Shown: positions 1 to 64,000 of the stretch, piece after piece
How the letters are laid out: each line of letters starts with the position of its first letter
Position numbering within the stretch: the first letter of the stretch is position 1
Assembly: GCA_012719955.1 (NCBI GenBank)
Contig: JAAXZI010000049.1
Coordinates: 12,309-76,308 of the forward strand
Origin: Phycisphaerae bacterium
Lineage (GTDB): Bacteria > Planctomycetota > Phycisphaerae > UBA1845 > PWPN01
Direction: 5' to 3'
Length of the DNA: 64,000 nucleotides
Program-made: the position numbers and the translations under genes
Notes under the pieces: generated by a model
What the model was told of the DNA's origin: nothing
The model's input: only the letters and a program-made list of their open reading frames with translations
Databases searched by the model: none

Positions 1-2
1 CT

Positions 3-1160
3 TCCCTCCTGCTGCCGGCCCGGGTTCCGGTGGATACGATTAATGAACATCTCAAAACACTACTGGGAGATTCGCCACGACGCGCATGGGTCACCGTCGA
101 AACGCCGACGATAGACGCTTACAGCGCCGAGATGCGTTTCGCCGACCTGGCCCGCCGGCTGGTTGAGGCCGCCTGGCAGCAGCCGGGAGGCGTGTTTCTG
201 AGTGCGCCGTGGAAGCTGCGCCGTGAGGCGAACGCCGTTCGCACCGACATGAGCGAGGATTACCTGGTCTTCCGCACGGTGGCCGACCTGCTTGGCGAGG
301 CCAGGCCCATCTCCCGCTTCAACCTGGACGGCCACGCCCGCTGTCTGCTTTTTGACCGCAACGGCAAGTGCGTCATGCTGGCCTGGGATCCTGAGGCGCC
401 GCCCGAAGGCCGGGAGTATATCCTGCCGCTGGGCGAGGAAGTGAGGCATCTGGATCTCATGGGGCGTCCCATCCGCGTGGGCCGGGCCGGGCAGCAGCGC
501 GTGCTTCGCCTGACCGCCAGCCCAACCTTCATCATCAATGCTCCCACCTGGCCCATCGAGTTCCGGCGGCACTTCGCGCTTGAGCCAGGCATCGTCGAGG
601 CACACATCGAGCCGCGAGAGCACCAGGTGGTCTTTCGCAACACGTGGCCTCATACCATCACCGGCATGCTGCGCCTCACCGGACCTCACGGCTGGGAGAT
701 TCGCCCCTCCCGCATACCCTTCGCTCTCCAGCCGGGCGAGGAGTTCCGGCAGACCGTCTCGTTTCGATTGCCGATCCATTCGCCCGCGGACCTCACCCCG
801 TTGCTCGGCGAATTCGAGCTGGATGCCGACCGTCGTTACAAGTTTACGGTACCCGCGTGGTTCGAGGTCGGCCTGGAAGGCATGAAACTGGATACCTTCG
901 CCCACCGTGCCGATGGCCGCCTGCTCATCCGCCTGATGGCAACCAACCGAACGCGAAAGCCCATGCGTTTCGAGGCCCACCTGCTGGCCCCCGGCCGGGG
1001 TCGGGCGGGCGGACTTTTCACCACCTTCCTGCCTAACCAGCCGGTGACCAAGATTTTCGCCCTGGAACGGCCGGAGGAACTTTCCGGACAGCCTATCCGG
1101 CTGACCCTCAAAGATCTGGAAGGCTCGCGCTTCTGGAACTGCGTCCTCACCGTCCCATGA
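3..1160 (+). CDS. hypothetical protein, C-terminal part (frame is open to the left window edge)
   Basis: The long ORF has no in-frame stop between nt 3 and the annotated GTG at 30, so the gene probably starts upstream of the window. I recognise no motif. Confidence 0.45.
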   Translation, partial: SLLLPARVPVDTINEHLKTLLGDSPRRAWVTVETPTIDAYSAEMRFADLARRLVEAAWQQPGGVFLSAPWKLRREANAVRTDMSEDYLVFRTVADLLGEARPISRFNLDGHARCLLFDRNGKCVMLAWDPEAPPEGREYILPLGEEVRHLDLMGRPIRVGRAGQQRVLRLTASPTFIINAPTWPIEFRRHFALEPGIVEAHIEPREHQVVFRNTWPHTITGMLRLTGPHGWEIRPSRIPFALQPGEEFRQTVSFRLPIHSPADLTPLLGEFELDADRRYKFTVPAWFEVGLEGMKLDTFAHRADGRLLIRLMATNRTRKPMRFEAHLLAPGRGRAGGLFTTFLPNQPVTKIFALERPEELSGQPIRLTLKDLEGSRFWNCVLTVP

Positions 1161-1374
1161 GCATCGCGGGCTGGCCCGGGCGCTTGCCCATCTTCACAGA
1201 TATCCGCCCTGCCCCCCTTATTCTGGCAATCCAGGCAAAGTTCTTTTTGGAACAGACGCGTTTGTATTCTATCTTCGATACGGGCGATTTGGCCGGCATG
1301 TCGTGCGGCGTATGAGCGCGCAGGGCTGCGGCAACGGAACGCCCCGGGGGACACGCATCAAAGGAGGGTGTCAC

Positions 1375-2091
1375 GTGCATACAGATTCAAGGAGATTCTC
1401 GTCACTGTCGTCACAGGCTTTGATGCTGGTTTCCCTGGGGGTAGCCGTCGTGGTGTCATTCAGCGCCCCGGCCGCCGGCCAGACAGTGGAAGACGGCACA
1501 GGCCTCACGGATCCGGTGATCCGCGTCGAGGAGGACTGGCTGCTGGTGCTCAATGAGCCCAGCGACGAAGTGGAAGCGCCGCAGTTCTATACGACCATGT
1601 CGCCCGGTGGAAACCTGGATTGGTACTACGCCGTGGTCATCTGGAACTACCGGGAATTTCCCGAGTATGCGCCCGGAGGGCTGCAGCTTCAGAGCTGGCT
1701 GGGCGACATTAGACTCAACCGGCGCAGCGTAGGCGACCGGTTGTTGAGTACCACCGCGGAAGCCATCACCTGGACGCAGGTGCTGGAGACCGACGGCATT
1801 CAGCTCACGTTCGAGATCACCAACGGCCAATCCACCACCTGGGGAGAGTTTGGCCGGGACATGAAGATTTACGAGTATGCCTTCCTGCCCAACCTCAACA
1901 AATACAGCACCGATCAGTCGGTGGAAAATGCGTGCATCACGTATGGGGCCAACCGCGTGGACGCACTGGTGCTCGTGTCGGTTCGACGCTACGGCCCCCA
2001 CGGCCTGATCTCCGTAGACTCGACGCCGAGGATCATTTTTGAGGGCGTAGATCCCCTGATCGACGGCGATGACCCCGAACCGCTGGAGTGA
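1375..2091 (+). CDS. secreted hypothetical protein
   Basis: An in-frame GTG at 1375 lies 6 nt after aaggaggg (1361-1368). The N-terminus has a signal-peptide-like stretch, LMLVSLGVAVVVSFSAPAAGQ. The stop overlaps the next ORF. Confidence 0.55.
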   Translation: MHTDSRRFSSLSSQALMLVSLGVAVVVSFSAPAAGQTVEDGTGLTDPVIRVEEDWLLVLNEPSDEVEAPQFYTTMSPGGNLDWYYAVVIWNYREFPEYAPGGLQLQSWLGDIRLNRRSVGDRLLSTTAEAITWTQVLETDGIQLTFEITNGQSTTWGEFGRDMKIYEYAFLPNLNKYSTDQSVENACITYGANRVDALVLVSVRRYGPHGLISVDSTPRIIFEGVDPLIDGDDPEPLE

Positions 2092-2165
2092 TCCGGCAGT
2101 CAAGTATGCGCGTGGGTGCTTTTTCGGCGATATCGCACAGGGGACGGGCTTCAGGAGAGAGTGTC

Positions 2166-3365
2166 ATGCACAAGCTATTCGTGACGCGATTTTTATCCGG
2201 CAGGACCATGCGGCGCGGGGCCGCGGTCCCATTGGTGGCAGTTTCATCGGTGGTACTGATCGGGATGGCCGCCCTGGCGATCGACAGCGGCGTTCTGTAC
2301 CAGGCGCGCACGGAGATGCAGGCCACAGCCGACGCGGCCGCGCTGGCCGCGGCGAGTGAACTGGTGGCCAAGCGCACGCAAGGGCATGACCTGGCCGCCG
2401 CTATCACCGCCGCCCGCGAGCGGGCCGTCAATCTCGCCGGGCGGAATCAAATCATGGGCCGGGCCCCGATCCTGGAACCCAACCTGGCCAACACGCCCGA
2501 CGGTGACGTGGTGGTGGGATATCTCAGCAATCCTGACGATCTGCGCCAACCGCTGTCGTTTGCTGAAACCGACCACTACAACACGATTCTGGTCCGCGTC
2601 CGGCGCAATGAGATCCGCAACGGCCCTGTGGATCTCTTCTTCGCCAACATCTTCGGAATCGGGTCCGCCAACATGGAAGCCCAGGCGGCGGCCATCGCAG
2701 AACAAGGCGCGCTGGGCTTCAAGGCCCCGGACAGCAGCAAGGGCCAGTTGTCCCCCCTGCTGCCCTTGTCACTGCACATCGATGCCTGGCGGAATCTGCT
2801 GGCCGGATCGGTCACCAATGGCGACAACTATCGCTATGACCCGGACACGAAAAGGGTCACCAGCGGCAGCGACGGCGTCTATGAACTGAACATCTATCCC
2901 GGCTCGGGCACGGACAGCCAGAAGCTCACCCCGGGCAATTTCGGAACCGTGGACATCGGAAACCCGAACAACAGCACCGCGGACCTGTCCCGCCAGATCC
3001 GTTACGGCCCGAACGCCGCGGACTTCGCCTACTTCGGCGGCAAGCTCGAACTGGGGCCGGACGGCACCGTGCAGCTTAACGGCGACACCGGCATCAGCGC
3101 GGGCATCAAGGACGACCTTGAGGCGATCAAAGGCCAGCCGCGGATCATTCCTCTGTTCAACCGCGTAACCGGCAACGGCAACAACAGTATGTTCACCGTC
3201 GTGGGCTTCGCGGGCATCCGTATCGTGAACGTCAGACTGACCGGCTCCATGAAAACCAAGGAAGTCATGATTCAGCCGGCCTTTGTCTGCGACGAAACCG
3301 TGATCAGCGGCGGTACCCAGCAGGGCGAGAGTTTCATTTATGGGCCGGTCCGGCTGGTGAGATAA
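2166..3365 (+). CDS. TadG-like (Flp pilus assembly TadE/G-like N-terminal domain) protein
   Basis: The N-terminus RRGAAVPLVAVSSVVLIGMAALAIDSGVLYQARTEMQATADAAALAAA matches the Tad_N/TadG architecture. The ATG at 2166 was chosen over the upstream ORF start at 2088. Confidence 0.6.
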   Translation: MHKLFVTRFLSGRTMRRGAAVPLVAVSSVVLIGMAALAIDSGVLYQARTEMQATADAAALAAASELVAKRTQGHDLAAAITAARERAVNLAGRNQIMGRAPILEPNLANTPDGDVVVGYLSNPDDLRQPLSFAETDHYNTILVRVRRNEIRNGPVDLFFANIFGIGSANMEAQAAAIAEQGALGFKAPDSSKGQLSPLLPLSLHIDAWRNLLAGSVTNGDNYRYDPDTKRVTSGSDGVYELNIYPGSGTDSQKLTPGNFGTVDIGNPNNSTADLSRQIRYGPNAADFAYFGGKLELGPDGTVQLNGDTGISAGIKDDLEAIKGQPRIIPLFNRVTGNGNNSMFTVVGFAGIRIVNVRLTGSMKTKEVMIQPAFVCDETVISGGTQQGESFIYGPVRLVR

Positions 3366-3385
3366 CACCACAACGCAAGGTCTCG

Positions 3386-3450
3386 TGGTGGCCGGGCTAC
3401 GTATCGGCCGTTCTACGGGAAAAACGGCCGGTACGGAGCCCGGCCGCTAC
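3386..3450. repeat. family-A palindromic repeat, inverted dimer (REPIN-like)
   Basis: gtggtggccgggctacgtatcggccgttc (decayed, reverse orientation) faces acggccggtacggagcccggccgctac (3424-3450). Each unit is a hairpin: cggccgg, an 8-nt loop, ccggccg. Confidence 0.8.
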
Positions 3451-3505
3451 AGAAAATGGCCTACTTTGCGCTGTAGTCGATAGGCACCTTGGGAGGTTCC
3501 TTAAG

Positions 3506-3543
3506 ACAGAGCGGCCGGCTGTGTGGCCGGCCACTCTGTTTTG
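3506..3543 (+). terminator. intrinsic terminator after the TadG-like gene
   Basis: acagagcggccggc / tgtgt / ggccggccactctgt forms a 13-bp stem with one mismatch, followed by tttt. Confidence 0.6.
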
Positions 3544-3579
3544 GGGATCGTGGAGCGCGCCCAGGGTCTCAAAGCGGGG

Positions 3580-4602
3580 CTACTCGGCTTTCCGGAAGAG
3601 ATCCAGGAACCGATCCTCATACTGGCTGAAGACGCCCAGACGATCGAGTTCCTGCTTGAGCTCGAAGGCCTTGGAGCGATCGTGGCGGGCCCGCTCAAAG
3701 AACGCCTCAATACGCCGCTGGGTACGAGGATCGAGAGGGGGCGCAGACTCCGACTGCTCGGCTTGTCCGCTGGAATCGGGCTCGGTTTCCTCTTCCTCTT
3801 CCTGGCTCTCCGCCTCCTCGAGGTCCTGCTTCCACTCCTCCCCGGGCTCGCCGACGGCCTCCCCGGCCGCATGACTCATGCGCTCCAGAAGCTGTTTCAG
3901 GTTCTGCTCCACCAGCTTGGCCTGACGGTCCAGTTCGGTGAAGTCGATGTCGATGCCCGCGATCTCGGTGAAGACCGACAAGACGGCCTTGGCCGCTCTT
4001 GGATTGGGAACGCCGACCGCAAAGAAGGGCAACTCGCCCAGCAGACAGACGCCGCGCATGCCGCGTTCCGCCCCCGCGGCCAGCAGGACGCCGTTCAATC
4101 CGCTGATCTGGCCTTCCTTCATGACCTCAACGTTGGCCCGCCGGGCCATCCGGAGCGTGGGCACATCGGTGGCGACGGCAAACACCTTCGGGCGGGTGCC
4201 AAGTTGAAGCTGGGTGGCCATGGCCGCGAAGGTAAAGAAATTCCGCACGCCGCGGTGTACGGCATAGTCCACCAGTTGCTGGCACAGGTCATAACCGCGG
4301 ATGGCCGGCTGGGCCTCGCCGATAAACAGCAGCAGGTCGCGCTGTCCACGGGGATCGCGCCATTCGAAAAAGCGGCTCCGCGGCAGCCGGGCGGGAGCAG
4401 CCAGCCCATTGTTCACCTGCACGTCTTGAACCTCGAAAAAATCCTTGGCAGGCAGTTCCCACGCCTCCTGGGCCTCAAGCTGCTGGGCCAGGTAAGTACC
4501 GGCCAGCAGGGCCACGCTTCCCATCCCGGGCCAGACCGCTACCAACCAGGGATCCCGCAAATCATTGGTGTCCGCCATCGGTCGCACCTCCTCTCGCCGC
4601 AA
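3580..4602 (-). CDS. PAC2 (proteasome assembly chaperone 2-like) family protein with acidic C-terminal tail
   Basis: DPWLVAVWPGMGSVALLAGTYL ... ISGLNGVLLAAGAERGMRGVCLLGELP resembles the PAC2 family. The true start may be the MADTND methionine at 4578. Confidence 0.55.
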   Translation of the reverse strand: MRREEVRPMADTNDLRDPWLVAVWPGMGSVALLAGTYLAQQLEAQEAWELPAKDFFEVQDVQVNNGLAAPARLPRSRFFEWRDPRGQRDLLLFIGEAQPAIRGYDLCQQLVDYAVHRGVRNFFTFAAMATQLQLGTRPKVFAVATDVPTLRMARRANVEVMKEGQISGLNGVLLAAGAERGMRGVCLLGELPFFAVGVPNPRAAKAVLSVFTEIAGIDIDFTELDRQAKLVEQNLKQLLERMSHAAGEAVGEPGEEWKQDLEEAESQEEEEETEPDSSGQAEQSESAPPLDPRTQRRIEAFFERARHDRSKAFELKQELDRLGVFSQYEDRFLDLFRKAE

Positions 4603-4828
4603 GCCGCCAAGACGCCTCTAATCATAGACCTGCATTGGGCTCCGGACTGATTTTCGCAATTACTTTCCGGGTATGCCAGATTTATCGCCCAACCCCTGCT
4701 AACCTCTCCACAAGTCAACCAACAACAGGTATTTATCCGCCCCATCCGGTACCTGCCGGTACGGTGAGCGGTCCGATCCGGCCGGATCGCGTGGACGGGT
4801 CAGCCACCCGCCGCTATAGTGATGCCCC

Positions 4829-5749
4829 ATGGATGAAGTGTCGGAAAACAAGATGGAACCTGAGCTGAACGAGAATAACTGGACCCCGCCAGCGAATGAG
4901 GACCAGGCGGAACCGGCTTCGGACACCCCTGCACTGGCGGAAACAGATACCCCTGTTAATGCGGATCCCGGCGGAGATCAGGACAACACCGCGGAGCCGG
5001 TGGACAATCTCCAGGCCGATGATGCGACAGCGGTCGCGGAAGGCGCTGACGGTAACGATTCGACGGCCTCTGTCGCAGAAGAAGAATCGACGGCCCCCGC
5101 CGTTGAAGACGAGCCTGCGGCAGCGTCCGAAGAAGACGATGGCGAGGAGGCAGAGGCCGCCGACAAGACCGCAGAGTCCGACGAGGCCGGCACGGACGAA
5201 TCCGCCACATCGGACGGCCCCACCCCCGAGGTCACCACCGAACAGGTCGTTGAGGCCGTCCTGTTCGGCGCGGACACTCCGCTGACCGCCGCGAAAATTG
5301 TCTCCATCATCGGCACAGGCTCGGCCCGCGACGTGCGCAAGCACATCGAGACACTTAACAAGCGCTATGCCGAGACTGGCGCCTCGTTCCGTATCGAGAA
5401 GATTGCCGGTGGATACCAGATGCTCACCCTGCCGGCCTTCAATCCCTGGCTCAAGCGGCTCAAACAGACCCGCCAGGAATCCAAGCTCTCCCAGGCGGCC
5501 CTGGAGACGCTGGCTGTGGTGGCTTACAAACAGCCGGTGGTCCGTGCCGAGATCGAGGCCATCCGCGGGGTCTCCGCCGGAGAAATGCTTAACCGCTTGC
5601 GGGAGCTGGGGTTAATCAAGATCGTGGGCCGGGCCGAAGATGTGGGCCGCCCATTGCTCTACGGCACTACCAAGCGGTTTCTCGACGTCTTTGGCTTAGG
5701 CAGCCTGGATGATCTGCCCACGGTTGAAGAACTGAAGGCGCCGGAATAA
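4829..5749 (+). CDS. scpB: segregation and condensation protein B with long acidic N-terminal extension
   Basis: The C-terminal two thirds read VVEAVLF...PLTAAKI...LSQAALETLAVVAYKQPVVRAEIEAIRGV...GRPLLYGTTKRFLDVFGL, the ScpB winged-helix pattern. Confidence 0.85.
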   Translation: MDEVSENKMEPELNENNWTPPANEDQAEPASDTPALAETDTPVNADPGGDQDNTAEPVDNLQADDATAVAEGADGNDSTASVAEEESTAPAVEDEPAAASEEDDGEEAEAADKTAESDEAGTDESATSDGPTPEVTTEQVVEAVLFGADTPLTAAKIVSIIGTGSARDVRKHIETLNKRYAETGASFRIEKIAGGYQMLTLPAFNPWLKRLKQTRQESKLSQAALETLAVVAYKQPVVRAEIEAIRGVSAGEMLNRLRELGLIKIVGRAEDVGRPLLYGTTKRFLDVFGLGSLDDLPTVEELKAPE

Positions 5750-5768
5750 CGGCTGGCTCGCCAACGGC

Positions 5769-6026
5769 CTACGTGGCCCTGAACATCCGATGACTGGTGC
5801 CGCCGGGGCCCACGCGGATGTGGACCGGCCGGCCGCAACGTGGACAGTGCCCTTCGTAGGCGGTGCCGGCCTGGTTCCGATAAATACGGATATAGACGCC
5901 GCAGCACTCAAACTGCATGCCGATCCACGGCCGACCGGCGGGCTGTTCCCGCGAGTTGGAAACGTCGTCATCCGAGCCGTCAGCCAACCCGCTCACGTCC
6001 AGGATGTAGGCCTCGTCTTCAGACAT
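5769..6026 (-). CDS. small zinc-ribbon hypothetical protein
   Basis: An 85-aa ORF with CC...CPRC cysteine pairs. It starts at an ATG and lies in the same orientation as the two genes upstream of it. Confidence 0.45.
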   Translation of the reverse strand: MSEDEAYILDVSGLADGSDDDVSNSREQPAGRPWIGMQFECCGVYIRIYRNQAGTAYEGHCPRCGRPVHIRVGPGGTSHRMFRAT

Positions 6027-6132
6027 GCCAGTTGAATCGGCCAGGTAAGGCGCGTGACTGAAATCCGCTGAATTCGCCCCCTCGCGTACCCCACCCCCAT
6101 TCGGGCGATCACACCGGGAATTGAAACCGGGA

Positions 6133-6738
6133 CTATTTCACCACGTACCCGACCACGGCGTCGCGGTGTGCCTTCGCGCGGGACAGCATCGCGTCAAGCT
6201 TCTCGGCAAGCTGGCGGGCTTCATTCTGGTCAGGCAGATGCGGCAGATTCCCGCGCGCCGTGATGGCCGCGGAGGCCGCCGCCGCCTCAGCCAGAATGGC
6301 GGCCACCTGCGCGTCGCTGAAAAGCATCGCGTTCATGAACCCTTTGCATTCATCAAGCCGCGCGGTCACGGCCGCGGCTACCGCCACGATTTCCATGGGT
6401 ACGGCCACGGCCGTGGCCAATGCCCGGGCCCGCTCCTGTTCGTCAGGCGACTGGCGGGCGGCGGCGTAGCGCTCGTATGCGGCCATGTCTTCGCCCATCA
6501 GTTCGCCGAACATTTCTCCCGCCCGGCGCAGCTCCGCCAACATTTGCTGTAACTGCTCTTCGTGCTCGGCGTACTTCTTCTTGCCCACCGTGAACTGCAC
6601 GACCATGCGAGCCAGCGCTGCCGCTAAGGCCCCTACCGCCGCCGCCACGCTTCCCCCGCCCGGCACGGGCGTCTTCGCGGAGATGTCGTCCAGAAATCTG
6701 CCGAACGGAAGCAACCGGTAATCTTCAAACGTACTCAT
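6133..6738 (-). CDS. cyclodeaminase/cyclohydrolase family protein (FTCD C-terminal-like)
   Basis: FLDDISAKTPVPGGGSVAAAVGALAAALARMV is the hallmark N-terminal motif of this all-helical family. Confidence 0.8.
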   Translation of the reverse strand: MSTFEDYRLLPFGRFLDDISAKTPVPGGGSVAAAVGALAAALARMVVQFTVGKKKYAEHEEQLQQMLAELRRAGEMFGELMGEDMAAYERYAAARQSPDEQERARALATAVAVPMEIVAVAAAVTARLDECKGFMNAMLFSDAQVAAILAEAAAASAAITARGNLPHLPDQNEARQLAEKLDAMLSRAKAHRDAVVGYVVK

Positions 6739-6940
6739 GGCGTTGTCTCCCTGCCGGCGGGCGCGGTTTCGTCGCCCCCTCGATCCGTTCGGGTTTCATC
6801 CAATGACCACTCTCAAAATGAGTCCCATAAGTTGACCGTGAGTCAACCCGAAGAGGAGGACGTGCGTGCCATTTCGGCAGCCACGGGGGGAGCCCGGCAC
6901 TGCTCAAGAGCGGCGGCACACCCCCTTCCGGGGCAGAATC

Positions 6941-7390
6941 TCAGCTCTCCGCCCCGTCAGCGGCCGCTTCGTCGCGCTTCTTCAAGTAGCGCAGCCGCAG
7001 CAGGCTGGTCACCCGCTCCACCAGTTCGGCCCGGTTGACCGGCTTGGTCAGAAACTCCTCGGTCCCGCTGTCCACCGCCCGCTCGTGGTCGCCCATCTCG
7101 TCCAGGGCGGTCACCATAACCACAGGGATATCCCGGGTCCGCGGGTCGGTCTTAATTCGCCGGCAGACCTCAAACCCCGACATTTTCGGCATCATGATGT
7201 CCAGCAGGATCAGGTCGGGGGGATCCTCTGCCAGTCTGGCCAGGGCTTCAATTCCGTTCGCCGCCTCCATGGTGGTCACGTTGGGGATATCCTCCACATA
7301 AGCCACGAGGAGCTCCCGGTTCTGGACGTTATCGTCCACGATCAACACTTTCGACGGTGGCGGCACTTCATGTTCTTCGGACGTCAACAC
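6941..7390 (-). CDS. single-domain response regulator (receiver)
   Basis: KVLIVDD ... PDLILLDIMMPKMSGFEVCRRIK ... PVVMVTA matches a CheY-like receiver. Confidence 0.9.
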   Translation of the reverse strand: MLTSEEHEVPPPSKVLIVDDNVQNRELLVAYVEDIPNVTTMEAANGIEALARLAEDPPDLILLDIMMPKMSGFEVCRRIKTDPRTRDIPVVMVTALDEMGDHERAVDSGTEEFLTKPVNRAELVERVTSLLRLRYLKKRDEAAADGAES

Positions 7391-7667
7391 TACTCTCCGT
7401 CAATACCAGGGCCAGAATATCCGCTGGAACCAACTTACGAATGAAGGGAATTGTTACCAAGTCTGGTCGATATGTCCATATCGGGGGGGCGTTTCGCCGA
7501 CAAGGTGCACCGTAACTCCCGTATTTTGACGATCTTAACTCTGGGCGAATTATATAATATTGACAACTGCTTGTGAAGCCGCTTCAACCCTGAACCGATG
7601 TTACTGCTGAGAGGACGTACCCCCTTCAGCCCCCTTGGGCCGGCTGAAACGTGGAGAAGCCGTTTCG

Positions 7668-9230
7668 ATGCCAACGCCGATCATCGAGAAAATTAAGACG
7701 GCGGACAATCTGCCGTCTCTTCCGACCGTTGCGATTCAGGTCCTGCAAATGACCCAGGCCGACGACGTGTCTCTGGCCGACATCGCCCGCGTCATCCAGC
7801 AGGACCCGGCCCTCACGGTCAAAGTGCTCAAGGTCGTCAACTCCTCGCTGTTCGGTATGTCGCGCCGGATCTCCTCGGTTCAGCAGGCCATGGTGGTGCT
7901 GGGCTTGCGAACCGTCAAGGTCATGGTGCTGAGCTTCTCGCTGGTAGACACGCTGAAAGATCGCCGGAACAGCACTTTCGACTATACGGGGTATTGGCGG
8001 CGGTCGTTGACCACGGCCGTCGCCGCCAAGAGCCTGGCCGAGCGGGTGCGCCCGGAATATGCCGAGGAAGCTTTCGTCTGCGGCCTGCTGTGCGACATCG
8101 GTACGTTGGCCGCCTATCACTGTGCCCGTGATATGTATCTCCCCGTGCTTCAACGCTACGAGGCCGAGCATCAGCCCCTCCAGAACATCGAACGGATCAT
8201 GCTGGGGGTGACACACGAGGCGGTCAGCATGGAATTGCTGGACTACTGGGGCTTGCCCGAGTCGCTGTGCCTGCCGGTCAGCTCACACCATGCTCCCATT
8301 TCGGAGGCCTTGCCTCAGGATGAGCCGGTCGCGGATCTGTGCCGGATTCTGCGGGCGGCCGCCATGGTGGCGGATCTGTTCTGCACCGACACCCAGGCCC
8401 GGCACCTGGAAACCTGCAAGACACGGATCAGGGATGATCTTCCCATCCAGGAGCCCCTGCTGAACAAGGCCCTGGAAGACTTGGACAACCATGTGAAAGA
8501 GACGGCTTCGCTGTTTTCACTCGCGATCGGCCCCACGCGCAGCTACGAGGAAATCCAGGCCGAAGCGGTCGTGCAACTGGCCCGCCTGAGCATGGCCGCC
8601 GAACTGGAGCGAGCCCAGATCGCGCAGCGCGAGCAGGCCGCGCGCCAGAAGGTCGAACAGCTCAATTCGCGCAACCGGGAGCTGGCCGAACGCGTCGTCA
8701 CCGACAGTCTGACCAAGGTGGGCAATCGGGCGGCCTTTGAGGAACGCCTGGCCGAGGATTGTCGGGCCGCCCGCATGGCCGGCACCTCGCTGGGACTTAT
8801 CCTGCTGGACCTCGATCGCTTCAAGCGACTCAACGACACCTTCGGCCATCAGGTCGGCGACGAAGCCCTTCGCCAGGTCGGCAACTGCCTGAACAGACTC
8901 GCAAGCCCCACCCGATTTCCCGCCCGTTACGGCGGCGAAGAGTTCGCCCTGATTGTAAGCGACTGCGCGCCGGCCACATTCCGCAACCTTGCCGAGGATT
9001 TGAGGTTGAGCGTTCAGGCGCTGAGCATCCCCTTCGGTCTGAAGCGGATCTCGATCACTGTCAGCATCGGCGCGGTCCTGCTGGAACCTGACGACCCGAA
9101 CCTCAACCCCAAAGCCATCATCAAGCGGGCGGACGAATGCCTCTACGAGGCCAAGCACACCGGGCGAAACCGCGTCGTCTTCAGCAGCACCCGGCAAGCC
9201 GCCAGCCCTCGCCAGAGAGCCACGTACTGA
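7668..9230 (+). CDS. HDOD domain - coiled coil - GGDEF diguanylate cyclase
   Basis: The N-terminus LPSLPTVAIQVLQM...DPALTVKVLKVVNSSLFG matches HDOD. The C-terminus has RFKRLNDTFGHQVGDEAL and RYGGEEFALIV. The ATG at 7668 was chosen over the TTG at 7635. Confidence 0.9.
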   Translation: MPTPIIEKIKTADNLPSLPTVAIQVLQMTQADDVSLADIARVIQQDPALTVKVLKVVNSSLFGMSRRISSVQQAMVVLGLRTVKVMVLSFSLVDTLKDRRNSTFDYTGYWRRSLTTAVAAKSLAERVRPEYAEEAFVCGLLCDIGTLAAYHCARDMYLPVLQRYEAEHQPLQNIERIMLGVTHEAVSMELLDYWGLPESLCLPVSSHHAPISEALPQDEPVADLCRILRAAAMVADLFCTDTQARHLETCKTRIRDDLPIQEPLLNKALEDLDNHVKETASLFSLAIGPTRSYEEIQAEAVVQLARLSMAAELERAQIAQREQAARQKVEQLNSRNRELAERVVTDSLTKVGNRAAFEERLAEDCRAARMAGTSLGLILLDLDRFKRLNDTFGHQVGDEALRQVGNCLNRLASPTRFPARYGGEEFALIVSDCAPATFRNLAEDLRLSVQALSIPFGLKRISITVSIGAVLLEPDDPNLNPKAIIKRADECLYEAKHTGRNRVVFSSTRQAASPRQRATY

Positions 9231-9375
9231 TCCGGCCGCCGAATCTCACCACACGAACACCAAGCGCAAAAGAAACAAGTTGACCGTGCGCGCTGGTGAG
9301 ACAAGAAAAAGTACGATTCGTGTGCCACGGCCTTGAGCCGTACTGTGGGGCACCGGCTTCTCGCCGGCACCGGGG

Positions 9376-9394
9376 GGCAGGCATCTTGCCTGTC
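9376..9394. repeat. family-B-like hairpin (variant stem)
   Basis: ggcaggca tct tgcctgtc has the same architecture as the B consensus ggcgggca gga tgcccgcc. Confidence 0.55.
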
Positions 9395-9434
9395 TTCCCG
9401 AATCCGAACGGGGGGCGGGCGTTTTGTCCGCAAA

Positions 9435-9464
9435 ACGGCCGGTACGGAGCCCGATGCCGTCCGG
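9435..9464. repeat. family-A repeat, 3' arm decayed
   Basis: acggccggtacggagcccgatgccgtccgg. The first 20 nt are identical to the A consensus. Confidence 0.7.
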
Positions 9465-9756
9465 AATTTTGTGTTGCGTGCAGCGCGACGGGCCCGGTAG
9501 GCCTGCTGCCAGGCGTTGGCCCGGGCCCGTTGGTCCCGGCGTCGGGCCATGATCGCCAGCGTCTCGGCATCCGGCGGGATCAATCCGCTGGTGATGTAGC
9601 TGATCATGGCCCAGTCATAGCTGCTGGGCCGGTCCTGAATGATCAGAGCCATCAGCAGCGTACCAATGACCGCCGCACCGATCCGACGGAGTAATGGCAG
9701 TGAGAACCGAACCCGTCCCGTTTTCGCTCCCGGGACGAAGGCCACGGCTGAACGGT

Positions 9757-9831
9757 GGCCGCTGACCGCTGACCGCTGATCGCTCGTCTTAATGACCGCT
9801 TGCGGATTGAGGACGCGTGCGCTATCCCGCG
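9757..9831. repeat. 75-nt repeat, copy 1 (starts with a GCTGAYC heptamer array)
   Basis: ggccgctgaccgctgaccgctgatcgctcgtcttaatgaccgcttgcggattgaggacgcgtgcgctatcccgcg. By hand alignment it matches 11707-11781 at 67 of 75 positions. Confidence 0.85.
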
Positions 9832-9980
9832 TAGCCGGCTTCGGAAAGCCGCCAGCCTGACAAAATGCTGACTGTCTCCCGCCGCTCCTCGGAAAATGAA
9901 GCATACTGTCATTGCTCATTGACAAGTGCATACACGCCCGGACCTGAATTCTGGTGTGCTCCGTTGCTCCCCCGGGGGGC

Positions 9981-10044
9981 GCTGATCGCTGATCGCCGAT
10001 TGACCGCTCCGCCGCCAGTTCTCAGTCCTCAGTTCTCAGTTTCC
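9981..10044. repeat. heptamer arrays (GCTGATC units, then AGTTCTC units)
   Basis: gctgatcgctgatcgccgattgaccgc is followed by cagttctcagtcctcagttctcagtttcc. The second array carries TCA every 7 nt at 10022, 10029 and 10036, which read as TGA on the minus strand. Confidence 0.8.
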
Positions 10045-10297
10045 CCAGGGCCCGCCTTCCCCGTGTCGTCGCCTCTCGCCCCTCATCCCTCGTCTTTTAT
10101 CTCTTGTCCGTCTGTCCCGTGTCCCCCCTTCCCTCTCTCCCTGTATCTCTCTGTCCCTCCTTCCCTCTGCCTCGATTCCGTTGACAATTCCGGGCCTTCT
10201 CCTTAGAAGCTCTGCAGTGGGCCAGGTACTTTGCGATGCAAATCACGTGCTTTGACGTAAGCGGCATCTGCGCACACCACTGAATGGAGGCCACGCC

Positions 10298-11695
10298 ATG
10301 CATTCTCGAGTTCTGCATTGGATCGGGTGCATTCTCCTTGTCGTCACGCTGTCCGGTCAGTCCTGTACGCCCACCGGCCCGTCGTCCGTAGACGTGCAGG
10401 ACACGACGCCGCCGACGCTGACCGTCATGGGTCCGAACCCGGCCACCGTCGAACGCGGCGATGTCTATCGTGATTACGGTGCGGTGGCCTTCGATGCTGA
10501 CGCGGGTGACTTGACCAGCACCATCCAGGTGACCGGCACGGTAGACACCTCGGTCGTCGGCTCCCACACACTGACTTACTCGGTCTCGGACGGCGTGAAT
10601 CCCCCCACGACCGCCACTCGGACGGTGAACGTTGTGGATACCACGCCGCCGGTCATTACGCTGACCGGCGCCGCGCTGCTGGACCTGGAATGCGGCGGGA
10701 CGTACGAGGAACCGGGCGCCACCGCCAGCGGCGCCGACGACAATTCCATCGTCGTAACCGGCCAGCCGGAAAACCCGCTCGCGACGGGCGTCTACCTGGT
10801 GCGCTATAACGTGAGCGATGCGGCCGGCAATCCCGCCGAGGAGAAGACCCGGTTCGTCGTCGTCCATGACAGCACGGCCCCGGTTATCTCCCTGATCGGA
10901 CCCGCCAGTTTGACCATCGATGCCGGCGAAGCTTTCGTGGATCCGGGCGCGACGGCCAGCGATTCTTGCAGCGGCGATCTGACCGACAGAATCGTGACCG
11001 AGAACGAGGTCAACCCGGACGCGCCAGGCGTTTATACCATCACCTACAACGTCGTGGACTTCTCCGGCAACGCGGCGTCAGCGACCCGTACCGTGACCGT
11101 CCAGGCCGTGTCGTCCGTCCAGTGGGCCGCCAACTACGCCGGACCGGGTTACCGCGTCATCGTCCGGTTCAGCCAGCCCGTGCAGCAGGCCGGAGCCTCG
11201 CTTCCGAGCAGCTATCGGACCGTGACGACTTCGGCCCAGCCGACGGCGGTGGCGCTCAGCGCCGACGGCCTCACCGCTACGCTGGCTTTCGAGCCCGTGG
11301 GCGGCCTGTCCTCCAACGAGCAGCTTCAGATCGGCGTTGGTGGCCAAATTCTGAACTGGCTCGGCAATGTGACCCCCGTCACTACGAAATCCATCGCGGC
11401 GAATTCCGCCGACACCCAGGCCCCGGGGTGGACTTTGTCCACCAAGATAAATGCGACCAAACAATTTACTCTCAACTTCAACGAAGTAATGGACAAGGCC
11501 AGTGCAGAGAATCTGGCCCACTACCAGAACATGACCGATCCCAACAACCCGCCGCTGTCTGCCTCGCTCGATGCAAACGGCACCAAGGTGGTGCTCACCT
11601 TCGGGTCGGAGCCGGTGACGCACGTGATTCGCGTGAGTGTCGGGAACACCATCAAGGATATCAACGGGAATCCGTTCCCGCAGATGTCATTCTGA
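10298..11695 (+). CDS. secreted protein with three DUF5011-type Ig-like repeats and a C-terminal Ig-like region
   Basis: ggagg lies 7 nt before the ATG, and the N-terminus is hydrophobic. The pattern DTTPP(V/T)I(T/S)L.G....(V/L)E.G..Y.(D/E)PGA.A.D...GDLT...V.G.V......G.Y...Y.V.D..GN.A....R.V.V occurs three times. Confidence 0.75.
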   Translation: MHSRVLHWIGCILLVVTLSGQSCTPTGPSSVDVQDTTPPTLTVMGPNPATVERGDVYRDYGAVAFDADAGDLTSTIQVTGTVDTSVVGSHTLTYSVSDGVNPPTTATRTVNVVDTTPPVITLTGAALLDLECGGTYEEPGATASGADDNSIVVTGQPENPLATGVYLVRYNVSDAAGNPAEEKTRFVVVHDSTAPVISLIGPASLTIDAGEAFVDPGATASDSCSGDLTDRIVTENEVNPDAPGVYTITYNVVDFSGNAASATRTVTVQAVSSVQWAANYAGPGYRVIVRFSQPVQQAGASLPSSYRTVTTSAQPTAVALSADGLTATLAFEPVGGLSSNEQLQIGVGGQILNWLGNVTPVTTKSIAANSADTQAPGWTLSTKINATKQFTLNFNEVMDKASAENLAHYQNMTDPNNPPLSASLDANGTKVVLTFGSEPVTHVIRVSVGNTIKDINGNPFPQMSF

Positions 11696-11706
11696 TCAGG
11701 TGTGCC

Positions 11707-11781
11707 GGCCGCTGACGGCTGATCGCTGACCGCTCGTCTTGGTGACCGCTTGCGGATCGAAGACCCGTGCGCTATCCCGCG
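11707..11781. repeat. 75-nt repeat, copy 2
   Basis: ggccgctgacggctgatcgctgaccgctcgtcttggtgaccgcttgcggatcgaagacccgtgcgctatcccgcg. It begins 12 nt after the DUF5011 gene stop and overlaps the last codons of the convergent gene 11772-12305. Confidence 0.85.
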
Positions 11782-12305
11782 CAGGCCGGATCGGCCGGAT
11801 GGTTTTCCCCACTGTAGCAGCGCTGGAACACGCCGAAGTCGTCCTGGTCTACGTCGCCGTCCTGATCGCGGTCCAGAATGTCAAAAGTCGCCTGCGCGCA
11901 GCCGGCCGGTGGACCGAAAGTGGCCGGACCGGTGGAACAGAAGTCGAAGACCATCAAGTCCCTGGCGTCCACGTCCCCATCTCGCAGGAAGTCAAACGGG
12001 ATCATCGGGGGGCAGCCGTCCGCGTCCACCGGCGAGCCGGGAATGGTGTTGAGACACAAATCCAGGCTGTCCGGAATACCATCGCCGTCTGCGTCGCCGT
12101 CGCTGTGGACGGCCAGGCTGTGATAGCCGCCCCCCGCGACGGCCACGAAGCCGCTGTTGGGCACGGGGACGTTGGTCTGGCCGTAGTCGTTGTATCCCCA
12201 GGCCACGATGGAGCTAATGGTCTGGCCGTTCGCCATCCCGGCACTGCCGCCCAGGCCAGCAAAAAACTGGTTGCCGCAACCCTGAAGAAACGCGTCATTC
12301 TGCAC
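11772..12305 (-). CDS. RCC1-repeat fragment plus thrombospondin-type-3/dockerin-like Ca-binding C-terminal region; probably a truncated gene
   Basis: The motifs are WGYNDYGQTNVP and GGYHSLAV (RCC1 blade), DADGDGIPD, and DVDARD/DQDGDVDQDD. There is no signal peptide, and an in-frame stop lies 15 codons upstream of the GTG start. Only about 1.5 of the 7 blades of a propeller are present. Confidence 0.45.
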   Translation of the reverse strand: MQNDAFLQGCGNQFFAGLGGSAGMANGQTISSIVAWGYNDYGQTNVPVPNSGFVAVAGGGYHSLAVHSDGDADGDGIPDSLDLCLNTIPGSPVDADGCPPMIPFDFLRDGDVDARDLMVFDFCSTGPATFGPPAGCAQATFDILDRDQDGDVDQDDFGVFQRCYSGENHPADPACAG

Positions 12306-12677
12306 CTCCGCGCCATAAGAAGAAATGCGCCTGCTCAGGAGGGAACTGTGCTACAGCTAAACTGTTGTATTTTCTACTAATAGCCATAAGCTTACCGTGA
12401 CACCTCTCGCACAAAACGAACAATTTTGTTAATAGTGAAGATAGTTCAGCCAGGGGCGAAGATACCGTACAACGCGTCTCTCCATTCAGGATGCCACGCA
12501 AACGGGGGAACATGAGACGGTCACGGAATGGCAGGGGATAAACAGACGGGACAGGTTCGTTTTTGCCGACTGATCCGGACGCCGACGAGCCGGCCTTCGC
12601 GGCTCCATGCCGCGGAAACGGCGGCGGAACTGGAGCCCGACAGCGCAAACGTCGTAACGGCCGTTTTGCCCATGCGA

Positions 12678-12737
12678 CGGCCGGTACAGAGCCCGGCCGC
12701 TACGAGCGAACGGCCGGTACGGAGCCCGGCCGCTACG
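12678..12737. repeat. family-A repeat, two tandem copies (33-nt spacing)
   Basis: acggccggtacagagcccggccgctac gagcga acggccggtacggagcccggccgctac. Confidence 0.85.
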
Positions 12738-12825
12738 CAGGAAACGAGCGGTCATCCAGCATTCGCCAGGATCCCGCCTGGCCGCTACAGGTGGTATGTC
12801 CCAAGGTGTGTCACAAGAACGCACA

Positions 12826-12886
12826 CGGCCACAAAAGGACAAAAGATGAGGGCAAGGGGAGGATCCTCACCCTTGATCCCTCATCA
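12826..12886 (-). terminator. intrinsic terminator after the acetylesterase gene
   Basis: A long imperfect hairpin, gatgagggcaaggggaggatc / gatcctcacccttgatccctcatc, is followed on the minus strand by ttttgtccttttgt. Confidence 0.65.
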
Positions 12887-12926
12887 GTCCTTCGTGTCCC
12901 CGTGCTGCTGCGATGGATCCGGCGGG

Positions 12927-14459
12927 TTACTTGTTCTCCACCGTCACGCCCGGCCAATCGTCCGTCCGGAACGGCACCGCCGGCAAACCCGCCGCGTTGT
13001 ACAGGTTGCAGATCGGATTGTGCGCCCATGCATAGCGGACCGCCTTGGGCGCCGGAACGCGCGGGCTCCACACCACCACCGTATCGCCCTCAATATCCGC
13101 GTGGGCCCACTGCCACTTGCGATCCTCGCCGGCCACGGCAAAGCCGGTCGGCACCGACCCCTTGGCCACCAGGCCCTCAGCATTCTTGAACTTGATCCGC
13201 ACCTTGGCGCCCTCAATGTGCATGGAATCGTACACCGGGCCGGATGCGACCACGTCCTTGCCGTACGCCACCTTGAGAGCCTGGAGCATCAGCCGACGGC
13301 CGACCGTCTGCTTGTCCTTCGGATGGATGTCGTCCGCCTCACCCACATCAATGGTGATCGCGAGTCCGTTGCCCGGCTGCGCCGCGGTCATGGCCTGGGC
13401 CTCGCGCAGTTCCGCCCAGTCATCATCGCCCGGCTCATCCTTGACCGCCTGGAAGTTGGCCAGCGACACGATCAGGAACGCGAACTGGTCCTGCTGCCAG
13501 ACGTCCCGCCAGCATTTGATCATGGCCGGCAGGAGCTTGCGGTATTGATAGGCCCGCGGCGCGTTCGACTCGCCCTGGTACCAGATGGCCCCGCGGACGG
13601 CGAATGGCACCAGCGGCGAGATCATGGCGTTGTACAGCCCGGCCGGTTTCCAGGGGTTGGTCGCCGGATCGGCCGGCTTCTTGGGCGCTGGTTTGCCTTC
13701 GGCCCGGGCCTTGTCGGCGGCTTTCTCCCAGTCCGCCAGCGACTGGGCATACTTCCGCACATTCTCCTCCCAGCGATCGAGGATAGGCCGGAAGTCGGCC
13801 TCGCCGGCCAGCACCGAGTGTTCGGTCCATGACTCCGCCGGCGTGCCGCCCCAGGAGGTGTGGATCAGCCCCACGGGCACGTCCAACTCCTTGTGCAGGT
13901 CGCGACCGAAGAAGTACCCCACTGCCGAGAACCCCGGAATCGTCTTGGGTCCGCACGCCGTCCATTCGGCCTGCGTGTCGGTTTGGGGCGTGTCGGCCAC
14001 GGTTCGCGGCACGCTGAACAGCCGGATGCGCGGATAGTTGGCCGCGGCAATCTCCCTGGTGGCATTCTTGGCGCGATCGACGGTCCACTGCATGTTCGAC
14101 TGGCCGGAGCAGATCCAGACTTCACCGACGAGGATATCGCTGACGCTCAGGCGGTTCTTGCCCGCCACCGTCATCTCCAGCGGGCCCTGTCCGGCCTTGA
14201 GCGGCTCGAAGCGCACCATCCACCGACCGTCCTGGCCGGCGGTCACGGTCTTCTTCTGATCGCCCAGCGTGACGGTCACTTCTTCGCCCGCATCAGCCGT
14301 ACCCCAGATGGGCACCGGCATGCCCTGCTGCAAGACCATGTGGTCGCCGATGACCGCCGGCAGCTTCACGTCGGCCAGGGCCGTCGCCGCCACGAAACCA
14401 ACCAGCAAACCCGCTGCATGGAAAGCCGTTCGCATCCGAATCATGTGGAGTGCCTCCAA
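12927..14459 (-). CDS. sialate O-acetylesterase (SASA/DUF303) family carbohydrate esterase
   Basis: A signal peptide is present, with VWICSGQSNMQW (the GQSNM catalytic motif) and GAIWYQGESN. The true start may be one of the nearby downstream methionines. Confidence 0.8.
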   Translation of the reverse strand: MEALHMIRMRTAFHAAGLLVGFVAATALADVKLPAVIGDHMVLQQGMPVPIWGTADAGEEVTVTLGDQKKTVTAGQDGRWMVRFEPLKAGQGPLEMTVAGKNRLSVSDILVGEVWICSGQSNMQWTVDRAKNATREIAAANYPRIRLFSVPRTVADTPQTDTQAEWTACGPKTIPGFSAVGYFFGRDLHKELDVPVGLIHTSWGGTPAESWTEHSVLAGEADFRPILDRWEENVRKYAQSLADWEKAADKARAEGKPAPKKPADPATNPWKPAGLYNAMISPLVPFAVRGAIWYQGESNAPRAYQYRKLLPAMIKCWRDVWQQDQFAFLIVSLANFQAVKDEPGDDDWAELREAQAMTAAQPGNGLAITIDVGEADDIHPKDKQTVGRRLMLQALKVAYGKDVVASGPVYDSMHIEGAKVRIKFKNAEGLVAKGSVPTGFAVAGEDRKWQWAHADIEGDTVVVWSPRVPAPKAVRYAWAHNPICNLYNAAGLPAVPFRTDDWPGVTVENK

Positions 14460-14742
14460 TTACCACTCATAAAGAAGCCGCGCGGGCTTCCGGCCCGCGC
14501 GGCCACGTCTTACCAGACAGGCCACGCAATCCCCCGGGTGTTTTCAATCCCGGGCTGGCCTCTGTTTTAAACTCCCACCCGTCCGGCGTAAAGCCCCGTT
14601 CCCCGGGGCCCAACGGCCAGGCGAGTGGAAGGCCCGCCGCTCCCCCCTCGACAATCGGCGGCTGATGCGATTGCACGGCTGCTTTTGTGCGAGCACGAGC
14701 GGCTGGCGACCTGCGCCCCCAAACCCGCCCGCCATCCGTGCA

Positions 14743-17700
14743 TTACTTCTCGTCCGCCGGGGCGGCCTGCTGCCCCAGGATCATCATGGAGTAAGACCGT
14801 CCGGAATACTCCTCCAGGGGCGCCGACAGCATACGATCAATGCGTGTCTTGCACGTGCTCAAGTGTGCGGCCGAGGCGAAATCCAGCGGCTCACCCGGCT
14901 GTCTGAGCACTTCGCCTATCTGCCGGCTCAGCTCGGACAGCGAGTGCTGCAACATGGCGTGCAGATCGGGCGAAAGCATCATTCCCGGCTGCATGCGCAC
15001 CATCGGCTCCACGATGCCGAGGTACTCACGTTGCAGCGATCGCCGCACGTCGCTGACAAACGGCGACGTGTTGCTCCATTTCCCGCCGGCCCGTCGGCCG
15101 ACATTGACTGAGTCCCCCCAGCAGGCATTCCGAATGGCCTGAATATACTCAGCCACAGTAAACTTCTCGCCCTTTTCCACCTTCATCTCCGCGTCCTGAA
15201 TACGCCGCAGAGTGTCGGGGAACAGCCGGTCGTACAGGTTCCACCACTGGAGAATTGAGATCATGTCGTGGATGGGGAAATCCAGGCGGGCGGTCACGTA
15301 AGCGCCGTCGTGATACCAGCGTGGAACGGACAGATGGTTGAGTACGTGCGCCGGAACCTCGAAGAACTGGTCGTTGAACAGCGTCTCCTGGATGAAGTTC
15401 ATGGCCCGCCGCTGGGTGGCCGCGTCCACCAGCACGAACGGCGGCTGGCCATCCGGGTCGCCGCGATGGCTACGGCTGATGTATTGCCCGCCAATGTAAC
15501 GGCCGACGTAATCGAGCACGAAGGCCTTCTCCATCATGAGGTGCTCAAAAGCCCGGCGGGCGTGATACCAGCTCTCACCTTCCTTCGCGGCCCAGTCCAG
15601 CAGGTTGGCCATGCGCTTGTTGATGACGGCTATGCGATCTTTGGCCCAGTCAACCGGATCGGCGCCGGCGTCGTAGCGGTTCGTCCGTGGATCGGGGCTC
15701 AGGAAAGTCGTGTCCTCGTCGGTCGCATAGGCCAGTTCCGGCTCGGCCGCCCGGGCGGCGATGGCCTGGAGCATGGCCTCCTCACCGGCCAGGGCCGGCC
15801 TGGGGGCCTCCTTCTTGGCTTTTTCGTCCGGCTTGCCCTTTTCGTTCTTCTCGCTCTTCGCATCCTTGCCCTCCGTGGCCTCGGCGGCCTCGATCATCTT
15901 GCGGACGTGAGCCGGGAGTTTGGCCAGCAGCTCAGGCGGGATATCGCCGTTCTTGTCGGCCTGCGCCGGGGCGGTCTCAGGCTTGGCCTTGGGCTCATCC
16001 TTCGCAGCTTTGGCCAGCGGCTGGTAGCTGCCATCGGCCGGACGATAGCCATACTCGATCACCCAGTAGTCCCACGGGCCCAGGGTCGGCGTAATAAAGA
16101 ATCCTTCCGTTGGGTTCTCGGCGGTGTAGAGCACCGGGTTGTAATCCATAACCGATCCGCTGGTCGGCTCGCCGGTCATGCGGCGCCGGCAGATCTCCTC
16201 CAGCGAGTAGATGCTGCTGGCCTTGAAGTTGTGCCGCAGGCCCAGCGTGTGGCCGACCTCGTGGGCCACGATTTGCTTGATCACGTCATAGAGCAGCCGG
16301 TCGATGACTTCCTTGGGCTGGTCGGCCAGAACGGCCTGGGCCACGATGAGCTGGTGCATCATGCCGCGCGCGTAGTCGCAGTGATGCATGTGCTTGTGGG
16401 ACAGGTGTTCGTGAAGCGCCCGGCTGACGTTCGGACGGGGCTCGCCCACGGCGAAACTATGCCATTCCTTCCCCTCTTTCCCCGTGCGCATCCACTCCGG
16501 GCAGAGCTCTACGAACCGGCGAAGGGTCGGATCGCTCATCTTGAGCTCCACCAGGCCGGTGGGGATCATGTGGCGGGCTTCCATCTCCTGGAAGCGGACC
16601 ATGGAATCATCGAACACGATGTCCGCGTCATAGATCTGGCCGGTGAAGGGGTTGGAACGATGCGGCCCCATCGCAAAAGCCCCGCCGGTCACGATCCAGC
16701 GGAAAAAGCTGTAGCGCATGTCCTCGGGGTCGATGTCTTTCCACTCGTTGTCCTCTGTCTGCTGGCGAACCTGGATGGCATCGACAAAACCGAGCCGGTC
16801 GAAGGCCTTGTTCCATTCGAGAATCCCGTCGCGGACCGCCTTGCGGAAGCGGATGGGTACCGTCTTCTCCACGTAGAAGATAATTGGCTCGCGCGGCTCG
16901 CACCTCGGCAAGCTGGCATCGCGCTTCACCAGGTGCCAGCGGTCGATGTAGCGGTTGAACAGGTCGCGCGATTCGGTGGGCTTGGCCCAGTCCTGATGGG
17001 CGGTCAGGAAGTAGCCCACGCGGTCGTCGGCGACGCGTGGCTTATAGTCGCTGGCCGGCAGCTTCCAGAAGCTGTAATGCAGCAGTTGCTTGTTGTACGA
17101 CCCCGGCGGGTAGCCGGCGGAAACGGCCAGTTCCACGCCGATCTCGACGTTCAACTCAAACGCCTTCTTCTTCGTCCACTTGCTCAGGGAGGCGTTGACT
17201 CCGCCGCCCATTCGGGAACCGAACGAGCTGAACACGTAGCCGATGTTCGCAAGGCCGCCCTTGAGCAGCGGACCAAGATCAATTACCGGATCGCCGGCCG
17301 GCGACCGGGTAACGATGGGCACGGCCGCGCGGATGCGGTCGGAGTAGGTCCGCTTGACGATATCGCTGATGGTGCCCTTCTCATCGGCGACATAACGGGT
17401 TTCCGGCTCGATCAGCAGCAACTGGCGATCCAGCACTTCCCATTTGACCACCTTCTCGTCCACCGGGAAGCACCCGCCGCCGGCCTGGCTGGTGGAGAGC
17501 ATAAAATTCTGCCCCAGGAACGAGGCCGGTATCTGGCAGAGCAGCTTTTCGGTGTCTTTGTCCTTGGCCGAAGCGGGATAGTACCAGAGGGTGAACAGGC
17601 CGGCCTTGGATTCCATGCCCTTGGTCACCTCCTCGAACTTGGGATAGGGTGAGGGCTCTTCCTTGGCCGTCGGCGCGGTGGCGGGCGGCTGGGGCGGTTG

Positions 17701-17796
17701 GGGCGTCGGAGCTGCCTGCTGAGCCAGAAGCCTCTGGGCACCCGGCAGGCCCACAAGACAGCACAACAGCAAACTTACGACTGGGGTTTTGGACAT
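14743..17796 (-). CDS. secreted zinc metalloprotease (DUF4953/DUF5117-type)
   Basis: The HEVGHTLGLRHNF zinc-binding motif is present. The ATG at 17796 gives the signal peptide MSKTPVVSLLLCCLVGLPGAQRLLAQQ. The upstream 76 codons of the track ORF were rejected. Confidence 0.85.
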   Translation of the reverse strand: MSKTPVVSLLLCCLVGLPGAQRLLAQQAAPTPQPPQPPATAPTAKEEPSPYPKFEEVTKGMESKAGLFTLWYYPASAKDKDTEKLLCQIPASFLGQNFMLSTSQAGGGCFPVDEKVVKWEVLDRQLLLIEPETRYVADEKGTISDIVKRTYSDRIRAAVPIVTRSPAGDPVIDLGPLLKGGLANIGYVFSSFGSRMGGGVNASLSKWTKKKAFELNVEIGVELAVSAGYPPGSYNKQLLHYSFWKLPASDYKPRVADDRVGYFLTAHQDWAKPTESRDLFNRYIDRWHLVKRDASLPRCEPREPIIFYVEKTVPIRFRKAVRDGILEWNKAFDRLGFVDAIQVRQQTEDNEWKDIDPEDMRYSFFRWIVTGGAFAMGPHRSNPFTGQIYDADIVFDDSMVRFQEMEARHMIPTGLVELKMSDPTLRRFVELCPEWMRTGKEGKEWHSFAVGEPRPNVSRALHEHLSHKHMHHCDYARGMMHQLIVAQAVLADQPKEVIDRLLYDVIKQIVAHEVGHTLGLRHNFKASSIYSLEEICRRRMTGEPTSGSVMDYNPVLYTAENPTEGFFITPTLGPWDYWVIEYGYRPADGSYQPLAKAAKDEPKAKPETAPAQADKNGDIPPELLAKLPAHVRKMIEAAEATEGKDAKSEKNEKGKPDEKAKKEAPRPALAGEEAMLQAIAARAAEPELAYATDEDTTFLSPDPRTNRYDAGADPVDWAKDRIAVINKRMANLLDWAAKEGESWYHARRAFEHLMMEKAFVLDYVGRYIGGQYISRSHRGDPDGQPPFVLVDAATQRRAMNFIQETLFNDQFFEVPAHVLNHLSVPRWYHDGAYVTARLDFPIHDMISILQWWNLYDRLFPDTLRRIQDAEMKVEKGEKFTVAEYIQAIRNACWGDSVNVGRRAGGKWSNTSPFVSDVRRSLQREYLGIVEPMVRMQPGMMLSPDLHAMLQHSLSELSRQIGEVLRQPGEPLDFASAAHLSTCKTRIDRMLSAPLEEYSGRSYSMMILGQQAAPADEK

Positions 17797-18222
17797 GACT
17801 GGTTCTCCTGCAAAACCGATCGAAATCGGAAAACACGCCCAGGAATGACTTCCCACACTCGGTAAGCCCAAACGACCGTGCGCGATGGTCAGACGGCCAG
17901 GAGCACGGCTGTGCACCATGGCTCTTGAGCCGTGCCAGGCCGTGCCGGAACGACTCGGCGGTTCGCTACCGCTCAAGCACAGGGGCACACACAAAGCGAC
18001 AACGCGCCCCATGGCGTGTCGCAAGATCGCACACAGTCATGGCATATAGATCGCGCTCAATGTCCCTTTGCCGGAATGCGGGAATGCCGGCGTCCTGCCG
18101 ACCATCCGAACCGTTCTGCCACGGCCGGCACAGGGAGACTCCTTCTCCATCCCGCTAAGCAATATTGACGTTGAAGGAAACGTGTTCTTACAAAACCTGT
18201 CGCTGATCGGCCCGTGGAAGGA

Positions 18223-19656
18223 TCAAGGCGCAGGCGGGACAGGCGCCCGGGTTTGGGACGCATCCAGCACGGCATCGCCTGTTTCGCGCATCCTGGCCTC
18301 CAGCTTCCGGCTCAGGTCGGCGATAACTTTGCGGATCGACGCATCCTGCGAAGCGATCAGATTACGGCCCTCTTCGGGATCATGCGCCAGGTTATACAGC
18401 TCGTCCCGGCCGGCGTTGCGGAAGTCGCGGACCAGTTTCCATTCGGGGGTGCGGATGGTGCGCAAATCGGCCCTCGTGTAATGGTGCTGGCTGTACTCGG
18501 CGTAGAGATCGTTGTCCCAGGGGATACGCTGGCCCTTAAGTAACGGCAGGAAGTTGTGCCCGCGGATCAAGACGCCCTCCGGCAGGCTGGCACCGGCCAT
18601 GGCCAGAAGAGTCGGATACCAGTCCAACCCCGAGACAGTCTCCTGAATCACGGTGCCTGGAGCGGTGACGCCCGGCCAGCGAATAATGGCCGGCACCCGG
18701 AGCGAGGTGTCAAAGAGATTGGGCCGCTGGATGGCCTCGCCCTTCTGGCCGCGCGTGCGGTTGAGGATCCACCGGGCGTTGCCCTTGTGCCAGAGGCCGT
18801 GATGGCCCACGTTGTAACCCTGGTCACTGCTGAAGATAACGACGGTATTGGCGGCCAGGCCCGTGGTCTCGAGCGTCTGCAGGATCCGCCCCACCTGGCG
18901 GTCCACCTCCGCCACGCTGGCCAGGTACTTGCGCATGACCTCACCGGCCTGCCGGGTGTCCAAGTCAGGGTACACCGGCAGAATGGGCGTGATCTGCCGG
19001 TAGTATGTCCAGATATCCTCCGCAACGGGAATATAGGGGGAATGGGGATTGCGATAGTGAACGCACATCAGAAACGGCCGGTCGTGCGGCCGGCGAAGGT
19101 ACTCAAGGGCATACCGGGTGACGTTGTCGGTCAGCAGGCCGGGGACTCTCACGTTCTTGCCATCGATCTCGAAAGTGGCGTCTTCCATTTCCTTGGGGCT
19201 GCCGCGCGAGCCGATGAAGGTCTGGAAGCCGTGCCGCGTGGGGTGGTGCTTGTCGAGCAGGCCGAGGTGCCACTTGCCGAATAACGCGGTCGAATAGCCG
19301 CTGTCGGCCAGGACCTTGGGCCAGGTGACGAACTTCGTATCCAGTCCGACGTTCGGCTCTGATTTAGGGTCGATCCAGTCGGTAATACCGACCTCGGTTC
19401 CATACCGGCTGGTCATCAGGCTGGCACGGGCCGGGCTGCACACGGGGGTGGTTGCAAAGCAGTTGGTAAATCGCGCTCCGTCGGCGGCGAGCCGATCCAG
19501 CACGGGAGTCTTGATGTCCCGATTGCCGTTGACGCCCAGGCTCCAATAGGCCTGATCGTCGGTATAAATGAAAATGATGTTGGGGCGGGCGAACCCGACA
19601 ACCGGTAACAGGGCCAAGGCACATGCGACGGCGAGGCAGGCAGGCCTCATAGACAT
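18223..19656 (-). CDS. formylglycine-dependent sulfatase
   Basis: PNIIFIYTDDQ and the CSPARASLMTSRY (C-x-P-x-R) motif are present. The signal peptide starts at the ATG at 19656. Confidence 0.9.
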   Translation of the reverse strand: MSMRPACLAVACALALLPVVGFARPNIIFIYTDDQAYWSLGVNGNRDIKTPVLDRLAADGARFTNCFATTPVCSPARASLMTSRYGTEVGITDWIDPKSEPNVGLDTKFVTWPKVLADSGYSTALFGKWHLGLLDKHHPTRHGFQTFIGSRGSPKEMEDATFEIDGKNVRVPGLLTDNVTRYALEYLRRPHDRPFLMCVHYRNPHSPYIPVAEDIWTYYRQITPILPVYPDLDTRQAGEVMRKYLASVAEVDRQVGRILQTLETTGLAANTVVIFSSDQGYNVGHHGLWHKGNARWILNRTRGQKGEAIQRPNLFDTSLRVPAIIRWPGVTAPGTVIQETVSGLDWYPTLLAMAGASLPEGVLIRGHNFLPLLKGQRIPWDNDLYAEYSQHHYTRADLRTIRTPEWKLVRDFRNAGRDELYNLAHDPEEGRNLIASQDASIRKVIADLSRKLEARMRETGDAVLDASQTRAPVPPAP

Positions 19657-19718
19657 CCCTCCATCCCTGCGGGCGAGTGTGGCAATTCTTTGTGGCGGGG
19701 TAACGCGGGGGCCGGGAG

Positions 19719-19761
19719 GGCGTGCATCTTGCACGCCTTTGAGGCGGGCAGGATGCCCGCC
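19719..19761. repeat. two adjacent family-B hairpins
   Basis: ggcgtgca tct tgcacgcc (19719-19737), then ggcgggca gga tgcccgcc (19743-19761). Confidence 0.8.
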
Positions 19762-19898
19762 CCCCTGATGCGCCCGGCCGGTTCACCACAATCCTTTGCC
19801 AGACCCCTCCGGGCAACTTCTCAAGCCCCATGCTACCTGTTTTTCGGACCCTGTGCCAGGAACGGACCCAATGGATGCCGGGAATGGAGCAAAAAGGT

Positions 19899-19926
19899 GT
19901 AGCGGCCGGGCTCTGTACCGGCCGTT
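19899..19926. repeat. family-A repeat (reverse orientation)
   Basis: gtagcggccgggctctgtaccggccgtt. Confidence 0.85.
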
Positions 19927-20325
19927 TGGTCCTTTAGGCCATGGCTGGCACGAACCTTGACCGCTCCAAAAATGCCGCGCAATTCCCGCTTGCCTGCCGG
20001 CGGAATGTATCTCATGCTTGGGGTGCAACACGCGACCTGAGTTCGAGGCAGGCATCGCGGGGTCGGCTGGGGAAAGTCGCGGAGGCCGTACCCTGTGGGG
20101 CTTGTCCAAAGGAGGGTTAAGAAGACAGGCAGGGTACCCAGGGGGAGCGGCATCGGCCCGCGTGCTGCAGCCCGCTCGTTGGTCGGACCTGGCGGCCTTC
20201 CTCGGATGGGATGAGACCGCTCTCGGCCGCACGGGCCTGTTCTCCGGCCAACCAGCGACGGTTCACTACATCCCGCGTCCGTCCCCCTGGGCCCTGGCCT
20301 GCTTACCTGCACACCACGGTATCGG

Positions 20326-20445
20326 AAGGTGAGAAGGTGCGAACGTGGGAAAGTGAGAACGTGGGCAGGTGCGGATGTGGGAAGGTGTGCACGTGGGAAA
20401 AACGAGAAAGGGGGAAAGCGAGGAAGGGAGAAAAACACGTCGGCT
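20326..20445. repeat. purine-rich low-complexity array (GTGAGAA/GTGGGAA-like units)
   Basis: aaggtgagaaggtgcgaacgtgggaaagtgagaacgtgggcaggtgcggatgtgggaaggtgtgcacgtgggaaaaacgagaaagggggaaagcgaggaagggagaaaaac. Confidence 0.7.
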
Positions 20446-20676
20446 TCATCCGGCGAACTGGTGTGGAGCGATCAGGTCGATCTCTGCCCGGATGCGCTCT
20501 ACCTCAAGTTGACCGGCCGGAAACCTGAAGATGTATTCCCCGCACTTCGCCGCGAGCCCGCCAATGTCTGAGATCAGCCGGTTTTTCGGCGCGGTCATCA
20601 CAGGAATTGCACCGGATCGCACCACTGCAGTAATGCTCTTTTCAGTTCGAAAATCCCGTGCGTGAATGGCCGGCAT
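20446..20676 (-). CDS. small hypothetical ORF (76 aa), uncertain
   Basis: The sequence is MPAIHARDFRTEKSITAVVRSGAIPVMTAPKNRLISDIGGLAAKCGEYIFRFPAGQLEVERIRAEIDLIAPHQFAG. The first third has visibly lower third-position GC than neighbouring genes. It has no clear SD and I recognise no family. Confidence 0.25.
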   Translation of the reverse strand: MPAIHARDFRTEKSITAVVRSGAIPVMTAPKNRLISDIGGLAAKCGEYIFRFPAGQLEVERIRAEIDLIAPHQFAG

Positions 20677-20717
20677 CCGGCTTTCGCCGGATACCCGGCC
20701 CGGCTGCTCCAAGGGAA

Positions 20718-20744
20718 ACGGCCGGTACGGAGCCCGGCCGCTAC
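20718..20744. repeat. family-A repeat
   Basis: acggccggtacggagcccggccgctac lies about 70 nt downstream of the gltD stop. Confidence 0.85.
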
Positions 20745-20810
20745 ACACGAAACAACGAATGCGGGAAGCCGACACTGTTCGGGAGATGGCCCCGGCACGC
20801 AGTCTCCGCC

Positions 20811-22434
20811 CTATGCCCGTGGCAGGTCGCCTTCGCCCTTCGTCGGCAGCAGCGTGCAGCCCATCAGATGCTGATCGATGCTCCGGGCTGCCTCGCGGCC
20901 TTCGCTGATGGCCCAGACCACCAGTGACTGGCCCCGGCGCATGTCGCCGCAGGCGAAGACGTTGGGCCGGCTGGTGCGGTAATTCTCGTCCGTCTTGACG
21001 TTGCCGCGCTCGTCGAGCTCCACGCCGAGTTGGGCAATGACGCCGTCGGGTTCCGGCCCCACGAAACCCATGGCCAGCAGCACGAGATCCGCCGGCCAGA
21101 GCTTTTCGCTGCCGGGGATTTCCCGCATCTGCGGGCGGGAGCCGTTGCTCTGCGTCCACTCGACCTCCACCGTCTCCAGGCCGGTCACCCGGCCGGCCTC
21201 GCCGATGAAGCGGCGGGTGAGAATGCTCCAGTAGCGCTGGCAGCCTTCCTCATGTGAGCTGCTGGTGCGCAGCTTCATGGGCCAGTACGGCCAGGGCTGA
21301 TTCGCCGGGCGGCCCTCGGGCGGCTTGGGCAGCAGCTCGAATTGCGTCACGCTCCGGGCGCCCTGACGGTTGGACGTGCCCACGCAGTCGGAGCCGGTGT
21401 CGCCGCCGCCGATGATGATCACATGCTTGTCAGTAGCGAGAATGTCGCCCTTGCCCTGGCTGAACCACCAACGGCCGGCAGGCGCACCTGCATCAACACC
21501 AGCGGAACGGTTGGTATGGAGATCGGTTGCTACAGCGTCAGAACGGCCGGTACAAAGCCCGGCCGCTACAGTGCCGGAACGGTCGGCACAGAGCCCGGCC
21601 GCTACAGCGGCGGCTGCGTGGGCGATCTTATCGCCGGCCACGCGCTTGTTCTGCTGGGGCAGGAACTCCATCGCGAAGTGAATGCCCTCCAGCTCGCGGC
21701 CGGGGATGGGCAGGTCGCGCGGTTTGGTGGCCCCGCCGGCCAGCACAATCGCGTCAAACTCCCGGTTGAGTTCGTCGGCGGTGATATCAAAGCCCACGTT
21801 CACGCCCGGCCGGAAGGTGACGCCCTCGGCCTCCATGATGGCCAAGCGCCGGTCGAGCACCCGTTTTTCCAGTTTAAAATCGGGGATGCCGTAACGCAGC
21901 AGCCCGCCGATGCGGTCGGCCCGCTCGAAGACCGTCACCCAGTGGCCGGCGCGGTTGAGCTGGTCGGCGGCGGCCAGGCCGGCCGGGCCGGAACCCACGA
22001 TGGCGATCTTCCTGCCCGTGCGTTTCACCGGCGGGTTGGGTTTGATCCAGCCTTCCTCAAAGGCCCGCTCGATGATCGAATACTCGATCTGCTTGATGGT
22101 CACCGGCGGCTCATTGATGCCCAGCACGCACGACTCTTCGCAGGGCGCGGGGCACACTCGGCCAGTAAATTCGGGGAAGTTGTTGGTCGAGTGCAGGAAA
22201 TCGATCGCCCGCCGCCAGTCGCCCAGATAAACGAGGTCGTTCCAGTCCGGGATCAGGTTGCCCAGCGGGCAGCCGGTGTGGCAGAACGGCACGCCACAGT
22301 CCATGCACCGGGCCCCCTGCTGCTGAAGCTGGACCACGGGCAACGGAATATGGAACTCACGGTAGTGCTTCCGCCGCTCCTCGACAGGCAGGTCCCGGAA
22401 TTCCTGCCGGGGAATCTCCTTGAATCCGGTAGGC

Positions 22435-22442
<8 letters not shown>
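20811..22442 (-). CDS. gltD: glutamate synthase (NADPH) small subunit, with a repeat-derived insertion
   Basis: The motifs are [19 protein letters not shown]...[21 protein letters not shown] and [21 protein letters not shown]. The GTG at 22442 gives the canonical (M)GKPTGF N-terminus and overlaps the gltB stop by 8 nt. Confidence 0.93.
21505..21612. repeat. family-A repeat, 3 x 36 nt tandem, intragenic and in frame
   Basis: The three units are gaacggttggtatggagatcggttgctacagcgtca, gaacggccggtacaaagcccggccgctacagtgccg and gaacggtcggcacagagcccggccgctacagcggcg. Confidence 0.85.
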
Positions 22443-27263
<4,821 letters not shown>

Positions 27264-27267
<4 letters not shown>

Positions 27268-28241
27268 ACCGTCACTTTCGACGCAAAGGCGTGCCCGTTG
27301 CCGCCGGCATCGCCATCGACACCGGCCGACTCTTGGGCACCGTCAATCAACTCAAGTCCGTTATGGTTCTGGCGAAGGAACTCGATGAATTGCTGGACCG
27401 CTCGCGAGAGCAGGCCGCTCCTGCGATGAATGATCCCCAGGGGGCGGTGCATGACCGGAGAGGTGAGTTCCACCGCCACCAACGTGCCCGCCTGGAGATC
27501 CTTGTAGAGGGTGGGCAGCGGCAGGATCGCGATGCCCTCGCCAATCTCCACCGCCCGCTTGATGGTCTCGACATTGTCGAAGGCGATGGTCACCTTCACT
27601 TCGACCTTGTGGCGGCGCAACTGGCGATCGATCTCCTTGCGGATGGTCAGCCCATCGTCGAAGGCCACGAACCGCTCACCGGCCAAATCCAGGGCCGTCA
27701 CCGACTTGCACCTGGCAAACCGATGGCCCGGCCAGCAAACGACCACCATGCGTTCGTTGCGCCACGGCAGGACCACCAGATCCTTGCCCGGCCGTGGATA
27801 GGAGATCAGGCCGATGTCGGCCTGTTCGTTGAGCACGTTCTCGTAAACCCGGTCCGGGTGCAGATAGGACAGGCGCACAGTGGCCCGCGGGTACTGCTGG
27901 GCGAACTGCTGGACCAGCCGGCTCATATCCCCAAGACCGACGGAGTAAATGGCGGCAATATTTACCGGCCCTGCAACCTCATTCCGAAGGGTTCTGACCT
28001 CTGCCTCGACCGCGTAATAACGCTCGACCAGCCCCTTGCACCCGTCGAAGTAAACCTGGCCCTCAGGGGTCAACTGGAACGGCCGCTTGGAGCGATCAAT
28101 GAGCCTAACTCCAAGGCTTTTCTCCAGTTGCAGCACGTTCTGGCTCACCGCCGACTGCGAAATCTGGTTCGCTGCCGCCGCCCGGGAAAAGCTCTTGTGC
28201 CGGACCACATCGCAGAAGATTTTGAGGGCCTCGAAGTACAT
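27264..28241 (-). CDS. LysR-family transcriptional regulator
   Basis: The N-terminal HTH reads [43 protein letters not shown], followed by a periplasmic-binding-like effector domain. The stop overlaps the gltB start. Confidence 0.9.
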
Positions 28242-28625
28242 AACGACAGTATCGTAACATTACCTCTGCTAATGGCAAACAAATTCTGGTATTCGATTTA
28301 ATGATACTAAGTATAATAACCATAACTTATTGAACCAACGCCTCTTAATGAGCATACCCGATAGGCCAAATCGTTACCCTGGCGATGCAGGAAGTGCGAT
28401 TTTTTTGGGGGACGCGGGTGAAGGCCGCGAGGAGTGCCCGGGCCCCGACCCGGCATCGGTCCGGTCAAGAATGAGACCATCGCGCGTGCGGCGTATTAAA
28501 CATATTTCATTTGCCTGTTTTCGCTGCAATCTTGGCAGAGGCCCGTAGAATAAGCATGTTGGGTGTTTCACAGGGGTTATCGCGTATTCCCAGGAAGCCG
28601 GGAACGTACACGGGAGCACAATCTC

Positions 28626-28967
28626 ATGTCCGATGCGACGACGATGACACCACCGGATGTGAAAAAGGAAGTCAAACCCACCGACGTAAAGCCGCGCAAG
28701 CAACCGCCCTACCACGTGATCCTGCTGGATGATGACGATCACACGTACGATTATGTCATGGAGATGTTGGGTCGGGTCTTTGGCTATGACGAGAACAAGG
28801 CCTACCAGATGGCCAAAGAAGTGGACCTCACCGGCCGCGTGATCGTCGATACCACCACATTGGAACGTGCCGAGCTGAAACGCGACCAGATCCATGCCTA
28901 CGGATCCGACTGGCGACTGCCGCGTTCCAAGGGGTCCATGAGCGCGAAGCTGGAGCCGGCAGAATAG
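28626..28967 (+). CDS. clpS: ATP-dependent Clp protease adaptor ClpS
   Basis: YHVILLDDDDHTYDYVMEMLGRVFGYDENKAYQMAKEVDLTGRVIV matches the ClpS core. The ATG at 28626 was chosen. Confidence 0.9.
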   Translation: MSDATTMTPPDVKKEVKPTDVKPRKQPPYHVILLDDDDHTYDYVMEMLGRVFGYDENKAYQMAKEVDLTGRVIVDTTTLERAELKRDQIHAYGSDWRLPRSKGSMSAKLEPAE

Positions 28968-28970
28968 CTT

Positions 28971-29336
28971 TCATCGGACCGGTAGCGGCCGTACACGAAC
29001 TTGATCGTCCTCCACCGTTACCAGCGCGCCTTTTGCCAGTTCAGCGGCTATCCCTGGAAGGATTTCATTTAATCGCTGGGTGATATAGCTCGGGTGATGA
29101 CGGAGAGTGCGAAAGGTTATTACGCTCGGCGAAATGCCCCCGGACACGGCAACAATCTACGAAAAGTCCAGATCAAAGCACAGGATAATACGATTCTCGG
29201 TTATGGCGAGGCGAACGATTTCCTCATCTGAAGCATTGGGGGGAAGGCGATCACACACCCCGATGACGTCGTGGCCTTGTCGACGCAGGTAATCAAGCGT
29301 AGCTCGCCCGAAAGGGATGTCGCCCAGGAATCTCAT
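28971..29336 (-). pseudogene. DUF5615 (PIN-like/Mut7-C) toxin gene interrupted by one in-frame TAG
   Basis: MRFLGDIPFGRATLDYLRRQGHDVIGVCDRLPPNASDEEIVRLAITENRIILCFDLDFS is followed by a TAG at 29157-29159. The same frame then continues as IVAVSGGISPSVITFRTLRHHPSYITQRLNEILPGIAAELAKGALVTVEDDQVRVRPLPVR to a TGA at 28971. Confidence 0.7.
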
Positions 29337-29344
29337 CAGCAGCC

Positions 29345-29560
29345 TTAGCCCGTCTTTCCCGCGACCAGAGTGGCGGCATACTGCAATGCGGCCGTGATAT
29401 CCTCGGGTTCGAGGAAGTCCCATTCAGCGAGCAGTTCTTCCTGAGTCATCCCTTCGGCGAGCAAGGACAGGAGATGCTCAACCGTGAGGCGATAACCTCG
29501 GATGCAAGGCTTCCCGCCGCACTTATCGGGTTCCACAGTTATTCGTGGGAACACTTCCAT
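29345..29560 (-). CDS. DUF433 antitoxin-like protein
   Basis: MEVFPRITVEPDKCGGKPCIRGYRLTVEHLLSLLAEGMTQEELLAEWDFLEPEDITAALQYA is a typical DUF433. It ends 8 nt before the DUF5615 start. Confidence 0.8.
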   Translation of the reverse strand: MEVFPRITVEPDKCGGKPCIRGYRLTVEHLLSLLAEGMTQEELLAEWDFLEPEDITAALQYAATLVAGKTG

Positions 29561-29598
29561 ATCATCAGTATAACCCACCGAGGAGGCCCGGCCAAATC

Positions 29599-31296
29599 TC
29601 ACTCCGCACGTGTCCCCGGTTGGTATTCCGCGGGAATGATCTCCGGCGGCAAAGCATCCTCCAGCTTCAGCGGGGGCGACTTGGCGAACGGCCGGTACAG
29701 CGGATCGCCGATCAGCATCTGCATCCAGGAGTGGAACGGCACCGTGTAAGCGTAGACTTCGGCCAGAGTAAACCTGCCGGTCAGCAGCAGGCCGAAGAAG
29801 TCGTCCGGCCGAGGAAACGACTGCAGGTAAGGCTCGGCCACCGGCCCCAGCGTGGCCGTAATTCCGTCCTCCAGCATCCGTTTGCACCAGCCCTGCTCGC
29901 CGGGCTTCTTGAGTGAAATGGCCTCAAAGCTGGCGAGGTGATATCCCACCGCGCCCGGCACGAACGTAAACGCGTCGATATAGCGCCGCAGGCTGTACCA
30001 GCCGCAGTACAGAACGGTGTTCGGGCATTCGCCGCGCCCGAACAGCTTCTCGCGGTTATCGAGCCGCACCGCGATGGAAGTCTTCGAGCGAACGGTTCCC
30101 GCAATTTGGCGCAGGGCCTCATCGTAAGGGCCGAAGCCTTCCTTTTTCGCGTTCATGCCGCGGGCATCGAAGTAGGCCCGGCCTGTCGGGCCGGCCTTCT
30201 CACCGGCCAGGGCCTTGTCGATCAACCCGCGGGCAATGGAGCTCGTCGGGCCGTCGATCCGGCTCACCATCAGCACCGGCGGACGCGCCGGCGGCGGCGA
30301 GTTCCGCGCGGCCAGCCCGGCACGATAGCGCCAGTTCATCGAGTTCATCACCCAGCGATGGCGGGGATACTGGTCCCACCACAGCAGCGCGAGCTCGCTG
30401 TCCAGGGCGGCCTGGGTCTCATCGTCGCGGAGCATGAGCATCTCTTCCTGCAGGGCCAGCAGCAACCCGTTGAGCCCGTGATTCTGACGCAGCAGTTCGC
30501 GCCCCTCAGCGCGGGCCGGATCTTCCACATCACGGGCCAACGCCTCTTTGAGCCGCTCATCATCAGCCTTGAGGCGCTCTTTCACGGCCTGCAACTGTCT
30601 GACGGTGGGATGGTCGGCGGGCGCATCCCCGGAGACGCTCATCTGCGCAACCAGCGCTGCCGTGCCTTCGATCTGCTGCACGGTCTGAAGCAGCTTCGCG
30701 AACACGGCCCGCCCTTCCGCCGTGCCCGCATTGGCCCCGGCTTGCTCGGCCAACAATTGGCGGGCTTGCCCATATTTCTGCTGAAGCTGGCGCCACTCGA
30801 TCTCCGGCTCTGCGGGCCTGGACGGGCGTCGGGCCGGCCGGGTGGCGGTCGAATCGAGTTCACCGACGATGGCTCGAAACTCGGCGAGCACCGCGCGAAA
30901 TTCTTCTTTGCGTTGCTCAAGCAGTTTGGCCCGCTGGGGCGACTGGGGCCGGGCGGACACGCGGATGGGCACTCCGTAGAAGGTGACCAGGCAGCGTACC
31001 TTCTCACGAAGCCCGCGCTGTTCCAGGTAAGCGCGGATCGGAGCCCGCACGGCCGCCTCGAATTCATCCGGCGGCATCTCCTCGCCCCGGGTGTTGAGTT
31101 CCAGCCCCAGAACCTGATCGGCGGGAACATTTCGCGTGTTCGCGTAGTAAACCGCGACTTCCCGTGACTCACGATCGGCGGCGTTGTATATCAGCAGCAG
31201 TTCGTCAGACTGAAGCGGCGCCCCACTGGCGGCCCATGAAAACCAAAGGATGCAGCCAAACCACGCCATGAGCGGGAGCAATAGCTCCTTTCTCAC
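29599..31296 (-). CDS. secreted TIGR03790-like protein with a long charged helical insertion
   Basis: A signal peptide is followed by ELLLIYNAADRESREVAVYYANTRNVPADQVLGLEL, which I recall as the TIGR03790 N-terminal signature. This is a memory-based assignment. The GTG start lies 3 nt after the PKS stop. Confidence 0.55.
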   Translation of the reverse strand: MRKELLLPLMAWFGCILWFSWAASGAPLQSDELLLIYNAADRESREVAVYYANTRNVPADQVLGLELNTRGEEMPPDEFEAAVRAPIRAYLEQRGLREKVRCLVTFYGVPIRVSARPQSPQRAKLLEQRKEEFRAVLAEFRAIVGELDSTATRPARRPSRPAEPEIEWRQLQQKYGQARQLLAEQAGANAGTAEGRAVFAKLLQTVQQIEGTAALVAQMSVSGDAPADHPTVRQLQAVKERLKADDERLKEALARDVEDPARAEGRELLRQNHGLNGLLLALQEEMLMLRDDETQAALDSELALLWWDQYPRHRWVMNSMNWRYRAGLAARNSPPPARPPVLMVSRIDGPTSSIARGLIDKALAGEKAGPTGRAYFDARGMNAKKEGFGPYDEALRQIAGTVRSKTSIAVRLDNREKLFGRGECPNTVLYCGWYSLRRYIDAFTFVPGAVGYHLASFEAISLKKPGEQGWCKRMLEDGITATLGPVAEPYLQSFPRPDDFFGLLLTGRFTLAEVYAYTVPFHSWMQMLIGDPLYRPFAKSPPLKLEDALPPEIIPAEYQPGTRAE

Positions 31297-31321
31297 TTCT
31301 CACCTCTCAGTTCTCACTTCC
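31288..31321. repeat. heptamer array (GTGAGAA-type on the minus strand) at the PKS/TIGR03790 gene junction
   Basis: The plus strand reads ctttctcacttctcacctctcagttctcacttcc, with TCA at 31293, 31300, 31307 and 31314. The TCA at 31300-31302 is the PKS stop codon. Confidence 0.8.
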
Positions 31322-32379
31322 AGCAGCATCATCTCGATGGTCAGCCCCGGTCCAAACGCAATCGCCATCACCCGTCCGGCCGCCGACGTCTTCAGGAAGG
31401 CATCAAGGATAAACAGAATCGTCGGCGAAGACATATTCCCATGCGTGCGCAGCACCTCGCGGGATAATCTCAGGGCATCATCCTTGAGCCCCAGGCATTT
31501 GTCCACCACATCCAGGATCTGCGGGCCGCCCGGATGCACCAGCCAGTGATCCACATCGCGAAAGCCCAGCTTGGACTCGCTCAACAAGGTTTCCACCGCA
31601 GCCGGCAAATGTGCGGCCAGGGTGGCGGGCAACTCCTGCGAAAGGATCAGCTCCAACCCGTGGTCGCCGGCGAACCATACCATCTGCTCCGCCGCTGCCG
31701 GCAGCCCCAAACTCCGGCAGGCCACCACACGCGCCCGGGCCGGCCGGGAAGAGAGCAACATCGCCGCAGCCCCGTCGGAGAACAGCAGGTTGGCCGTCAT
31801 CTGATCGATCTTCTCGGTGTATTGGAAATGCAACGATGACAGCTCGCACGCCAGAATCAACGACGGCCCCGCCTGTCCGGTCATGCGCCGCACCAATCGA
31901 ACGGCCGCCAGTGCCGCCGAACACCCCATGAAGCCGAGATTCCAGCGATCCACTGATGCGGGCACGGGGGTATGACTGAAGATCGGCCGTTCCAGACCCG
32001 GCGATGAGGCGTGCGTACAGCTTGCCGTAACCAGCGTTCTCACTTCGGCCAGCTCCCCGGCTGGGAATGCGCTCAAGGCCCGCAGGACCAGCGCACCGGC
32101 CACCTGGTCGAACATGGCGGTGCGCGCCCCCATGCCAGGCCCCCGGGGTTGCTCGCGCGAGGGTCGATAGAGCGAGTTCGGGCCGCCCTGCCAGGCCAGT
32201 GCGGCGAGGTGACGACGTTCCACCCCGGTGAGCCGGATGATCCGTTCAAGAAGTTTTTCACTCCGGCGCGTGGGGCAGCCCTCACGCAAGAGCCGCAGCG
32301 CCTCGGCCGTCTCGATCGCCTGCTCCGGCACGGCGGTCCCGATCCGCTGGATGTAGCACGCGGGCCTGTCCTCGCTCAT
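31300..32379 (-). CDS. type III polyketide synthase (chalcone/stilbene synthase family)
   Basis: The catalytic triad context is FMGCSAALAAV (Cys), VHPGGPQILD (His) and HGNMSSPTILFIL (Asn). The ATG at 32379 overlaps the upstream stop (ATGA). Confidence 0.85.
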   Translation of the reverse strand: MSEDRPACYIQRIGTAVPEQAIETAEALRLLREGCPTRRSEKLLERIIRLTGVERRHLAALAWQGGPNSLYRPSREQPRGPGMGARTAMFDQVAGALVLRALSAFPAGELAEVRTLVTASCTHASSPGLERPIFSHTPVPASVDRWNLGFMGCSAALAAVRLVRRMTGQAGPSLILACELSSLHFQYTEKIDQMTANLLFSDGAAAMLLSSRPARARVVACRSLGLPAAAEQMVWFAGDHGLELILSQELPATLAAHLPAAVETLLSESKLGFRDVDHWLVHPGGPQILDVVDKCLGLKDDALRLSREVLRTHGNMSSPTILFILDAFLKTSAAGRVMAIAFGPGLTIEMMLLEVRTER

Positions 32380-33479
32380 AGAGTCCCTTTCACGTGCACG
32401 CGATGAACCAGCCGGGCGAGCAGGCCGGGCGGCAACAGCGGCAACACCTCGGCCAGGCGACTCACCACCGGCAGTTGCAGAAAACGCCCCAGCCATCGCG
32501 CCCGCCGCACCACCGGAAGGTGGAACCGCCGCATCAGCCCAAGGTAGCGGGCCAGCATATCACCGTCCGATAAAATCGCGGTTGTTGCACACTCCGCACT
32601 GATGAGGGCCAGCCCGATGCCTTCGCCCGTGTAGGGTTCCTGGTAACCGGCCGCATCGCCAATCAGCAGAAGGTTGCCGACTCCCAGTCGCCGGGGTCGC
32701 CAGGGGAAGCCGGCCGTCCCGCGGGCCCCATATCGCCGCGGCGCATCCGGCAGCAGAAGATTCCACAGGCGCGCCCCGGGATTGAGCCGGCGCAGCCGGT
32801 CGCAGGCGCTCTCGCCCGCATCCTGGACAACCCGGGCCGCGAGTGCCACCACGCATTCCCCCGCTTGCGGCGAGGCCAGCCCCACATAACCGCCGCGCAG
32901 CCAGTGCAGTTCCACCGCGCCCGGCTCGGGCAACCCCGGCCCGGCCGGCTGCACCCACTGCTGAGCCAACATGCCGGGTTGCGCCGCCCTGCCGCCCACC
33001 AGCTTGCCCGCAAGTCCGGCCACACCGGTCGCGATCAGAACCGTCCCCGCTTCGAGGCGCCGGTTTCCCACCCGCACGCTGAATCGATTACGACCAGGAT
33101 CCGCCAGTTCAATCGTCGCCGGCTCGCCGAACCATCCATCCGCCCCCGCTTTCGTTGCCGCTTCGACCAGCACCGCGTCGAGTTCCGCCCGATGCACAAC
33201 CTGCGTCCGCCCGTCCGACCGGCAGGTCAGACGATAGTTCCCGATGACGAAGGTGATGCACGTGGCTGCCACGCCCGGCAATGGCTGCCCCTCATCCAGC
33301 AGTTCGCGTAAACGCGCCACCGCCGGCCCTGACAGGCAGCCTCCACACACCTTCTGACGGGGAAAGTGCTTGCGGTCGATGAGGACCACACGCCGGCCCG
33401 CATGTGCCAGGCGAATGGCCGCCGACGCCCCGGCCGGCCCCGCGCCGACGATCGCGATGTCAGCCTCCAGATCGGCCAT
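32376..33479 (-). CDS. FAD-dependent oxidoreductase (geranylgeranyl reductase/aromatic hydroxylase-like)
   Basis: The N-terminus DIAIVGAGPAGASAAIRLAHAGRRVVLIDRK is a dinucleotide-binding fold, and GDAAGYQEPYTGEGI is present. Confidence 0.8.
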   Translation of the reverse strand: MADLEADIAIVGAGPAGASAAIRLAHAGRRVVLIDRKHFPRQKVCGGCLSGPAVARLRELLDEGQPLPGVAATCITFVIGNYRLTCRSDGRTQVVHRAELDAVLVEAATKAGADGWFGEPATIELADPGRNRFSVRVGNRRLEAGTVLIATGVAGLAGKLVGGRAAQPGMLAQQWVQPAGPGLPEPGAVELHWLRGGYVGLASPQAGECVVALAARVVQDAGESACDRLRRLNPGARLWNLLLPDAPRRYGARGTAGFPWRPRRLGVGNLLLIGDAAGYQEPYTGEGIGLALISAECATTAILSDGDMLARYLGLMRRFHLPVVRRARWLGRFLQLPVVSRLAEVLPLLPPGLLARLVHRVHVKGTL

Positions 33480-33526
33480 GGTCGCAGCCCACGCCTGGTT
33501 TACCCCCGGAAAGCCGAATGAACAGT

Positions 33527-33600
33527 ATGAGAGATGGAGAGTGTGAGAGATGGAGAGAAGGCCGGCGTTTGTTGTCTCTCTGTGTCTCCATCTCTGGTTC
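33527..33600. repeat. imperfect purine/pyrimidine inverted repeat in the methyltransferase-flavoprotein spacer
   Basis: atgagagatggagagtgtgagagatggagagaagg faces gtctctctgtgtctccatctctggttctc. Confidence 0.7.
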
Positions 33601-33630
33601 TCTTCATCTTTGCGTCACGCAGATGGTGAA

Positions 33631-34356
33631 TCATCGCTTTCGCCAGGCCAGCACCAGCCGGAATGGGAAGATGTGTTTCACCCGCGCGCCGCGCAGGCCG
33701 GCCAGCTCGGCCAGTGCGGCCACCTCGCCCGGCAGGTAGGCCGCCCGTACCGAGCGCGGACCGTCCTGGTGGAAAACTCTTGATCGACTCACCACCCGGG
33801 TCGTCAGCCATGTCAATCCCCACGAAATCCACGACCGCGACAAATCCATCACCACTATCCCCCGTCGAGCCACCCGCGCCGCCTCGCGCAAGATGGTCAC
33901 CACGTCATCCTCGTCGAAGTGGTGCACGAGCAACTGGCAAGCCACCGCATCGACGCTGTTGTCAGCCAGGGGGAGGCGTCGCACATCGCCCACCACACCG
34001 TGGAACTCCGCCCCCTGCCACTTGCGCGCACAAGCCACCGCAAAGGGCGAACAGTCCACTCCCACCAGCACGGGCAGGCGGGCCTCTCCCCCGACCTGGG
34101 CGTCATGCAGGTCGCGTCTACGCCCGCGCTCCCGCTGCCTGATGATATGCCCCAGCAGGCCGCCGCCTCCCGCTCCGAGATCGAGGATTGACATCCGTCG
34201 CGGATCGCCCAGTTCGAGCAGATAGCGGTAGAGCTTCCGATGGGCCAACAGCACGCGGTTGATCCAGTTGAGCGTGGCCAGCGCATGGGCGTGCTCGGCC
34301 GGTCCGATGGCCGGATCATCCATTAACTCGCGCCGACGCAATCGCTTCATATGCAA
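33631..34356 (-). CDS. class I SAM-dependent methyltransferase
   Basis: SILDLGAGGGGLLGHI is motif I, and VDAVACQLLVHHF is present. Confidence 0.8.
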   Translation of the reverse strand: MHMKRLRRRELMDDPAIGPAEHAHALATLNWINRVLLAHRKLYRYLLELGDPRRMSILDLGAGGGGLLGHIIRQRERGRRRDLHDAQVGGEARLPVLVGVDCSPFAVACARKWQGAEFHGVVGDVRRLPLADNSVDAVACQLLVHHFDEDDVVTILREAARVARRGIVVMDLSRSWISWGLTWLTTRVVSRSRVFHQDGPRSVRAAYLPGEVAALAELAGLRGARVKHIFPFRLVLAWRKR

Positions 34357-34892
34357 TCAGGGTCCCGGCTCACGGCAGGAAAAGTGTAGGCCGCCCGCCC
34401 CGCCGGGCACAGCAGGCGCTTGCCCCCACCTCTGATGAAATTTGATTCTCTAACCGGGCAATGGCGGGCCAGGTGGCCGGCTTTTAGCCGGCCGGCGTTT
34501 GCCACCACCTCCAGGTGGACACACGCCCCGCAGGGGCGGCGAGAAAGTAGCCAGGGGTGGAGCAAAGCGGAACCCCTGGTAAAGCCCGCCTCTCTCTCCA
34601 TGGCCGCCCCGGCCGGGGCGGCGTGAGCCTCCGCACCAGCATCTCACCCCGCCCCGGTCGGGGCCACGGGGGATTACCTGAGCGACAAACACATCTCCAG
34701 CCACAGGCCTACTCCGGCTTTCAGCCTCAGGCCTACTCCGGCCTTAGCCGGGCTTGCGGTTGATGCCGTTGGCACCCTCATTGGTTGTCCAAATCGTGAA
34801 CCCACCTCTTGAAGAGGTGGGCCACCCGCTCCAATGTGAAAAGGTGAGGACCCCACTGTTTGAGGGCCCGTACGGTTGGTCCCGTGCGAGCA

Positions 34893-36047
34893 TCAGGTGC
34901 CTGCCGGCTGAGTGGCCGTTCTTTTCGCACGCACCGATTTGAACCACGCGCGAAGCTCTTTTTCGGCCGGCTTGTTGCGCGGCGTGTAGTTGTAGTCCTC
35001 GGGACCGCCAGGGGTATCGTTCCACTCCCACCAGATCACACCGCCGACCTCAGGCGTGTCTTTCCAGGTGTCCATGAACGCCCGGTAGCAGCGGCGCTGC
35101 TCCTCGAGACCGGCCGGGGTGGCCGTCTGCTTGTAGTAGTAGTTCCACGGCTCGATCGAGGCCCCTTCCTGGCTGCACCAGCCGACCTCGGTGAACAGCA
35201 ACGGCTTGCCAATCTTCTCCTGCCAGCGCAGGATGCCCCGCTTGATGGGCGCCCACTCGGCCACGAGCTTCTCAAGCGTCGGGTTGGGCTCGGAGGAAAG
35301 CTTGTAGTAACTGGTCATGCCGATCAGGTCGAGCTCATCCCAATACTCCACCACCTTGTAGTGGTCCCAGTTGGCCGAATAGGTCAGCTTGCCGGGAAAG
35401 TGCTTGCGGACCTCGCGAATCACCTTGTGCCAACGATCGGTGTACCGCTCCGTGCTGACCAGTTCCGAGCCGACGGAAAGGACCTCGACGTGGTTCTCGG
35501 CGGCAATTCTGGCGAAGTACACGATGAACTTGGTGTATTGCTCGAACCAGTCATCCCAACTCGGCGGGTTGATCACTCCCCGCCACTCCGTCCCCCGGGG
35601 ATTACTGAGCAGGATGATGGGCATGAGCACCACGCGGAGGTGGTTGTCGTGGGCAATCTTGAAGATCTCGCGCCACTGTTCTTTGGAGGGGGTGACGGCC
35701 GGATCCACCTTGAAGGATTCCGATCCCGCGTGCTCCTGGTAGCCGGGATTGCTGATGAGCACCGTGTCGGCGCCGAGTTCACGAATCTGGGGGAGCAGGA
35801 GGCGGGCCTGTTCAACTGCGCCGGCGGAATGATGGATCTGCCAGGAGATGCCGTGGTAAGGACCTTCCGGGGAGGGCAGATGACCCGGTCGAGGAGACAT
35901 CTGAGCCGCTAGAGCCGCGCCGGAAGCCGCCGCGGTGAGATCAATTCCCTCTTCGGAACCGCTCTTGTCGCGCCGCCAACCAAACCATACGGCCGCACCG
36001 GCCACCAGTGCTATCGCTACCGCCAACTGCCAGCCGAACCTCTTCAC
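34893..36047 (-). CDS. membrane-anchored TIM-barrel glycoside hydrolase-like protein (clan GH-A-like)
   Basis: There is an N-terminal TM helix. Candidate catalytic glutamates lie in LSVGSELVS and LLFTEVGW, spaced as in (beta/alpha)8 retaining glycosidases. The family is not assigned. Confidence 0.55.
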   Translation of the reverse strand: MKRFGWQLAVAIALVAGAAVWFGWRRDKSGSEEGIDLTAAASGAALAAQMSPRPGHLPSPEGPYHGISWQIHHSAGAVEQARLLLPQIRELGADTVLISNPGYQEHAGSESFKVDPAVTPSKEQWREIFKIAHDNHLRVVLMPIILLSNPRGTEWRGVINPPSWDDWFEQYTKFIVYFARIAAENHVEVLSVGSELVSTERYTDRWHKVIREVRKHFPGKLTYSANWDHYKVVEYWDELDLIGMTSYYKLSSEPNPTLEKLVAEWAPIKRGILRWQEKIGKPLLFTEVGWCSQEGASIEPWNYYYKQTATPAGLEEQRRCYRAFMDTWKDTPEVGGVIWWEWNDTPGGPEDYNYTPRNKPAEKELRAWFKSVRAKRTATQPAGT

Positions 36048-36284
36048 GTGAGCTTATCTCCTGCCACAAATCATACTTAGGGAAATACCACGGCGCGGGA
36101 TCCGGCGGTTGCGCCGCCGTCCACGGGCAATTGTAGGTCGGTCAGCGGACCCGACGCGATGGCGCCAAGCTCAGCAGGGTCTGCGGACTCGACCTACCCG
36201 CTATTACCCTTGAGCCGGACCACAGTCGCACCCGGGCGACACGACGCGGCATGGTTGCCCGCCCCAAGGCTGCCGAAACCTGTC

Positions 36285-37115
36285 TTACCGGGGGCCCTTC
36301 TCCAGAGCCCAGGCCATCCCGCCGAGCAGGTGTTGCCGCCAGACGGGGTTGGTCCATACATCCTCCCGATGCCCCAGGGAGGTGTAGAAGATTCGGCCTT
36401 TGCCTTCGGTACGGGTCCAGGCCACGGGATAGTCCTGGCCCCTCTCCATTGCCAGGGCCTTGAGCGCCTCATCACTCAACTGGGTGGTATCGACGCTGAG
36501 CAGAACATGCATGTTGTCCCGGGAGAAATCCTTGAACAGGTAGATTTCATCGAGGATCTTCCAGTCTGCCGGCACCGGCTTGGTCGCCGGATGGTTGGGG
36601 TCTTCGACCTTGATCACGACTTCGTGCTGCTTGCCGTGCGTCCTGAAGGCAGCCCCCACCATACGAACATACTCCGGCCAGGGCGCGCCGCACTTGTCTT
36701 CGGGCCTGGGACCGCTCTCGCTGTGGAAGGTGTCGGTGGCCGTATGAATGCCGATGAACGCTCCGCCGTCACGAATGAATTTCATGAGCGCGTTGCGGTT
36801 GATGGGCGGGTTGCCGGTCGTGTAGAACACGACCGCGTCGTACTTCTTGTAGACATTGTCGCTCTTGAGGTCGTGGAAATCCTGGGTGACGTCCACCTCG
36901 TAACCCGCCTGGCCGGCGATTTCCTTGAGCATCTTCTCGGCATAGGCCAGCTCACCCGTCACCGGGCGGACCACCACCGAGTGCCGAAAACCACATGATT
37001 GCGAGTAGAACAGGATCCTTTTCTTGCCGTCCTGCGGTTTGTCCGCCTGCCCGTAAACCGTTCCGCCCATGATCGCCAGCACGCTTGCGGCCCAAAGCCC
37101 CACGCCGATTCTCAT
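36285..37115 (-). CDS. ThuA domain-containing protein
   Basis: There is a signal peptide from the ATG at 37115. The motifs are KRILFYSQSCGFRH, GGAFIGIHTATDTF and PVAWTRTEGKGRIFYTSLGH. Confidence 0.85.
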   Translation of the reverse strand: MRIGVGLWAASVLAIMGGTVYGQADKPQDGKKRILFYSQSCGFRHSVVVRPVTGELAYAEKMLKEIAGQAGYEVDVTQDFHDLKSDNVYKKYDAVVFYTTGNPPINRNALMKFIRDGGAFIGIHTATDTFHSESGPRPEDKCGAPWPEYVRMVGAAFRTHGKQHEVVIKVEDPNHPATKPVPADWKILDEIYLFKDFSRDNMHVLLSVDTTQLSDEALKALAMERGQDYPVAWTRTEGKGRIFYTSLGHREDVWTNPVWRQHLLGGMAWALEKGPR

Positions 37116-37287
37116 CACACTTGCCCTCACGTCATAAACCAGGATGGTTCCGGGCGGGCCGGAAAAAGGATGCTCCGGCGCCACCGACGGGAAAAGCCTA
37201 CATCCCCACTTGCGGAGGGGCAAGTGCGGGGCTGATTCGGTTTACCTTGTGGACGGCGAAGCCTTCACCTGATACCCTCTTTCCCGC

Positions 37288-38409
37288 ATGAGACCAGAAC
37301 TGTTTACCATTCCCGGCACGAGTATCACCGTCCCGAGTTTCGGGGCCATGGTCATGATCGGCTTCCTGGGGGCCCTGTGGTGGATGACCCGACGAGCCAC
37401 CAAGGTCAAGCAGGACCCGGACCTGGTCCTCAACTTCGGCTTCATCGCCCTGTTCTTCATGGCTTTGGGCGCGCGAACCTTCTACGTCATCCACTACTGG
37501 GACAGCCAGTTCAAATACAACCCCAGTCAAATATTCAACTTACGTGCCGGCGGGTTCGAGTTCTACGGCGGCCTGATCGGCGCGTTTGTCCCCTGCATCC
37601 TCTACGCGTGGTACAAGGGGCTGTCGCTACGGCTGTGGACCGACCTGGTGGCGCCGTCTCTCCTGTTCGGGATGGGCGTCGGACGGATCGGGTGCTTCCT
37701 GGCCGGCTGCTGCTACGGCACCACCTGTTCGGCTGATCTGCCCTGGGCCATGCAGTTCCCCTACGGCAGCGAGGCCCAGATCGCCTCCTGGGAAGCCCGG
37801 ACCACTGCCGTGCCCGCCGATCTCATGTTCATAACCAAAGACGGCAACGTTCTCCTGCTGGCCCCCAAGGCCGCTCAGGAAATCGCCTCCGGCCGCAAGC
37901 AACTCGACCAACACACCGAGCAGGCTCGGGCCAAGGGCGAGACGGACAAGGTGGCCCGCCTCGAAAAGGCATCCGCCCAGCTCAAGGAGCTCGAAGACCA
38001 CATGGCCGCCCACGGTCTGACCCCCGCCCGGCTGGAGTCGTTGCGGCACGATCCCCATTTCAGCAGCCCCCACGTGCATCCCGCACAGCTCTACTCGGCG
38101 GTTGGGCCGCTGCTGCTGGCCTGGTTGATGAACGCGTACTTCTACCGTCGGAAGCGTCACGGCACCGTGTTCGCCCTGGCCATGATGCTCTACGCGGTGG
38201 AGCGGTTCATCGAGGAAAGCCTGCGTGCGGACAACCCGGTGGATACCCTGGGGCTGACCGTCTCGCAGGCCATCAGTGTCGGCGTCTTCGTGCTGATGGC
38301 GGCCTACCTGCTGTTGCTCCAGCGGCTGCCGCTGCGTTCGCCGCGAGCCGTTGCTTACGTGCCCAAAGACGCCAGGAAGACGGATGGCGCCGAGCCGGCG
38401 ACGGCATGA
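37288..38409 (+). CDS. lgt: prolipoprotein diacylglyceryl transferase
   Basis: The motifs are SFGAMVMIGFL, GGFEFYGGLIGA, GRIGCFLAGCCYG and HPAQLYSA. An extra soluble insert of about 90 aa lies between the conserved blocks. Confidence 0.88.
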   Translation: MRPELFTIPGTSITVPSFGAMVMIGFLGALWWMTRRATKVKQDPDLVLNFGFIALFFMALGARTFYVIHYWDSQFKYNPSQIFNLRAGGFEFYGGLIGAFVPCILYAWYKGLSLRLWTDLVAPSLLFGMGVGRIGCFLAGCCYGTTCSADLPWAMQFPYGSEAQIASWEARTTAVPADLMFITKDGNVLLLAPKAAQEIASGRKQLDQHTEQARAKGETDKVARLEKASAQLKELEDHMAAHGLTPARLESLRHDPHFSSPHVHPAQLYSAVGPLLLAWLMNAYFYRRKRHGTVFALAMMLYAVERFIEESLRADNPVDTLGLTVSQAISVGVFVLMAAYLLLLQRLPLRSPRAVAYVPKDARKTDGAEPATA

Positions 38410-38433
38410 GAAACCGGCGGGTAATCCGACCGA

Positions 38434-38880
38434 TCACGGGTACTCGATGATCTGATAGCTCACTTGACGCGCCATGCTGTGGTAGGCATCAGTCGCCACC
38501 GTAATGCTCGTGGAGGTCAGCTCGATCAGGCATGAGCCGTTGCGGGTATGCCCGGCTCCGATGGAGATGGGAGTACTCACGTACACAACATCCCCAAGCA
38601 CTACCAATGACCTGGCAGGATCAACAGACGGAGAAAAGGTCTGGCTTTTCTGCCCCTCTCCTTCTGTGAAATTGATGACGCCGCGCACGATTTGCTTGGG
38701 CGAGCCGCCGGCCCCCATGGATGATTTCAGCGCTGCGATGTCAGCCGAGAGCTGGGCGAGACTGGTCATCGTCGGCGCGACCGGCCCGGCCGGCGGGTTC
38801 AGTTCTCCGCCGCGGGCCCACACGGCCAGAACCATGAACGCTACTCCTGCCCAAGCCAACGCAATCATTGTTCCCTTCAT
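38434..38880 (-). CDS. small membrane-anchored or secreted hypothetical protein
   Basis: The ATG at 38880 gives MKGTMIALAWAGVAFMVLAVWA, followed by LNPPAGPVAPTMTSLAQLSADIAAL. The longer track ORF would overlap the upstream gene. Confidence 0.5.
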   Translation of the reverse strand: MKGTMIALAWAGVAFMVLAVWARGGELNPPAGPVAPTMTSLAQLSADIAALKSSMGAGGSPKQIVRGVINFTEGEGQKSQTFSPSVDPARSLVVLGDVVYVSTPISIGAGHTRNGSCLIELTSTSITVATDAYHSMARQVSYQIIEYP

Positions 38881-38986
38881 GTCCCTTTCCTCCGCGTCAT
38901 GCGTAAAAAACGAAAAAGGATGAGGGATGAGCAGTGCGCCCGGCGCACCGTTCACCCCCCATCCCTCACCGTTTATCGCCTGGCTA

Positions 38987-40381
38987 CTATCCCACCAGCG
39001 TCCGGCCGCGCAGACCCGCGGGGACGGGGATCCCCAGAAGAGACAAGCACGTCGGGGCCACGTCGTACAGGCTCGCGCCGTCACACCGGCCTCGGGCCGG
39101 CAGTGACGGATGCGAGAGAACGTACATGCCCTGCTGAGCGTGGTTGGCCTCGTCCGGGCCGGTGTCGTTCTCGAAGACGTACACCGACGGGTTCCCGATG
39201 GAACCGACGCTGCGCCAATGGAGGTCGCCGAAAATTACCACCAGGTCCGGCGGTACACCGTTGACCTTGCGGTAAATCTCCTGGGGCTTGTATGCCTTCG
39301 TGCCCATGGGAACGCCCTTGTCGTCGGGCAGCGCGGCAAGCTTGGCGATCAATTCGTTGCGAAGCGATTCATAGCTGTCCTGCGGCACCAGGCCCTGGGG
39401 CTCGCGCCCTTTGACGTTGATGAAGCACCGGCCGTAGTAGCCGCCTTCCCCCCAGACGCGCGTCTTTGACCAGTCCACGTCGGCGAAATTGAACTTGCGC
39501 GGGCTGGTGGCGGGCTCCTTCATCACCAGGTAGCCCTCGCGGATCAGCCAGTCGTTGAAGGCGAAGCCGCCTTTCATGCACTTGGCCCCGTGGTCGCTCA
39601 CAACCCAGACGGCCGTCTTGTCGAGATCCATCTCGGCAAGCAGCTCGCCGATCCAGCCGTCCACCTTGACGAAGTAGTCGTGAATGGCCGACGACAGCGG
39701 ATGGCCGGGCTCGTGCTTGGGATGCTGCGGATCCATGTACTGCCAGAAGCCGTGGTGCATCCGATCCGGGCCCAACTCCACCATCCAGAACAGGCTCCAC
39801 GGCTTGGTCTTCACCAGATGCCGGGCCAGCTTGAAGCGCTTCTCGGTCATCTCGTGGATCTGCTGGAGCAGCCACTCCTTGTTGTCCGTGCGATAGTTCT
39901 TGACGTCGATGACGTATTCACCGACCACGTCCGCGATTTCTTTCTTCAGCTCGCGGGGCCACGTGTAGTCGCATTGAGTGTCCGGGGCCAGGAAGCAGGA
40001 GGTCATGCAGCCGCGCACCGGACGAACGATAGGGTATGTACCCGGCACGCCGAGCAGAATGCTGCTCATCCCGCGGGCGTCGAGGTACTCCCACAGGCGC
40101 GGTTCGCGAACGTCCAGGGAGGTTGCGATGGTGAGCTTTTCGTAGGAATAGTCCGCCCGGTTGCGAAAACCATAGATGCCCAGCGTGCCCGGATCAGCGC
40201 TGGAAGCCATGCACGACCAGGCCGGCACGGTGATGGGCGGAAGGCAGCTTTCCAGATGGCCGTAGGTCCCCCGTTCACACAACCGCCGAAGATTGGGTAA
40301 ATCCTCCAGCCAGCGGTCAAAAACCAGAGACGGTTCAGCACAATCCAGCCCGATAATCGCGACTTTTTCGATGGATGCCAT
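38987..40381 (-). CDS. alkaline phosphatase superfamily protein (type I phosphodiesterase/nucleotide pyrophosphatase-like)
   Basis: The ATG at 40381 gives MASIEKVAIIGLDCAEPSLVFDRWLEDLPNLRRL. VWVVSDHG is also present. Confidence 0.7.
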   Translation of the reverse strand: MASIEKVAIIGLDCAEPSLVFDRWLEDLPNLRRLCERGTYGHLESCLPPITVPAWSCMASSADPGTLGIYGFRNRADYSYEKLTIATSLDVREPRLWEYLDARGMSSILLGVPGTYPIVRPVRGCMTSCFLAPDTQCDYTWPRELKKEIADVVGEYVIDVKNYRTDNKEWLLQQIHEMTEKRFKLARHLVKTKPWSLFWMVELGPDRMHHGFWQYMDPQHPKHEPGHPLSSAIHDYFVKVDGWIGELLAEMDLDKTAVWVVSDHGAKCMKGGFAFNDWLIREGYLVMKEPATSPRKFNFADVDWSKTRVWGEGGYYGRCFINVKGREPQGLVPQDSYESLRNELIAKLAALPDDKGVPMGTKAYKPQEIYRKVNGVPPDLVVIFGDLHWRSVGSIGNPSVYVFENDTGPDEANHAQQGMYVLSHPSLPARGRCDGASLYDVAPTCLSLLGIPVPAGLRGRTLVG

Positions 40382-40648
40382 GTGACTCTTGTAACCATTC
40401 GGTAAGCGGCTGCCAAGGGGACGGTTCACGGCGCGGGAACTGGCGGTGAGCCTTTCGTTCCTGTGGCGGAAGCGCCCTGGAAGAATTGGGCCCCAGATTA
40501 AACCCTGGTGGCAACCCCCTATTCTGGACTTTTCAAAACTTTTGAAACCCTCTGCAAGCGGCAAGGGATTTCATTACAATGGGGACGGTAGCGCCGGTTG
40601 TGCGGATCCAGCGAATCCAGCCGGCATAATAATCTCGAGACGTAACGC

Positions 40649-41617
40649 ATGCCAGCTCTTGCAGCTCTTTATGAGCCTATTGCCGCCGACCTGGAGAAGG
40701 TCTGCCGTATTTTTGATGACGAGCTTTTTTCGGAGCTCCCCGTCGTCAACGAGCTGTGCGACCGGGTGCGGCGGTACCGAGGCAAGATGCTCCGGCCAGC
40801 GCTGCTGCTGCTGTCGGCGAGGGCCTGCGGGAAGCGAACCGAGGAACACCTCACGCTCGCGGCGGTGGTCGAGATGGTGCACATGGCCACACTGGTGCAC
40901 GACGACGTGCTCGACGACGCGGAGGTCCGCCGCAAGAGCCCGACCATCAAATGTCTGGAAGGCAACGAGGCCGCCGTTCTGCTGGGCGACTATCTAATCA
41001 GTCACGCCTTCCACCTGTGCAGTTCTCTGGATTCGCAGTATGCCGCCCGATTGATCGGGGCAACCACCAACACGATCTGCGAGGGAGAGCTCAACCAGGT
41101 CTGCCACCGCGGCGATGACGACCTCACGCCCGAGCAGTATCTCGCCATCATTACGCGTAAGACCGCAGTTCTCACCGCCGCCTGCTGTCGGCTGGGGGCC
41201 TATTTTGCGGACGCGGACGAAAAAACGGTGGACGCCCTGGAACGCTACGGCCTCTCCGTGGGCATCGCTTTCCAGATTACCGACGATATCCTCGACATCG
41301 TGGGCACCGAGGAGCGCATGGGCAAGACCCTCGGACGCGACCTCGAAAAGCACAAGCTGACCCTGCCGGTCATCCACTGCCTGCGAGAGGCTACCCCCGA
41401 GATCAACCAGAAGCTGCGCGCCCACCTGAGATCTCCCCACCCCAAGCGCGAGCTGCTGGCCGGTTACCTGCGCTCCACCGACAGCATCGGCTATTCACTG
41501 AATGCCGCGCGCAGTCACGTGGAATCGGCGATCCAGGCGCTCCAGCACCTCCCGCCCTCCGAGGCCCGTTACAGCCTGCAACACATGGCCAAGATGATCC
41601 TCGAACGCGAGCAATAG
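40649..41617 (+). CDS. trans-polyprenyl diphosphate synthase (IspB-like)
   Basis: The two aspartate-rich motifs are LVHDDVLDDA and FQITDDILD. Confidence 0.88.
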   Translation: MPALAALYEPIAADLEKVCRIFDDELFSELPVVNELCDRVRRYRGKMLRPALLLLSARACGKRTEEHLTLAAVVEMVHMATLVHDDVLDDAEVRRKSPTIKCLEGNEAAVLLGDYLISHAFHLCSSLDSQYAARLIGATTNTICEGELNQVCHRGDDDLTPEQYLAIITRKTAVLTAACCRLGAYFADADEKTVDALERYGLSVGIAFQITDDILDIVGTEERMGKTLGRDLEKHKLTLPVIHCLREATPEINQKLRAHLRSPHPKRELLAGYLRSTDSIGYSLNAARSHVESAIQALQHLPPSEARYSLQHMAKMILEREQ

Positions 41618-41962
41618 GCCGAACGTGACGAAGAAGGAATAGCCGGGGGCTCCGCGCGCCGTACCCGGCCATTTTGCTGCGGGAACCTGAAAAAGGGTTT
41701 GCGGAACAGGCACGATCAGTTGCAGAGCCGGCTCGCATTATGCAGAGTTTGCGAGGCCCATCATGAACCCTATCTCCTTATGGCGTAGTCGCTTAGAACC
41801 CCGGCTCTTCAATAAGCAAATCTTCACTCAAGATCCGGTTGATATCAGATCTGCTTTTGATAAAATGATCTCTGTACTCGGCAGTGAACCCTCGCATTCG
41901 ACTCTCGAAGTCGCCCCGGACATTGCCGGATACGGCGCCTGTATCTGGATTCTTATTATGGA

Positions 41963-44152
41963 GTGGCCACTTTGAACAACGCTCGTCGTGAAGCGGTTGC
42001 GGCTGTCCTGAACTACCGACCCATCGAACCCCCCTGGAACTTCCGAGACACCCCATCCGGCCAGCTCTTCGGCGCGAATGTGTTTAACGACGCGGTGATG
42101 AAGGAGCGCCTGCCGAAGGATATCTACAAGGCACTCCAGAATACCATCCGTCGAGGCGAACGGCTGGATCCCTCGGTGGCCGACGCCGTCGCCGCCGCCA
42201 TGAAACAATGGGCCATCGAAAAGGGCGCAACTCATTACGCCCACGTATTTTACCCGCTGACCGGCCTGACCGCGGAGAAACATGACAGCTTTCTCTCGCC
42301 GGACGGCAATGGCGGCATGATCGCCGAGTTCACCGGCAAGCAGTTGATCCAGGGCGAGCCCGATGCGTCCAGCTTCCCCTCCGGGGGGCTCCGGGCCACC
42401 TTCGAGGCCCGCGGTTACACCGCCTGGGACGTGACCAGTCCGGCATACATCGTCGAGAACCCCAACGGCACGGTCCTGGCTATTCCCACCGCGTTCTGTT
42501 CATGGACCGGCGAAGCCCTGGACAAGAAGACCCCCCTGCTGCGTTCGATGCAGGCGCTCAACAAGCAGGCCCAGCGGCTGCTGAAGATCTTCGGCAACAC
42601 CGACCCGGGCCTGGTCTTCGCCACGGCCGGCCCGGAACAGGAATACTTCCTGATCGACCGTAACTTCTTCTTCGGCCGTCCCGACCTGGCCATCTGCGGC
42701 CGGACCCTGTTTGGCGCCAAGCCTCCCAAGGGCCAGGAATTCGAGGACCAGTACTTCGGGGCGATCCCCGAGCGCGTGCTGGCCTGCATGCTGGAGGTCG
42801 AGCGAGAGTTGTACAAGCTGGGCGTGCCCGTCAAGACCCGTCATAACGAGGTCGCCCCCGCTCAGTACGAAATTGCCCCCGTATACGAGAACGCCAACGT
42901 GGCCGCCGATCATCAGCAGATGATCATGTCCACGCTCCAGCGGGTGGCCCAGAAATACGGCTTGGCCTGCCTGTTGCACGAGAAGCCGTTCGCGGGCATC
43001 AACGGCTCCGGCAAGCACGTGAACTGGTCGCTCGGCACCGAGAAGGTCAACCTGCTCGAACCGGGCAACAACCCGCACGAGGACATGCAGTTCCTGGTGT
43101 TCTGTGCGGCGGTCATCCGGGCCGTGCACAAGTGGGGCAAGCTGCTGAGAATCGCCGTCGCCCACACGCACAACGACCATCGCCTGGGGGCTAACGAGGC
43201 TCCGCCGGCCATTATTTCCGTGTATCTGGGCAATCAGCTCACTGAGATCTTCGAGCAGATCGAAAATGGCGGCCTCAAGAGCGCCAGGGAGCCCGGCACG
43301 CTGACGGTGGGCGTGGACACGCTACCGCCGCTGCCGCGCGATGCCGGCGACCGCAACCGCACCAGCCCCTTCGCCTTTACGGGCAACAAGTTTGAGTTCC
43401 GCGCGGTCGGCTCCAGCCAGTCCATCTCCGGACCGCTGGTGGTGCTCAACACCATCATGGCCGAGAGCCTGGACTACATGGCCACCGAACTCGAAAAGGC
43501 CACCGGCGGCAAGACCGACCCGGCCATACTCAATCCGGCGGTCCAGAAACTGCTCCAGAAAGTCATCAAAGAGCACAAGGCCATCATCTTCAACGGCGAC
43601 AACTATTCCAAGGAATGGTACGCAGAGGCCGAACGCCGCGGACTGCCCAACTACCCCAATACGGTGGACGCCCTCGTGCACCTGCTGGACAAGGATGTCG
43701 TCGAGCTGTTCTCCAAGTACCAGGTCCTCTCCGAACGTGAGGTGCACAGCCGGTACGAAATCTACATGGAGCGGTACGTCAAGGACATCAACACCGAGAG
43801 CCTGGTCGCCCTGAGCATGGCCAAGCAGTTGATCCTGCCCGCCGGCTATCGCTACCAGGGTGAGCTGGCCGCCGTGGCCGCCTCGATGAAACAGGCCGGC
43901 CTCAAGGTGCATACCGAGTCCCTCGACCGCGTTACCACGCTGGTCAACGAGCTCGAAAAGCGGATCGCCGACTTGGAGAGGGCCATCAATCACCCGGAAA
44001 ACGGCGATGTGCTTCTCCACGCCAAGCACCACCGCGACGTGATCATCCCGGCCATGAACGAGGTCCGTAAAGTGGCCGATGAACTGGAGACGGTGATCGC
44101 CGACGACCTGTGGCCGTTGCCGACGTACCAGGAGATTCTGTTCATCAAGTAG
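41963..44152 (+). CDS. glnN: glutamine synthetase type III
   Basis: It is 729 aa long. The N-terminus has [23 protein letters not shown], and [12 protein letters not shown] and [10 protein letters not shown] are present, as expected for GSIII. Confidence 0.9.
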
Positions 44153-44176
44153 GCCGGACCGCTGCCGGCTAAGGAT

Positions 44177-44215
44177 ACAAGCCCCGGAGAGCCCATGCTC
44201 CCCGGGGCTTGTTTT
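44177..44215 (+). terminator. intrinsic terminator after glnN
   Basis: acaagccccgg / 14-nt loop / ccggggcttgt is a perfect 11-bp stem, followed by ttt. Confidence 0.7.
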
Positions 44216-44252
44216 GCGCCTATGCGGGAAATGGAAACGGCACGCGCGCGAT

Positions 44253-45350
44253 TCAGCGTGCGATTTCTTTACTCTCACTCACCCGATCAAAATACATCGC
44301 CGCATCCCAGGCCGGCCCCAGATCGCCGAATGTCTTCTGCGCCACGATGGCGGCACGGTTGCCCAGATCAAGCCCCATTTTAACGCGCGTGGACAGGTCG
44401 ACGCCGTCTTTCAGGCTGCCGTCACGCTGAATCCCCAGATAGCCGGCCACCAGGCCCGCGCTGCAGGCATCCCCCGCGCCCGGGCGATCGAGAACCACAT
44501 AATCAAACACGTCGCCGACAATATAGCTACCATCCGGCAATAACGCCGCCGACGTCCAGACACCGGTCTCATTCGTGATGCGCTTGCGAATGGTCAGCAC
44601 ATATAACTCGCATTTATCGCTGTATAGTTTCTTTAAAGCCTCCAGGACCTTTCGACTCCGCTCTATCAAGATCTCGATAGGCGATTCGTCGTCTACCCCG
44701 CAATCAATACCAAATACCGTACGGGCATCCGTCTCGGTGGTAATCAGACAGGTGATGCATCCGTCGCGCAGGAAGGAGTCCAGCCGGGCCCTCGCTTCGG
44801 CTGCCGACCAGAGTTTCTTCCGGTAGTTCACGTCGAAAAACACCGGAACGCGCAATTCTTGCGCCTTACGGAGTGCGTATTCGGTATTCTTGGCACAGTT
44901 GGCGCTCAAAGCCGGCGTGATACCGCTGATGAAAAGCGCCGAGGCTTTCGAAAGGCCCGTAAAAAGGCTCTCATCAGGCTCCAGCAGCGCGATGGCGGAA
45001 CCGGCACGATCGTAATCCACGCGGGCCACGATGGGGCCCATGCCCTGTTCCAGGTAGTAGAGGCCATTGCGCCCGTTCCGGGTCCAGCGCACACCTCTAA
45101 GCCCCACTCGATGCTTCTGAAGCTCGGAGACGATGGCCCGTCCCGCCAGGTCATCATTGATAGCTGTAACTAATTCTCCTTGAAACAAGCGAGAGAAACT
45201 GCCTAGTTTCGCAAGAACATTAGCTTCCGAACCCCCCGCAGTTAACTGAATGGTGTTAGATTCGCCAAACGTCTGCTGGCCGACCGGGGACAGCCGGATC
45301 ATAACTTCGCCAAAACCATATATCACGCGTGGGCGCATCGTTTCTGCCAC
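44253..45350 (-). CDS. PfkB-family sugar kinase
   Basis: GGSEANVL is near the N-terminus and DRPGAGDACSAGLVAGYL (the PfkB signature 2 region) near the C-terminus. The GTG start follows ggagag. Confidence 0.8.
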   Translation of the reverse strand: MAETMRPRVIYGFGEVMIRLSPVGQQTFGESNTIQLTAGGSEANVLAKLGSFSRLFQGELVTAINDDLAGRAIVSELQKHRVGLRGVRWTRNGRNGLYYLEQGMGPIVARVDYDRAGSAIALLEPDESLFTGLSKASALFISGITPALSANCAKNTEYALRKAQELRVPVFFDVNYRKKLWSAAEARARLDSFLRDGCITCLITTETDARTVFGIDCGVDDESPIEILIERSRKVLEALKKLYSDKCELYVLTIRKRITNETGVWTSAALLPDGSYIVGDVFDYVVLDRPGAGDACSAGLVAGYLGIQRDGSLKDGVDLSTRVKMGLDLGNRAAIVAQKTFGDLGPAWDAAMYFDRVSESKEIAR

Positions 45351-45370
45351 GTTACTCTCCTGGAATGGTC

Positions 45371-45399
45371 TTGAATTATGAGATCGGATTAATTACTAT
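45371..45399 (+). promoter_or_regulatory. sigma70-like promoter candidate with no plus-strand gene downstream
   Basis: ttgaat (45371-45376), a 17-nt spacer, then tactat (45394-45399), all in an AT-rich patch. Confidence 0.35.
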
Positions 45400-45405
45400 A
45401 TATTT

Positions 45406-45505
45406 GCTCATTCGTTACACTTCCGCTCCTTCCCCCCAACTCCGCGACTTGCGGAAGTGAGGACGACATGGCGGCCTCGGCCCACCTCGCCGAGGCCATT
45501 TTTTT
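45406..45505 (+). ncRNA. candidate small RNA (two hairpins, the second a canonical terminator)
   Basis: Hairpin 1 is cacttccgc (45418-45426) / 24-nt C-rich loop / gcggaagtg (45451-45459). Hairpin 2 is ggcctcggc (45473-45481) / ccacctc / gccgaggcc (45489-45497), then a and ttttttt. The 5' end is only inferred from the promoter candidate. Confidence 0.4.
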
Positions 45506-45670
45506 GCGCTCAGGCCGGTCTGCAGGCTTCCTCACATTGGGGCGGGACGAGAATCACTTCTCGTCCCGCGGAGTACCCGTTGATTACCTCACTTGAGCTT
45601 ATCCGCTTTCGACCGGCCGTTCATCCTGCCGCTGCAAATTTGAAGCGGCCTTCCGAGCCGTCGCACGACC

Positions 45671-47152
45671 TTACGCACGAAGCTCCTGGAACCGGGCGTA
45701 GGCTTTGTCCCAGGGCGCCGGGTCGCCGGGACGATACACCGTTACCTCGAAAGAGCGACGAATCAGATCGCGTGCGGCGTGGATGTCCGGCAGGACGCCC
45801 GTGGCCATGGCCTGCACCACCACGTTTCCGGCGGCGGTCGCCTCCACCGGCCCGGTAACCACCGTCCGCCCCGTTGCGTCCGCCGCCCACTGGGACAGGT
45901 GACGGTTTTGCGACCCGCCGCCTACGATGTGGATGACTTCGGCGCGCCGGCCGGTGCATTCCTCGATGCGCTCCAGCGTCCAGCGATACACCAGGGCGAG
46001 GCTCTCCAGGCAGGCCCGCACCATCTCACCCGGTTCGGCCAGGGTTGGCTGTCCGGTCTTCTTGCAGTACGCCTGGATGCGCGCCGGCATGTCGCCCGGG
46101 GCGAGGAAGGACGAGTCGTCGGGGTCGATGATCGCGACAAAGGGTTTGGCCGCCGCGGCCATGTCCGCCAGTTCGGCGTAGCTGTACGCCTTGCCGGCCC
46201 GTTCCCAGGTGCGCCGGCATTCCTGCACCAGCCAGAGGCCCATGATGTTCTTGAGGAACCGGAAGGTGCCGCCGACGCCGCCCTCGTTGGTGTAGTTGTA
46301 CTTGAGCGACTGCTCGTTGATGATCGGCTTATCCACTTCCATGCCCATCAGCGACCAGGTGCCGGAGCTCAGGAACACCCACGGCTTGTCCGGCGAGGCG
46401 GGGATAGCCGCCACGGCCGAACCGGTGTCGTGGGTGGCCGGCGCGATTACCGGCACGTCGCCACAGCGGATCTCGTCGCGGACGTCGGCCCGCATGGGTC
46501 CGAGCACGGTGCCGGCCGGCACGATCTCGCCGAAGATCTTCGTGGGGATGCCCAGTTTGGAGATCAGGTCGGTGGCCCACTTGCCGGCCCGCGGGTCGTA
46601 GGCCTGGGTGGTGGTGGCGTTGCTGAACTCGTTGCACTTGCGGCCGGTGAACCAGAAGTTGAACAGGTCGGGCATCATCAGGAACGACTCGGCGATATCC
46701 AGCAGCGGGGAGCCGCCCAGGCGCATGGCCAGGAGCTGGAAGATCGAGTTGAACTGCATGAACTGGATGCCGGTGTGGTTGAAGATTTCCTCGCGGGGGA
46801 CGATGCCGAAGGCCTTGTCGAGAATGCCGTCGGTGCGGGCGTCACGGTAGTGGAACGGATTGCCCAGCAGGGTGTCGCCCTTGCCGAGCAGGCCGAAGTC
46901 CACCCCCCAGGTGTCGATGCCGACGCCCTTAAGCCCGCCGGCCTGCTGGGCGGCCTTGCCGACGCCGGTCTTCATCTCCGACCAGAGCCGGAGGGTATCC
47001 CAGTGCAGTTCGTCGATGGTCCGCACGGGGCCATTGGGGAAGCGATGCAGCTCGGTCAGTTCGAGCTTGGAGTCGCTGACCGAACCAAGAACCACCCGGC
47101 CGCTCTCAGCGCCGAGGTCAATGGCTGCATAATGGGCTGGTTTATTCGGCAT
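45671..47152 (-). CDS. rhaB: rhamnulokinase (FGGY carbohydrate kinase)
   Basis: AAIDLGAESGRVVLGS...ELHRFPNGPV...HWD matches the RhaB N-terminal pattern, and the protein has FGGY length. ggagg precedes the ATG. Confidence 0.75.
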   Translation of the reverse strand: MPNKPAHYAAIDLGAESGRVVLGSVSDSKLELTELHRFPNGPVRTIDELHWDTLRLWSEMKTGVGKAAQQAGGLKGVGIDTWGVDFGLLGKGDTLLGNPFHYRDARTDGILDKAFGIVPREEIFNHTGIQFMQFNSIFQLLAMRLGGSPLLDIAESFLMMPDLFNFWFTGRKCNEFSNATTTQAYDPRAGKWATDLISKLGIPTKIFGEIVPAGTVLGPMRADVRDEIRCGDVPVIAPATHDTGSAVAAIPASPDKPWVFLSSGTWSLMGMEVDKPIINEQSLKYNYTNEGGVGGTFRFLKNIMGLWLVQECRRTWERAGKAYSYAELADMAAAAKPFVAIIDPDDSSFLAPGDMPARIQAYCKKTGQPTLAEPGEMVRACLESLALVYRWTLERIEECTGRRAEVIHIVGGGSQNRHLSQWAADATGRTVVTGPVEATAAGNVVVQAMATGVLPDIHAARDLIRRSFEVTVYRPGDPAPWDKAYARFQELRA

Positions 47153-47181
47153 TCCTGTTCCTCCGTCAAAAAATTGACTCT

Positions 47182-47209
47182 AACCGCCAAGACGCCAAGG
47201 ACGCCAAGG
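47182..47209. repeat. 28-bp inverted repeat, left arm
   Basis: aaccgccaagacgccaaggacgccaagg. It is itself built of three cgccaagg-like units. Confidence 0.9.
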
Positions 47210-47217
47210 TGAATGGA

Positions 47218-47631
47218 TTAAGATAATACCACTCGCTTGACACCATCTTTCAAGACCGGGACATTGAAATTAATGAGCAGGCCAAGCTCACGGCCCGTGG
47301 CTTTGAGATAGGAGATGACCTGGGCCTTGTGAACCGGCAGCAATTCCTCGACAGCCTTCAGTTCAACGATCAACTGATTGGCGACCAGCAGATCCAGCCG
47401 GCTCTCGCCAACACATTTTCCCTTATACTCAACGCCAAATACGACTTGACGACTGAGAGGGATGCCCCCGAGCTCCAATTCAACGCACAAGGCGTCCTCA
47501 TAAACACATTCCAGGTAGCCGGGCCCCAAGATTCGGTGCACCTCGATGGCGGCGCCAATGACCTCGCGGGCCAGCGCATCCACTTCCGGACTGGGCTCTT
47601 TTCTGATGCGATCTGAGTTCGAATCCTGCAT
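47218..47631 (-). CDS. GxxExxY protein (PD-(D/E)XK nuclease-like superfamily)
   Basis: GPGYLECVYEDAL carries the GxxExxY motif, and DLLVANQLIVELKAV is present. The ATG at 47631 follows aagagggaag. The alternative ATG at 47673 lies inside the right repeat arm. Confidence 0.8.
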   Translation of the reverse strand: MQDSNSDRIRKEPSPEVDALAREVIGAAIEVHRILGPGYLECVYEDALCVELELGGIPLSRQVVFGVEYKGKCVGESRLDLLVANQLIVELKAVEELLPVHKAQVISYLKATGRELGLLINFNVPVLKDGVKRVVLS

Positions 47632-47655
47632 TTTTCTTCCCTCTTCTTTCAAGAG

Positions 47656-47683
47656 CCTTGGCGTCCTTGGCATCTTGGCGGTT
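47656..47683. repeat. 28-bp inverted repeat, right arm
   Basis: ccttggcgtccttggcatcttggcggtt. Its reverse complement matches the left arm at 27 of 28 positions. Confidence 0.9.
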
Positions 47684-47690
47684 CAATTCG

Positions 47691-49409
47691 TCAGTGTTTG
47701 AAGTGCCTTGTGCCGGTGAGGATCATGGCCACGTTGGCGGCGTCGGCGACGGCGATGGTCTCGGCGTCGCGGTTGCTGCCGCCGGGGTGGATGATGGCCG
47801 TGATGCCGGCGCCGATGAGCTTCTGCGGGCCGTCGGGGACGGGGAAGAAGGCGTCCCCCGCGGCGACCGCGCCCTGGAGCTTGTCGGCGTGGCCGTTCTC
47901 GCGGGCAAGTTGAATCGCCAGGTCGCAGCTCTTCACGCGCGACATCTGGCCGGCGCCGTTGCCCAAGAGCATGCCGTCGCGACAGAGGGTGATCGCGTTG
48001 CTTTTGGTGTGCTTGCAGACCAGCCAGGCGAACCGCAAATCCGCCATTTCAGATTCCGTAGGCTGACGCTTGGTGACGACTTTCCACTGCTCTTCGTTGA
48101 GGCCAAGGAGGTCGCGGGTCTGGACGAGCATGCCGCCGGTGATTTTCTTGTAGTCCAGCTCGCTGGGGTGCGGCGGAGTGTCCATCGGGCCGACGGCCAG
48201 CAGCCGGCACTCCTTGCCCCACTTGCGTTTTTCGGTGGGCGTGGTGATCAGTTCGATGGCGTCATCGTCGAAGCTGGGCGCAATCCACACGTCGAGCTTG
48301 AAAAACGCCGCCCCGGCCGCCCTGCCCCAGTTCGCAAATGAGTGCATCACCGTGTCGGCGATCTCGCGGGTAACGGGGAAATTCATGCAGAGGACGCCAC
48401 CAGCCGCCGCGATCGGATCGCCCAGGTAGGCCCGGCGGTAGGTGTCGATGGGGTCATCACCGATCGCGCAGCCGCAGGCGTTGGTGTGTTTGATAAACGC
48501 GACGGCATATTGACCCAGCCCGGCACGGGCCAGCTCCTTCACCAGGGACAGGGCCGAATCGCCATCTACGTAATTATTGAACGACAACTCGGAGTTGGCG
48601 TGACAGGTTGCCCGCATCAGGCTTGCTTCCGCCTGGCCTCGGGGATTCTCGGATAAGCCAAAAATGGCCGCCGTCAGATGAGGATTCTCGCCGTACCTCA
48701 ACGCAGAGCGTTTGGTGAGCACAAGCGGCAGGCAAGCCGAATCCAGCCCGTTGCCGCCGGTGCCCAATCCCTGCTTCGATGTTCCGGGGGCATTCTTTTC
48801 AGCAGCCAGCCTGAACTGGTCGGACAAGTACGCACTGATTGAGCTGTCGTAGCCGACGGTGCGTACGAAGACTCGCGATGCCAACAGCACTCGGGTGTGC
48901 GGCTTGACATCCCCTGTCTCGCGCAGCTCGTTCAGAACGATTGGACCCAACGAAGACTCGGGAATAACCACAACATGCTTATGATTCTTCGCCGCCGCGC
49001 GGAGCATGCACGGGCCGCCGATGTCGATCATTTCGATGGCTTGTTCGAAGGTGCAATTCGGGTCGGCGACCGTCTTCTCGAACGGGTAGAGGTTCACCAC
49101 CACCATGTCGATGGGCTTGATGCCGTGCTGTTCGAGCTGGCGCATGTGCCCGGGGTTGTCGCGGTCGGCGAGGATGGCCGCGTGAATCTTGGGGTGCAGG
49201 GTCTTGACCCGGCCATCGAGCATCTCCGGGAAGCCGGTGACCTCTTCGACCATGGTGACGGGGACGCCGGCCTCCTTGAGGTGTTTGGCCGTGCCGCCGG
49301 TGCTGATGATCTCGATGCCGAACTCGTCCACCAGCGCCCGGGCGAAATCGGCAATGCCGGTCTTGTCGTAAACAGCAATTAACGCGCGTTTGATCTTGAT
49401 GTCGCTCAT
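47691..49409 (-). CDS. purH: bifunctional AICAR transformylase / IMP cyclohydrolase
   Basis: The ATG at 49409 gives MSDIKIKRALIAVYDKTGIADFARAL...STGGTAKHLKEAGVPV...GFPEMLDGRVKTLHPKIHA. The C-terminus has GGSNRD. Confidence 0.92.
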   Translation of the reverse strand: MSDIKIKRALIAVYDKTGIADFARALVDEFGIEIISTGGTAKHLKEAGVPVTMVEEVTGFPEMLDGRVKTLHPKIHAAILADRDNPGHMRQLEQHGIKPIDMVVVNLYPFEKTVADPNCTFEQAIEMIDIGGPCMLRAAAKNHKHVVVIPESSLGPIVLNELRETGDVKPHTRVLLASRVFVRTVGYDSSISAYLSDQFRLAAEKNAPGTSKQGLGTGGNGLDSACLPLVLTKRSALRYGENPHLTAAIFGLSENPRGQAEASLMRATCHANSELSFNNYVDGDSALSLVKELARAGLGQYAVAFIKHTNACGCAIGDDPIDTYRRAYLGDPIAAAGGVLCMNFPVTREIADTVMHSFANWGRAAGAAFFKLDVWIAPSFDDDAIELITTPTEKRKWGKECRLLAVGPMDTPPHPSELDYKKITGGMLVQTRDLLGLNEEQWKVVTKRQPTESEMADLRFAWLVCKHTKSNAITLCRDGMLLGNGAGQMSRVKSCDLAIQLARENGHADKLQGAVAAGDAFFPVPDGPQKLIGAGITAIIHPGGSNRDAETIAVADAANVAMILTGTRHFKH

Positions 49410-49586
49410 GGGGCGTATCATAGCCACTGGACGGCAAGAGGAAAATGCGGGCGCCGGGACCGGTGTGCTGAACCGAGGCGAATCCGTGTATGCCAAGCTC
49501 TGTGAGCAGTACTGAATGCGGGCGACGTTACGACCGCAAGCCAGTGCTGACACAGCAGTGGCACAGAGGCCGTTTCCCGGCGTCGA

Positions 49587-49613
49587 ACGGCCGGTACGGA
49601 GCCCGGCCGCTAC
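49587..49613. repeat. family-A repeat
   Basis: acggccggtacggagcccggccgctac. Confidence 0.85.
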
Positions 49614-49634
49614 ATCTTGAACAGTTCTTGCCCC

Positions 49635-51011
49635 TCAGAGGCGGGCAGGATGCCCGCCCCCCTTGATATGGTGCAGCCACGCCTGAACGGTAATGCCTAC
49701 CAGCACCAGCCCCGCCGACACCGCGTAGGGCACCGGCAGCCCGAACCGGTCGGCCAGCATCCCGCCCATGGCCGGACCGGCGATACCCATCACCCCCACC
49801 ACCGCCTCGTTGATGGACACGTACCGGGCGGCACGGGTCGGATGGACCAGGGCGTGGTACACGTAGTAGAAGTAAAACGAACCGGCATACACCCCGAAGC
49901 ACACCGCCGCCGTCCAGAACAGCGCCACGTCCCGCCCCACCGCAAATAAGACCATCCCCAGCACGCCGAACAGCCCAAAACCGATCACCGGCCAAGGGCG
50001 GTACATCCAGGTCCGGCTCCAACCCAACAGAAAGCCCACAATCGCCTGCGTTCCACTCAGAAGCAGGAACATCGTGCCCTGGGAAGGCTTGGACAGGCTG
50101 AAGGCCTCAGCACTGACGGGAAAATGGCTGCGGATCATGGTGGCGATCATGCAGCCCAGGCCACCGAACACCCACGCCATCCAGGCCAGGTCGGGCAGAG
50201 AGCCGGCCGCCTTCTCCGAGGGGCGGGTAGCCCGCCCGCCTTGCTCTCCACTGGCACAACAAGTCAGTTCCTGCGGTGATTGCGTGGGGGGCGCCGCCGG
50301 CAGAGGTATAGGGCCCGTGTCGTCAGAAGGCGGACAGGATGTCCGCCCCCCGCTGCCATCCAAAGGCGGGCAGGATGCCCGCCCTCCGATGTCTTCCGAA
50401 GGTGGGCAGGATGTCTGCCCTCCTGGTGGGGCCTCGGCGTGGTGCTTCAGCAGAAATATCCCTATCGCCATCATCGCCGAGGCTGCCGCGTTGAACAGGT
50501 GGCACACCTGCCAGCCGTAAGCCCACAGAAAACCGGCAATAAACGGCCCCAGGGCAAAGCCGCTGCTCCACGAAAACACGTACAATCCTGACGAGCGGGC
50601 CACGCCCTTGTTCTGCCCCTCGTCCACCAGTTTCATAAACACCTGGAACGGCGTGAAGAAAAAGGCGGTCGCGACCCCCTGAATCGCGATGATCACATAC
50701 ATCGCCCGCATGCCCGGCCAGCGCACGTAAGACAGGGCCAGCAGCGCCGTGGCCGTACAGGAAGCCACCAGGATCAACCCGACGTTTCGCCGGTTGACCA
50801 CCTGCCCCGCCCCCAGTGATGACACGAGGTAGACCCCCGCCCAGATGGCGAACAGGCCGCCGGTGGCCATCGATGATCCCGTCATCTCCGCCAGGCGCAC
50901 CGCGCAGACGAACAGAACCGCCGACAATATCACATCCGTAATGCCCGCGAAGGAGTAGACCGTAAGACGAATCAGCGTACGGTCCCAATCTCGCGACAAC
51001 CTGACGGTCAC
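49635..51011 (-). CDS. MFS transporter with a repeat-derived insertion in the central loop
   Basis: There are about 12 hydrophobic segments. The start overlaps the upstream stop (ATGA). The central loop contains GGQTSCPPSEDI/GGRASCPPLDGS/GGRTSCPPSDDT. Confidence 0.8.
   Translation of the reverse strand: MTVRLSRDWDRTLIRLTVYSFAGITDVILSAVLFVCAVRLAEMTGSSMATGGLFAIWAGVYLVSSLGAGQVVNRRNVGLILVASCTATALLALSYVRWPGMRAMYVIIAIQGVATAFFFTPFQVFMKLVDEGQNKGVARSSGLYVFSWSSGFALGPFIAGFLWAYGWQVCHLFNAAASAMMAIGIFLLKHHAEAPPGGQTSCPPSEDIGGRASCPPLDGSGGRTSCPPSDDTGPIPLPAAPPTQSPQELTCCASGEQGGRATRPSEKAAGSLPDLAWMAWVFGGLGCMIATMIRSHFPVSAEAFSLSKPSQGTMFLLLSGTQAIVGFLLGWSRTWMYRPWPVIGFGLFGVLGMVLFAVGRDVALFWTAAVCFGVYAGSFYFYYVYHALVHPTRAARYVSINEAVVGVMGIAGPAMGGMLADRFGLPVPYAVSAGLVLVGITVQAWLHHIKGGGHPARL
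49640..49658. repeat. family-B hairpin forming the last codons of the MFS gene
   Basis: ggcgggca gga tgcccgcc. On the minus strand it reads GGGHPARL followed by the stop. Confidence 0.85.
50329..50419. repeat. family-B hairpin, three copies at exact 36-nt spacing, intragenic and in frame
   Basis: The copies are ggcggacaggatgtccgcc (50329), ggcgggcaggatgcccgcc (50365) and ggtgggcaggatgtctgcc (50401). Confidence 0.85.
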
Positions 51012-52261
51012 GGAACATCCCCTTGGAAAGCCAACTGGTATACGCCCCCGGGCGTGAGTTTTATCGCCACCGGCGGGCCAAGCGGCGTCTGCCCGTCTTC
51101 ATCGAACACCTCTATATGCCCCTTGATACCTGTGTTCCCCTCCAGCCGGAGCACCTGCCGGTCCGGCCCCAGCGCACCGGCCGGCTCATGGCGTTTGCCT
51201 GAGGCGTCGGTGAATACAACCTTCTTTTGCAGCCACCGGGCGAAGATGCGGTTGCGGTCCAGCCCCGGCGTGGCCCCCGCCCCGTACAGGAAGCCGAGGA
51301 CCCGGTCTTCGCGCGTCACCCAGCCGAGGGCGACGATGTACTGATCCGCCGCGCCGAGGCTTCGGCCCAGCTCGCGCTCGGGGCTGAACTTCATGCCGTC
51401 CTGCGAGAGCGTGTACCAGAGCCGGTCGTTGTTGGCATGGAGGCCCATCAGGTAGACAACCTGGCCGTCTTTCTCGAATTTCCTGATGTCGTTCACCATG
51501 TGGTGCGAGGCCAGGCATGTCCCGTCATAGCGGAAGCGTTTGCCGTCCGTCGAGCTGGCCCGGCGGACCTGGCCCGGCTGGGTGAAGCTGCCGAAGTACA
51601 GCCGGTACTGCCCATCCTCGAACAGCAGGACATTCATCCCGTTGATATCCGCCTCGGCAAACGAGGGCCAGTCTTCCATCTCGATGCGGTCCGCGGCACG
51701 GGCCGGGTGCGGCGCGGGCGTGCCGTTCCAGGTGGTCCCGTCCGGACTGATGAACATCGCCGGCTTGTTCAGGCCTTTCGCATCCGGGTAAACCGTGCAG
51801 ACCATGCGGAAGCCGCCATCCGGCAACCGGAGGGCATTCACGTTGCAGACATGGACGAAATCCCCGTGCTCAATCTCCGTCCGCCGGTCGGAGAAGTCGA
51901 GGAAATCACGGGTAAACACGCTGTAGATGCGATCATTGCCGGTCGGCACACCATCCCAGGCGCCGTAGAACACACGCCAGCCGTCGGGCATGGCCACCGC
52001 CGAGGGTGCGTAGATATTCCGAAAGACCCCGGCCCACCGGGGGGCCAGCAAAGGCGAGCGAACGTCCGCCAGGATGTGTAACCGGCCGCTTTCCCAATGT
52101 TTAGGATCGAACGAACCCGCCGAAACGCCATGTATTTCCACGGTGCCCAATTCGGCCTGACCAGCCATCGGGCGAACCTGCACCTGGCCAGCGCCAACCC
52201 GAACTGACAACAGCATCAGACCGCACACCAGGCCTCGGGCAATCCAACGTGACTGGCTCAT
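51008..52261 (-). CDS. secreted hypothetical protein (possibly a beta-propeller glycosidase-like fold)
   Basis: The ATG at 52261 gives the signal peptide MSQSRWIARGLVCGLMLLSVRVGAGQ. It is translationally coupled to the MFS gene. The fold guess rests only on repeated hydrophobic/Gly-Trp patterns. Confidence 0.5.
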   Translation of the reverse strand: MSQSRWIARGLVCGLMLLSVRVGAGQVQVRPMAGQAELGTVEIHGVSAGSFDPKHWESGRLHILADVRSPLLAPRWAGVFRNIYAPSAVAMPDGWRVFYGAWDGVPTGNDRIYSVFTRDFLDFSDRRTEIEHGDFVHVCNVNALRLPDGGFRMVCTVYPDAKGLNKPAMFISPDGTTWNGTPAPHPARAADRIEMEDWPSFAEADINGMNVLLFEDGQYRLYFGSFTQPGQVRRASSTDGKRFRYDGTCLASHHMVNDIRKFEKDGQVVYLMGLHANNDRLWYTLSQDGMKFSPERELGRSLGAADQYIVALGWVTREDRVLGFLYGAGATPGLDRNRIFARWLQKKVVFTDASGKRHEPAGALGPDRQVLRLEGNTGIKGHIEVFDEDGQTPLGPPVAIKLTPGGVYQLAFQGDVP

Positions 52262-52529
52262 TTCGCACCCTCTGCTCCAGAAGACCAAATCCCCGTCAGG
52301 AAAGGCAGCAGTTTACGAGTCTGGCCCGGAAACTCAATGACTTGACATCCTCAGCCGCAGACTCTTGAATGGAACCGCCGTCGGGTGCGTTTCCGCCCAT
52401 CATAATCTCGCGGGTCAATGGCCAAACCACCGGCCAATCCCCCCGCGCCGGGGCGGCGAACGGACGCTCCGGAAAGTTACGGCATGGTTAGGACGGGAAA
52501 CGGCACTAAAATGGGTGGCTCAAGCGCAC

Positions 52530-52601
52530 GTGCCCGTAGCTCAATGGAAGAGCAACGGCCTTCTAAGCCGTAGGTTGCAGGTTCGAGTCCTGCCGGGCAT
52601 A
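52530..52601 (+). tRNA. tRNA-Arg (anticodon UCU)
   Basis: A hand-folded cloverleaf: acceptor gtgcccg/cgggcat (G1-U72 wobble), D arm gctc-aatggaa-gagc, anticodon arm acggc-cttctaa-gccgt, variable aggtt, T arm gcagg-ttcgagt-cctgc, discriminator a. CCA is not encoded. Confidence 0.85.
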
Positions 52602-52938
52602 GTTTCCACCAGGTGAGCGTATCCTTGATCCCCAGGTTTATGTGCCATTGCTCCTGAGCCGTGCCAGAGCATGCCTTTGGCCGCGAGCAGGTGATAGCAA
52701 TCCGTCTGTGGCTGACCCGTTGCCGGCATATGGAAGCCGCATGTAGCCCCGCCCGCCTTGCGCGGTGTTTCCATCCGGCTATTGCCACTCCTGCGGGTGC
52801 GGGTATCATTGGATTCCAAGCGACATAGGGAGCTTACCTATTGCCGCCGTTGAAGTGTGTCCTGGGTAAAAAGGAAGGACTATTGCCGCGGCCGCGAAGC
52901 CATTCCGCCGACGAGCCAGAGAAGAGGAGATTTATTTA

Positions 52939-54414
52939 ATGGCCAGTCAAACCAACCGTCGCGACTTTCTGAAAGCCAGCGCCATGGCCGGCGCGGGCTT
53001 CTGGGTCGCTACCCGCGAGAGTTACGCCCAGAGCCGTTCTCCCAATGAGAAAATCAATGTCGCCGGCATCGGTGTCGGGGGCAAAGGCAGCAGCGACATC
53101 GATCATGCCGCCATGCTGGGCGGCAACGTCGTCGCTCTCTGCGACGTCCGCGAAAGCGCTTTGCAGCAGAAGGCCAAGAAATACCCCAACGCCAAGCTGT
53201 ACAAAGATTATCGCAAGATGCTGGACGAGATGGGCAAGGAAATCGATGCCGTGACGATCAGCACGGCCGACCACGCGCACGCCCACGCGGCCATGCTGGC
53301 CATGATGGCCAAGAAACATGTGTACGTGCAGAAGCCGCTGTGCCACGACGCCTACGAGGCCCGTATGCTCGCCCAGGCCGCCAAGAAGTACGGCGTCTGC
53401 ACGCAGATGGGCAACCAGGGCACCGCCGCCGCCGGCCTGCGCAAGGCCGTCGAGGTCGTGTGGACCGGTCAACTCGGCCACGTCAAAGAGGTCCACGTCT
53501 GGACCAACCGCCCCGTGTGGCCGCAGGGGGCCGGCGCGGTCCTGAATCTGCCGGCGGTCAAGGCGGCCCTCACCGGCAAGGGCAATCCCGAAACCGAACC
53601 CGAGGACGTGGATTGGGATCTCTGGCTGAATACGGCGCCTTATCGCCCCTACCAGAAGCTCTATCAGCCGTTCAACTGGCGCGGCTGGTGGGACTGGGGC
53701 ACCGGCGCGCTGGGCGACATGGCCTGTCACACCGCCAACATGGCCTTCATGGCCTGCAGTCTCGGCTCGCCTGTCAGCCTTGAAGCCGAAGTCTCCGAAT
53801 TCAATAATCAGACCTTCCCGCTCTGGAGCGTGGTACGCTACGAATTCCCCGAGCGCGAAGGCTACAAGGGCGCCAAGCTTCCGCCGCTCAAGTGGGTCTG
53901 GTACGACGGCGGCAACGACAAGCCCCAGTGGGTACATGACAAGCTTAAGAAGCTGTCCAAGGGCCGTTACGGCGGTGGCAGCGGCTCACTGCTCATTGCC
54001 GAGAAAGCCCTGCTCTTCTCGCCCAATGACTACGGCGAGGACTGGCAGATCCTGCCCAACGGTGAAGACAAGTGGATCCCCCGCGACGAAGTCAAGGTCG
54101 AGCAGATTCTGCCGCGCACCCAGGGCAACATCGACGAAGCCATGAAGCGGGAGTGGTTCCAGGCGATCAAGGAGAACAAGCCCGAGATCGCCATGTCGAA
54201 CTTCGACTATGCCGGACGGCTGACCGAAACCGTCGTACTCGGCTGCATCGCCCAGCGCTTCCCCGGCAGGAAGCTGACCTGGGACGGGCCCAACCTCAAG
54301 TTCGTCGCACCGGCCGACGCGAAGGACGACGCCAAGAAACTGGCCGCCGAAGCCAGCAAGTTCGTCAAGCGCGAGTACCGCAAGGGCTGGGAGCTTGACT
54401 GGGATATGGCCTGA
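52939..54414 (+). CDS. Gfo/Idh/MocA family oxidoreductase with Tat signal
   Basis: The twin-arginine signal is NRRDFLKASAMAGAGFWVA. INVAGIGVGGKG is the Rossmann motif. gaggag precedes the ATG. Confidence 0.88.
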   Translation: MASQTNRRDFLKASAMAGAGFWVATRESYAQSRSPNEKINVAGIGVGGKGSSDIDHAAMLGGNVVALCDVRESALQQKAKKYPNAKLYKDYRKMLDEMGKEIDAVTISTADHAHAHAAMLAMMAKKHVYVQKPLCHDAYEARMLAQAAKKYGVCTQMGNQGTAAAGLRKAVEVVWTGQLGHVKEVHVWTNRPVWPQGAGAVLNLPAVKAALTGKGNPETEPEDVDWDLWLNTAPYRPYQKLYQPFNWRGWWDWGTGALGDMACHTANMAFMACSLGSPVSLEAEVSEFNNQTFPLWSVVRYEFPEREGYKGAKLPPLKWVWYDGGNDKPQWVHDKLKKLSKGRYGGGSGSLLIAEKALLFSPNDYGEDWQILPNGEDKWIPRDEVKVEQILPRTQGNIDEAMKREWFQAIKENKPEIAMSNFDYAGRLTETVVLGCIAQRFPGRKLTWDGPNLKFVAPADAKDDAKKLAAEASKFVKREYRKGWELDWDMA

Positions 54415-54468
54415 CAGCCCCTTTCGTGGCGGCCGGCCGTCAGGCCGGGCGCTTCTATGATCAACCAG

Positions 54469-54506
54469 CAGGGCGCGAGCGAACAAGCTCGCGCCCTGTT
54501 TGTCTT
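54469..54506 (+). terminator. intrinsic terminator
   Basis: cagggcgcgagc / gaacaa / gctcgcgccctg is a perfect 12-bp stem, followed by tttgtctt. Confidence 0.8.
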
Positions 54507-54616
54507 GCGGGTATTTCCCCGGGAGCTGCCGCCTTGGTAACCGCTCCTGCCAACCCGCCTGCCCCGGGGTGTTTTTCACCGGGTTAACTATTTTGTTTTC
54601 AAAACCATACGGTTAT

Positions 54617-54645
54617 TTGACGCCCCCCAAAACTCGGAGTATATT
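54617..54645 (+). promoter_or_regulatory. sigma70-like promoter candidate upstream of dnaG
   Basis: ttgacg, a 17-nt spacer, then tatatt. It lies about 130 nt upstream of the dnaG start. Confidence 0.45.
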
Positions 54646-54776
54646 CTTCAGTCTTACCCTTGAGCGAGGTAGACGGACGAAGCAGTTCGTCCTGACATAA
54701 TCTTATATCAAATCCGGACTTAGGCCTTGTCCCACGCGAGAGCTGGGAGGGGGTCGGGGGCGTCTGAGGGCGCAAG

Positions 54777-56612
54777 TTGTCTGACACTGACCGGGAAATC
54801 TTGACGCGGCGAATCCGCGATTCGGTGGACATTGTAGATCTGGTTTCCGGCTACGTGCGCCTCACACGTGCGGGCTCCCAGTTCAAAGGGCGCTGCCCTT
54901 TCCACGAGGAGAAGACCCCTTCGTTTTACGTCCATCCGGTGAAGCAGTTCTTCAAGTGCTATGGCTGCGGGGCGGGCGGCGACGTCTTCAAATTTGTCCA
55001 ACTCAAGGAAAAAGTAGACTTTCTTGAGGCGCGACGCATGCTCGCCGAACGGGTCGGGATCAATCTCGATCTGGAGAGGCACTCTCCCCAGCAAGGCCCC
55101 GGCAAGTCCGACCTGGTCAAGGCCAACGAATGGGCCCAGCGGGTCTTCCGCAAGTATTATGAAGATCCGGTCGCCGGGGAAGCCGCCCGAGCCTACGTGG
55201 CCCGCCGGGGCATTTCTGATGAGATGGTCGAGGCCTTTGGCATCGGCCTGGCCATTGACAGCTTTGACGCACTCCTGCGTCAGGCCAGCCTGGCCAAGAT
55301 CGACCCGGCCGTTCTGGTTGCCGCCGGATTGGTCAAAGAGCGGGCCGGCGGCGGGTACTACGACACCTTCCGCAACCGGTTGATGTTCCCCATTCGTGAC
55401 GTCATGGGGCGGATTATCGCCTTTGGGGGCCGAACTTTGGGGGACGATCCTGCGAAGTACCTCAATACACCGGCCACCGCCCTGTTTGACAAGAGCACCA
55501 ACCTCTTCGGACTGGATCGGGCCCGGGCGGGGATTGAAGCGGCAGGACAGGCAATTGTCGTTGAAGGTTATACCGATTGCATCATGGCCCATCAGTTTGG
55601 CTTCACTGAAACGGTGGCGACACTGGGGACGGCCATGACCGATGCCCATGCGACGCTGCTGCGGCGCTATACCGACCGGGTCATCCTCCTGTTTGACTCT
55701 GATTCGGCAGGCCAAAAAGCCGCCGATCGGGCATTATCAGTCACCTTGACCGGCGGGCTGGACGTGGTTCTTACGCACGTTCCCCAGGGGAAAGATCCGT
55801 GCGATTACCTATTATCGGCGGGTGAAGCTGGTTTCAGGGACGTGTTGAAAGCAGGGGTTCCCGCGCTAGAATTCAAATGGACCCAGGTTGCTGGTCAGTT
55901 CCTGGCCGGCGAGACTGGCCCCAGTCGGCGGAGGGCGATTGAAGCGTTCCTGAACGACCTGGCCGTCTGGTGGGAACGGGGAGCATTGGACCCTATCCAG
56001 AAGGGGTTGGTTCTGAACCAATTAAGTAAGCTCCTGTCCCTCCCTGCGGAGGACGTGCATCGGCAATTGTCCGAGGCAATGCGACGAACCAGACACAGGC
56101 CGTTTTCGGAGCCCCGAAACGCCGAGTCAGGCGATACTGTCGCAGAAAGACATGAAACCAGGCAAACGATCAGTGCTGAGCAGGAGGCCTATCGCCAAAT
56201 TGTTGAGGTGCTTTTGAACGAGCCCGACTACTTTGCGGCCGTGGGCGACCTGTTGAACCCGGCGCGGATTCGTGATCCGGAGCTGTCGGCGGTGGCGGTC
56301 AAGTTGATCGACCTGCTGCGATCCGAGGAGCACTTCCGCCTGGTGGATCTGATCGGGTGCTTTGATTCGCCCCGTTTTGGCGGCTTGATCACCGATCTGG
56401 CCACCGAAGGCGAACGTCACGGCAAGTACGCCGAGACGATCGAGGGAGCATTGGAGTGTCTGCGAGTGGCAAACTCCGCCAGACAGACGGTTCGCCTTGT
56501 GGACCAGGTCCTGGGCGGCCACAAAGAGGACGAGCGATTGCTGGCCCTGGCGGCAAACGCCAGGAACCCGCATTTCTCGTCGGCAAAGGCCCGCAGGAGG
56601 CACCTGAACTAA
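54777..56612 (+). CDS. dnaG: DNA primase
   Basis: The zinc finger is CPFHEEKTPSFYVHPVKQFFKCYGCGAGGDVFKF, and the TOPRIM block is AIVVEGYTDCI...ILLFDSDSAGQKA. The start is a TTG. Confidence 0.93.
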   Translation: MSDTDREILTRRIRDSVDIVDLVSGYVRLTRAGSQFKGRCPFHEEKTPSFYVHPVKQFFKCYGCGAGGDVFKFVQLKEKVDFLEARRMLAERVGINLDLERHSPQQGPGKSDLVKANEWAQRVFRKYYEDPVAGEAARAYVARRGISDEMVEAFGIGLAIDSFDALLRQASLAKIDPAVLVAAGLVKERAGGGYYDTFRNRLMFPIRDVMGRIIAFGGRTLGDDPAKYLNTPATALFDKSTNLFGLDRARAGIEAAGQAIVVEGYTDCIMAHQFGFTETVATLGTAMTDAHATLLRRYTDRVILLFDSDSAGQKAADRALSVTLTGGLDVVLTHVPQGKDPCDYLLSAGEAGFRDVLKAGVPALEFKWTQVAGQFLAGETGPSRRRAIEAFLNDLAVWWERGALDPIQKGLVLNQLSKLLSLPAEDVHRQLSEAMRRTRHRPFSEPRNAESGDTVAERHETRQTISAEQEAYRQIVEVLLNEPDYFAAVGDLLNPARIRDPELSAVAVKLIDLLRSEEHFRLVDLIGCFDSPRFGGLITDLATEGERHGKYAETIEGALECLRVANSARQTVRLVDQVLGGHKEDERLLALAANARNPHFSSAKARRRHLN

Positions 56613-56694
56613 GAGAGGCATAGGCGCGCTTCAAGACCCGCGGGTAACGGCAGGACCGCGCCGCGGGTGACTATAAGAGGCACGGAGACTTTTG

Positions 56695-58467
56695 ATGCCG
56701 AGTAGCAACATGGCTTCGGTAGCTTCGGCAGTATCGTCAGACCCGATAGACGTGGCTCTCCAGGAACTCCTCGAACGCGGCAAGAAGCGTCGAGGGATCG
56801 TTACCTGGGAAGAAATGAACGAGATTCTTCCGGATGAGGCCATCTCACCGGACAAACTCGAGATGATCATGATGACGCTGGAGGAGCACAACATCGAGAT
56901 CATCGACGAGTGCGAAGCCAAAGAACTGGGCATCAGCAACGACAGGCCCCCGACCCGGCCGGCCCAGACGCGCGTCCTTCAGATTGAACCCGAAGAACCG
57001 CTGGAGGGAGAGGAAGAACAGGACGAAGAGTTAATCGAGGACAAGCTCGAAGAAATCGATCCGGAAGACAGCGGTTCGCGGCGGATCGACGATCCCGTGC
57101 GCATGTATCTCACCCAGATGGGCGAGATTCCCCTGCTGACCCGGGCCCAGGAAATCGCCCTGGCCAAGAAGATCGAACTGACCCGCATGGCTTTTCGCAA
57201 GCTGGTGCTGGAGAGCGATTATTGCATCAACCAGGCGGTGGACATCCTGCAGCAAGTGGCCGACGGACGGCTGCCCTTTGACCGCACGATGAAGATCTCC
57301 ACCTCCGAGGCCATGGCCAAGAACACCATCACCAAGCTCCTGCCCGAGAATCTCAGCACCGTCCGCAAGCTCATGGAACTCAACCAGGCCGACTACGAGA
57401 AGCTTTCCACGCGCATGTCGGCCTCGGCCCGCAACCAGATCGTTCGTCAGTTGAACCAGCGCCGCCGGAAGATCGCCAAGCTGCTCGAAGAGCTCTCACT
57501 GCGAACCAGCCGGATCATTCCGTTGATGCGCAAGCTCGAAGCCGTGCACCGCAAAATGGTCGACCTGACCAACCGCATGGCCGCCGAACGCAAGCGCGGG
57601 GCCATGTCCCCGGACGACCTGGGCGCCATGGAGGACGAACTGGCCGGCCTCGAATCACTGGTACTGGAGGGGGTTTCGCAGTTGGGCGAGCGTCTCAAAC
57701 GCATGAAACGCGTCTTCGCCGAGTACGAAGACGCCAAGCGCAAGCTCTCCGGCGGAAACCTGCGCCTGGTGGTCAGCATCGCGAAGAAATACCGGAACCG
57801 CGGCCTGTCCTTCCTGGACATCATCCAGGAGGGCAACACCGGCCTGATGCGCGCGGTGGATAAGTACGAGTACCGTCGCGGCTACAAGTTCAGCACGTAT
57901 GCCACCTGGTGGATCCGCCAGGCCATCACCCGGGCCATCGCCGATCATGCCCGCACCATCCGCATCCCCGTGCACATGATCGAGACCATGAGCCGGCTGC
58001 GCAACATCCAGAAGACCATGCTCCAGGAACTCGGCCGCGAGCCAACCATCGAGGAAGTCGCCCGCCGGGCCAAGATGCCGGTCAGCGAAGCGCGCCGGGT
58101 CATGCAGATCAGCCGTCACCCCATCTCGCTGGACCGCCCCGTCGGCGAAAGCGAGGACTCGTACTTCGGAGACTTCATCGAAGACGAAACCGCCGAATCC
58201 CCCGTTCAGTCGGCCGGCAACGAGATGCTCAAGGATCGCATCGAGGAAGTTCTCAAGACGCTCACCTATCGCGAGCGAGAGATTCTCAAGCTCCGCTACG
58301 GCATCGGCGACGGCTACACCTACACGCTGGAGGAAGTGGGCAAGATCTTTAAGGTCACCCGCGAGCGCGTTCGCCAGGTGGAGGCCAAGGCCATTCGCAA
58401 GCTTCAGCACCCCGTTCGTGCCCGCAAGCTGGAAGGCTTCATCGACGCGAGCGTCGAAGCGTCATGA
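56695..58467 (+). CDS. rpoD: primary RNA polymerase sigma factor (sigma-70)
   Basis: Region 1.1 is acidic. Region 2 reads [56 protein letters not shown]. Region 4 reads [27 protein letters not shown]. Confidence 0.95.
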
Positions 58468-58525
58468 AATGCGCGCCACGGCGTTTGAGCCGTGATCAGT
58501 GATCACCCCATACCATGACACCATA

Positions 58526-58557
58526 ACGGCCGGCCTTCAGTGCCGGCCGTTTTTATT
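58526..58557. terminator. intrinsic terminator between convergent rpoD and dusB
   Basis: acggccggc / cttcagt / gccggccgt is followed by ttttatt on the plus strand. The dusB stop codon sits inside the T-tract. Confidence 0.8.
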
Positions 58558-59638
58558 GCCCGCCACGGCGTTGCGTTCCCTGCCCCTCTTCCGCATGCCT
58601 GCGTCCATCCCTGCCCAGAAGCTCCATCGCCAGCGTGTGCATATTCACGTAAAACTCTGCCGACGACGACAACATGCGCATCCGTTCCTTAAACCGCTTG
58701 CACGGTGGCAGCCGGGTCGCGTACCAGCTCACCCGTTGACGCATGGTGCTGCACGCCAGCCGTTCGCCGCGAATCCGTAGCAGATGCTCGAAATGGCGCG
58801 TCATCAGCGTCAGCCGCTCTTCGACGGTTGGCGCCGGTGGCACGCGCCCGGTGGTCAGAAACGCGTGCGTATCCCGGAAAATCCAGGGATCGCGCAGCGC
58901 TTCCCGGCCGATCATCACCCCCGCGCAGCCGGTGCGATCCATCATCGCCTTGGCATCTTCCGGCCGGCGGATGTCGCCATTGCCGATCACCGGAATCGAC
59001 CGCACCGCCTCCACCACCCGCGCGATGCCATCGAGGCATACCGACCCACTGAACTTCTGCGCTGCCGTCCGCCCATGCACGGTGATCGCCGCCACGCCGG
59101 CCCGCTCCAGGTCGGCGGCCAGGGCCGGGGCCACGATGGAAGTCTCATCCCACCCGAGCCGCATCTTCACCGTGACGGGCACATCGACGGCCCGTACCAC
59201 CCGCTCGGCCAGCCGGGCGGCGCCGGCCGGATCGCGCAGTAGCGCCGAGCCCGCGTCCTTCTTGCACACCTTGTCCACCGGGCAGCCCATGTTGATGTCG
59301 ATGATGCACGCCCCATGGTCCTGGCACCAGCGGGCGGCCTCGGCCAGCTCGTCGGCGTGCGGCCCGTAAAGCTGTATGCACAGCGGCTGGTCGTCAGGGT
59401 CGGTCTCGACGAGTTGCATGGACTTCCAGGTCCGCCGCATCAGCCCGCGCGGGTTCACCAGGTCCGTGCTGGCCAGCGCCAGCCCGCCGAGTGGCCGGAT
59501 GGTCAGCCGGAAAGGCAGATCGCAATACCCGGCGATGGGCGAGAGGAGCAGACGCGTGGCCAATTCCATCCGGCCAATACGCAAGCCCTGCCCCTGCGGC
59601 AGCGAAGCGTCTTTCTCGTGAGGTAAAACCCTGATCAT
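58553..59638 (-). CDS. dusB: tRNA dihydrouridine synthase
   Basis: The motifs are LLSPIAGYCDLPFR, DINMGCPVDKVCKKDAGSALL and ITVHGRTAAQKF. Confidence 0.88.
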   Translation of the reverse strand: MIRVLPHEKDASLPQGQGLRIGRMELATRLLLSPIAGYCDLPFRLTIRPLGGLALASTDLVNPRGLMRRTWKSMQLVETDPDDQPLCIQLYGPHADELAEAARWCQDHGACIIDINMGCPVDKVCKKDAGSALLRDPAGAARLAERVVRAVDVPVTVKMRLGWDETSIVAPALAADLERAGVAAITVHGRTAAQKFSGSVCLDGIARVVEAVRSIPVIGNGDIRRPEDAKAMMDRTGCAGVMIGREALRDPWIFRDTHAFLTTGRVPPAPTVEERLTLMTRHFEHLLRIRGERLACSTMRQRVSWYATRLPPCKRFKERMRMLSSSAEFYVNMHTLAMELLGRDGRRHAEEGQGTQRRGGQ

Positions 59639-60006
59639 GGAGCCATTATTTTAGCACAACAACCCCGTTTCGCCCCGTCGGGTGCGACGGGTCTGTCTGC
59701 CTGCCCCCCTGCCCCCCGGCTATGCGTCCAGAACCAAGGATTATGACCGTGCGCGATCTTGCGGCATGTCCTGGGGCACGTTGCCGGGCCGTGTGGGCCA
59801 CGGTTGTTGGGCAGTGCCCCATGTCGGAATCGTCCCGCACGGCTCAAGAGCAGTGGCACACAGGACGAGCGGCGGTGATTGCACGGGAAGCCAGGAGACG
59901 ATTAAGAGCAAGACTGAGATTGGGGCCAGGAGTAAGAGAAAGAGAAGGAGAAGGATTTACCCGCCCTCGACGCCTCTCGCGAATGGGCATACACTCTACC
60001 CCTGCC

Positions 60007-60939
60007 ATGAAAATCGCGATCATCGGTTCCGGTTCTGTCGGTTGCCTGTATGGGGCCCGGCTCGCGCGTGGCGGACACGACGTGCGGTTTCTGATGCGCC
60101 GCGACCTCGAGGCGGTTCGCCGTAACGGCCTCACCATCAAAAGCTGCGACGGTGACTTCCACCTCCGCCCGGCCGTCTTCGGTAAGTCCGAAGAGATCGG
60201 CCCGGTGGACCTGGTCCTCTGCGCCCTGAAGGCCACGGCGATGGACGTTGCCGAGCAACTCGTCCGCCCCTGCGTGGGGCCACACACGCGGATCGTGGCC
60301 CTCATGAACGGCCTGGGGATCGAAGAACAATTCGCAGGCTGGTTCGGCCCCGAACGCATCTTCGGCGGGCTGGCCTTCGTGTGCATCAATCGCGGCGAGC
60401 CCGGCGTCGTTCATCACCTGGCCTACGGCCGGGTCGCCATCGGCCACCTGGCGGGCAACCACGAGCAATCCCGCGAGATCGCCCGCCTCTTCGCCGACGC
60501 CGGCTTCGAGACCAGCGTTCCGCCGTCGCTGCGCCAGGCCCGCTGGGAAAAGCTCATGTGGAACATCCCGTTCAGCACGCTGTGCATTACGGCCGGCGCG
60601 GTCACCACGCGCGAAGTGATGGGCGATCCCGGCCTCAGAATGCTCGCCGAACGGCTGATCGTGGAAACCGGCACGGCCGGCAACGCCGACGGCTGCGAGA
60701 TCGACATCCCCGCCACCCTCGCGAAAATGATGGCCAACACCGCGACCATGGGCGCTTACCGTCCCTCCATGCTGGTAGACTATCAGAACAGGCTTCCGCT
60801 GGAGGTCGAGGCGATTCTGGGCGAACCGGTCCGCCGGGCGAACGCGCTCGGCGTGCCCGTGCCCGTCATGGAGACGCAGTACCGATTGACGGCGTTCCTG
60901 GATCTGCTGAATAGAGGCGAAGTGAGAGGTGAGAAGTGA
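60007..60939 (+). CDS. panE: 2-dehydropantoate 2-reductase
   Basis: The ATG at 60007 gives MKIAIIGSGSVGCLYGARLARGGHDV. SMLVDYQNRLPLEVEAILG is also present. The last 8 codons (RGEVRGEK) lie inside a heptamer array. Confidence 0.85.
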   Translation: MKIAIIGSGSVGCLYGARLARGGHDVRFLMRRDLEAVRRNGLTIKSCDGDFHLRPAVFGKSEEIGPVDLVLCALKATAMDVAEQLVRPCVGPHTRIVALMNGLGIEEQFAGWFGPERIFGGLAFVCINRGEPGVVHHLAYGRVAIGHLAGNHEQSREIARLFADAGFETSVPPSLRQARWEKLMWNIPFSTLCITAGAVTTREVMGDPGLRMLAERLIVETGTAGNADGCEIDIPATLAKMMANTATMGAYRPSMLVDYQNRLPLEVEAILGEPVRRANALGVPVPVMETQYRLTAFLDLLNRGEVRGEK

Positions 60940-61020
60940 GAAGTGAGACGTGAGAACTGAGAGCTGTGTGAAGATTTCGCTCCCTTCAGTTCTCAGTTCG
61001 CAGTTCTCAGTTCTCAGTTT
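60919..61020. repeat. heptamer-array inverted repeat (GTGAGAA units facing TTCTCAG units)
   Basis: gaagtgagaggtgagaagtgagaagtgagacgtgagaactgagagctg, a spacer, then cttcagttctcagttcgcagttctcagttctcagttt. TGA occurs at 60923, 60930, 60937, 60944, 60951 and 60958. Confidence 0.85.
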
Positions 61021-61038
61021 TTGACCTCAAAGAGGCTG

Positions 61039-62313
61039 ATGATGATCAACGTGAACGAGCTTCCCTACCTCACCGCTTCCATCCCCGGCATTGGCGGCCG
61101 GATCAAGACCCGCCCCGAGGACTTTTTTGTGGATGAAGTGCCGCTCTACCCCGCCGCCGGTGAGGGTACGCACACTTACTTCAAGATCGAAAAGATGGGC
61201 CTGGCCACCATGCAGGCCGTCCAGCAAATCGCCCGCGCGCTGGGCAAACCGGCCTACGAGATCGGCTACGCCGGCCTGAAGGATGCCGACGCCCTCACCC
61301 GCCAGTGGCTCAGCGTCGAGCACGTGGACCCCGCCCGCGTCCAGTCGCTCGACGTCCCCCGCGTCCGCGTGATCGAAGTCACCCGCCACGGAAACAAGCT
61401 CAAGCTCGGCCATCTCGCCGGCAACCGCTTCCGCATCAAGGTTCGCCAGATCGACCCCGCCCGCGCCCGCGAGGCCCAGGCCACCATGGAGATGCTCGCC
61501 AAGCGCGGCGTCCCCAACTACTTCGGCGCCCAGCGCTTCGGGAGCCGCGGCGATACCGGGTACATCGGCCGGGCCATCCTCCGTCGCGATTTCGCCGAGG
61601 CGCTGGCGCTTATGCTCGGCCGGCCGGGCCCGCACGACTATGGACAGGTCCGCCGCGCCCGCGAACTCTTCGAGGCCGGCGATTACGAGGAGGCCGCCCG
61701 CACCTGGCCCTACCCGTTCTTCAACGAAAAACGCATCTGCCGGATGATCATCAAGTACAAGGGCAACGCCGAGCGCGTCATTCGCGCGGTGGACAAGCAG
61801 ATGCGCCGCTTCTATATCTCCGCCTACCAGTCGCTGCTCTTCAACCAGATCGTCGCCGCCCGCCTGGAAACCCTTGACCGCCTCATGGCCGGCGATCTTG
61901 CCTGGAAACACGCCAACGGCGCGGTCTTCAAAGTCGTGGACCCCGCCGTCGAACAGCCGCGATGTGATGCGTTCGAGATTTCCCCCACCGGCCCCCTGTA
62001 CGGCCATCGCATGAGCCGTGCTGAGGGCGAACCCGGCCAGATCGAACAGGCCCTTCTCGATTCCGAAGACACCAACCCCAACGAATGGCGCGAAGGCCCC
62101 ACCCACAAGGTCCGCGGCGGCCGTCGCCCCTTGCGCTTCCGTCCCCAGGAGGCTTCCGTCACCACCGGCCAGGACGACGCCGGCCCCTACATCGAACTGG
62201 CCTTCCAACTCGAACCCGGCTGCTACGCCACCGCCGTGCTCCGCGAAATCTGCAAAGCCGAAGAGTCGCTGTCCGCAAACACAAGCGACGAATCAACCGA
62301 ACCCGAAGCGTAA
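61039..62313 (+). CDS. truD: tRNA pseudouridine(13) synthase TruD
   Basis: The motifs are PEDFFVDEV, GLKDADALTRQWLSV and NYFGAQRFG. The ATG at 61039 follows aagagg. Confidence 0.88.
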   Translation: MMINVNELPYLTASIPGIGGRIKTRPEDFFVDEVPLYPAAGEGTHTYFKIEKMGLATMQAVQQIARALGKPAYEIGYAGLKDADALTRQWLSVEHVDPARVQSLDVPRVRVIEVTRHGNKLKLGHLAGNRFRIKVRQIDPARAREAQATMEMLAKRGVPNYFGAQRFGSRGDTGYIGRAILRRDFAEALALMLGRPGPHDYGQVRRARELFEAGDYEEAARTWPYPFFNEKRICRMIIKYKGNAERVIRAVDKQMRRFYISAYQSLLFNQIVAARLETLDRLMAGDLAWKHANGAVFKVVDPAVEQPRCDAFEISPTGPLYGHRMSRAEGEPGQIEQALLDSEDTNPNEWREGPTHKVRGGRRPLRFRPQEASVTTGQDDAGPYIELAFQLEPGCYATAVLREICKAEESLSANTSDESTEPEA

Positions 62314-62769
62314 GCAAAGGAATAACCCGAGCCCGTTAGCACAAGCGAAGGATTGTTTCGTTCCAGAGTATGCCCCTGGCCACCTGCGACAACCCACCGT
62401 CTCGCGCCAGCCCTCTGCCCACATCAGCACAGCCGTGCAGTCTTCTCCCGAAAACGCATCCTGCAATTCTTGCAGCCTGCCAAACCCTGCACAACGGGCC
62501 ATCGGGGGCCGCCACGCGATTCCCAATTCGCCGTAACCAATTGTCCAATAAAACTTTATCAGCAGATTAACCCGACTGACCCACCCCTCAGGTCCGCAGC
62601 ACGACATAACTTGTATGTCAGATCCATCTTTTGCGCCCACCTGGCAACGGCTTGATGTAGAATACCGGCAGCACATCCATCGGGGAGAGAGAGTCTCGGA
62701 CCACGTTTGGTCCGGGCTCAAGGAGGGCAGGTGCACCTCCCTGGCTGCAGAGATATAGAGGAGGGTTAG

Positions 62770-63510
62770 ATGATTCGTCGAACCCTGTCATACAGGTCAC
62801 GGGGGTTGATCTGCGCGTTGGGCGTCATCGCGGTTGCGGCCGTGCCTTCCCGGGCTGTACCTCTGGATCTTGATCTTCGATGGGGCGCCAGCCTCTCCGG
62901 GCATGACAAGCTGGATCTGGCTCCGAGACAGATCGGCGAAACCAAGTACCAGGCCACCGGTACCTATTTCGGCCCCAACGAGGCCTGGAGACTGGAATAC
63001 GAAATCCTGGCCGATACCGACCCGCTGGTGCAGGCCGTCTTTTCGATCACCAACCAGTCAGCCACCAACACTCAGACCTACAGCCTCACGGTCAGTATGC
63101 CGGTTACACCCGCTCTGGCACCACCCAATCTCATGGGCGGTTCGGTGACCGGATCACTCACCGACACCGGCGGGGGCGCGATGCTGACCAGCAACGGTGC
63201 GACCGCCGTTTACACCGCGCTGATCAACGGCGTGCCGGTCCAGACGCTTCTGGACAGCCCCTATTCCGTTTCCGCCGGTGCTTTCCAGGGCGTGCAGATC
63301 GGCCCCCTGGACTTCGGAGTACCGATCCCCAGCGCCGCCGCCCCCAATGTGAGCGTTGACACTATCGGCATCCAGTTGCAATTCACGCTCAGTCCCGGCG
63401 ACTCGGCCTCATTCACCAGCGTCTTCGTGGTTGAACCAGTTCCCGAGCCGACCACGATGGCTTTGCTGGGGCTGGTCAGCCTGGCCATGTGTCGCCGCCG
63501 GTCGGCCTGA
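62770..63510 (+). CDS. PEP-CTERM sorting domain-containing secreted protein
   Basis: There is a signal peptide. The C-terminus reads VPEPTTMALLGLVSLAMCRRRSA: a PEP motif, a TM helix and a basic tail. Confidence 0.85.
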   Translation: MIRRTLSYRSRGLICALGVIAVAAVPSRAVPLDLDLRWGASLSGHDKLDLAPRQIGETKYQATGTYFGPNEAWRLEYEILADTDPLVQAVFSITNQSATNTQTYSLTVSMPVTPALAPPNLMGGSVTGSLTDTGGGAMLTSNGATAVYTALINGVPVQTLLDSPYSVSAGAFQGVQIGPLDFGVPIPSAAAPNVSVDTIGIQLQFTLSPGDSASFTSVFVVEPVPEPTTMALLGLVSLAMCRRRSA

Positions 63511-63537
63511 TATTAGTCTCTCCCCCCATCTGCTCTG

Positions 63538-63572
63538 AGCCGGTGCGTCCAGCCGCACCGGCTTTTGTATTT
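63538..63572 (+). terminator. intrinsic terminator
   Basis: agccggtgcg / tccagc / cgcaccggct is followed by tttgtattt. Confidence 0.75.
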
Positions 63573-63762
63573 CCCCCCGCCCCACCGCCTCCACCTCAAA
63601 ACTAAGGCGAATTCCTTATGGATGAGGAAGTCACCTGCGGAGTACATACGTAGGGGGCCTGACGTACCGGCCCATCCCGCCGGTCGCATTGAGTGCCGGC
63701 AAACGAGAAGGATTCTCCGCGCCACTACTCGAAATGGCGCCCAATCGACCGGAGGTCACGTG

Positions 63763-64000
63763 ATGACGATAGCTTCCCGCGCCGCAGTTGGAGTCTGCGC
63801 AGTCGCAGTTCTGACCTTCCTCGGCACCCCCAGCGCCCGGGCCTACGAGGGCTACGGCGCCGTCTCCGTCGGCGGCGCGGGCGGCGATGTCTACCACGTC
63901 ACTACTCTGGCCGACAGCGGAGCCGGCTCTCTGCGTAACGGCATCCTCAACCGCAGTGGCCCCCGGACCATCGTCTTCGACGTGGCCGGCACCATCACCA
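63763..64000 (+). CDS. pectate lyase-like secreted protein, N-terminal fragment (runs off the window)
   Basis: This ORF is not in the supplied track. ggaggt lies 6 nt before the ATG. My translation is [79 protein letters not shown]. The GGAGG-VY-V-LADSG-GSLR...PR-IVF pattern is typical of pectate lyase N-termini. Confidence 0.6.

Follow-up and report, generated by a model that had tools for sequence, protein, structure and literature searches.

In-frame insertion of selfish palindromes into essential genes is usually taught as a Rickettsia curiosity. Here we describe a case from free-living, GC-rich Planctomycetota with a classical REP/RAYT system: a tandem array of a palindromic 36-nt unit that lies in frame within gltD, the gene for the small subunit of glutamate synthase. 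The locus raises the questions of where such a repeat came from, how it multiplied inside the reading frame of a core enzyme, and whether the added segment is a passenger or serves the protein. We analyzed the whole 64-kb stretch of DNA that carries the array (hereafter the window), together with homologous proteins and with related genomes and metagenomes. In-frame growth of REPs is a known, rarely documented way in which selfish DNA lengthens essential proteins; what is new here is the REP family and its RAYT clade in Phycisphaerae, the fact that both subunits of glutamate synthase are hit, and a change in unit number at the strain level.

The gltD gene and its array

The open reading frame at 20811-22466 on the minus strand encodes GltD (match to PDB 7mfm_I, E = 2e-147). 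The GTG at 22442 probably marks its real beginning, giving a protein that starts MGKPTG; this start is favoured because a GGAGG lies 7 nt upstream, the overlap with the gltB stop is 8 nt, and the gene calls of relatives agree. The frame is intact over 543 aa, its GC3 of 0.83 is of the coding type, and every catalytic block is conserved. The gene and the units of its array are as follows:

20811..22442, minus strand: gltD, glutamate synthase small subunit, host of the array (PDB match, homologues, start-site features)
21577..21612, minus strand: array unit 1, the first in gene sense (31/36 matches to the middle unit; core at 21579-21605 with 2 mismatches; stem damaged; 12 aa)
21541..21576, minus strand: array unit 2, the middle one (core at 21543-21569 a perfect REP; hairpin intact; 12 aa)
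21505..21540, minus strand: array unit 3, decayed (24/36 matches to the middle unit; hairpin lost; 12 aa)
21469..21504, minus strand: probable fourth unit, strongly decayed, exactly in register (20/36 matches to the middle unit; keeps AACGGCCGG; 12 aa)

Three tandem 36-nt units at 21505-21612 had been recognized in a preliminary description of this DNA, and they are borne out both by Tandem Repeats Finder (period 36, 2.2 copies, 84% matches at 21529-21609) and by the matches of the two outer units to the middle one. From the middle unit onward in the 3' direction of the gene, agreement with the consensus declines: 36 of 36 positions, then 24, then 20. On folding, the hairpin is retained by the middle unit alone. 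The background for such a match, taken over gltB and gltD on both strands, is 10.1 +/- 2.7 of 36, with 20 or more reached at just 13 of 12,842 positions; the match at 21469-21504 is thus above background, and a heavily decayed fourth unit is likely, the final codons of which overlap the conserved WWFS motif. The array would then consist of three clear units and, probably, one nearly erased unit. The spacers between the cores are alike (TCYGAY-GYT in gene sense), which favors the duplication of a whole 36-nt block over repeated independent insertions.

The three clear units amount to 36 aa, in frame, between two conserved GltD blocks that are joined elsewhere, as first described, by a short connector. 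When aligned with PDB entries, the query residues from approximately 274-281 to 339-342 have no counterpart, and the B. subtilis protein spans the same gap with about 12 residues. AlphaFold2 predicts that the insert is a disordered loop: pLDDT is 25-35, and everywhere below 50, at residues 279-323, while the flanks are confident. The intact frame and the conserved flanks suggest that the insert is translated and that the enzyme is active.

Sequence and structure of the element

When up to 3 mismatches were allowed, a scan of the window with the 27-nt core ACGGCCGGTACRRAGCCCGGCCGCTAC (= ACGGCCGGTACNNAGCCCGGCCGCTAC) recovered 10 matches, whereas 100 shuffles gave none. Among them are all the spacer sites at which the hairpin of the array had previously been noticed (3424, 12677, 12710, 19899, 20718 and 49587), as well as two new copies at 3385 and 25788, both on the minus strand. 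The copies outside gltD, and the second gene that hosts an array, are listed here:

3385..3450, both strands: REPIN-like inverted pair, a minus-strand and then a plus-strand copy with a 12-nt spacer (single long hairpin, -32 kcal/mol, z = -8.45)
12677..12736, plus strand: intergenic tandem pair of perfect REPs, period 33 (core scan, tandem repeats)
19899..19925, minus strand: single intergenic REP in the gltD-sulfatase spacer (core scan)
20718..20744, plus strand: single REP on the downstream side of gltD, ending 67 nt from the first base of the stop codon (20811) (core scan)
22435..27267, minus strand: gltB, glutamate synthase large subunit, second array host (open reading frame and translation, relatives' contigs)
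25736..25814, minus strand: second in-frame REP array, in the gltB interdomain linker (core scan, tandem repeats; 26 aa)
49587..49613, plus strand: single REP in the 81-nt spacer between an MFS transporter gene and purH (core scan)

The sites listed in the preliminary description are therefore real, and its inventory is to be extended by the gltB array, the probable fourth gltD unit, the copy at 3385 and a palindromic array in an MFS transporter gene that is described at the end of this report. The gltB array consists of one full, perfect REP (25788-25814) followed by two 24-nt partial units that start at an internal ACGG microhomology. Relative to the gene, its REP has the opposite orientation to that in gltD, and the linker that bears it is about 58 aa longer than its counterpart in L065, a relative's contig.

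The element is a 27-nt hairpin made of a 7-bp GC stem, an 8-nt loop and a GTAG/CTAC tag. Its reverse strand starts GTAGCGGCCGG and reads in full GTAGCGGCCGGGCTCCGTACCGGCCGT, a stem-loop with a terminal GTAG; folded as single-stranded DNA, a single element has -9.4 kcal/mol. In an alignment of 102 copies, chosen at no more than 1 mismatch, the CTAC end holds 2.0 bits per position and information content falls to background directly outside 27-28 nt, and since the flanks are unconserved, this is the length of the unit. No target-site signature was found in the flanks of these aligned copies. Over 10 variants the stem is 100% paired, with compensatory double changes in three of the seven pairs and no slid register near. 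The core of the middle gltD unit has the 27-nt REP pattern and differs from the commonest form at two variable loop positions only. Rfam holds no family for the element; in the window it returned one tRNA match, and around gltD only sub-threshold chance matches.

Copies occur as singletons, as head-to-tail arrays with periods of 25-36 nt, as BIME-like composites, 57-61 nt long, to which a second hairpin, GTGTGGCACCGGCTTCCAGCCGGTGGG, belongs, and as inverted pairs. Polarity is uniform among the 17 inverted pairs seen: in every one the GTAG tags point outward. The spacers of these pairs measure 12-29 nt, apart from two of about 105 nt. By its sequence, the element is a GTAG-tagged REP that forms REPIN-like pairs. 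Five of its six reading frames are free of stop codons, as had been noted, and the closed one is the frame that reads the TAG of the GTAG tag.

Distribution and genic copies

The exact 27-mer was found on at least 61 genome stretches, from at least nine species-level Planctomycetota MAGs, and on at least 101 metagenome stretches. Both scans together give more than 160 loci, and the possibility raised initially, that the motif might be confined to the few sites in the window, can be set aside. One locus labelled Desulfuromonadales (L034) matches the other loci through the REP alone. Most copies are intergenic. Those in gltD and gltB depart from the extragenic location that is part of the definition of REPs, but published GTAG and CGTC families include intragenic exceptions of their own (PMC3733652), so that a genic location does not bar membership.

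To what extent do other genes host the element? The loci that we fetched were screened for copies in stop-free frames with coding-type GC3, and the candidates were then checked with Pfam. In-frame genic copies validated in this way were present at no fewer than 17 of the 162 other listed loci, that is, approximately one copy in ten. Their hosts span replication, repair, translation and central metabolism:

Translation and RNA: IleS; class I aminoacyl-tRNA synthetase (three copies); CCA-adding enzyme (Pfam)
Replication and repair: DnaE (two sites); DprA; MutL (Pfam)
Metabolism: UbiD; MqnA; OpcA; PDH E1; PutA (Pfam)
Other: two protein kinases; HAD hydrolase; HypF (two genomes) (Pfam)

The validated sites are mostly interdomain linkers, and the others enlarge domain envelopes. 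Four of the five open frames are seen among these copies, the fifth (SGRAPYRP) being found only in unvalidated open reading frames. Six apparent genic copies were rejected as lying upstream of the real start, two of them (L011 and L029) before prepilin N-methyl motifs and four in L037, L046, L111 and L153; those of L055, L058, L099 and L145 belong neither to the rejected nor to the Pfam-validated set. The overall pattern fits random insertion followed by purifying selection that spares frame-preserving, stop-free copies in permissive loops.

Association with a RAYT transposase

The suggestion that a RAYT-type Y1 transposase might accompany the element holds for related genomes; within the 64-kb window, RAYT, moxR and DUF58 genes are all absent. 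In the DeMMO2_9 MAG (L180), which is among the REP-richest genomes of the scan, an exact minus-strand copy lies upstream of a RAYT gene and five plus-strand copies lie downstream. In L113/L125, an exact REP is found 12 nt upstream of the RAYT gene and two variant REPs downstream, while in L174, L185, L183 and L181 the hairpins that flank RAYT keep the ACG...GCTAC frame with altered stems. The GTAG tag is retained in all RAYT-flanking variants bar one GGTAC copy, and across L113/L125, L174, L185, L183 and L181 the REP stems covary with the RAYT orthologue.

The RAYT of L113 is a protein of 165 aa that scores just under the cut-offs of both family models (79.3 bits against 80 for NCBIfam REP_Tyr_transpos, and 22.5 against 23 for Pfam). 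Its sole PDB match, a distant one, is E. coli TnpA-REP 4er8 (E = 5e-5, 26 bits), with which it aligns at the HUH motif (PDHLHVLL/PEHMHCIW) and in the region of the catalytic tyrosine (AYIVDNPV/DYIYINPV). Several of these RAYT genes occupy one locus, between moxR and a DUF58 gene, which suggests vertical inheritance. Judging from these neighborhoods, the association of one RAYT clade with the element in related Planctomycetota genomes is supported. When the first 559 kb of loci were searched with a three-sequence RAYT profile, no additional RAYT came up. The RAYT genes of L062, L044, L066, L067 and L081 were also considered, but they are flanked by other hairpin families (GGTGCGTCAAGACGCACC, GGTGCGAGAA..TTCTCGCACC, CATGCCCACCCACC..) and are therefore not partners of this REP.

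Lineage specificity and length polymorphism of the gltD array

An exact look-up of the window's own GltD gave no match, and the homologue P0001, which is 97% identical, stood in for it. Among the best 120 homologues listed, 118 are 451-509 aa long, and those that were aligned have no insert; the insert is present in P0001 (555 aa) only. The next relatives after P0001 are 498 aa long and 85% identical outside the insert. The segment is thus lineage-specific, as had been supposed. The preliminary description had also considered that close relatives might share the peptide without nucleotide similarity to the extragenic copies; instead, the gltD site of L065, the contig of P0002, is empty, and the element is absent from all 14.7 kb of that contig. 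Since the nearest relative with an empty site has an amino-acid identity of only 85%, the limits of the original insertion are not sharply defined.

The gene for P0001 is present in three independent assemblies (ENA ERZ27257437, GCA_049654625.1 and GCA_029553145.1), and in each of them four clear units stand where the window has three. These assemblies are 99.8% identical to the window across the approximately 20 kb of L001 that aligns. The alignment has no internal gaps and breaks at two places only: one 36-nt gltD unit, and a 165-nt indel near the end of L001 that falls in an unrelated RCC1-like repeat gene. The first gltD unit of the window has private substitutions, and the three-unit array is therefore not a collapsed four-unit allele; together with the occurrence of the array in three independent assemblies, this makes misassembly unlikely. 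On the sequences compared, 12-codon units are evidently gained or lost by the gltD array at a higher rate than that at which the neighboring DNA changes, and slipped-strand mispairing or unequal crossing-over is the best explanation for the three- and four-unit alleles.

Origin of the arrays

We consider it likely that the gltD array arose by RAYT-mediated entry of a REP, followed by amplification of a 36-nt block. A REP family of Phycisphaerae and related Planctomycetota, most likely spread as single-stranded DNA by its cognate RAYT (HUH/Y1), would have left a single copy in the variable gltD loop just before the NADPH-binding GGGDTG strand. This copy could survive because the frame was kept, a stop-free frame (VAAGLRTGR) was read, and the loop can accommodate a flexible stretch in which Gly, Ala, Arg and Thr abound; we infer that the insert is translated and nearly neutral for the enzyme. 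A block of REP plus 9-nt spacer, equal to 12 codons, would then have been duplicated head to tail through slipped-strand mispairing or unequal recombination. Older units would have been eroded by point mutation, with the number of units still shifting in 36-nt steps between strains, and the gltB array would be a product of the same process.

It is conceivable that REPs entered gltD and gltB without a transposase, by recombination, gene conversion or template switching from genomic copies, aided by GC-rich microhomology. The lack of a target-site signature among the aligned copies and the absence of RAYT within the 64-kb window would agree with such copying, and in some relatives the orthologous loop already encodes an RTGR/TDRWW-like sequence that resembles the REP tail. 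Moreover, the 24-nt partial units of gltB, bounded by the internal ACGG microhomology, are typical of slippage or template switching, and they make transposase-free copying plausible at least for the amplification step. However, the boundaries of the element are sharp and the same in genic and intergenic copies, the full REPIN/REPtron architecture comes with a co-varying RAYT clade, and genic copies are found in many unrelated genes without flanking homology. We therefore regard entry without a transposase as unlikely, and retain entry mediated by RAYT.

That the array is an ordinary protein-level tandem repeat, selected for GltD function and only secondarily like the hairpin (for instance if the intergenic copies derived from it), is very improbable: the length of the array is divisible by three in every case and inserts occur in the same GltD loop in other lineages, but the middle core is nucleotide-identical to a REP pattern found at more than 160 unrelated loci, in five different frames, the outer units are decaying, and the insert is predicted to be disordered and is missing from close orthologues. 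Equally hard to credit is an artefact of a repeat-rich metagenome bin or a gltD pseudogene, since, although the sources are metagenome assemblies, which may collapse short tandem repeats, three independent assemblies show the array in frame, the first unit of the window has substitutions of its own, and a frame with these coding properties and catalytic blocks does not suit a pseudogene.

Are the arrays tolerated passengers only, or hypermutable length modules in the linkers of core enzymes? The latter seems to us improbable, but it would be compatible with three observations: the number of gltD units differs at 99.8% identity, both subunits have arrays, and the GltD loop has been colonized independently, in different lineages, by three unrelated palindromic families. 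This loop could be a preferred insertion target, or extra flexible length could be selected there. If REP arrays do act as length modules, REP/RAYT activity would be a recurrent source of protein innovation in Planctomycetota.

Comparison with known systems

The preliminary description, which knew of no equivalent for this kind of genome, overstated the novelty of the case. REPs inside genes have been published for the GTAG and CGTC families in many species of several phyla (Di Nocera, De Gregorio and Rocco 2013, BMC Genomics 14:522, PMC3733652). [quoted passage not shown] The element described here shares with GTAG REPs the tag at one end, abundance, inverted dimers, a location mostly downstream of genes, RAYT-flanking copies and a fraction inside open reading frames, whether single, dimeric or clustered, and GTAG families likewise occur in members of the PVC superphylum (R. 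baltica, O. terrae). It belongs to a different sequence family, in so far as GTAGCGGCC is absent from the supplementary tables of PMC3733652, the sole part of that source with which it was compared. Phycisphaerae are not covered in that study and glutamate synthase is not among its listed host genes; the change in unit number between strains and the striking of both subunits of one enzyme are particular to the present case.

Rickettsia palindromic elements (RPEs) are in-frame palindromes that lie in essential genes at positions compatible with the fold, and in both coding and non-coding DNA (Ogata et al., as cited in PMC3733652); RPE-4 and RPE-6 are assigned to the CGTC-tagged superfamily (PMC3733652). 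What is common to them and to our element is behavior only, namely in-frame palindromic insertion at structurally permissive sites, here an insert with pLDDT below 50 between confident domains. RPE-1 measures approximately 100-150 bp and, to our knowledge, has no established RAYT partner. The hosts of RPEs are AT-rich obligate intracellular bacteria, whereas the present element is 27 nt long, GTAG-tagged and GC-rich, has a RAYT clade and resides in Planctomycetota. Since tag, length and host differ, it is not an RPE.

The resemblance to REPIN-RAYT systems (Bertels and Rainey 2011, PMC3116915; PMC3337134) extends to inverted REPs that form a long hairpin across a short spacer, and to a single-copy RAYT that is flanked by REPs of its family, vertically inherited and co-divergent with them. 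In Pseudomonas and enterobacteria, REPINs have been described as extragenic (PMC3116915; PMC3337134), whereas roughly a tenth of the copies are genic here; the present element is also commonly arranged in head-to-tail arrays and in BIME-like composites that contain a second hairpin.

These loci form a tractable data set on the rate at which REPs remodel proteins, on the loops that tolerate them and on the targeting of coding DNA by RAYTs. Peptides derived from hairpins can also mislead gene callers, aligners and MAG quality checks.

Other palindromic inserts in coding sequence

The window contains a second palindromic family, GGCGGGCAGGATGCCCGCCC, which likewise forms an in-frame array: three 36-nt units that lie within the central loop of an MFS transporter. 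In two further lineages (P0025/L071 and P0011/L072), the same loop of GltD carries palindromic inserts unrelated to the REP. The MFS array and these other inserts in the GltD loop suggest that hairpin repeats have entered coding sequence widely in these genomes.

In-frame repeat arrays in other genes

The REP found in gltD also forms an in-frame array in the adjoining large-subunit gene, gltB, and a distinct palindromic family occupies coding sequence elsewhere in the window:

Window 25736-25814, minus strand: second in-frame array of the gltD REP, in gltB
Window 50318-50423, 49640-49659 and 19743-19762: palindromic family GGCGGGCAGGATGCCCGCCC, distinct from the gltD REP

The gltB array comprises one perfect REP copy and two partial units of 24 nt, and, compared with the relative L065, the linker that holds it has about 58 extra residues. 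The GGCGGGCAGGATGCCCGCCC family has five copies in the window, against 0.04 expected. The MFS transporter encoded at 49635-51011 on the minus strand has an in-frame array of three 36-nt GGCGGGCAGGATGCCCGCCC units in its central loop, and the C-terminus of the same protein is encoded by another copy.

In two other lineages, unrelated hairpin-forming inserts lie in the same GltD loop, directly before WWFS; one of them is GTGGCATGG...CCATGCCAC (-21.8 kcal/mol):

L071:580-2136, encoding homologue P0025
L072:74-1603, encoding homologue P0011

This loop seems to be a place where inserts repeatedly land or are tolerated.

REP composites and RAYT genes in other genomes

In six loci (L012, L014, L031, L032, L039 and L054; for example, L031:6513-6652), the REP is joined to a second hairpin, GTGTGGCACCGGCTTCCAGCCGGTGGG, in BIME-like composite units of 57-61 nt that are tandemly repeated, and UbiD and HypF contain such composites as in-frame translated segments.

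RAYT genes were located as follows:

L174:2501-2962, L183:1501-2001 and L185:1501-1974: cognate RAYT clade of the gltD-type REP
L062:4219-4758, L044:1590-2237 and L081:1800-2560: further RAYT genes of these Planctomycetota

The cognate locus is conserved in several genomes, with moxR on one side and a DUF58 gene on the other; a premature TAG occurs in the L174 copy. From one orthologue to another, the flanking REP stems differ through compensatory changes. Since each of the at least three further RAYT genes is flanked by its own distinct REP hairpin family, several parallel REP-RAYT systems exist in this Planctomycetota clade. A 755-kb contig with the label Desulfuromonadales also carries near-exact and exact REP copies (L034:4545-4571 and 7277-7303); either the bin is mislabelled or the family has spread beyond Planctomycetota.

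Other repeats in the window

Besides the gltD unit, the sole other break in the alignment of the window with L001 is a 165-nt difference (window 12187-12195 versus L001:20285-20449) within a gene for an RCC1/WD40-like repeat protein, and is a variation in protein-repeat number. A further repeat lies in the gltD-sulfatase spacer:

Window 20324-20436: G/A-rich, GAACGTGGGAAGGTGC-like tandem repeat, 16-nt period, about seven copies

The 201-aa ORF that gene callers annotate across this spacer in relatives is probably spurious.

Follow-up and report, generated by a model that had tools for sequence, protein, structure and literature searches.

A GxxExxY nuclease gene enclosed by inverted modular repeats in a Phycisphaerae genome, a member of a putative cross-phylum family of palindromic elements

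Analysis of a 64-kb stretch of DNA from a Phycisphaerae metagenome-assembled genome (hereafter, the window) revealed a compact cassette consisting of a single GxxExxY gene between inverted repeats, and most homologous genes surveyed across bacterial phyla were found to be flanked in the same manner. This class of cassette is likely widespread and, within the literature that we searched, apparently undescribed: the repeat has not been reported, few papers name the GxxExxY family, and none deals with repeats. The explanation we favor, which could as readily prove wrong as right, is that this cassette belongs to a very large family, spread over many phyla, of compact GxxExxY cassettes between inverted modular repeats, and that these form a REPIN/RAYT-like family of palindromic selfish elements with a minimal nuclease as the associated protein; the mechanism and the mobility in this explanation are both inferred. 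GxxExxY (PDDEXK_3) is a large family to which bacterial annotation assigns no known function, and the flanks, free hairpins, and filled and empty sites described here turn a "hypothetical protein" into a testable subject.

The features of the cassette and its host neighbors are listed in Table 1. The three genes are co-oriented, with 7 nt between the purH stop codon and the AACC end of the 5' arm, 24 nt between the 5' arm and the GxxExxY ATG, 8 nt between the GxxExxY stop codon and the 3' arm, and 29 nt between the end of the 3' arm and the ATG of the kinase gene. The GxxExxY gene is the single credible ORF inside the arms, and the element has a GC content of 54% versus 62.8% for the window. 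The arms, each 28 nt long and 446 nt apart in the inverted-repeat search, are complementary at 27 of 28 positions (96%) and are by far the top inverted repeat within the 2-kb neighborhood; their lone mismatch corresponds to a U:G pair on the gene strand. When the window was searched with the 19-mer GACGCCAAGGACGCCAAGG, allowing up to three mismatches, only two sites were returned, these being the arms themselves, and no further arm copy or second copy of the cassette was found in the 64 kb. There was no Rfam match to positions 46900-47950.

Table 1. Coordinates of the cassette and the flanking host genes in the 64-kb window
Feature	Coordinates	Strand	Description
Whole cassette	47182..47683	(-)	502 bp: 5' arm, SD, GxxExxY CDS, 3' arm
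5' arm (gene strand)	47656..47683	(-)	AACCGCCAAGATGCCAAGGACGCCAAGG, i.e., AAC and three cores of the CGCCAAG type, of which the middle one reads TGCCAAG
3' arm (gene strand)	47182..47209	(-)	CCTTGGCGTCCTTGGCGTCTTGGCGGTT
GxxExxY gene	47218..47631	(-)	137 aa plus stop, ATG at 47631
Shine-Dalgarno-like GAGGG	47639..47643	(-)	7 nt 5' of the GxxExxY ATG, within the arm-stem loop; read from the sequence
purH, upstream host gene	47691..49553	(-)	NF002049, 589 bits; TIGR00355, 528.1 bits
Rhamnulokinase-family FGGY kinase, downstream host gene	45671..47152	(-)	TIGR02627, 479.5 bits (cutoff 527.95)

Most of the original prediction for this locus, which was made from the sequence alone, held. It had described 28-bp arms matching at 27 of 28 positions around a unit of ~500 bp, a GxxExxY ORF with its own Shine-Dalgarno sequence (SD) as the only content (confirmed by PF13366, TIGR04256 and the GAGGG), and arms that are triplications of an 8-9-nt unit, which correspond to the three CGCCAAG-type cores per arm spaced 8 and 9 nt apart. 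An alternative ATG within the right arm that would add a leader was also confirmed (at position 47673, giving MPRTPRLLKEEGRKMQ...). The predicted gaps of 9 nt (stop to arm) and 25 nt (arm to start) were each wrong by 1 nt. The identification of the flanking genes as rhaB and purH held in part: the purH assignment is solid, whereas "rhaB" is a rhamnulokinase-family kinase that scores below the equivalog cutoff. P0121 is named a rhamnulokinase family protein by NCBI. An integron cassette (attC) was considered and rejected, as the gene lies within the repeat rather than ahead of it and, by our own reading, the repeat ends are unlike RYYYAAC/GTTRRRY.

That the source is a metagenome-assembled genome leaves chance similarity or an assembly artefact to be considered as an explanation of the locus. 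We regard this as virtually ruled out, based on the two matches to the 19-mer versus 0.03 expected from shuffles, the finding of the identical locus in at least 6 independent assemblies, and the presence of the same architecture in complete isolate genomes.

The protein encoded by the cassette matched PF13366 (PDDEXK_3; E 3.6e-41, 140.6 bits versus a cutoff of 22) and TIGR04256 (GxxExxY; E 5.2e-42, 142.9 bits versus a cutoff of 35), and there was no other Pfam or NCBIfam match in the unit. Its GxxExxY motif is G38-x-x-E41-x-x-Y44 and its PD-(D/E)XK residues are D80, E90 and K92. Across 28 homologues G38, E41, D80, E90 and K92 were invariant and Y44 was at least 90% conserved, and the dN/dS of the gene was 0.06-0.12. 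No sequence-level similarity to any PDB chain was detected. The AF2 model (pLDDT 91.4) had as its best Foldseek matches the Cas4 protein SSO0001, LHK-Exo and lambda exonuclease, the best entries being 4ic1 (E 2e-3, probability 0.99-1.0), 3syy and 6m9k; the top matches overall had probabilities of 0.9-1.0, E values of only 2e-3 to 3e-2 and TM-scores of only 0.44-0.52. The E...D...ExK catalytic constellation is shared with Cas4, lambda-exonuclease and RecB-type enzymes, but the GxxExxY protein represents the ~125-aa core alone, without the Fe-S cluster module. From the invariant catalytic residues, the dN/dS and the Cas4/lambda-exonuclease-like fold we infer that the protein is active; no cleavage has been observed. 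The family is large, with 20,873 clusters at 50% identity (E <= 1e-3) and more than 8,000 at 90% identity, the latter being a lower bound as the word-index search was saturated. No homologue was found in the phage collection. Matches on plasmids were mostly to large replicons (0.4-1.6 Mb), and all of the plasmids matched were typed as non-mobilizable.

Flanking repeats were surveyed for 87 homologues (50-68% identity), which came from at least 10 phyla and in part from isolate genomes; the phyla included Cyanobacteria, Chloroflexi, Planctomycetota, Proteobacteria, Myxococcota, Acidobacteria, Bacteroidota and Verrucomicrobia. Flanking inverted repeats scored above 12, the 99th percentile of the controls, in 70 of the 87; the observed median was 21 and the control maximum 13. 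Flanked copies were present in complete isolate genomes of Sorangium, two Calothrix, Planctomycetales ZRK34, Bacteroides finegoldii and Sphingomonas. Distant members (those of Bacteroides and Sphingomonas) also carry arms. Several homologues below the threshold still had recognizable degenerate arms, and ~10% of the sampled family members had no detectable arms. A copy in Fusobacteria had direct repeats, and one in Treponema had an inverted repeat of only 11 nt. All arms share a common grammar, AACC followed by 7-nt cores of the form C-R-C-N-R-M-G every 8-10 nt, in which the 1-2-nt spacers between cores are unconstrained. Arm type was weakly clustered on the protein tree (30 changes versus 37.6 when permuted), and this weak tie fits recognition of shape and of invariant positions.

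Comparison of the two arms within each element revealed what it is that has been conserved. In 24 elements, 94.3% of cells pair versus 85.1% in shuffles, double-sided changes occurred in 15 of 27 stem pairs, and the observed pairing values were reached by none of 500 shuffles (slid controls gave 34-46%). Mismatches were found at 3.5% in the cores and 10.2% at non-core positions, and heterogeneous arms matched in register rather than shifted. At the purH|rhaB site, for instance, unit 1 is CCAAG in the window copy; in L091 it reads CCATG in each arm, and in L090 each arm has the units CAAAG/CAGAG/CAAAG. Such core-by-core compensatory change, together with drifting spacers, indicates that the paired structure is what is conserved, and in this structure small internal loops divide about three helices of 7 bp each. 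In the copy in the window, the NRQDAK reading that is usual for the family's 5' arms falls in a different frame from the gene body, and thus the arm is conserved as nucleotides and not as protein.

A paired structure of this kind could act in RNA, and a possible rival explanation is an RNA-level cassette resembling the intervening sequences (IVS) of rRNA. The arms would pair in a purH-GxxExxY-kinase transcript to form a 28-bp stem with the ORF in its loop, and RNase III or the encoded nuclease would cut the stem, so that the GxxExxY mRNA is released or insulated and the host operon tolerates the insert; the stem may, in addition, hold down translation of the nuclease, which is potentially toxic. 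The RNA processing in this explanation is inferred. In its support, the three genes are co-oriented, a simple scan found no promoter-like site or gene-strand terminator inside the unit, and the one position at which the arms differ gives a U:G pair in the sense strand. When the full unit was folded as RNA, the arms formed the closing stem in both the predicted MFE and centroid structures (z = -5.5), and the original claim that the ORF would sit in the loop of a long stem thus held in the predicted fold. The architecture is nearly identical to that of the Coxiella IVS, which is cut by RNase III (PMC4990558), and the arms have stayed in place despite saturated synonymous divergence. In compact members of the family the 5' arm lies within the first 10 codons and is preferentially in frame with the gene (27 of 42), and the 3' arm begins directly after the stop codon, which points to a role in the mRNA.

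Several observations count against the RNA explanation. There was no preference for G:U on the sense strand among arm mismatches (37 sense versus 52 antisense), whether in cores only (12 versus 17) or in the curated set (15 versus 21), and such strand-neutral mismatches fit a DNA-level rather than a sense-RNA structure; the RNA explanation is left unsupported, though not excluded. One third of the upstream neighbors are divergent, and co-transcription is therefore not general. Where the stem lies with respect to the SD and ATG varies across the family, the gene-less hairpins, nested arms and tandem arrays described below have no obvious role in gene expression, and the nearest folds to the protein are those of DNA nucleases.

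The history of the cassette was examined at the purH|rhaB junction in relatives. The gene and its repeats were present in L087, L090, L091 and the P0123 contig, and the junction was empty in L088 and L093; in a RhaB tree the filled sites formed one clade and the empty sites its sister clade. The original prediction would have been refuted by GxxExxY genes elsewhere that lacked such flanks and by relatives having the same gene at purH|rhaB without repeats, and neither outcome occurred. The spacers of the empty sites in L088 and L093 could not be aligned to the flanks in the window, so the insertion junction remains undefined. Synonymous divergence (pS) was 0.72-0.79 for the cassette versus 0.50-0.58 for rhaB, with both values saturated and a strong GC3 bias, and it is consequently uninformative on vertical descent versus replacement. 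Overall, the copy at the purH|kinase site has probably passed down by vertical descent over a long period, with purifying selection acting on it, and to call it "purely selfish" may therefore be too simple. The vertical persistence of intact arms and a conserved protein is easier to account for by a function at the level of the host or the gene than by selfish spread alone.

Those data could also be taken to mean that this is an ordinary, vertically inherited host gene with a cis-regulatory inverted repeat, which could be the operator or attenuator of a domesticated nuclease, for example. The retention of the cassette at one site throughout the clade, its low dN/dS, the absence of a second copy in the 64-kb window and the lack of any match to the protein in the PADLOC and PHROGs libraries are in keeping with that explanation. 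We consider it unlikely, based on several lines of evidence. Homologues are 60-79% identical between unrelated phyla, and a published survey of the family reported "multiple transfers, mixed clades". The genes are wedged among unrelated housekeeping genes (purH|kinase, fabD|fabG and radA|FAD protein), and the one in the window has a GC content below that of the host. In the sister clade this junction has no cassette, and the arm repeat also occurs as free-standing hairpins, including on viral contigs.

Searches that began from the arms rather than from the gene returned mostly gene-less hairpins of 60-200 nt, at ~10 per gene-bearing unit. In 120 metagenome loci there were 65 arm pairs, 54 of them shorter than 300 nt and 5 enclosing GxxExxY; in this arm-first sample, five pairs spanned 465-544 nt and every one of them carried the gene. 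Viral contigs contributed 29 loci with arms and without a GxxExxY gene. The gene-less hairpins occurred alone, nested or in tandem (nested or tandem arrangements were observed in L023, L087, L092, L112 and L018). No second recurrent cargo was found between arm pairs, GxxExxY alone being recurrent: the larger intervals were stretches between separate hairpins that contained unrelated genes of hosts or phages (a GFA enzyme, a GatA-like amidase and capsid-like proteins), and one interval had a 196-aa ORF without a Pfam match. The arm-first sample contained no four-helix-bundle (S23p) gene. Comparison of the gene-less hairpins with Rfam gave only sub-threshold matches to miRNA precursors on both strands, i.e., generic-hairpin noise. 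As no further arm copy is present in the 64 kb, a REPIN-like population has not been shown for this genome.

Terminal inverted repeats accompanied by abundant short, gene-less versions are also features of a MITE-like non-autonomous element, in which the arms would be terminal inverted repeats (TIRs) moved in trans by an unlinked transposase and GxxExxY would be a frequent passenger. The absence of a transposase from the unit (no DDE transposase domain was found in it, the unit alone having been searched) and the weak coupling of arm type to protein phylogeny are compatible with this. Flanking direct repeats in 65 elements, however, revealed no target-site duplications beyond the permuted control, which disfavors a classical TIR transposon. 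The explanation is further weakened by GxxExxY being the sole recurrent cargo, by the fixed position of the gene with arms at its first codons and stop codon, and by the core-by-core complementarity with drifting spacers, which would be unexpected if a transposase reads each end as duplex. We therefore consider a MITE-like element unlikely.

We return to the REPIN/RAYT-like explanation. We hypothesize that the hairpins are a REPIN- or MITE-like population of selfish palindromic DNA and that the GxxExxY nuclease is their enzyme, playing a part analogous to that of RAYT for REPINs. The nuclease would probably recognize the folded arms, whether as a hairpin in a single strand or as an extruded cruciform, by way of the invariant AACC, C1, C3, A6 and G7. 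By cutting at the folded arms it would copy or move hairpin units, and the cutting would also place or keep the nuclease's own gene in a hairpin loop. The cassette in the window would have entered the purH-kinase operon spacer in an ancestor of this clade of Phycisphaerae and passed down vertically from then on, with purifying selection maintaining the protein and the arms alike. The original suggestion of a compact selfish or mobile cassette without a transposase is supported to this extent, with mobility inferred from distribution; no transposition or cleavage event was observed, and no near-identical dispersed copies that would indicate recent movement were seen.

The likeness to REPIN and REP-RAYT systems (PMC3116915, PMC3337134, bioRxiv 10.1101/2021.07.10.451892) lies in a small enzyme gene between inverted copies of a short repeat, in a repeat that is far more common as gene-less inverted doublets folding into hairpins, in persistence by vertical descent over long periods while purifying selection maintains the enzyme, and in the lack of target-site duplications. 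There are also clear differences. The enzyme here is a 125-137-aa PD-(D/E)XK nuclease and not an IS200/IS605-type HUH tyrosine transposase, and the arm is a purine-rich series of tandem 7-nt cores without self-complementarity, whereas the REP hairpin is itself a palindrome. The GxxExxY repeat grammar spans phyla, whereas REPIN repeats are species-specific, and GxxExxY genes, unlike RAYTs, are often multi-copy, with L020, L022 and L031 each having two within an 8-kb locus. In addition, the abundance of gene-less doublets was seen in metagenome and viral-contig samples and not as a genome-wide population in this genome.

The original comparison with rRNA intervening sequences is architecturally apt, with any RNA processing remaining an inference. 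The Coxiella IVS is 428-444 nt long and has a 28-bp terminal stem with one mismatch and a bulge that encloses an ORF (PMC4990558). The cassette shares with the 23S rRNA IVS of Coxiella and Leptospira a unit of ~430-500 nt, a 28-bp stem with one mismatch, an ORF of ~14 kDa in the loop, a GC content below that of the host, and a sporadic distribution followed by vertical maintenance; IVS are regarded as selfish and their mobility is unknown. In contrast to IVS, the cassette lies between protein-coding genes and not in an rRNA helix, it encodes a PD-(D/E)XK nuclease under purifying selection rather than a decaying four-helix-bundle S23p, and there is no RNA-strand signal in its mismatches. It can be viewed as a non-rRNA sibling of these long-unexplained ORF-bearing sequences.

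Correia/NEMIS and ERIC are bacterial MITEs that are transcribed into hairpins and located in operon spacers, and their gene-less forms dominate; Correia elements, which are confined to a single genus, generate TA duplications. GxxExxY units are likewise short, palindromic and intergenic and can fold in mRNA, but they differ in having a nuclease gene as recurrent cargo, no duplication and a cross-phylum distribution. ERIC is not known to have an autonomous protein-coding partner, and the GxxExxY arms offer a protein-coding counterpart for orphan palindromic repeats. Free-standing homing endonuclease genes provide a further parallel, being small nuclease genes between conserved genes with filled and empty junctions and wide horizontal spread. 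To our knowledge, such genes have neither a conserved modular inverted-repeat bracket nor gene-less hairpin derivatives. Homing endonuclease genes usually degenerate after fixation, whereas the GxxExxY gene is conserved.

A bolder reading, to which we give less credence than to its being wrong, is that GxxExxY proteins are the enzymes of an unrecognized class of prokaryotic selfish DNA, in which a minimal PD-(D/E)XK nuclease would recognize a folded, modular hairpin (AACC plus 7-nt cores) by its shape and a few invariant bases, and this hairpin would be used to spread gene-less units and to home the enzyme's own gene into loops without target duplication. If true, this would be a mobility mechanism distinct from the DDE, HUH, serine, tyrosine and TnpB/IscB systems, and it might account for how ORF-bearing, stem-bounded cassettes arose, the rRNA intervening sequences among them.

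During these studies, we noted that the arms also account for recurrent artefacts in the annotation of the family. The N-termini "MNRQDAKNAK" and the C-terminal tails "LGALGVLAV"/"LGVLGVLAV" and "WRLGGS"/"WRLGG" of homologues are translated arms, and two-domain fusions may possibly have the same explanation.

The repeat search recovered the inverted repeat around the GxxExxY gene as two 28-nt arms, matched at 27/28 positions and 446 nt apart, with a single credible ORF between them. The profile search matched that ORF to PF13366 (PDDEXK_3; E 3.6e-41) and TIGR04256 (GxxExxY; E 5.2e-42), and the ATG of the ORF follows a Shine-Dalgarno sequence, GAGGG, at a distance of 7 nt. The original prediction had claimed this geometry, a 27/28 arm match enclosing a lone GxxExxY ORF with a Shine-Dalgarno sequence, and it held; its spacings of 9 and 25 nt from the arms to the stop and start codons were each off by one (correctly 8 and 24 nt), and the rest of the observation held. 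Between the purH stop codon and the outer edge of the repeat are 7 nt, and another 29 nt separate the opposite edge from the kinase ATG. The GC content of the cassette is 54% vs 62.8% for the window, in which no further copy of the 19-nt arm core was found in 64 kb, even allowing 3 mismatches (chance expectation 0.03). The DNA belongs to a Phycisphaerae MAG obtained from anaerobic digesters; at least six independent assemblies contain the identical locus.

Positions of the cassette, its neighbors and other elements in the window and in compared loci
Sequence	Feature	Position	Strand	Description
Window	3' arm	47182-47209
Window	5' arm	47656-47683
Window	GxxExxY ORF	47218-47631	minus	137 aa
Window	purH		minus	upstream of cassette, same strand as GxxExxY
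Window	FGGY kinase, rhamnulokinase family (rhaB)		minus	downstream of cassette, same strand; score under equivalog cutoff
Window	MFS transporter ORF	49635-51011	minus
Window	tandem 36-nt units	50318-50425		three units, within MFS transporter ORF
Window	inverted partner	50221-50242
L018	composite modules	955-1175; 7390-7615		~220 nt each, inverted, 6.2 kb apart
L088	GC-rich stem	3922-3975		at empty junction
L092	tandem repeat array	1-1300		upstream of rhaB
L093	inverted repeat	2875-2990		at empty junction
L234	arm pair	49-1079		1,030 nt apart
L244	GxxExxY copy	1483-1950		Sphingomonas parapaucimobilis
L245	GxxExxY gene and flanks	1440-1960		Fusobacteria plasmid
L246	GxxExxY gene and flanks	1410-1900		Treponema

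Residues E41, D80, E90 and K92 are invariant in the 28 homologues compared, and the predicted structure of the protein (pLDDT 91) has Cas4 SSO0001, LHK-Exo and lambda exonuclease as its nearest solved folds. No PDB chain matches the protein by sequence, and no PADLOC or PHROGs model matches it. The family comprises 20,873 clusters at 50% identity; a 2012 survey of PD-(D/E)XK proteins listed PF13366 as of unknown function, with "multiple transfers". GxxExxY was hardly mentioned in the literature searched (one mention was a passing gene label), in which we found nothing relevant on the arm sequences or on combinations of nuclease, inverted repeat and non-autonomous.

The window protein shares 62-79% identity with homologues from many phyla. 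The annotated N-terminus of many of these (MNRQDAKNAK, MNRQDARNAKK or NRQDAKDAKK, for example) is the translated 5' arm, and some have C-terminal tails (LGALGVLAV, APWRLGGS) that are the translated 3' arm. The original prediction had left to be checked whether other GxxExxY genes have similar flanks, and most do. We sampled 80 loci (87 genes) of 50-68%-identity homologues in species genomes of Cyanobacteria, Chloroflexi, Planctomycetota, Proteobacteria, Myxococcota, Acidobacteria, Bacteroidota, Verrucomicrobia and others. The score was that of the best ungapped inverted repeat joining two 160-nt flanks, one upstream of the conserved core and one past the stop codon. The observed median was 21, and 70/87 genes exceeded the 99th percentile (12; maximum 13) of 448 control window pairs shifted inside the same loci; in about half of the 17 weak-scoring genes, degenerate or farther-off arms of the same kind were still visible. 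The architecture is not a MAG artefact, since complete isolate genomes carry arms too, as in Bacteroides finegoldii (L243, 47% identity, radA|GxxExxY|FAD protein; arms TTCACCACAGAGGAC...) and S. parapaucimobilis (L244, 39.5% identity, fabD|GxxExxY|fabG-acpP-fabF; arms TTCACGCGAAGGCGCGAGGACGCGAAG). Both cassettes are wedged into core operons of culturable organisms, and the annotated L244 ORF extends across the 3' arm as far as the fabG Shine-Dalgarno sequence.

Other flanks were also observed. The gene on the Fusobacteria plasmid lies between 25-nt direct repeats (AGATTTAATCCGTGTACCTAT...), that of Treponema has only an 11-nt inverted repeat (ACACGGATTCG), and the two share the motif AATCCGTGT; they might represent a divergent flank type of AT-rich hosts. 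Many representatives of 250-295 aa (P0241, P0242, P0244 and others) hold two GxxExxY domains, which is what tandem cassettes could give if gene callers or ribosomes read through in-frame arms.

Every arm follows one grammar: an outer end that is usually (T)GAACC, then a series of two to four 7-nt cores fitting C-R-C-N-R-M-G (including CGCCAAG, CGCAGAG, CACAGAG, CGCAAAG, CGCGAAG and CACGACG) with 1-3 free nt between them, and often a purine-rich run after the cores. The core type varies among loci and matches between the two arms of a locus, with 130/159 cores identical to their mirrored partner across 13 core types. Arms of mixed cores are mirrored in register by the opposite arm, as in L008 (CCAAG/CAAAG/CCAAG), L050, L060, L065 and L080, and a shift of one unit abolishes the match. 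Arm mismatches occur at 3.5% of core positions vs 10.2% of non-core positions. When 24 elements of 8+9 spacing were aligned without gaps (27-bp stem), 94.3% of cells were paired vs 85.1% in column shuffles, and double-sided changes were seen at 15/27 pairs in 70 cells (shuffles, 8.6 pairs and 27 cells); 0/500 shuffles equalled these values. The columns that often failed to pair were the three spacer columns. Pairing fell to 34-46% when the partner was displaced by 1-3 columns. The aligned sequences are related, so these statistics are not probabilities; mirrored, unit-specific changes are hard to obtain other than by kept complementarity. The conserved object is therefore the paired structure, about three 7-bp helices with small internal loops between them. 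Arm type clusters weakly on the protein tree (30 changes vs 37.6 permuted, permuted minimum 31).

Empty sites between rhaB and purH in related genomes, another check left by the original prediction, were found on comparing contigs of RhaB homologues. The junction is filled in L087 (RhaB identity 87%), the P0123 contig (86%, gene calls only), L090 (84%) and L091 (79%), and empty in L088 (79%, spacer 79 nt) and L093 (76%, spacer 128 nt). RhaB proteins from filled sites make up a single clade of an NJ tree, with those from empty sites as its sister clade, a pattern that fits one gain of the cassette and then vertical descent; L092, more distant and filled, could not be placed because its contig starts within repeats. 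The AACC end lies 7-12 nt past the purH stop codon in all filled sites, and cassette proteins at this site rank within the top 17 of ~8,000 matches to the window protein, which supports their orthology. Arm differences at the site are mirrored (unit 1 is CCATG in both L091 arms; the L090 units are CAAAG/CAGAG/CAAAG in both). As synonymous positions are also saturated (pS 0.72-0.79) with dN/dS of 0.06-0.12, protein and arms have been under purifying selection in place. That the gene is simply one of the host's own, with the repeat serving its regulation, appears unlikely to us.

The empty junctions have palindromes of their own, namely an inverted repeat of tandem 7-nt units (GCTGTCA/GCGATCA/GCGGTCA, loop ~42 nt) in L093 and the stem CCGGGCCG...CGGCCCGG in L088. 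Conceivably the junction always holds some palindrome, which could be an insertion target.

Searches with the arm sequence rather than the protein as query revealed gene-less forms. On putative viral contigs (IMG/VR), 29 arm-bearing loci were found, none (0/29) with a GxxExxY gene; they are mostly 60-140-nt hairpins with diverse loops, some nested in one another. Such contigs may be vehicles for cross-phylum spread, or merely targets. Some of their hairpins adjoin capsid- or scaffold-like ORFs. Metagenome contigs gave at least 120 loci with 65 arm pairs, of which 54 span <300 nt and another five (465-544 nt) have GxxExxY inside; in the few larger intervals the genes are unrelated and lie between separate hairpins, and 74 more matches had no partner inside 2.5 kb. 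L087 has tandem arms on one side, and in L023 and L112/L115 arms are nested beside the inner face of other arms. The L092 array consists of ~200-nt units (a 5' arm, ~130 nt and a 3' arm, followed by a spacer of 27 nt). One unit has the GxxExxY gene and at least three are empty; these empty units keep the final ~25 nt that stand just before the filled unit's 3' arm. No recurrent cargo besides GxxExxY was found between arm pairs in these arm-first samples. We class the family among repeat-associated enzymes that have non-autonomous, palindromic derivatives. A rival reading, in which GxxExxY merely rides in a MITE mobilised in trans, seems improbable.

Two loci had additional features. In L018 a GxxExxY cassette sits between two composite modules, each with several arms (core types CGCCAAG, CACAAAG and CACGAAG) and with (GTTTTAC)n heptamer repeats at the borders. 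The L234 arm pair surrounds a 196-aa ORF without a Pfam match, in which a beta-like segment is followed by an E-V-K motif; it is possibly another nuclease-type cargo.

Family-wide architecture and arm pairing are shown. The best-supported reading, which we consider as likely to be right as wrong, is a selfish palindromic element family working like REPIN/RAYT (palindromic repeat doublets with an associated enzyme gene); nuclease action on the hairpin and mobility are inferred. The likeness is that of an abundant hairpin-forming repeat paired with a small enzyme gene located between two inverted repeat copies. Enzymes of single-stranded DNA hairpins recognize a folded substrate by shape and a few bases. 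By inference from that comparison, such recognition is suggested here by the need for pairing, the freedom of the spacers and the invariant AACC, C1, C3, A6 and G7. We lean against the bolder reading, a genuinely new mobility mechanism. No target-site duplication was detectable at the elements.

The main rival is an RNA-level cassette like rRNA intervening sequences, to which the original prediction had likened the stem. It remains possible: the Coxiella intervening sequence is strikingly alike in size, stem and layout (PMC4990558), and long upkeep of arms in place would be natural for a transcript-level function. Folded as RNA, the cassette is predicted to be closed by a stem of the two arms (z = -5.5). 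Among arm transition mismatches, sense-strand G:U numbered 37 vs 52 for the opposite strand overall, 12 vs 17 in cores and 15 vs 21 in the curated set. Without a sense G:U bias, selection is therefore on Watson-Crick complementarity and is strand-neutral, which suits a DNA hairpin or cruciform more than a sense-RNA stem. A simple scan of the gene strand within the cassette found neither a promoter-like site nor a terminator. Neighbors are co-oriented about as for ordinary genes (30/45 upstream, 27/35 downstream), and the arm typically starts within ~30 nt of the upstream gene's stop codon. The 5' arm is in frame with the gene in 27/42 compact family members, vs one third expected, and randomly framed when >60 nt away (4/21 in frame); in the window cassette it is out of frame. 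Arm translation is therefore common but dispensable. The REPIN/RAYT-like and RNA-level readings are not mutually exclusive.

The window also contains a second repeat, in the MFS transporter ORF. Each 36-nt unit holds the palindrome-like GGCGGGCAGGATGCCCGCC, and the units are in frame, encoding repeated GGRxSCPPS-like segments. This may be a different REP-like repeat tolerated in a coding region.

Follow-up and report, generated by a model that had tools for sequence, protein, structure and literature searches.

REP-type hairpins translated in frame in the central linker and at the C-terminus of an MFS transporter from a Phycisphaerae genome

The gene under study runs from position 49635 to position 51011 on the minus strand of the window (the whole 64-kb stretch of DNA that was analysed), and it is the sole long coding-like ORF across the repeat region described below. 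A preliminary description, made from the sequence alone, had taken its 458 aa product for an MFS transporter, and both the profile and the structural model agree with this: the protein matches Pfam MFS_1 with E=5.4e-21, and its AlphaFold model, for which 18 homologues were used (mean pLDDT 80.9, pTM 0.80), contains 12 helices in two six-helix bundles joined by a central linker, the last helix ending at residue 451. In the model, helix 6 spans residues 167-193 and helix 7 residues 275-303, while residues 194-274 between them are unstructured, with pLDDT below 50 over residues 207-272. The TM6-TM7 linker of MFS proteins is cytoplasmic.

Positions 50312..50423 (minus strand, residues 197-232) hold a head-to-tail array of three 36-nt units, each made of a 17-nt spacer and a 19-nt hairpin of a family that we call B, with a CTCC tag closing the array. 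On the plus strand the hairpins read GGCGGACAGGATGTCCGCC (50329-50347), GGCGGGCAGGATGCCCGCC (50365-50383) and GGTGGGCAGGATGTCTGCC (50401-50419), at a spacing of exactly 36 nt. Tandem Repeats Finder reports positions 50318-50423 as a repeat of period 36 with 2.9 copies, 80% matches, no indels and a score of 135, and the host ORF is translated across the array as ...PPGGQTSCPPSEDIGGRASCPPLDGSGGRTSCPPSDDTGP..., which bears out the three evenly spaced, in-frame hairpins of the preliminary description. Because the model has six helices, an unstructured segment at residues 194-274 and then six more helices, the array is predicted to lie in the disordered central TM6-TM7 linker, and the AlphaFold check of topology thus upholds the central-loop placement first guessed from the sequence. 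The array is identical base for base in contigs from two unrelated sequencing runs (SRR8925736 and SRR25909834), so it is not an artefact of assembly.

The three units differ in how well the hairpin has been kept. The first in gene order (50401..50419, minus strand, with the GGAG tag on the mRNA strand at 50420-50423) is degenerate, encodes GGQTSCPP and carries three unpaired C>T changes, each of which leaves a G·T pair on the plus strand and a C·A or A·C mismatch on the mRNA strand, where the sequence is no longer a good hairpin. The second (50365..50383, minus strand, GGAG tag at 50384-50387) is the exact consensus and encodes GGRASCPP. The third (50329..50347, minus strand, GGGG tag at 50348-50351) encodes GGRTSCPP and differs from the consensus by G6>A and C14>T, which are the two partners of one base pair (G-C to A-T) and yield the compensated stem GGAC/GTCC. 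The view that the hairpins are intact therefore stands for the compensated and the exact copy and falls for the degenerate one. Folding of the RNA of 50300-50440 (minus strand) gives -75.4 kcal/mol with z=-4.46, and the hairpins are predicted in that fold. The spacers (GGCCCGTGTCGTCAGAA, CCCCGCTGCCATCCAAA and CTCCGATGTCTTCCGAA, referred to as S0, S1 and S2, 17 nt each) are 53-71% identical in pairs, including some 10 central bases of which 5-7 match between units, whereas the hairpins are 84-89% identical to one another; the sequence past the last unit shares only the CTCC tag.

Another exact B copy, at 49640..49658 on the minus strand with a GGGG tag at 49659-49662, encodes the final residues GGHPARL of the same protein, and the stop codon (49635-49637) follows 2 nt further on, as expected from the claim that a B copy supplies the last codons of the gene. 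The ORF ends ...KGGGHPARL* (...HHIKGGGHPARL*), and these residues (452-458) form a tail past helix 12 in the AlphaFold model. Read as GGHPAR at the C-terminus and as (G)RASCP(P) in the loop, B is translated in two frames within one gene. The same TM6-TM7 loop contains a further hairpin, GGGCGGGTAGCCCGCCC (50221..50237, minus strand), which has the B stem with a different loop and encodes ..GGRATRP... A REP of a second family, A, consisting of a GTAGC tag and GGCCGGGCTCCGTACCGGCC on the mRNA strand, lies 21 nt past the MFS stop codon, at 49588..49614 (minus strand). Taken as a whole, the 3' region shows no unusual stability (RNA fold z=-1.49), and no intrinsic terminator was found at the 3' hairpins, where there is no T-run. 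Family A REP arrays also occur in frame in gltB and gltD of the same genome.

The B core is a 19-nt GC-rich hairpin with an 8-bp stem and a 3-nt loop. As the preliminary description stated, it is free of stop codons in all six frames, which yield GGQDAR, AGRMPA, RAGCP, GGHPAR, AGILPA and RASCP. The complete element is about 25 nt long and comprises a 5' tag (GGAG or GGGG), the hairpin and a short T-rich tail; in every intact copy in the window, GGAG or GGGG stands directly 5' of the hairpin on the strand reading CATCCTG. B thus has two traits by which REPs are recognised, a short GC-rich stem-loop palindrome and a conserved tetranucleotide tag at its 5' foot. Its tags in the window, GGAG and GGGG, are not those of the GTAG super-family (GTAG, GYAG, GYRG, GTRG, GTMG or GTGG).

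With up to 3 mismatches allowed, 10 matches to the core (7 distinct sites) lie on the two strands of the window where chance predicts 0.18, and not one of 100 shuffled sequences gave as many. The further copies that the preliminary description called for do exist, both in the window (19719 and 19743) and in many other genomes. The two in the window form an intergenic doublet at 19715..19765, without assigned strand, that reads GGAG-GGCGTGCATCTTGCACGCC, TTTGA, GGCGGGCAGGATGCCCGCC-CCCC; its hairpins (19719-19761) are inverted with 5 nt between them, as in REPIN/BIME doublets, and the left member (19719) has a compensated stem of its own, GTGC/GCAC. The MFS array is no such inverted pair, since all its units run head-to-tail. 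An intergenic B-like hairpin with a GGGG tag, ggggGGCAGGCATCTTGCCTGTC (9376..9394, plus strand), has 4 mismatches to the core and would be weak evidence alone. REPs typically have more than 100 copies per genome, often shortly after an ORF. In all, 8 B-like copies at 4 loci were seen in 64 kb, 3 of them intergenic and 5 inside the MFS gene, a distribution which, small as the sample is, is unlike the typical extragenic one of REPs and counts against the explanation that we favour below.

A scan for the exact 19-mer, covering one genome per species, found it in more than 108 stretches of other genomes among the matches listed, and these came from Planctomycetota, Verrucomicrobiota, Acidobacteriota, Chloroflexota, Cyanobacteria and other phyla. 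The foot tetranucleotides of the 113 listed copies are strongly non-random (GTGG 17, GGGG 16, GTAG 9 plus 4 GTAGC, GTCG 7, GTCC 7), and guide tetranucleotides at the foot of the hairpin are a defining trait of REPs (PMC3733652, PMC6006769). On these counts the B core is shared with the GTAG super-family, with a local tag outside the definition of that super-family. Most of the listed copies lie outside coding-like ORFs; 33 of the 113 lie inside, several of which resemble chance coding matches or sit upstream of the probable true start. The Planctomycetia MAG JACPPG01 holds at least 14 exact B copies, 13 of 14 with the tag GGGG, and its locus L010 contains the GGAC/GTCC stem variant with the flanks that it has in the window. 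The paired stem change noticed at the outset is thus real covariation: its recurrence in JACPPG01 makes it a property of the family and not a local accident, and the 19719 copy has another compensated stem. In JACPPG01 and in the window alike, the sequence next to an isolated copy is conserved only as far as the tag on one side and for 2-3 nt on the opposite one.

A link to a transposase comes from locus L090 of a member of the Terrimicrobiaceae (Verrucomicrobiota), where a Y1_Tnp gene (Pfam E=1.2e-6, 29.1 bits against a cut-off of 23) is flanked by inverted B-type hairpins, GGAG-GGCGGCCATCCTGGCCGCC upstream and GGCGGGCAGGATGCCCGCC-CTCC downstream. This arrangement is a REPtron with B-type hairpins, found in that other genome only. 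The L090 transposase has thousands of homologues, many of them named 'REP element-mobilizing transposase RayT' by JGI, and four further homologous RayT genes (L112, L114, L115 and L117) have flanking GC hairpins of other sequence that are tagged GGAG/CTCC. The tags, the dispersed copies and the RayT genes flanked by such hairpins lead us to regard B as a REP of a GGAG/GGGG-tagged group tied to the L090-type RayT clade. No RayT was found within the 64-kb window by Pfam scans of 23 ORFs or by tblastn with three RayT probes, the first of which served as bait only, with its matches verified by Pfam. A search of Rfam at E<=1 returned only a sub-threshold match (17 bits against a gathering score of 37.8), and none of the papers covered by a literature search contains the core sequence.

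The host protein has 89 homologues, mostly of 380-410 aa and from Phycisphaerae or Planctomycetota metagenomes. GGxxSCPP units occur in 0 of 17 aligned orthologues, and no translated-B motif was found in homologues outside the source species, which goes against the possibility that unrelated transporters share this loop sequence. Helix 7 opens with the conserved PDLAWM motif, which starts around residue 207 in homologues (median of 50) and at residue 272 here, so the linker is about 65 residues longer than usual. Within the source species, the 90% cluster of the protein contains five variants on at least 52 contigs, and all full-length members are 458 aa long. The preliminary description proposed a search for variation in unit number; none was found among these contigs, which have three units throughout. 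The number of units is therefore fixed in the sampled strains and no ongoing dynamics is seen, which we also count against the favoured explanation.

The nearest relative of the host protein, P0002, is 69% identical and 442 aa long and is encoded on the syntenic contig L109 (unknown gene, MFS, purH) of a sister species at about 75% nucleotide identity. Another relative, L011, has the upstream gene with no adjacent MFS gene and is uninformative for dating the events; the best loci in the genome contig collection are only ~70% identical to the window. At the 3' end of the L109 gene, GGTGGGCGTGTGGCCCGCT followed by TGTGA aligns with GGCGGGCATCCTGCCCGCC followed by TCTGA in the window, with 13 of 19 bases matching. 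On this DNA alignment, GGTGGGCGTGTGGCCCGCT is a decayed B copy at the same 3' end. The L109 counterpart of the 50221-50237 hairpin (GGCGGGCGAGAGACCCCTCC) is also decayed, and L109 lacks the three-unit array, with at most one eroded unit left. Because decayed counterparts stand at the same sites in L109, the terminal copy and the 50221 hairpin are older than the split between the sister species, and the array expanded afterwards. An argument from RNA wobble was rejected: the G·U pairs that result from the C>T changes fall on the antisense strand in the degenerate unit of the window and on the sense strand in L109, and for this reason the C>T changes look like plain transitions. L109 has a RayT-like gene, but one flanked by a different hairpin family. 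In the sister species a whole RayT gene is found in frame inside purH, together with a REP array.

The explanation that we hold to be quite probable is that a B element of the REP class landed in the DNA of the MFS linker and was tandem-duplicated there, that an older copy makes up the C-terminus, and that the encoded peptides are mostly passengers. Hairpins of this kind flank RayT (Y1/HUH) transposase genes, whose products presumably spread them on single-stranded DNA; since no RayT gene lies within the 64-kb window, mobilisation by RayT in the source genome is a step that we infer. One B copy would have come into the DNA coding for the disordered TM6-TM7 loop, where the stop-free core and the tolerance of the loop to changes in length would have left the MFS gene intact. 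A 36-bp block of 12 codons, comprising the element and ~10 bp of neighbouring DNA, would have been reiterated head-to-tail to three copies, probably via slippage or unequal recombination, with the frame preserved because 36 bp is a multiple of three. The array would have brought the protein a gain of 36 residues rich in Gly, Pro, Ser and Cys, and a second B copy, which is older, supplies the seven codons at the end of the gene. As for the peptides, they are in all likelihood passengers of an element that acts at the level of DNA and not a selected feature of the protein. All testable parts of the interpretation in the preliminary description were supported, and it is refined here in that B is placed in the RayT-associated REP class, the array is attributed to tandem duplication and not to three insertions, and the C-terminal copy is taken to predate the split from the sister species with the 69% identical protein.

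Duplication of a REP together with its flank is indicated by the homologous spacers, which include ~10 non-element nt, by the single orientation of the units and by the sequence past the last unit, which shares the tag only. REP clusters reiterated together with flanking DNA have been described as the same pattern (PMC3733652). A rather unlikely alternative is that a longer mobile unit of ~30-36 nt inserted three times independently at neighbouring target sites, without tandem duplication. This would suit the greater likeness of the hairpins than of the spacers, the differences in stem variant between units (with GGAC/GTCC also dispersed in another genome) and a weak GAT motif common to the spacers and the 3' flanks of isolated copies. 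Such a history would have to produce a spacing of exactly 36 nt and one orientation in all three units, and it does not account for the ~10 spacer nt that match between units but that no isolated copy has in its flanks, be it in the window or in JACPPG01; moreover, transposition typically makes REP dimers in inverted orientation, and the norm for clusters in print is tandem reiteration with flanking DNA (PMC3733652). A further point against the favoured reading, in which B is a RayT-spread REP, is that the window tag is GGAG/GGGG and not the canonical GT[AG]G.

Another explanation, which leaves the REP origin unchanged and so overlaps partly with the favoured one, is that the hairpins are kept for a function in the mRNA. 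The three strong stem-loops, placed between the halves of six helices each, would delay the ribosome or influence how the mRNA decays, and the terminal B hairpin and the A REP together would shield the transcript of the MFS gene at its 3' end. REPs are known from the literature to stabilise mRNA and to affect translation (PMC6006769), and the low folding energy of the array region (-75.4 kcal/mol, z=-4.46) and the single orientation of all four copies on the mRNA strand agree with such a role, as do the better conservation of hairpins than of spacers and the two copies that are exact consensus while their L109 homologues have decayed. Nevertheless, in the unit that comes first in the gene three mismatches fall on the mRNA strand, the sister species has lost the hairpins and kept the gene, and ~50 orthologues do without any such structure; the 3' region taken as a whole is not unusual in stability (z=-1.49), the hairpins have no T-run terminator, and Rfam has no match. 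We therefore find a function in the mRNA doubtful.

The superior state of the hairpins relative to the spacers, together with the two exact copies where the sister copies are decayed, could mean selection or homogenisation in place of strict neutrality and is a point against the favoured explanation. On the same grounds, the intragenic B hairpins might be actively maintained, either by RayT-dependent re-copying or gene conversion, or as an mRNA structure selected between the two halves, for a co-translational pause, and at the 3' end, although we consider this improbable. If it were true, then, with the gltB and gltD arrays and the RayT gene in purH, this would be a lineage in which REPs and RayT are routinely found inside essential coding sequences.

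That the repeat is instead a selected feature of the protein, with Cys-Pro-Pro serving, for example, to bind metal, sense redox state or dock a partner in the cytoplasmic loop and the palindrome being incidental, seems very improbable to us. SCPP is kept in all three units, and the number of units is constant over the at least 52 contigs of the species. In contrast, the same 19-mer is intergenic at 19743 and is read in another frame at the C-terminus (GGHPAR against RASCP), it recurs in unrelated genes and frames of JACPPG01, the first unit has three differences of which two change the amino acid (R>Q, A>T), and the motif is in no orthologue and falls in a segment predicted to be disordered. 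The B peptides are thus most likely by-products of a DNA element that are tolerated in disordered segments, as some of the changes from unit to unit alter the peptide (R>Q, A>T) and the same DNA is read in other frames elsewhere. Chance palindromes or an artefact of assembly or chimerism can be practically dismissed, for apart from the high GC content (~63%) nothing speaks for them, and 10 matches were found where 0.18 are expected, two independent SRA assemblies give one and the same array, and five 458-aa variants occur over at least 52 contigs.

The closest known counterpart is the system of REP, BIME and REPIN elements with RayT (TnpA-REP) Y1 transposases of E. coli, Pseudomonas and Stenotrophomonas, which shares with B the short GC hairpin, the tetranucleotide at the 5' foot, the dispersed copies, the inverted doublets, the tandem clusters and RayT between inverted copies (for B-type hairpins, at L090). 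It differs in its tag, GT[AG]G where B in the window has GGAG/GGGG, although the same core is found with GTGG or GTAG in other phyla; moreover, most B copies in the window are intragenic, and the window has no RayT. Intragenic REPs have been described by Di Nocera et al. 2013 (PMC3733652), who found the largest number of them, of the GTAG type, in Opitutus terrae of the PVC group: they occur as in-frame singletons, dimers and clusters, with 7-8 aa per REP and 43-82 aa per cluster, and some form the last 7 residues of a protein, e.g., residues 642-648 of 648 in Oter_1839. The Opitutus cases share with B the in-frame copies, the C-terminal copies, the clusters reiterated with their flanks and a PVC host, and they differ in the REP family and tag, with the host here being a Phycisphaerae MAG and the array a three-unit, head-to-tail one in an MFS loop. 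No MFS protein appears in the supplementary list of intragenic REPs of that paper (PMC3733652).

The same paper identifies the Rickettsia elements RPE-4 and RPE-6 with such repeats (PMC3733652), and Rickettsia palindromic elements are, as far as PMC3733652 relates the work of Ogata et al. 2000, in-frame palindromic repeats in coding genes that are tolerated at surfaces and loops. B resembles them in being a palindromic repeat in frame within genes. RPE-1, at ~100-150 bp, is much longer than B, and RPEs are not known to be related to B in sequence or to form 36-nt tandem arrays. Palindromic repeats with a regular 36-nt period also recall CRISPR, but a CRISPR array was rejected: the spacers are homologous (53-71%), the units number only three and stand within an ORF that is intact, and single copies of the repeat are scattered elsewhere.

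In-frame REPs, REP clusters and REP-encoded C-termini are thus already described, in Opitutus terrae and Rickettsia (PMC3733652), and no new mechanism is revealed here; what is new is the REP family with its tag, the host lineage and the array in an MFS linker. The locus is a clear and well-anchored case of REP-type hairpins absorbed into a protein: ~50 orthologues reveal where the insertion occurred, comparison with a sister species brackets two of the events in time, and the copies stand in a disordered MFS linker and in a C-terminal tail. With it, the range of intragenic REPs takes in Phycisphaerae and a GGAG/GGGG-tagged hairpin family that has a link to a very large clade of RayT. For annotation, we would like to caution that inserts rich in Gly, Pro, Arg and Cys (GGQDARP, GRMPAP, RASCPP and similar) in PVC proteins should be read as translated REPs and not as motifs of the protein. 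In JACPPG01, B is translated in other frames in the genes for an ALO-type FAD oxidase (GGRASCSPS and GGQDARPP) and an OEP protein (GGQDARP).

The genes for both glutamate synthase subunits in the window carry in-frame tandem arrays of family A, the other REP family of this stretch, with a unit made up of the GTAGC tag and GGCCGGGCTCCGTACCGGCC and with periods of 24 nt and 36 nt. The array at 25736-25813, inside gltB (22435-27267, minus strand), encodes residues ~485-511, which lie between the GATase_2 and central domains, while that at 21529-21609, inside gltD (20811-22466, minus strand), encodes residues ~286-313. The presence of such arrays in frame in both genes indicates that in-frame REP arrays are recurrent in this genome.

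In the syntenic contig of the sister species (GCA_020049655.1, contig JAHZTS010041170.1), a whole REPtron, i.e., a RayT transposase gene with its REPs, is housed in frame in an essential gene, purH (ORF 2284-4782, with the transposase-like insert and repeats at 3130-3960). The purH frame is interrupted, without being broken, by an insert of ~290 aa between ...LVKELTRA and YAVAFIKH.... The inserted segment is a Y1 transposase of the RayT-like type, carrying an HVHLLL motif and a Y within CEYMRTNPGRAGL (E = 0.0067 for Pfam Y1_Tnp; 2e-11 by tblastn). GTGG-CACCGGTCTCCAACCGGTG lies in front of it, and approximately ten 24-nt repeats of CACCGGTTGGAAACCGGTG-CCAC, which read as HRLETGAT in translation, come after it. 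In contrast, the purH of the window has no RayT-like insert of this type.

A RayT ORF flanked by B-type hairpins was found at 2780-3490 of a Terrimicrobiaceae locus (JBGTGQ010000079.1). This ORF lacks its own stop codon and reads on through the downstream B hairpin, translated as GGQDARPP, into a cytochrome-c-like lipoprotein gene. The upstream hairpin is translated as RRAAILAA, and the start codon is likely located before it.

The identical 19-nt B hairpin is common to genomes of many phyla (loci L001-L108, stretches of other genomes carrying the exact 19-mer), with tags that are lineage-specific: GTGG in Cyanobacteria and several other lineages, GGGG in many Planctomycetota, and GTCC or GTCG in Terriglobia, where the hairpin is paired with a second one, GCCGGCGGGACGCCGGCGCTAC. 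This sharing across phyla may reflect convergence on a hairpin preferred by RayT, or horizontal spread.

Directly upstream of the MFS gene, and overlapping its start by 4 nt, lies a conserved 426-aa gene (51008-52288, minus strand) for which Pfam gave no match. Its pairing with the MFS gene is kept in the sister species and at two further loci (L110 and L111). At another locus, L011, its orthologue (~70% nucleotide identity) is not adjacent to an MFS gene and has a B copy directly upstream. On the other side, the listed purH ORF (47691-49553, minus strand) is 620 aa long, and its first 49 codons (49407-49553) are probably an untranslated leader, because similarity to the sister species begins only at MSDIKIKRAL (residue 50). 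The MFS-purH spacer, in which a family A REP sits, would thus be ~228 nt.

Between genes, at 9747-10168, 20324-20436, and 60919-61019, the window also has tandem arrays of very short units that bear no relation to family A or family B. They include the heptamers GCTGACC, CGCTGAT, and CAGTTCT, the octamer GGAAGGTG in 9.5 copies, and six copies of GAAGTGA followed by five of the near-complement TCAGTTC.
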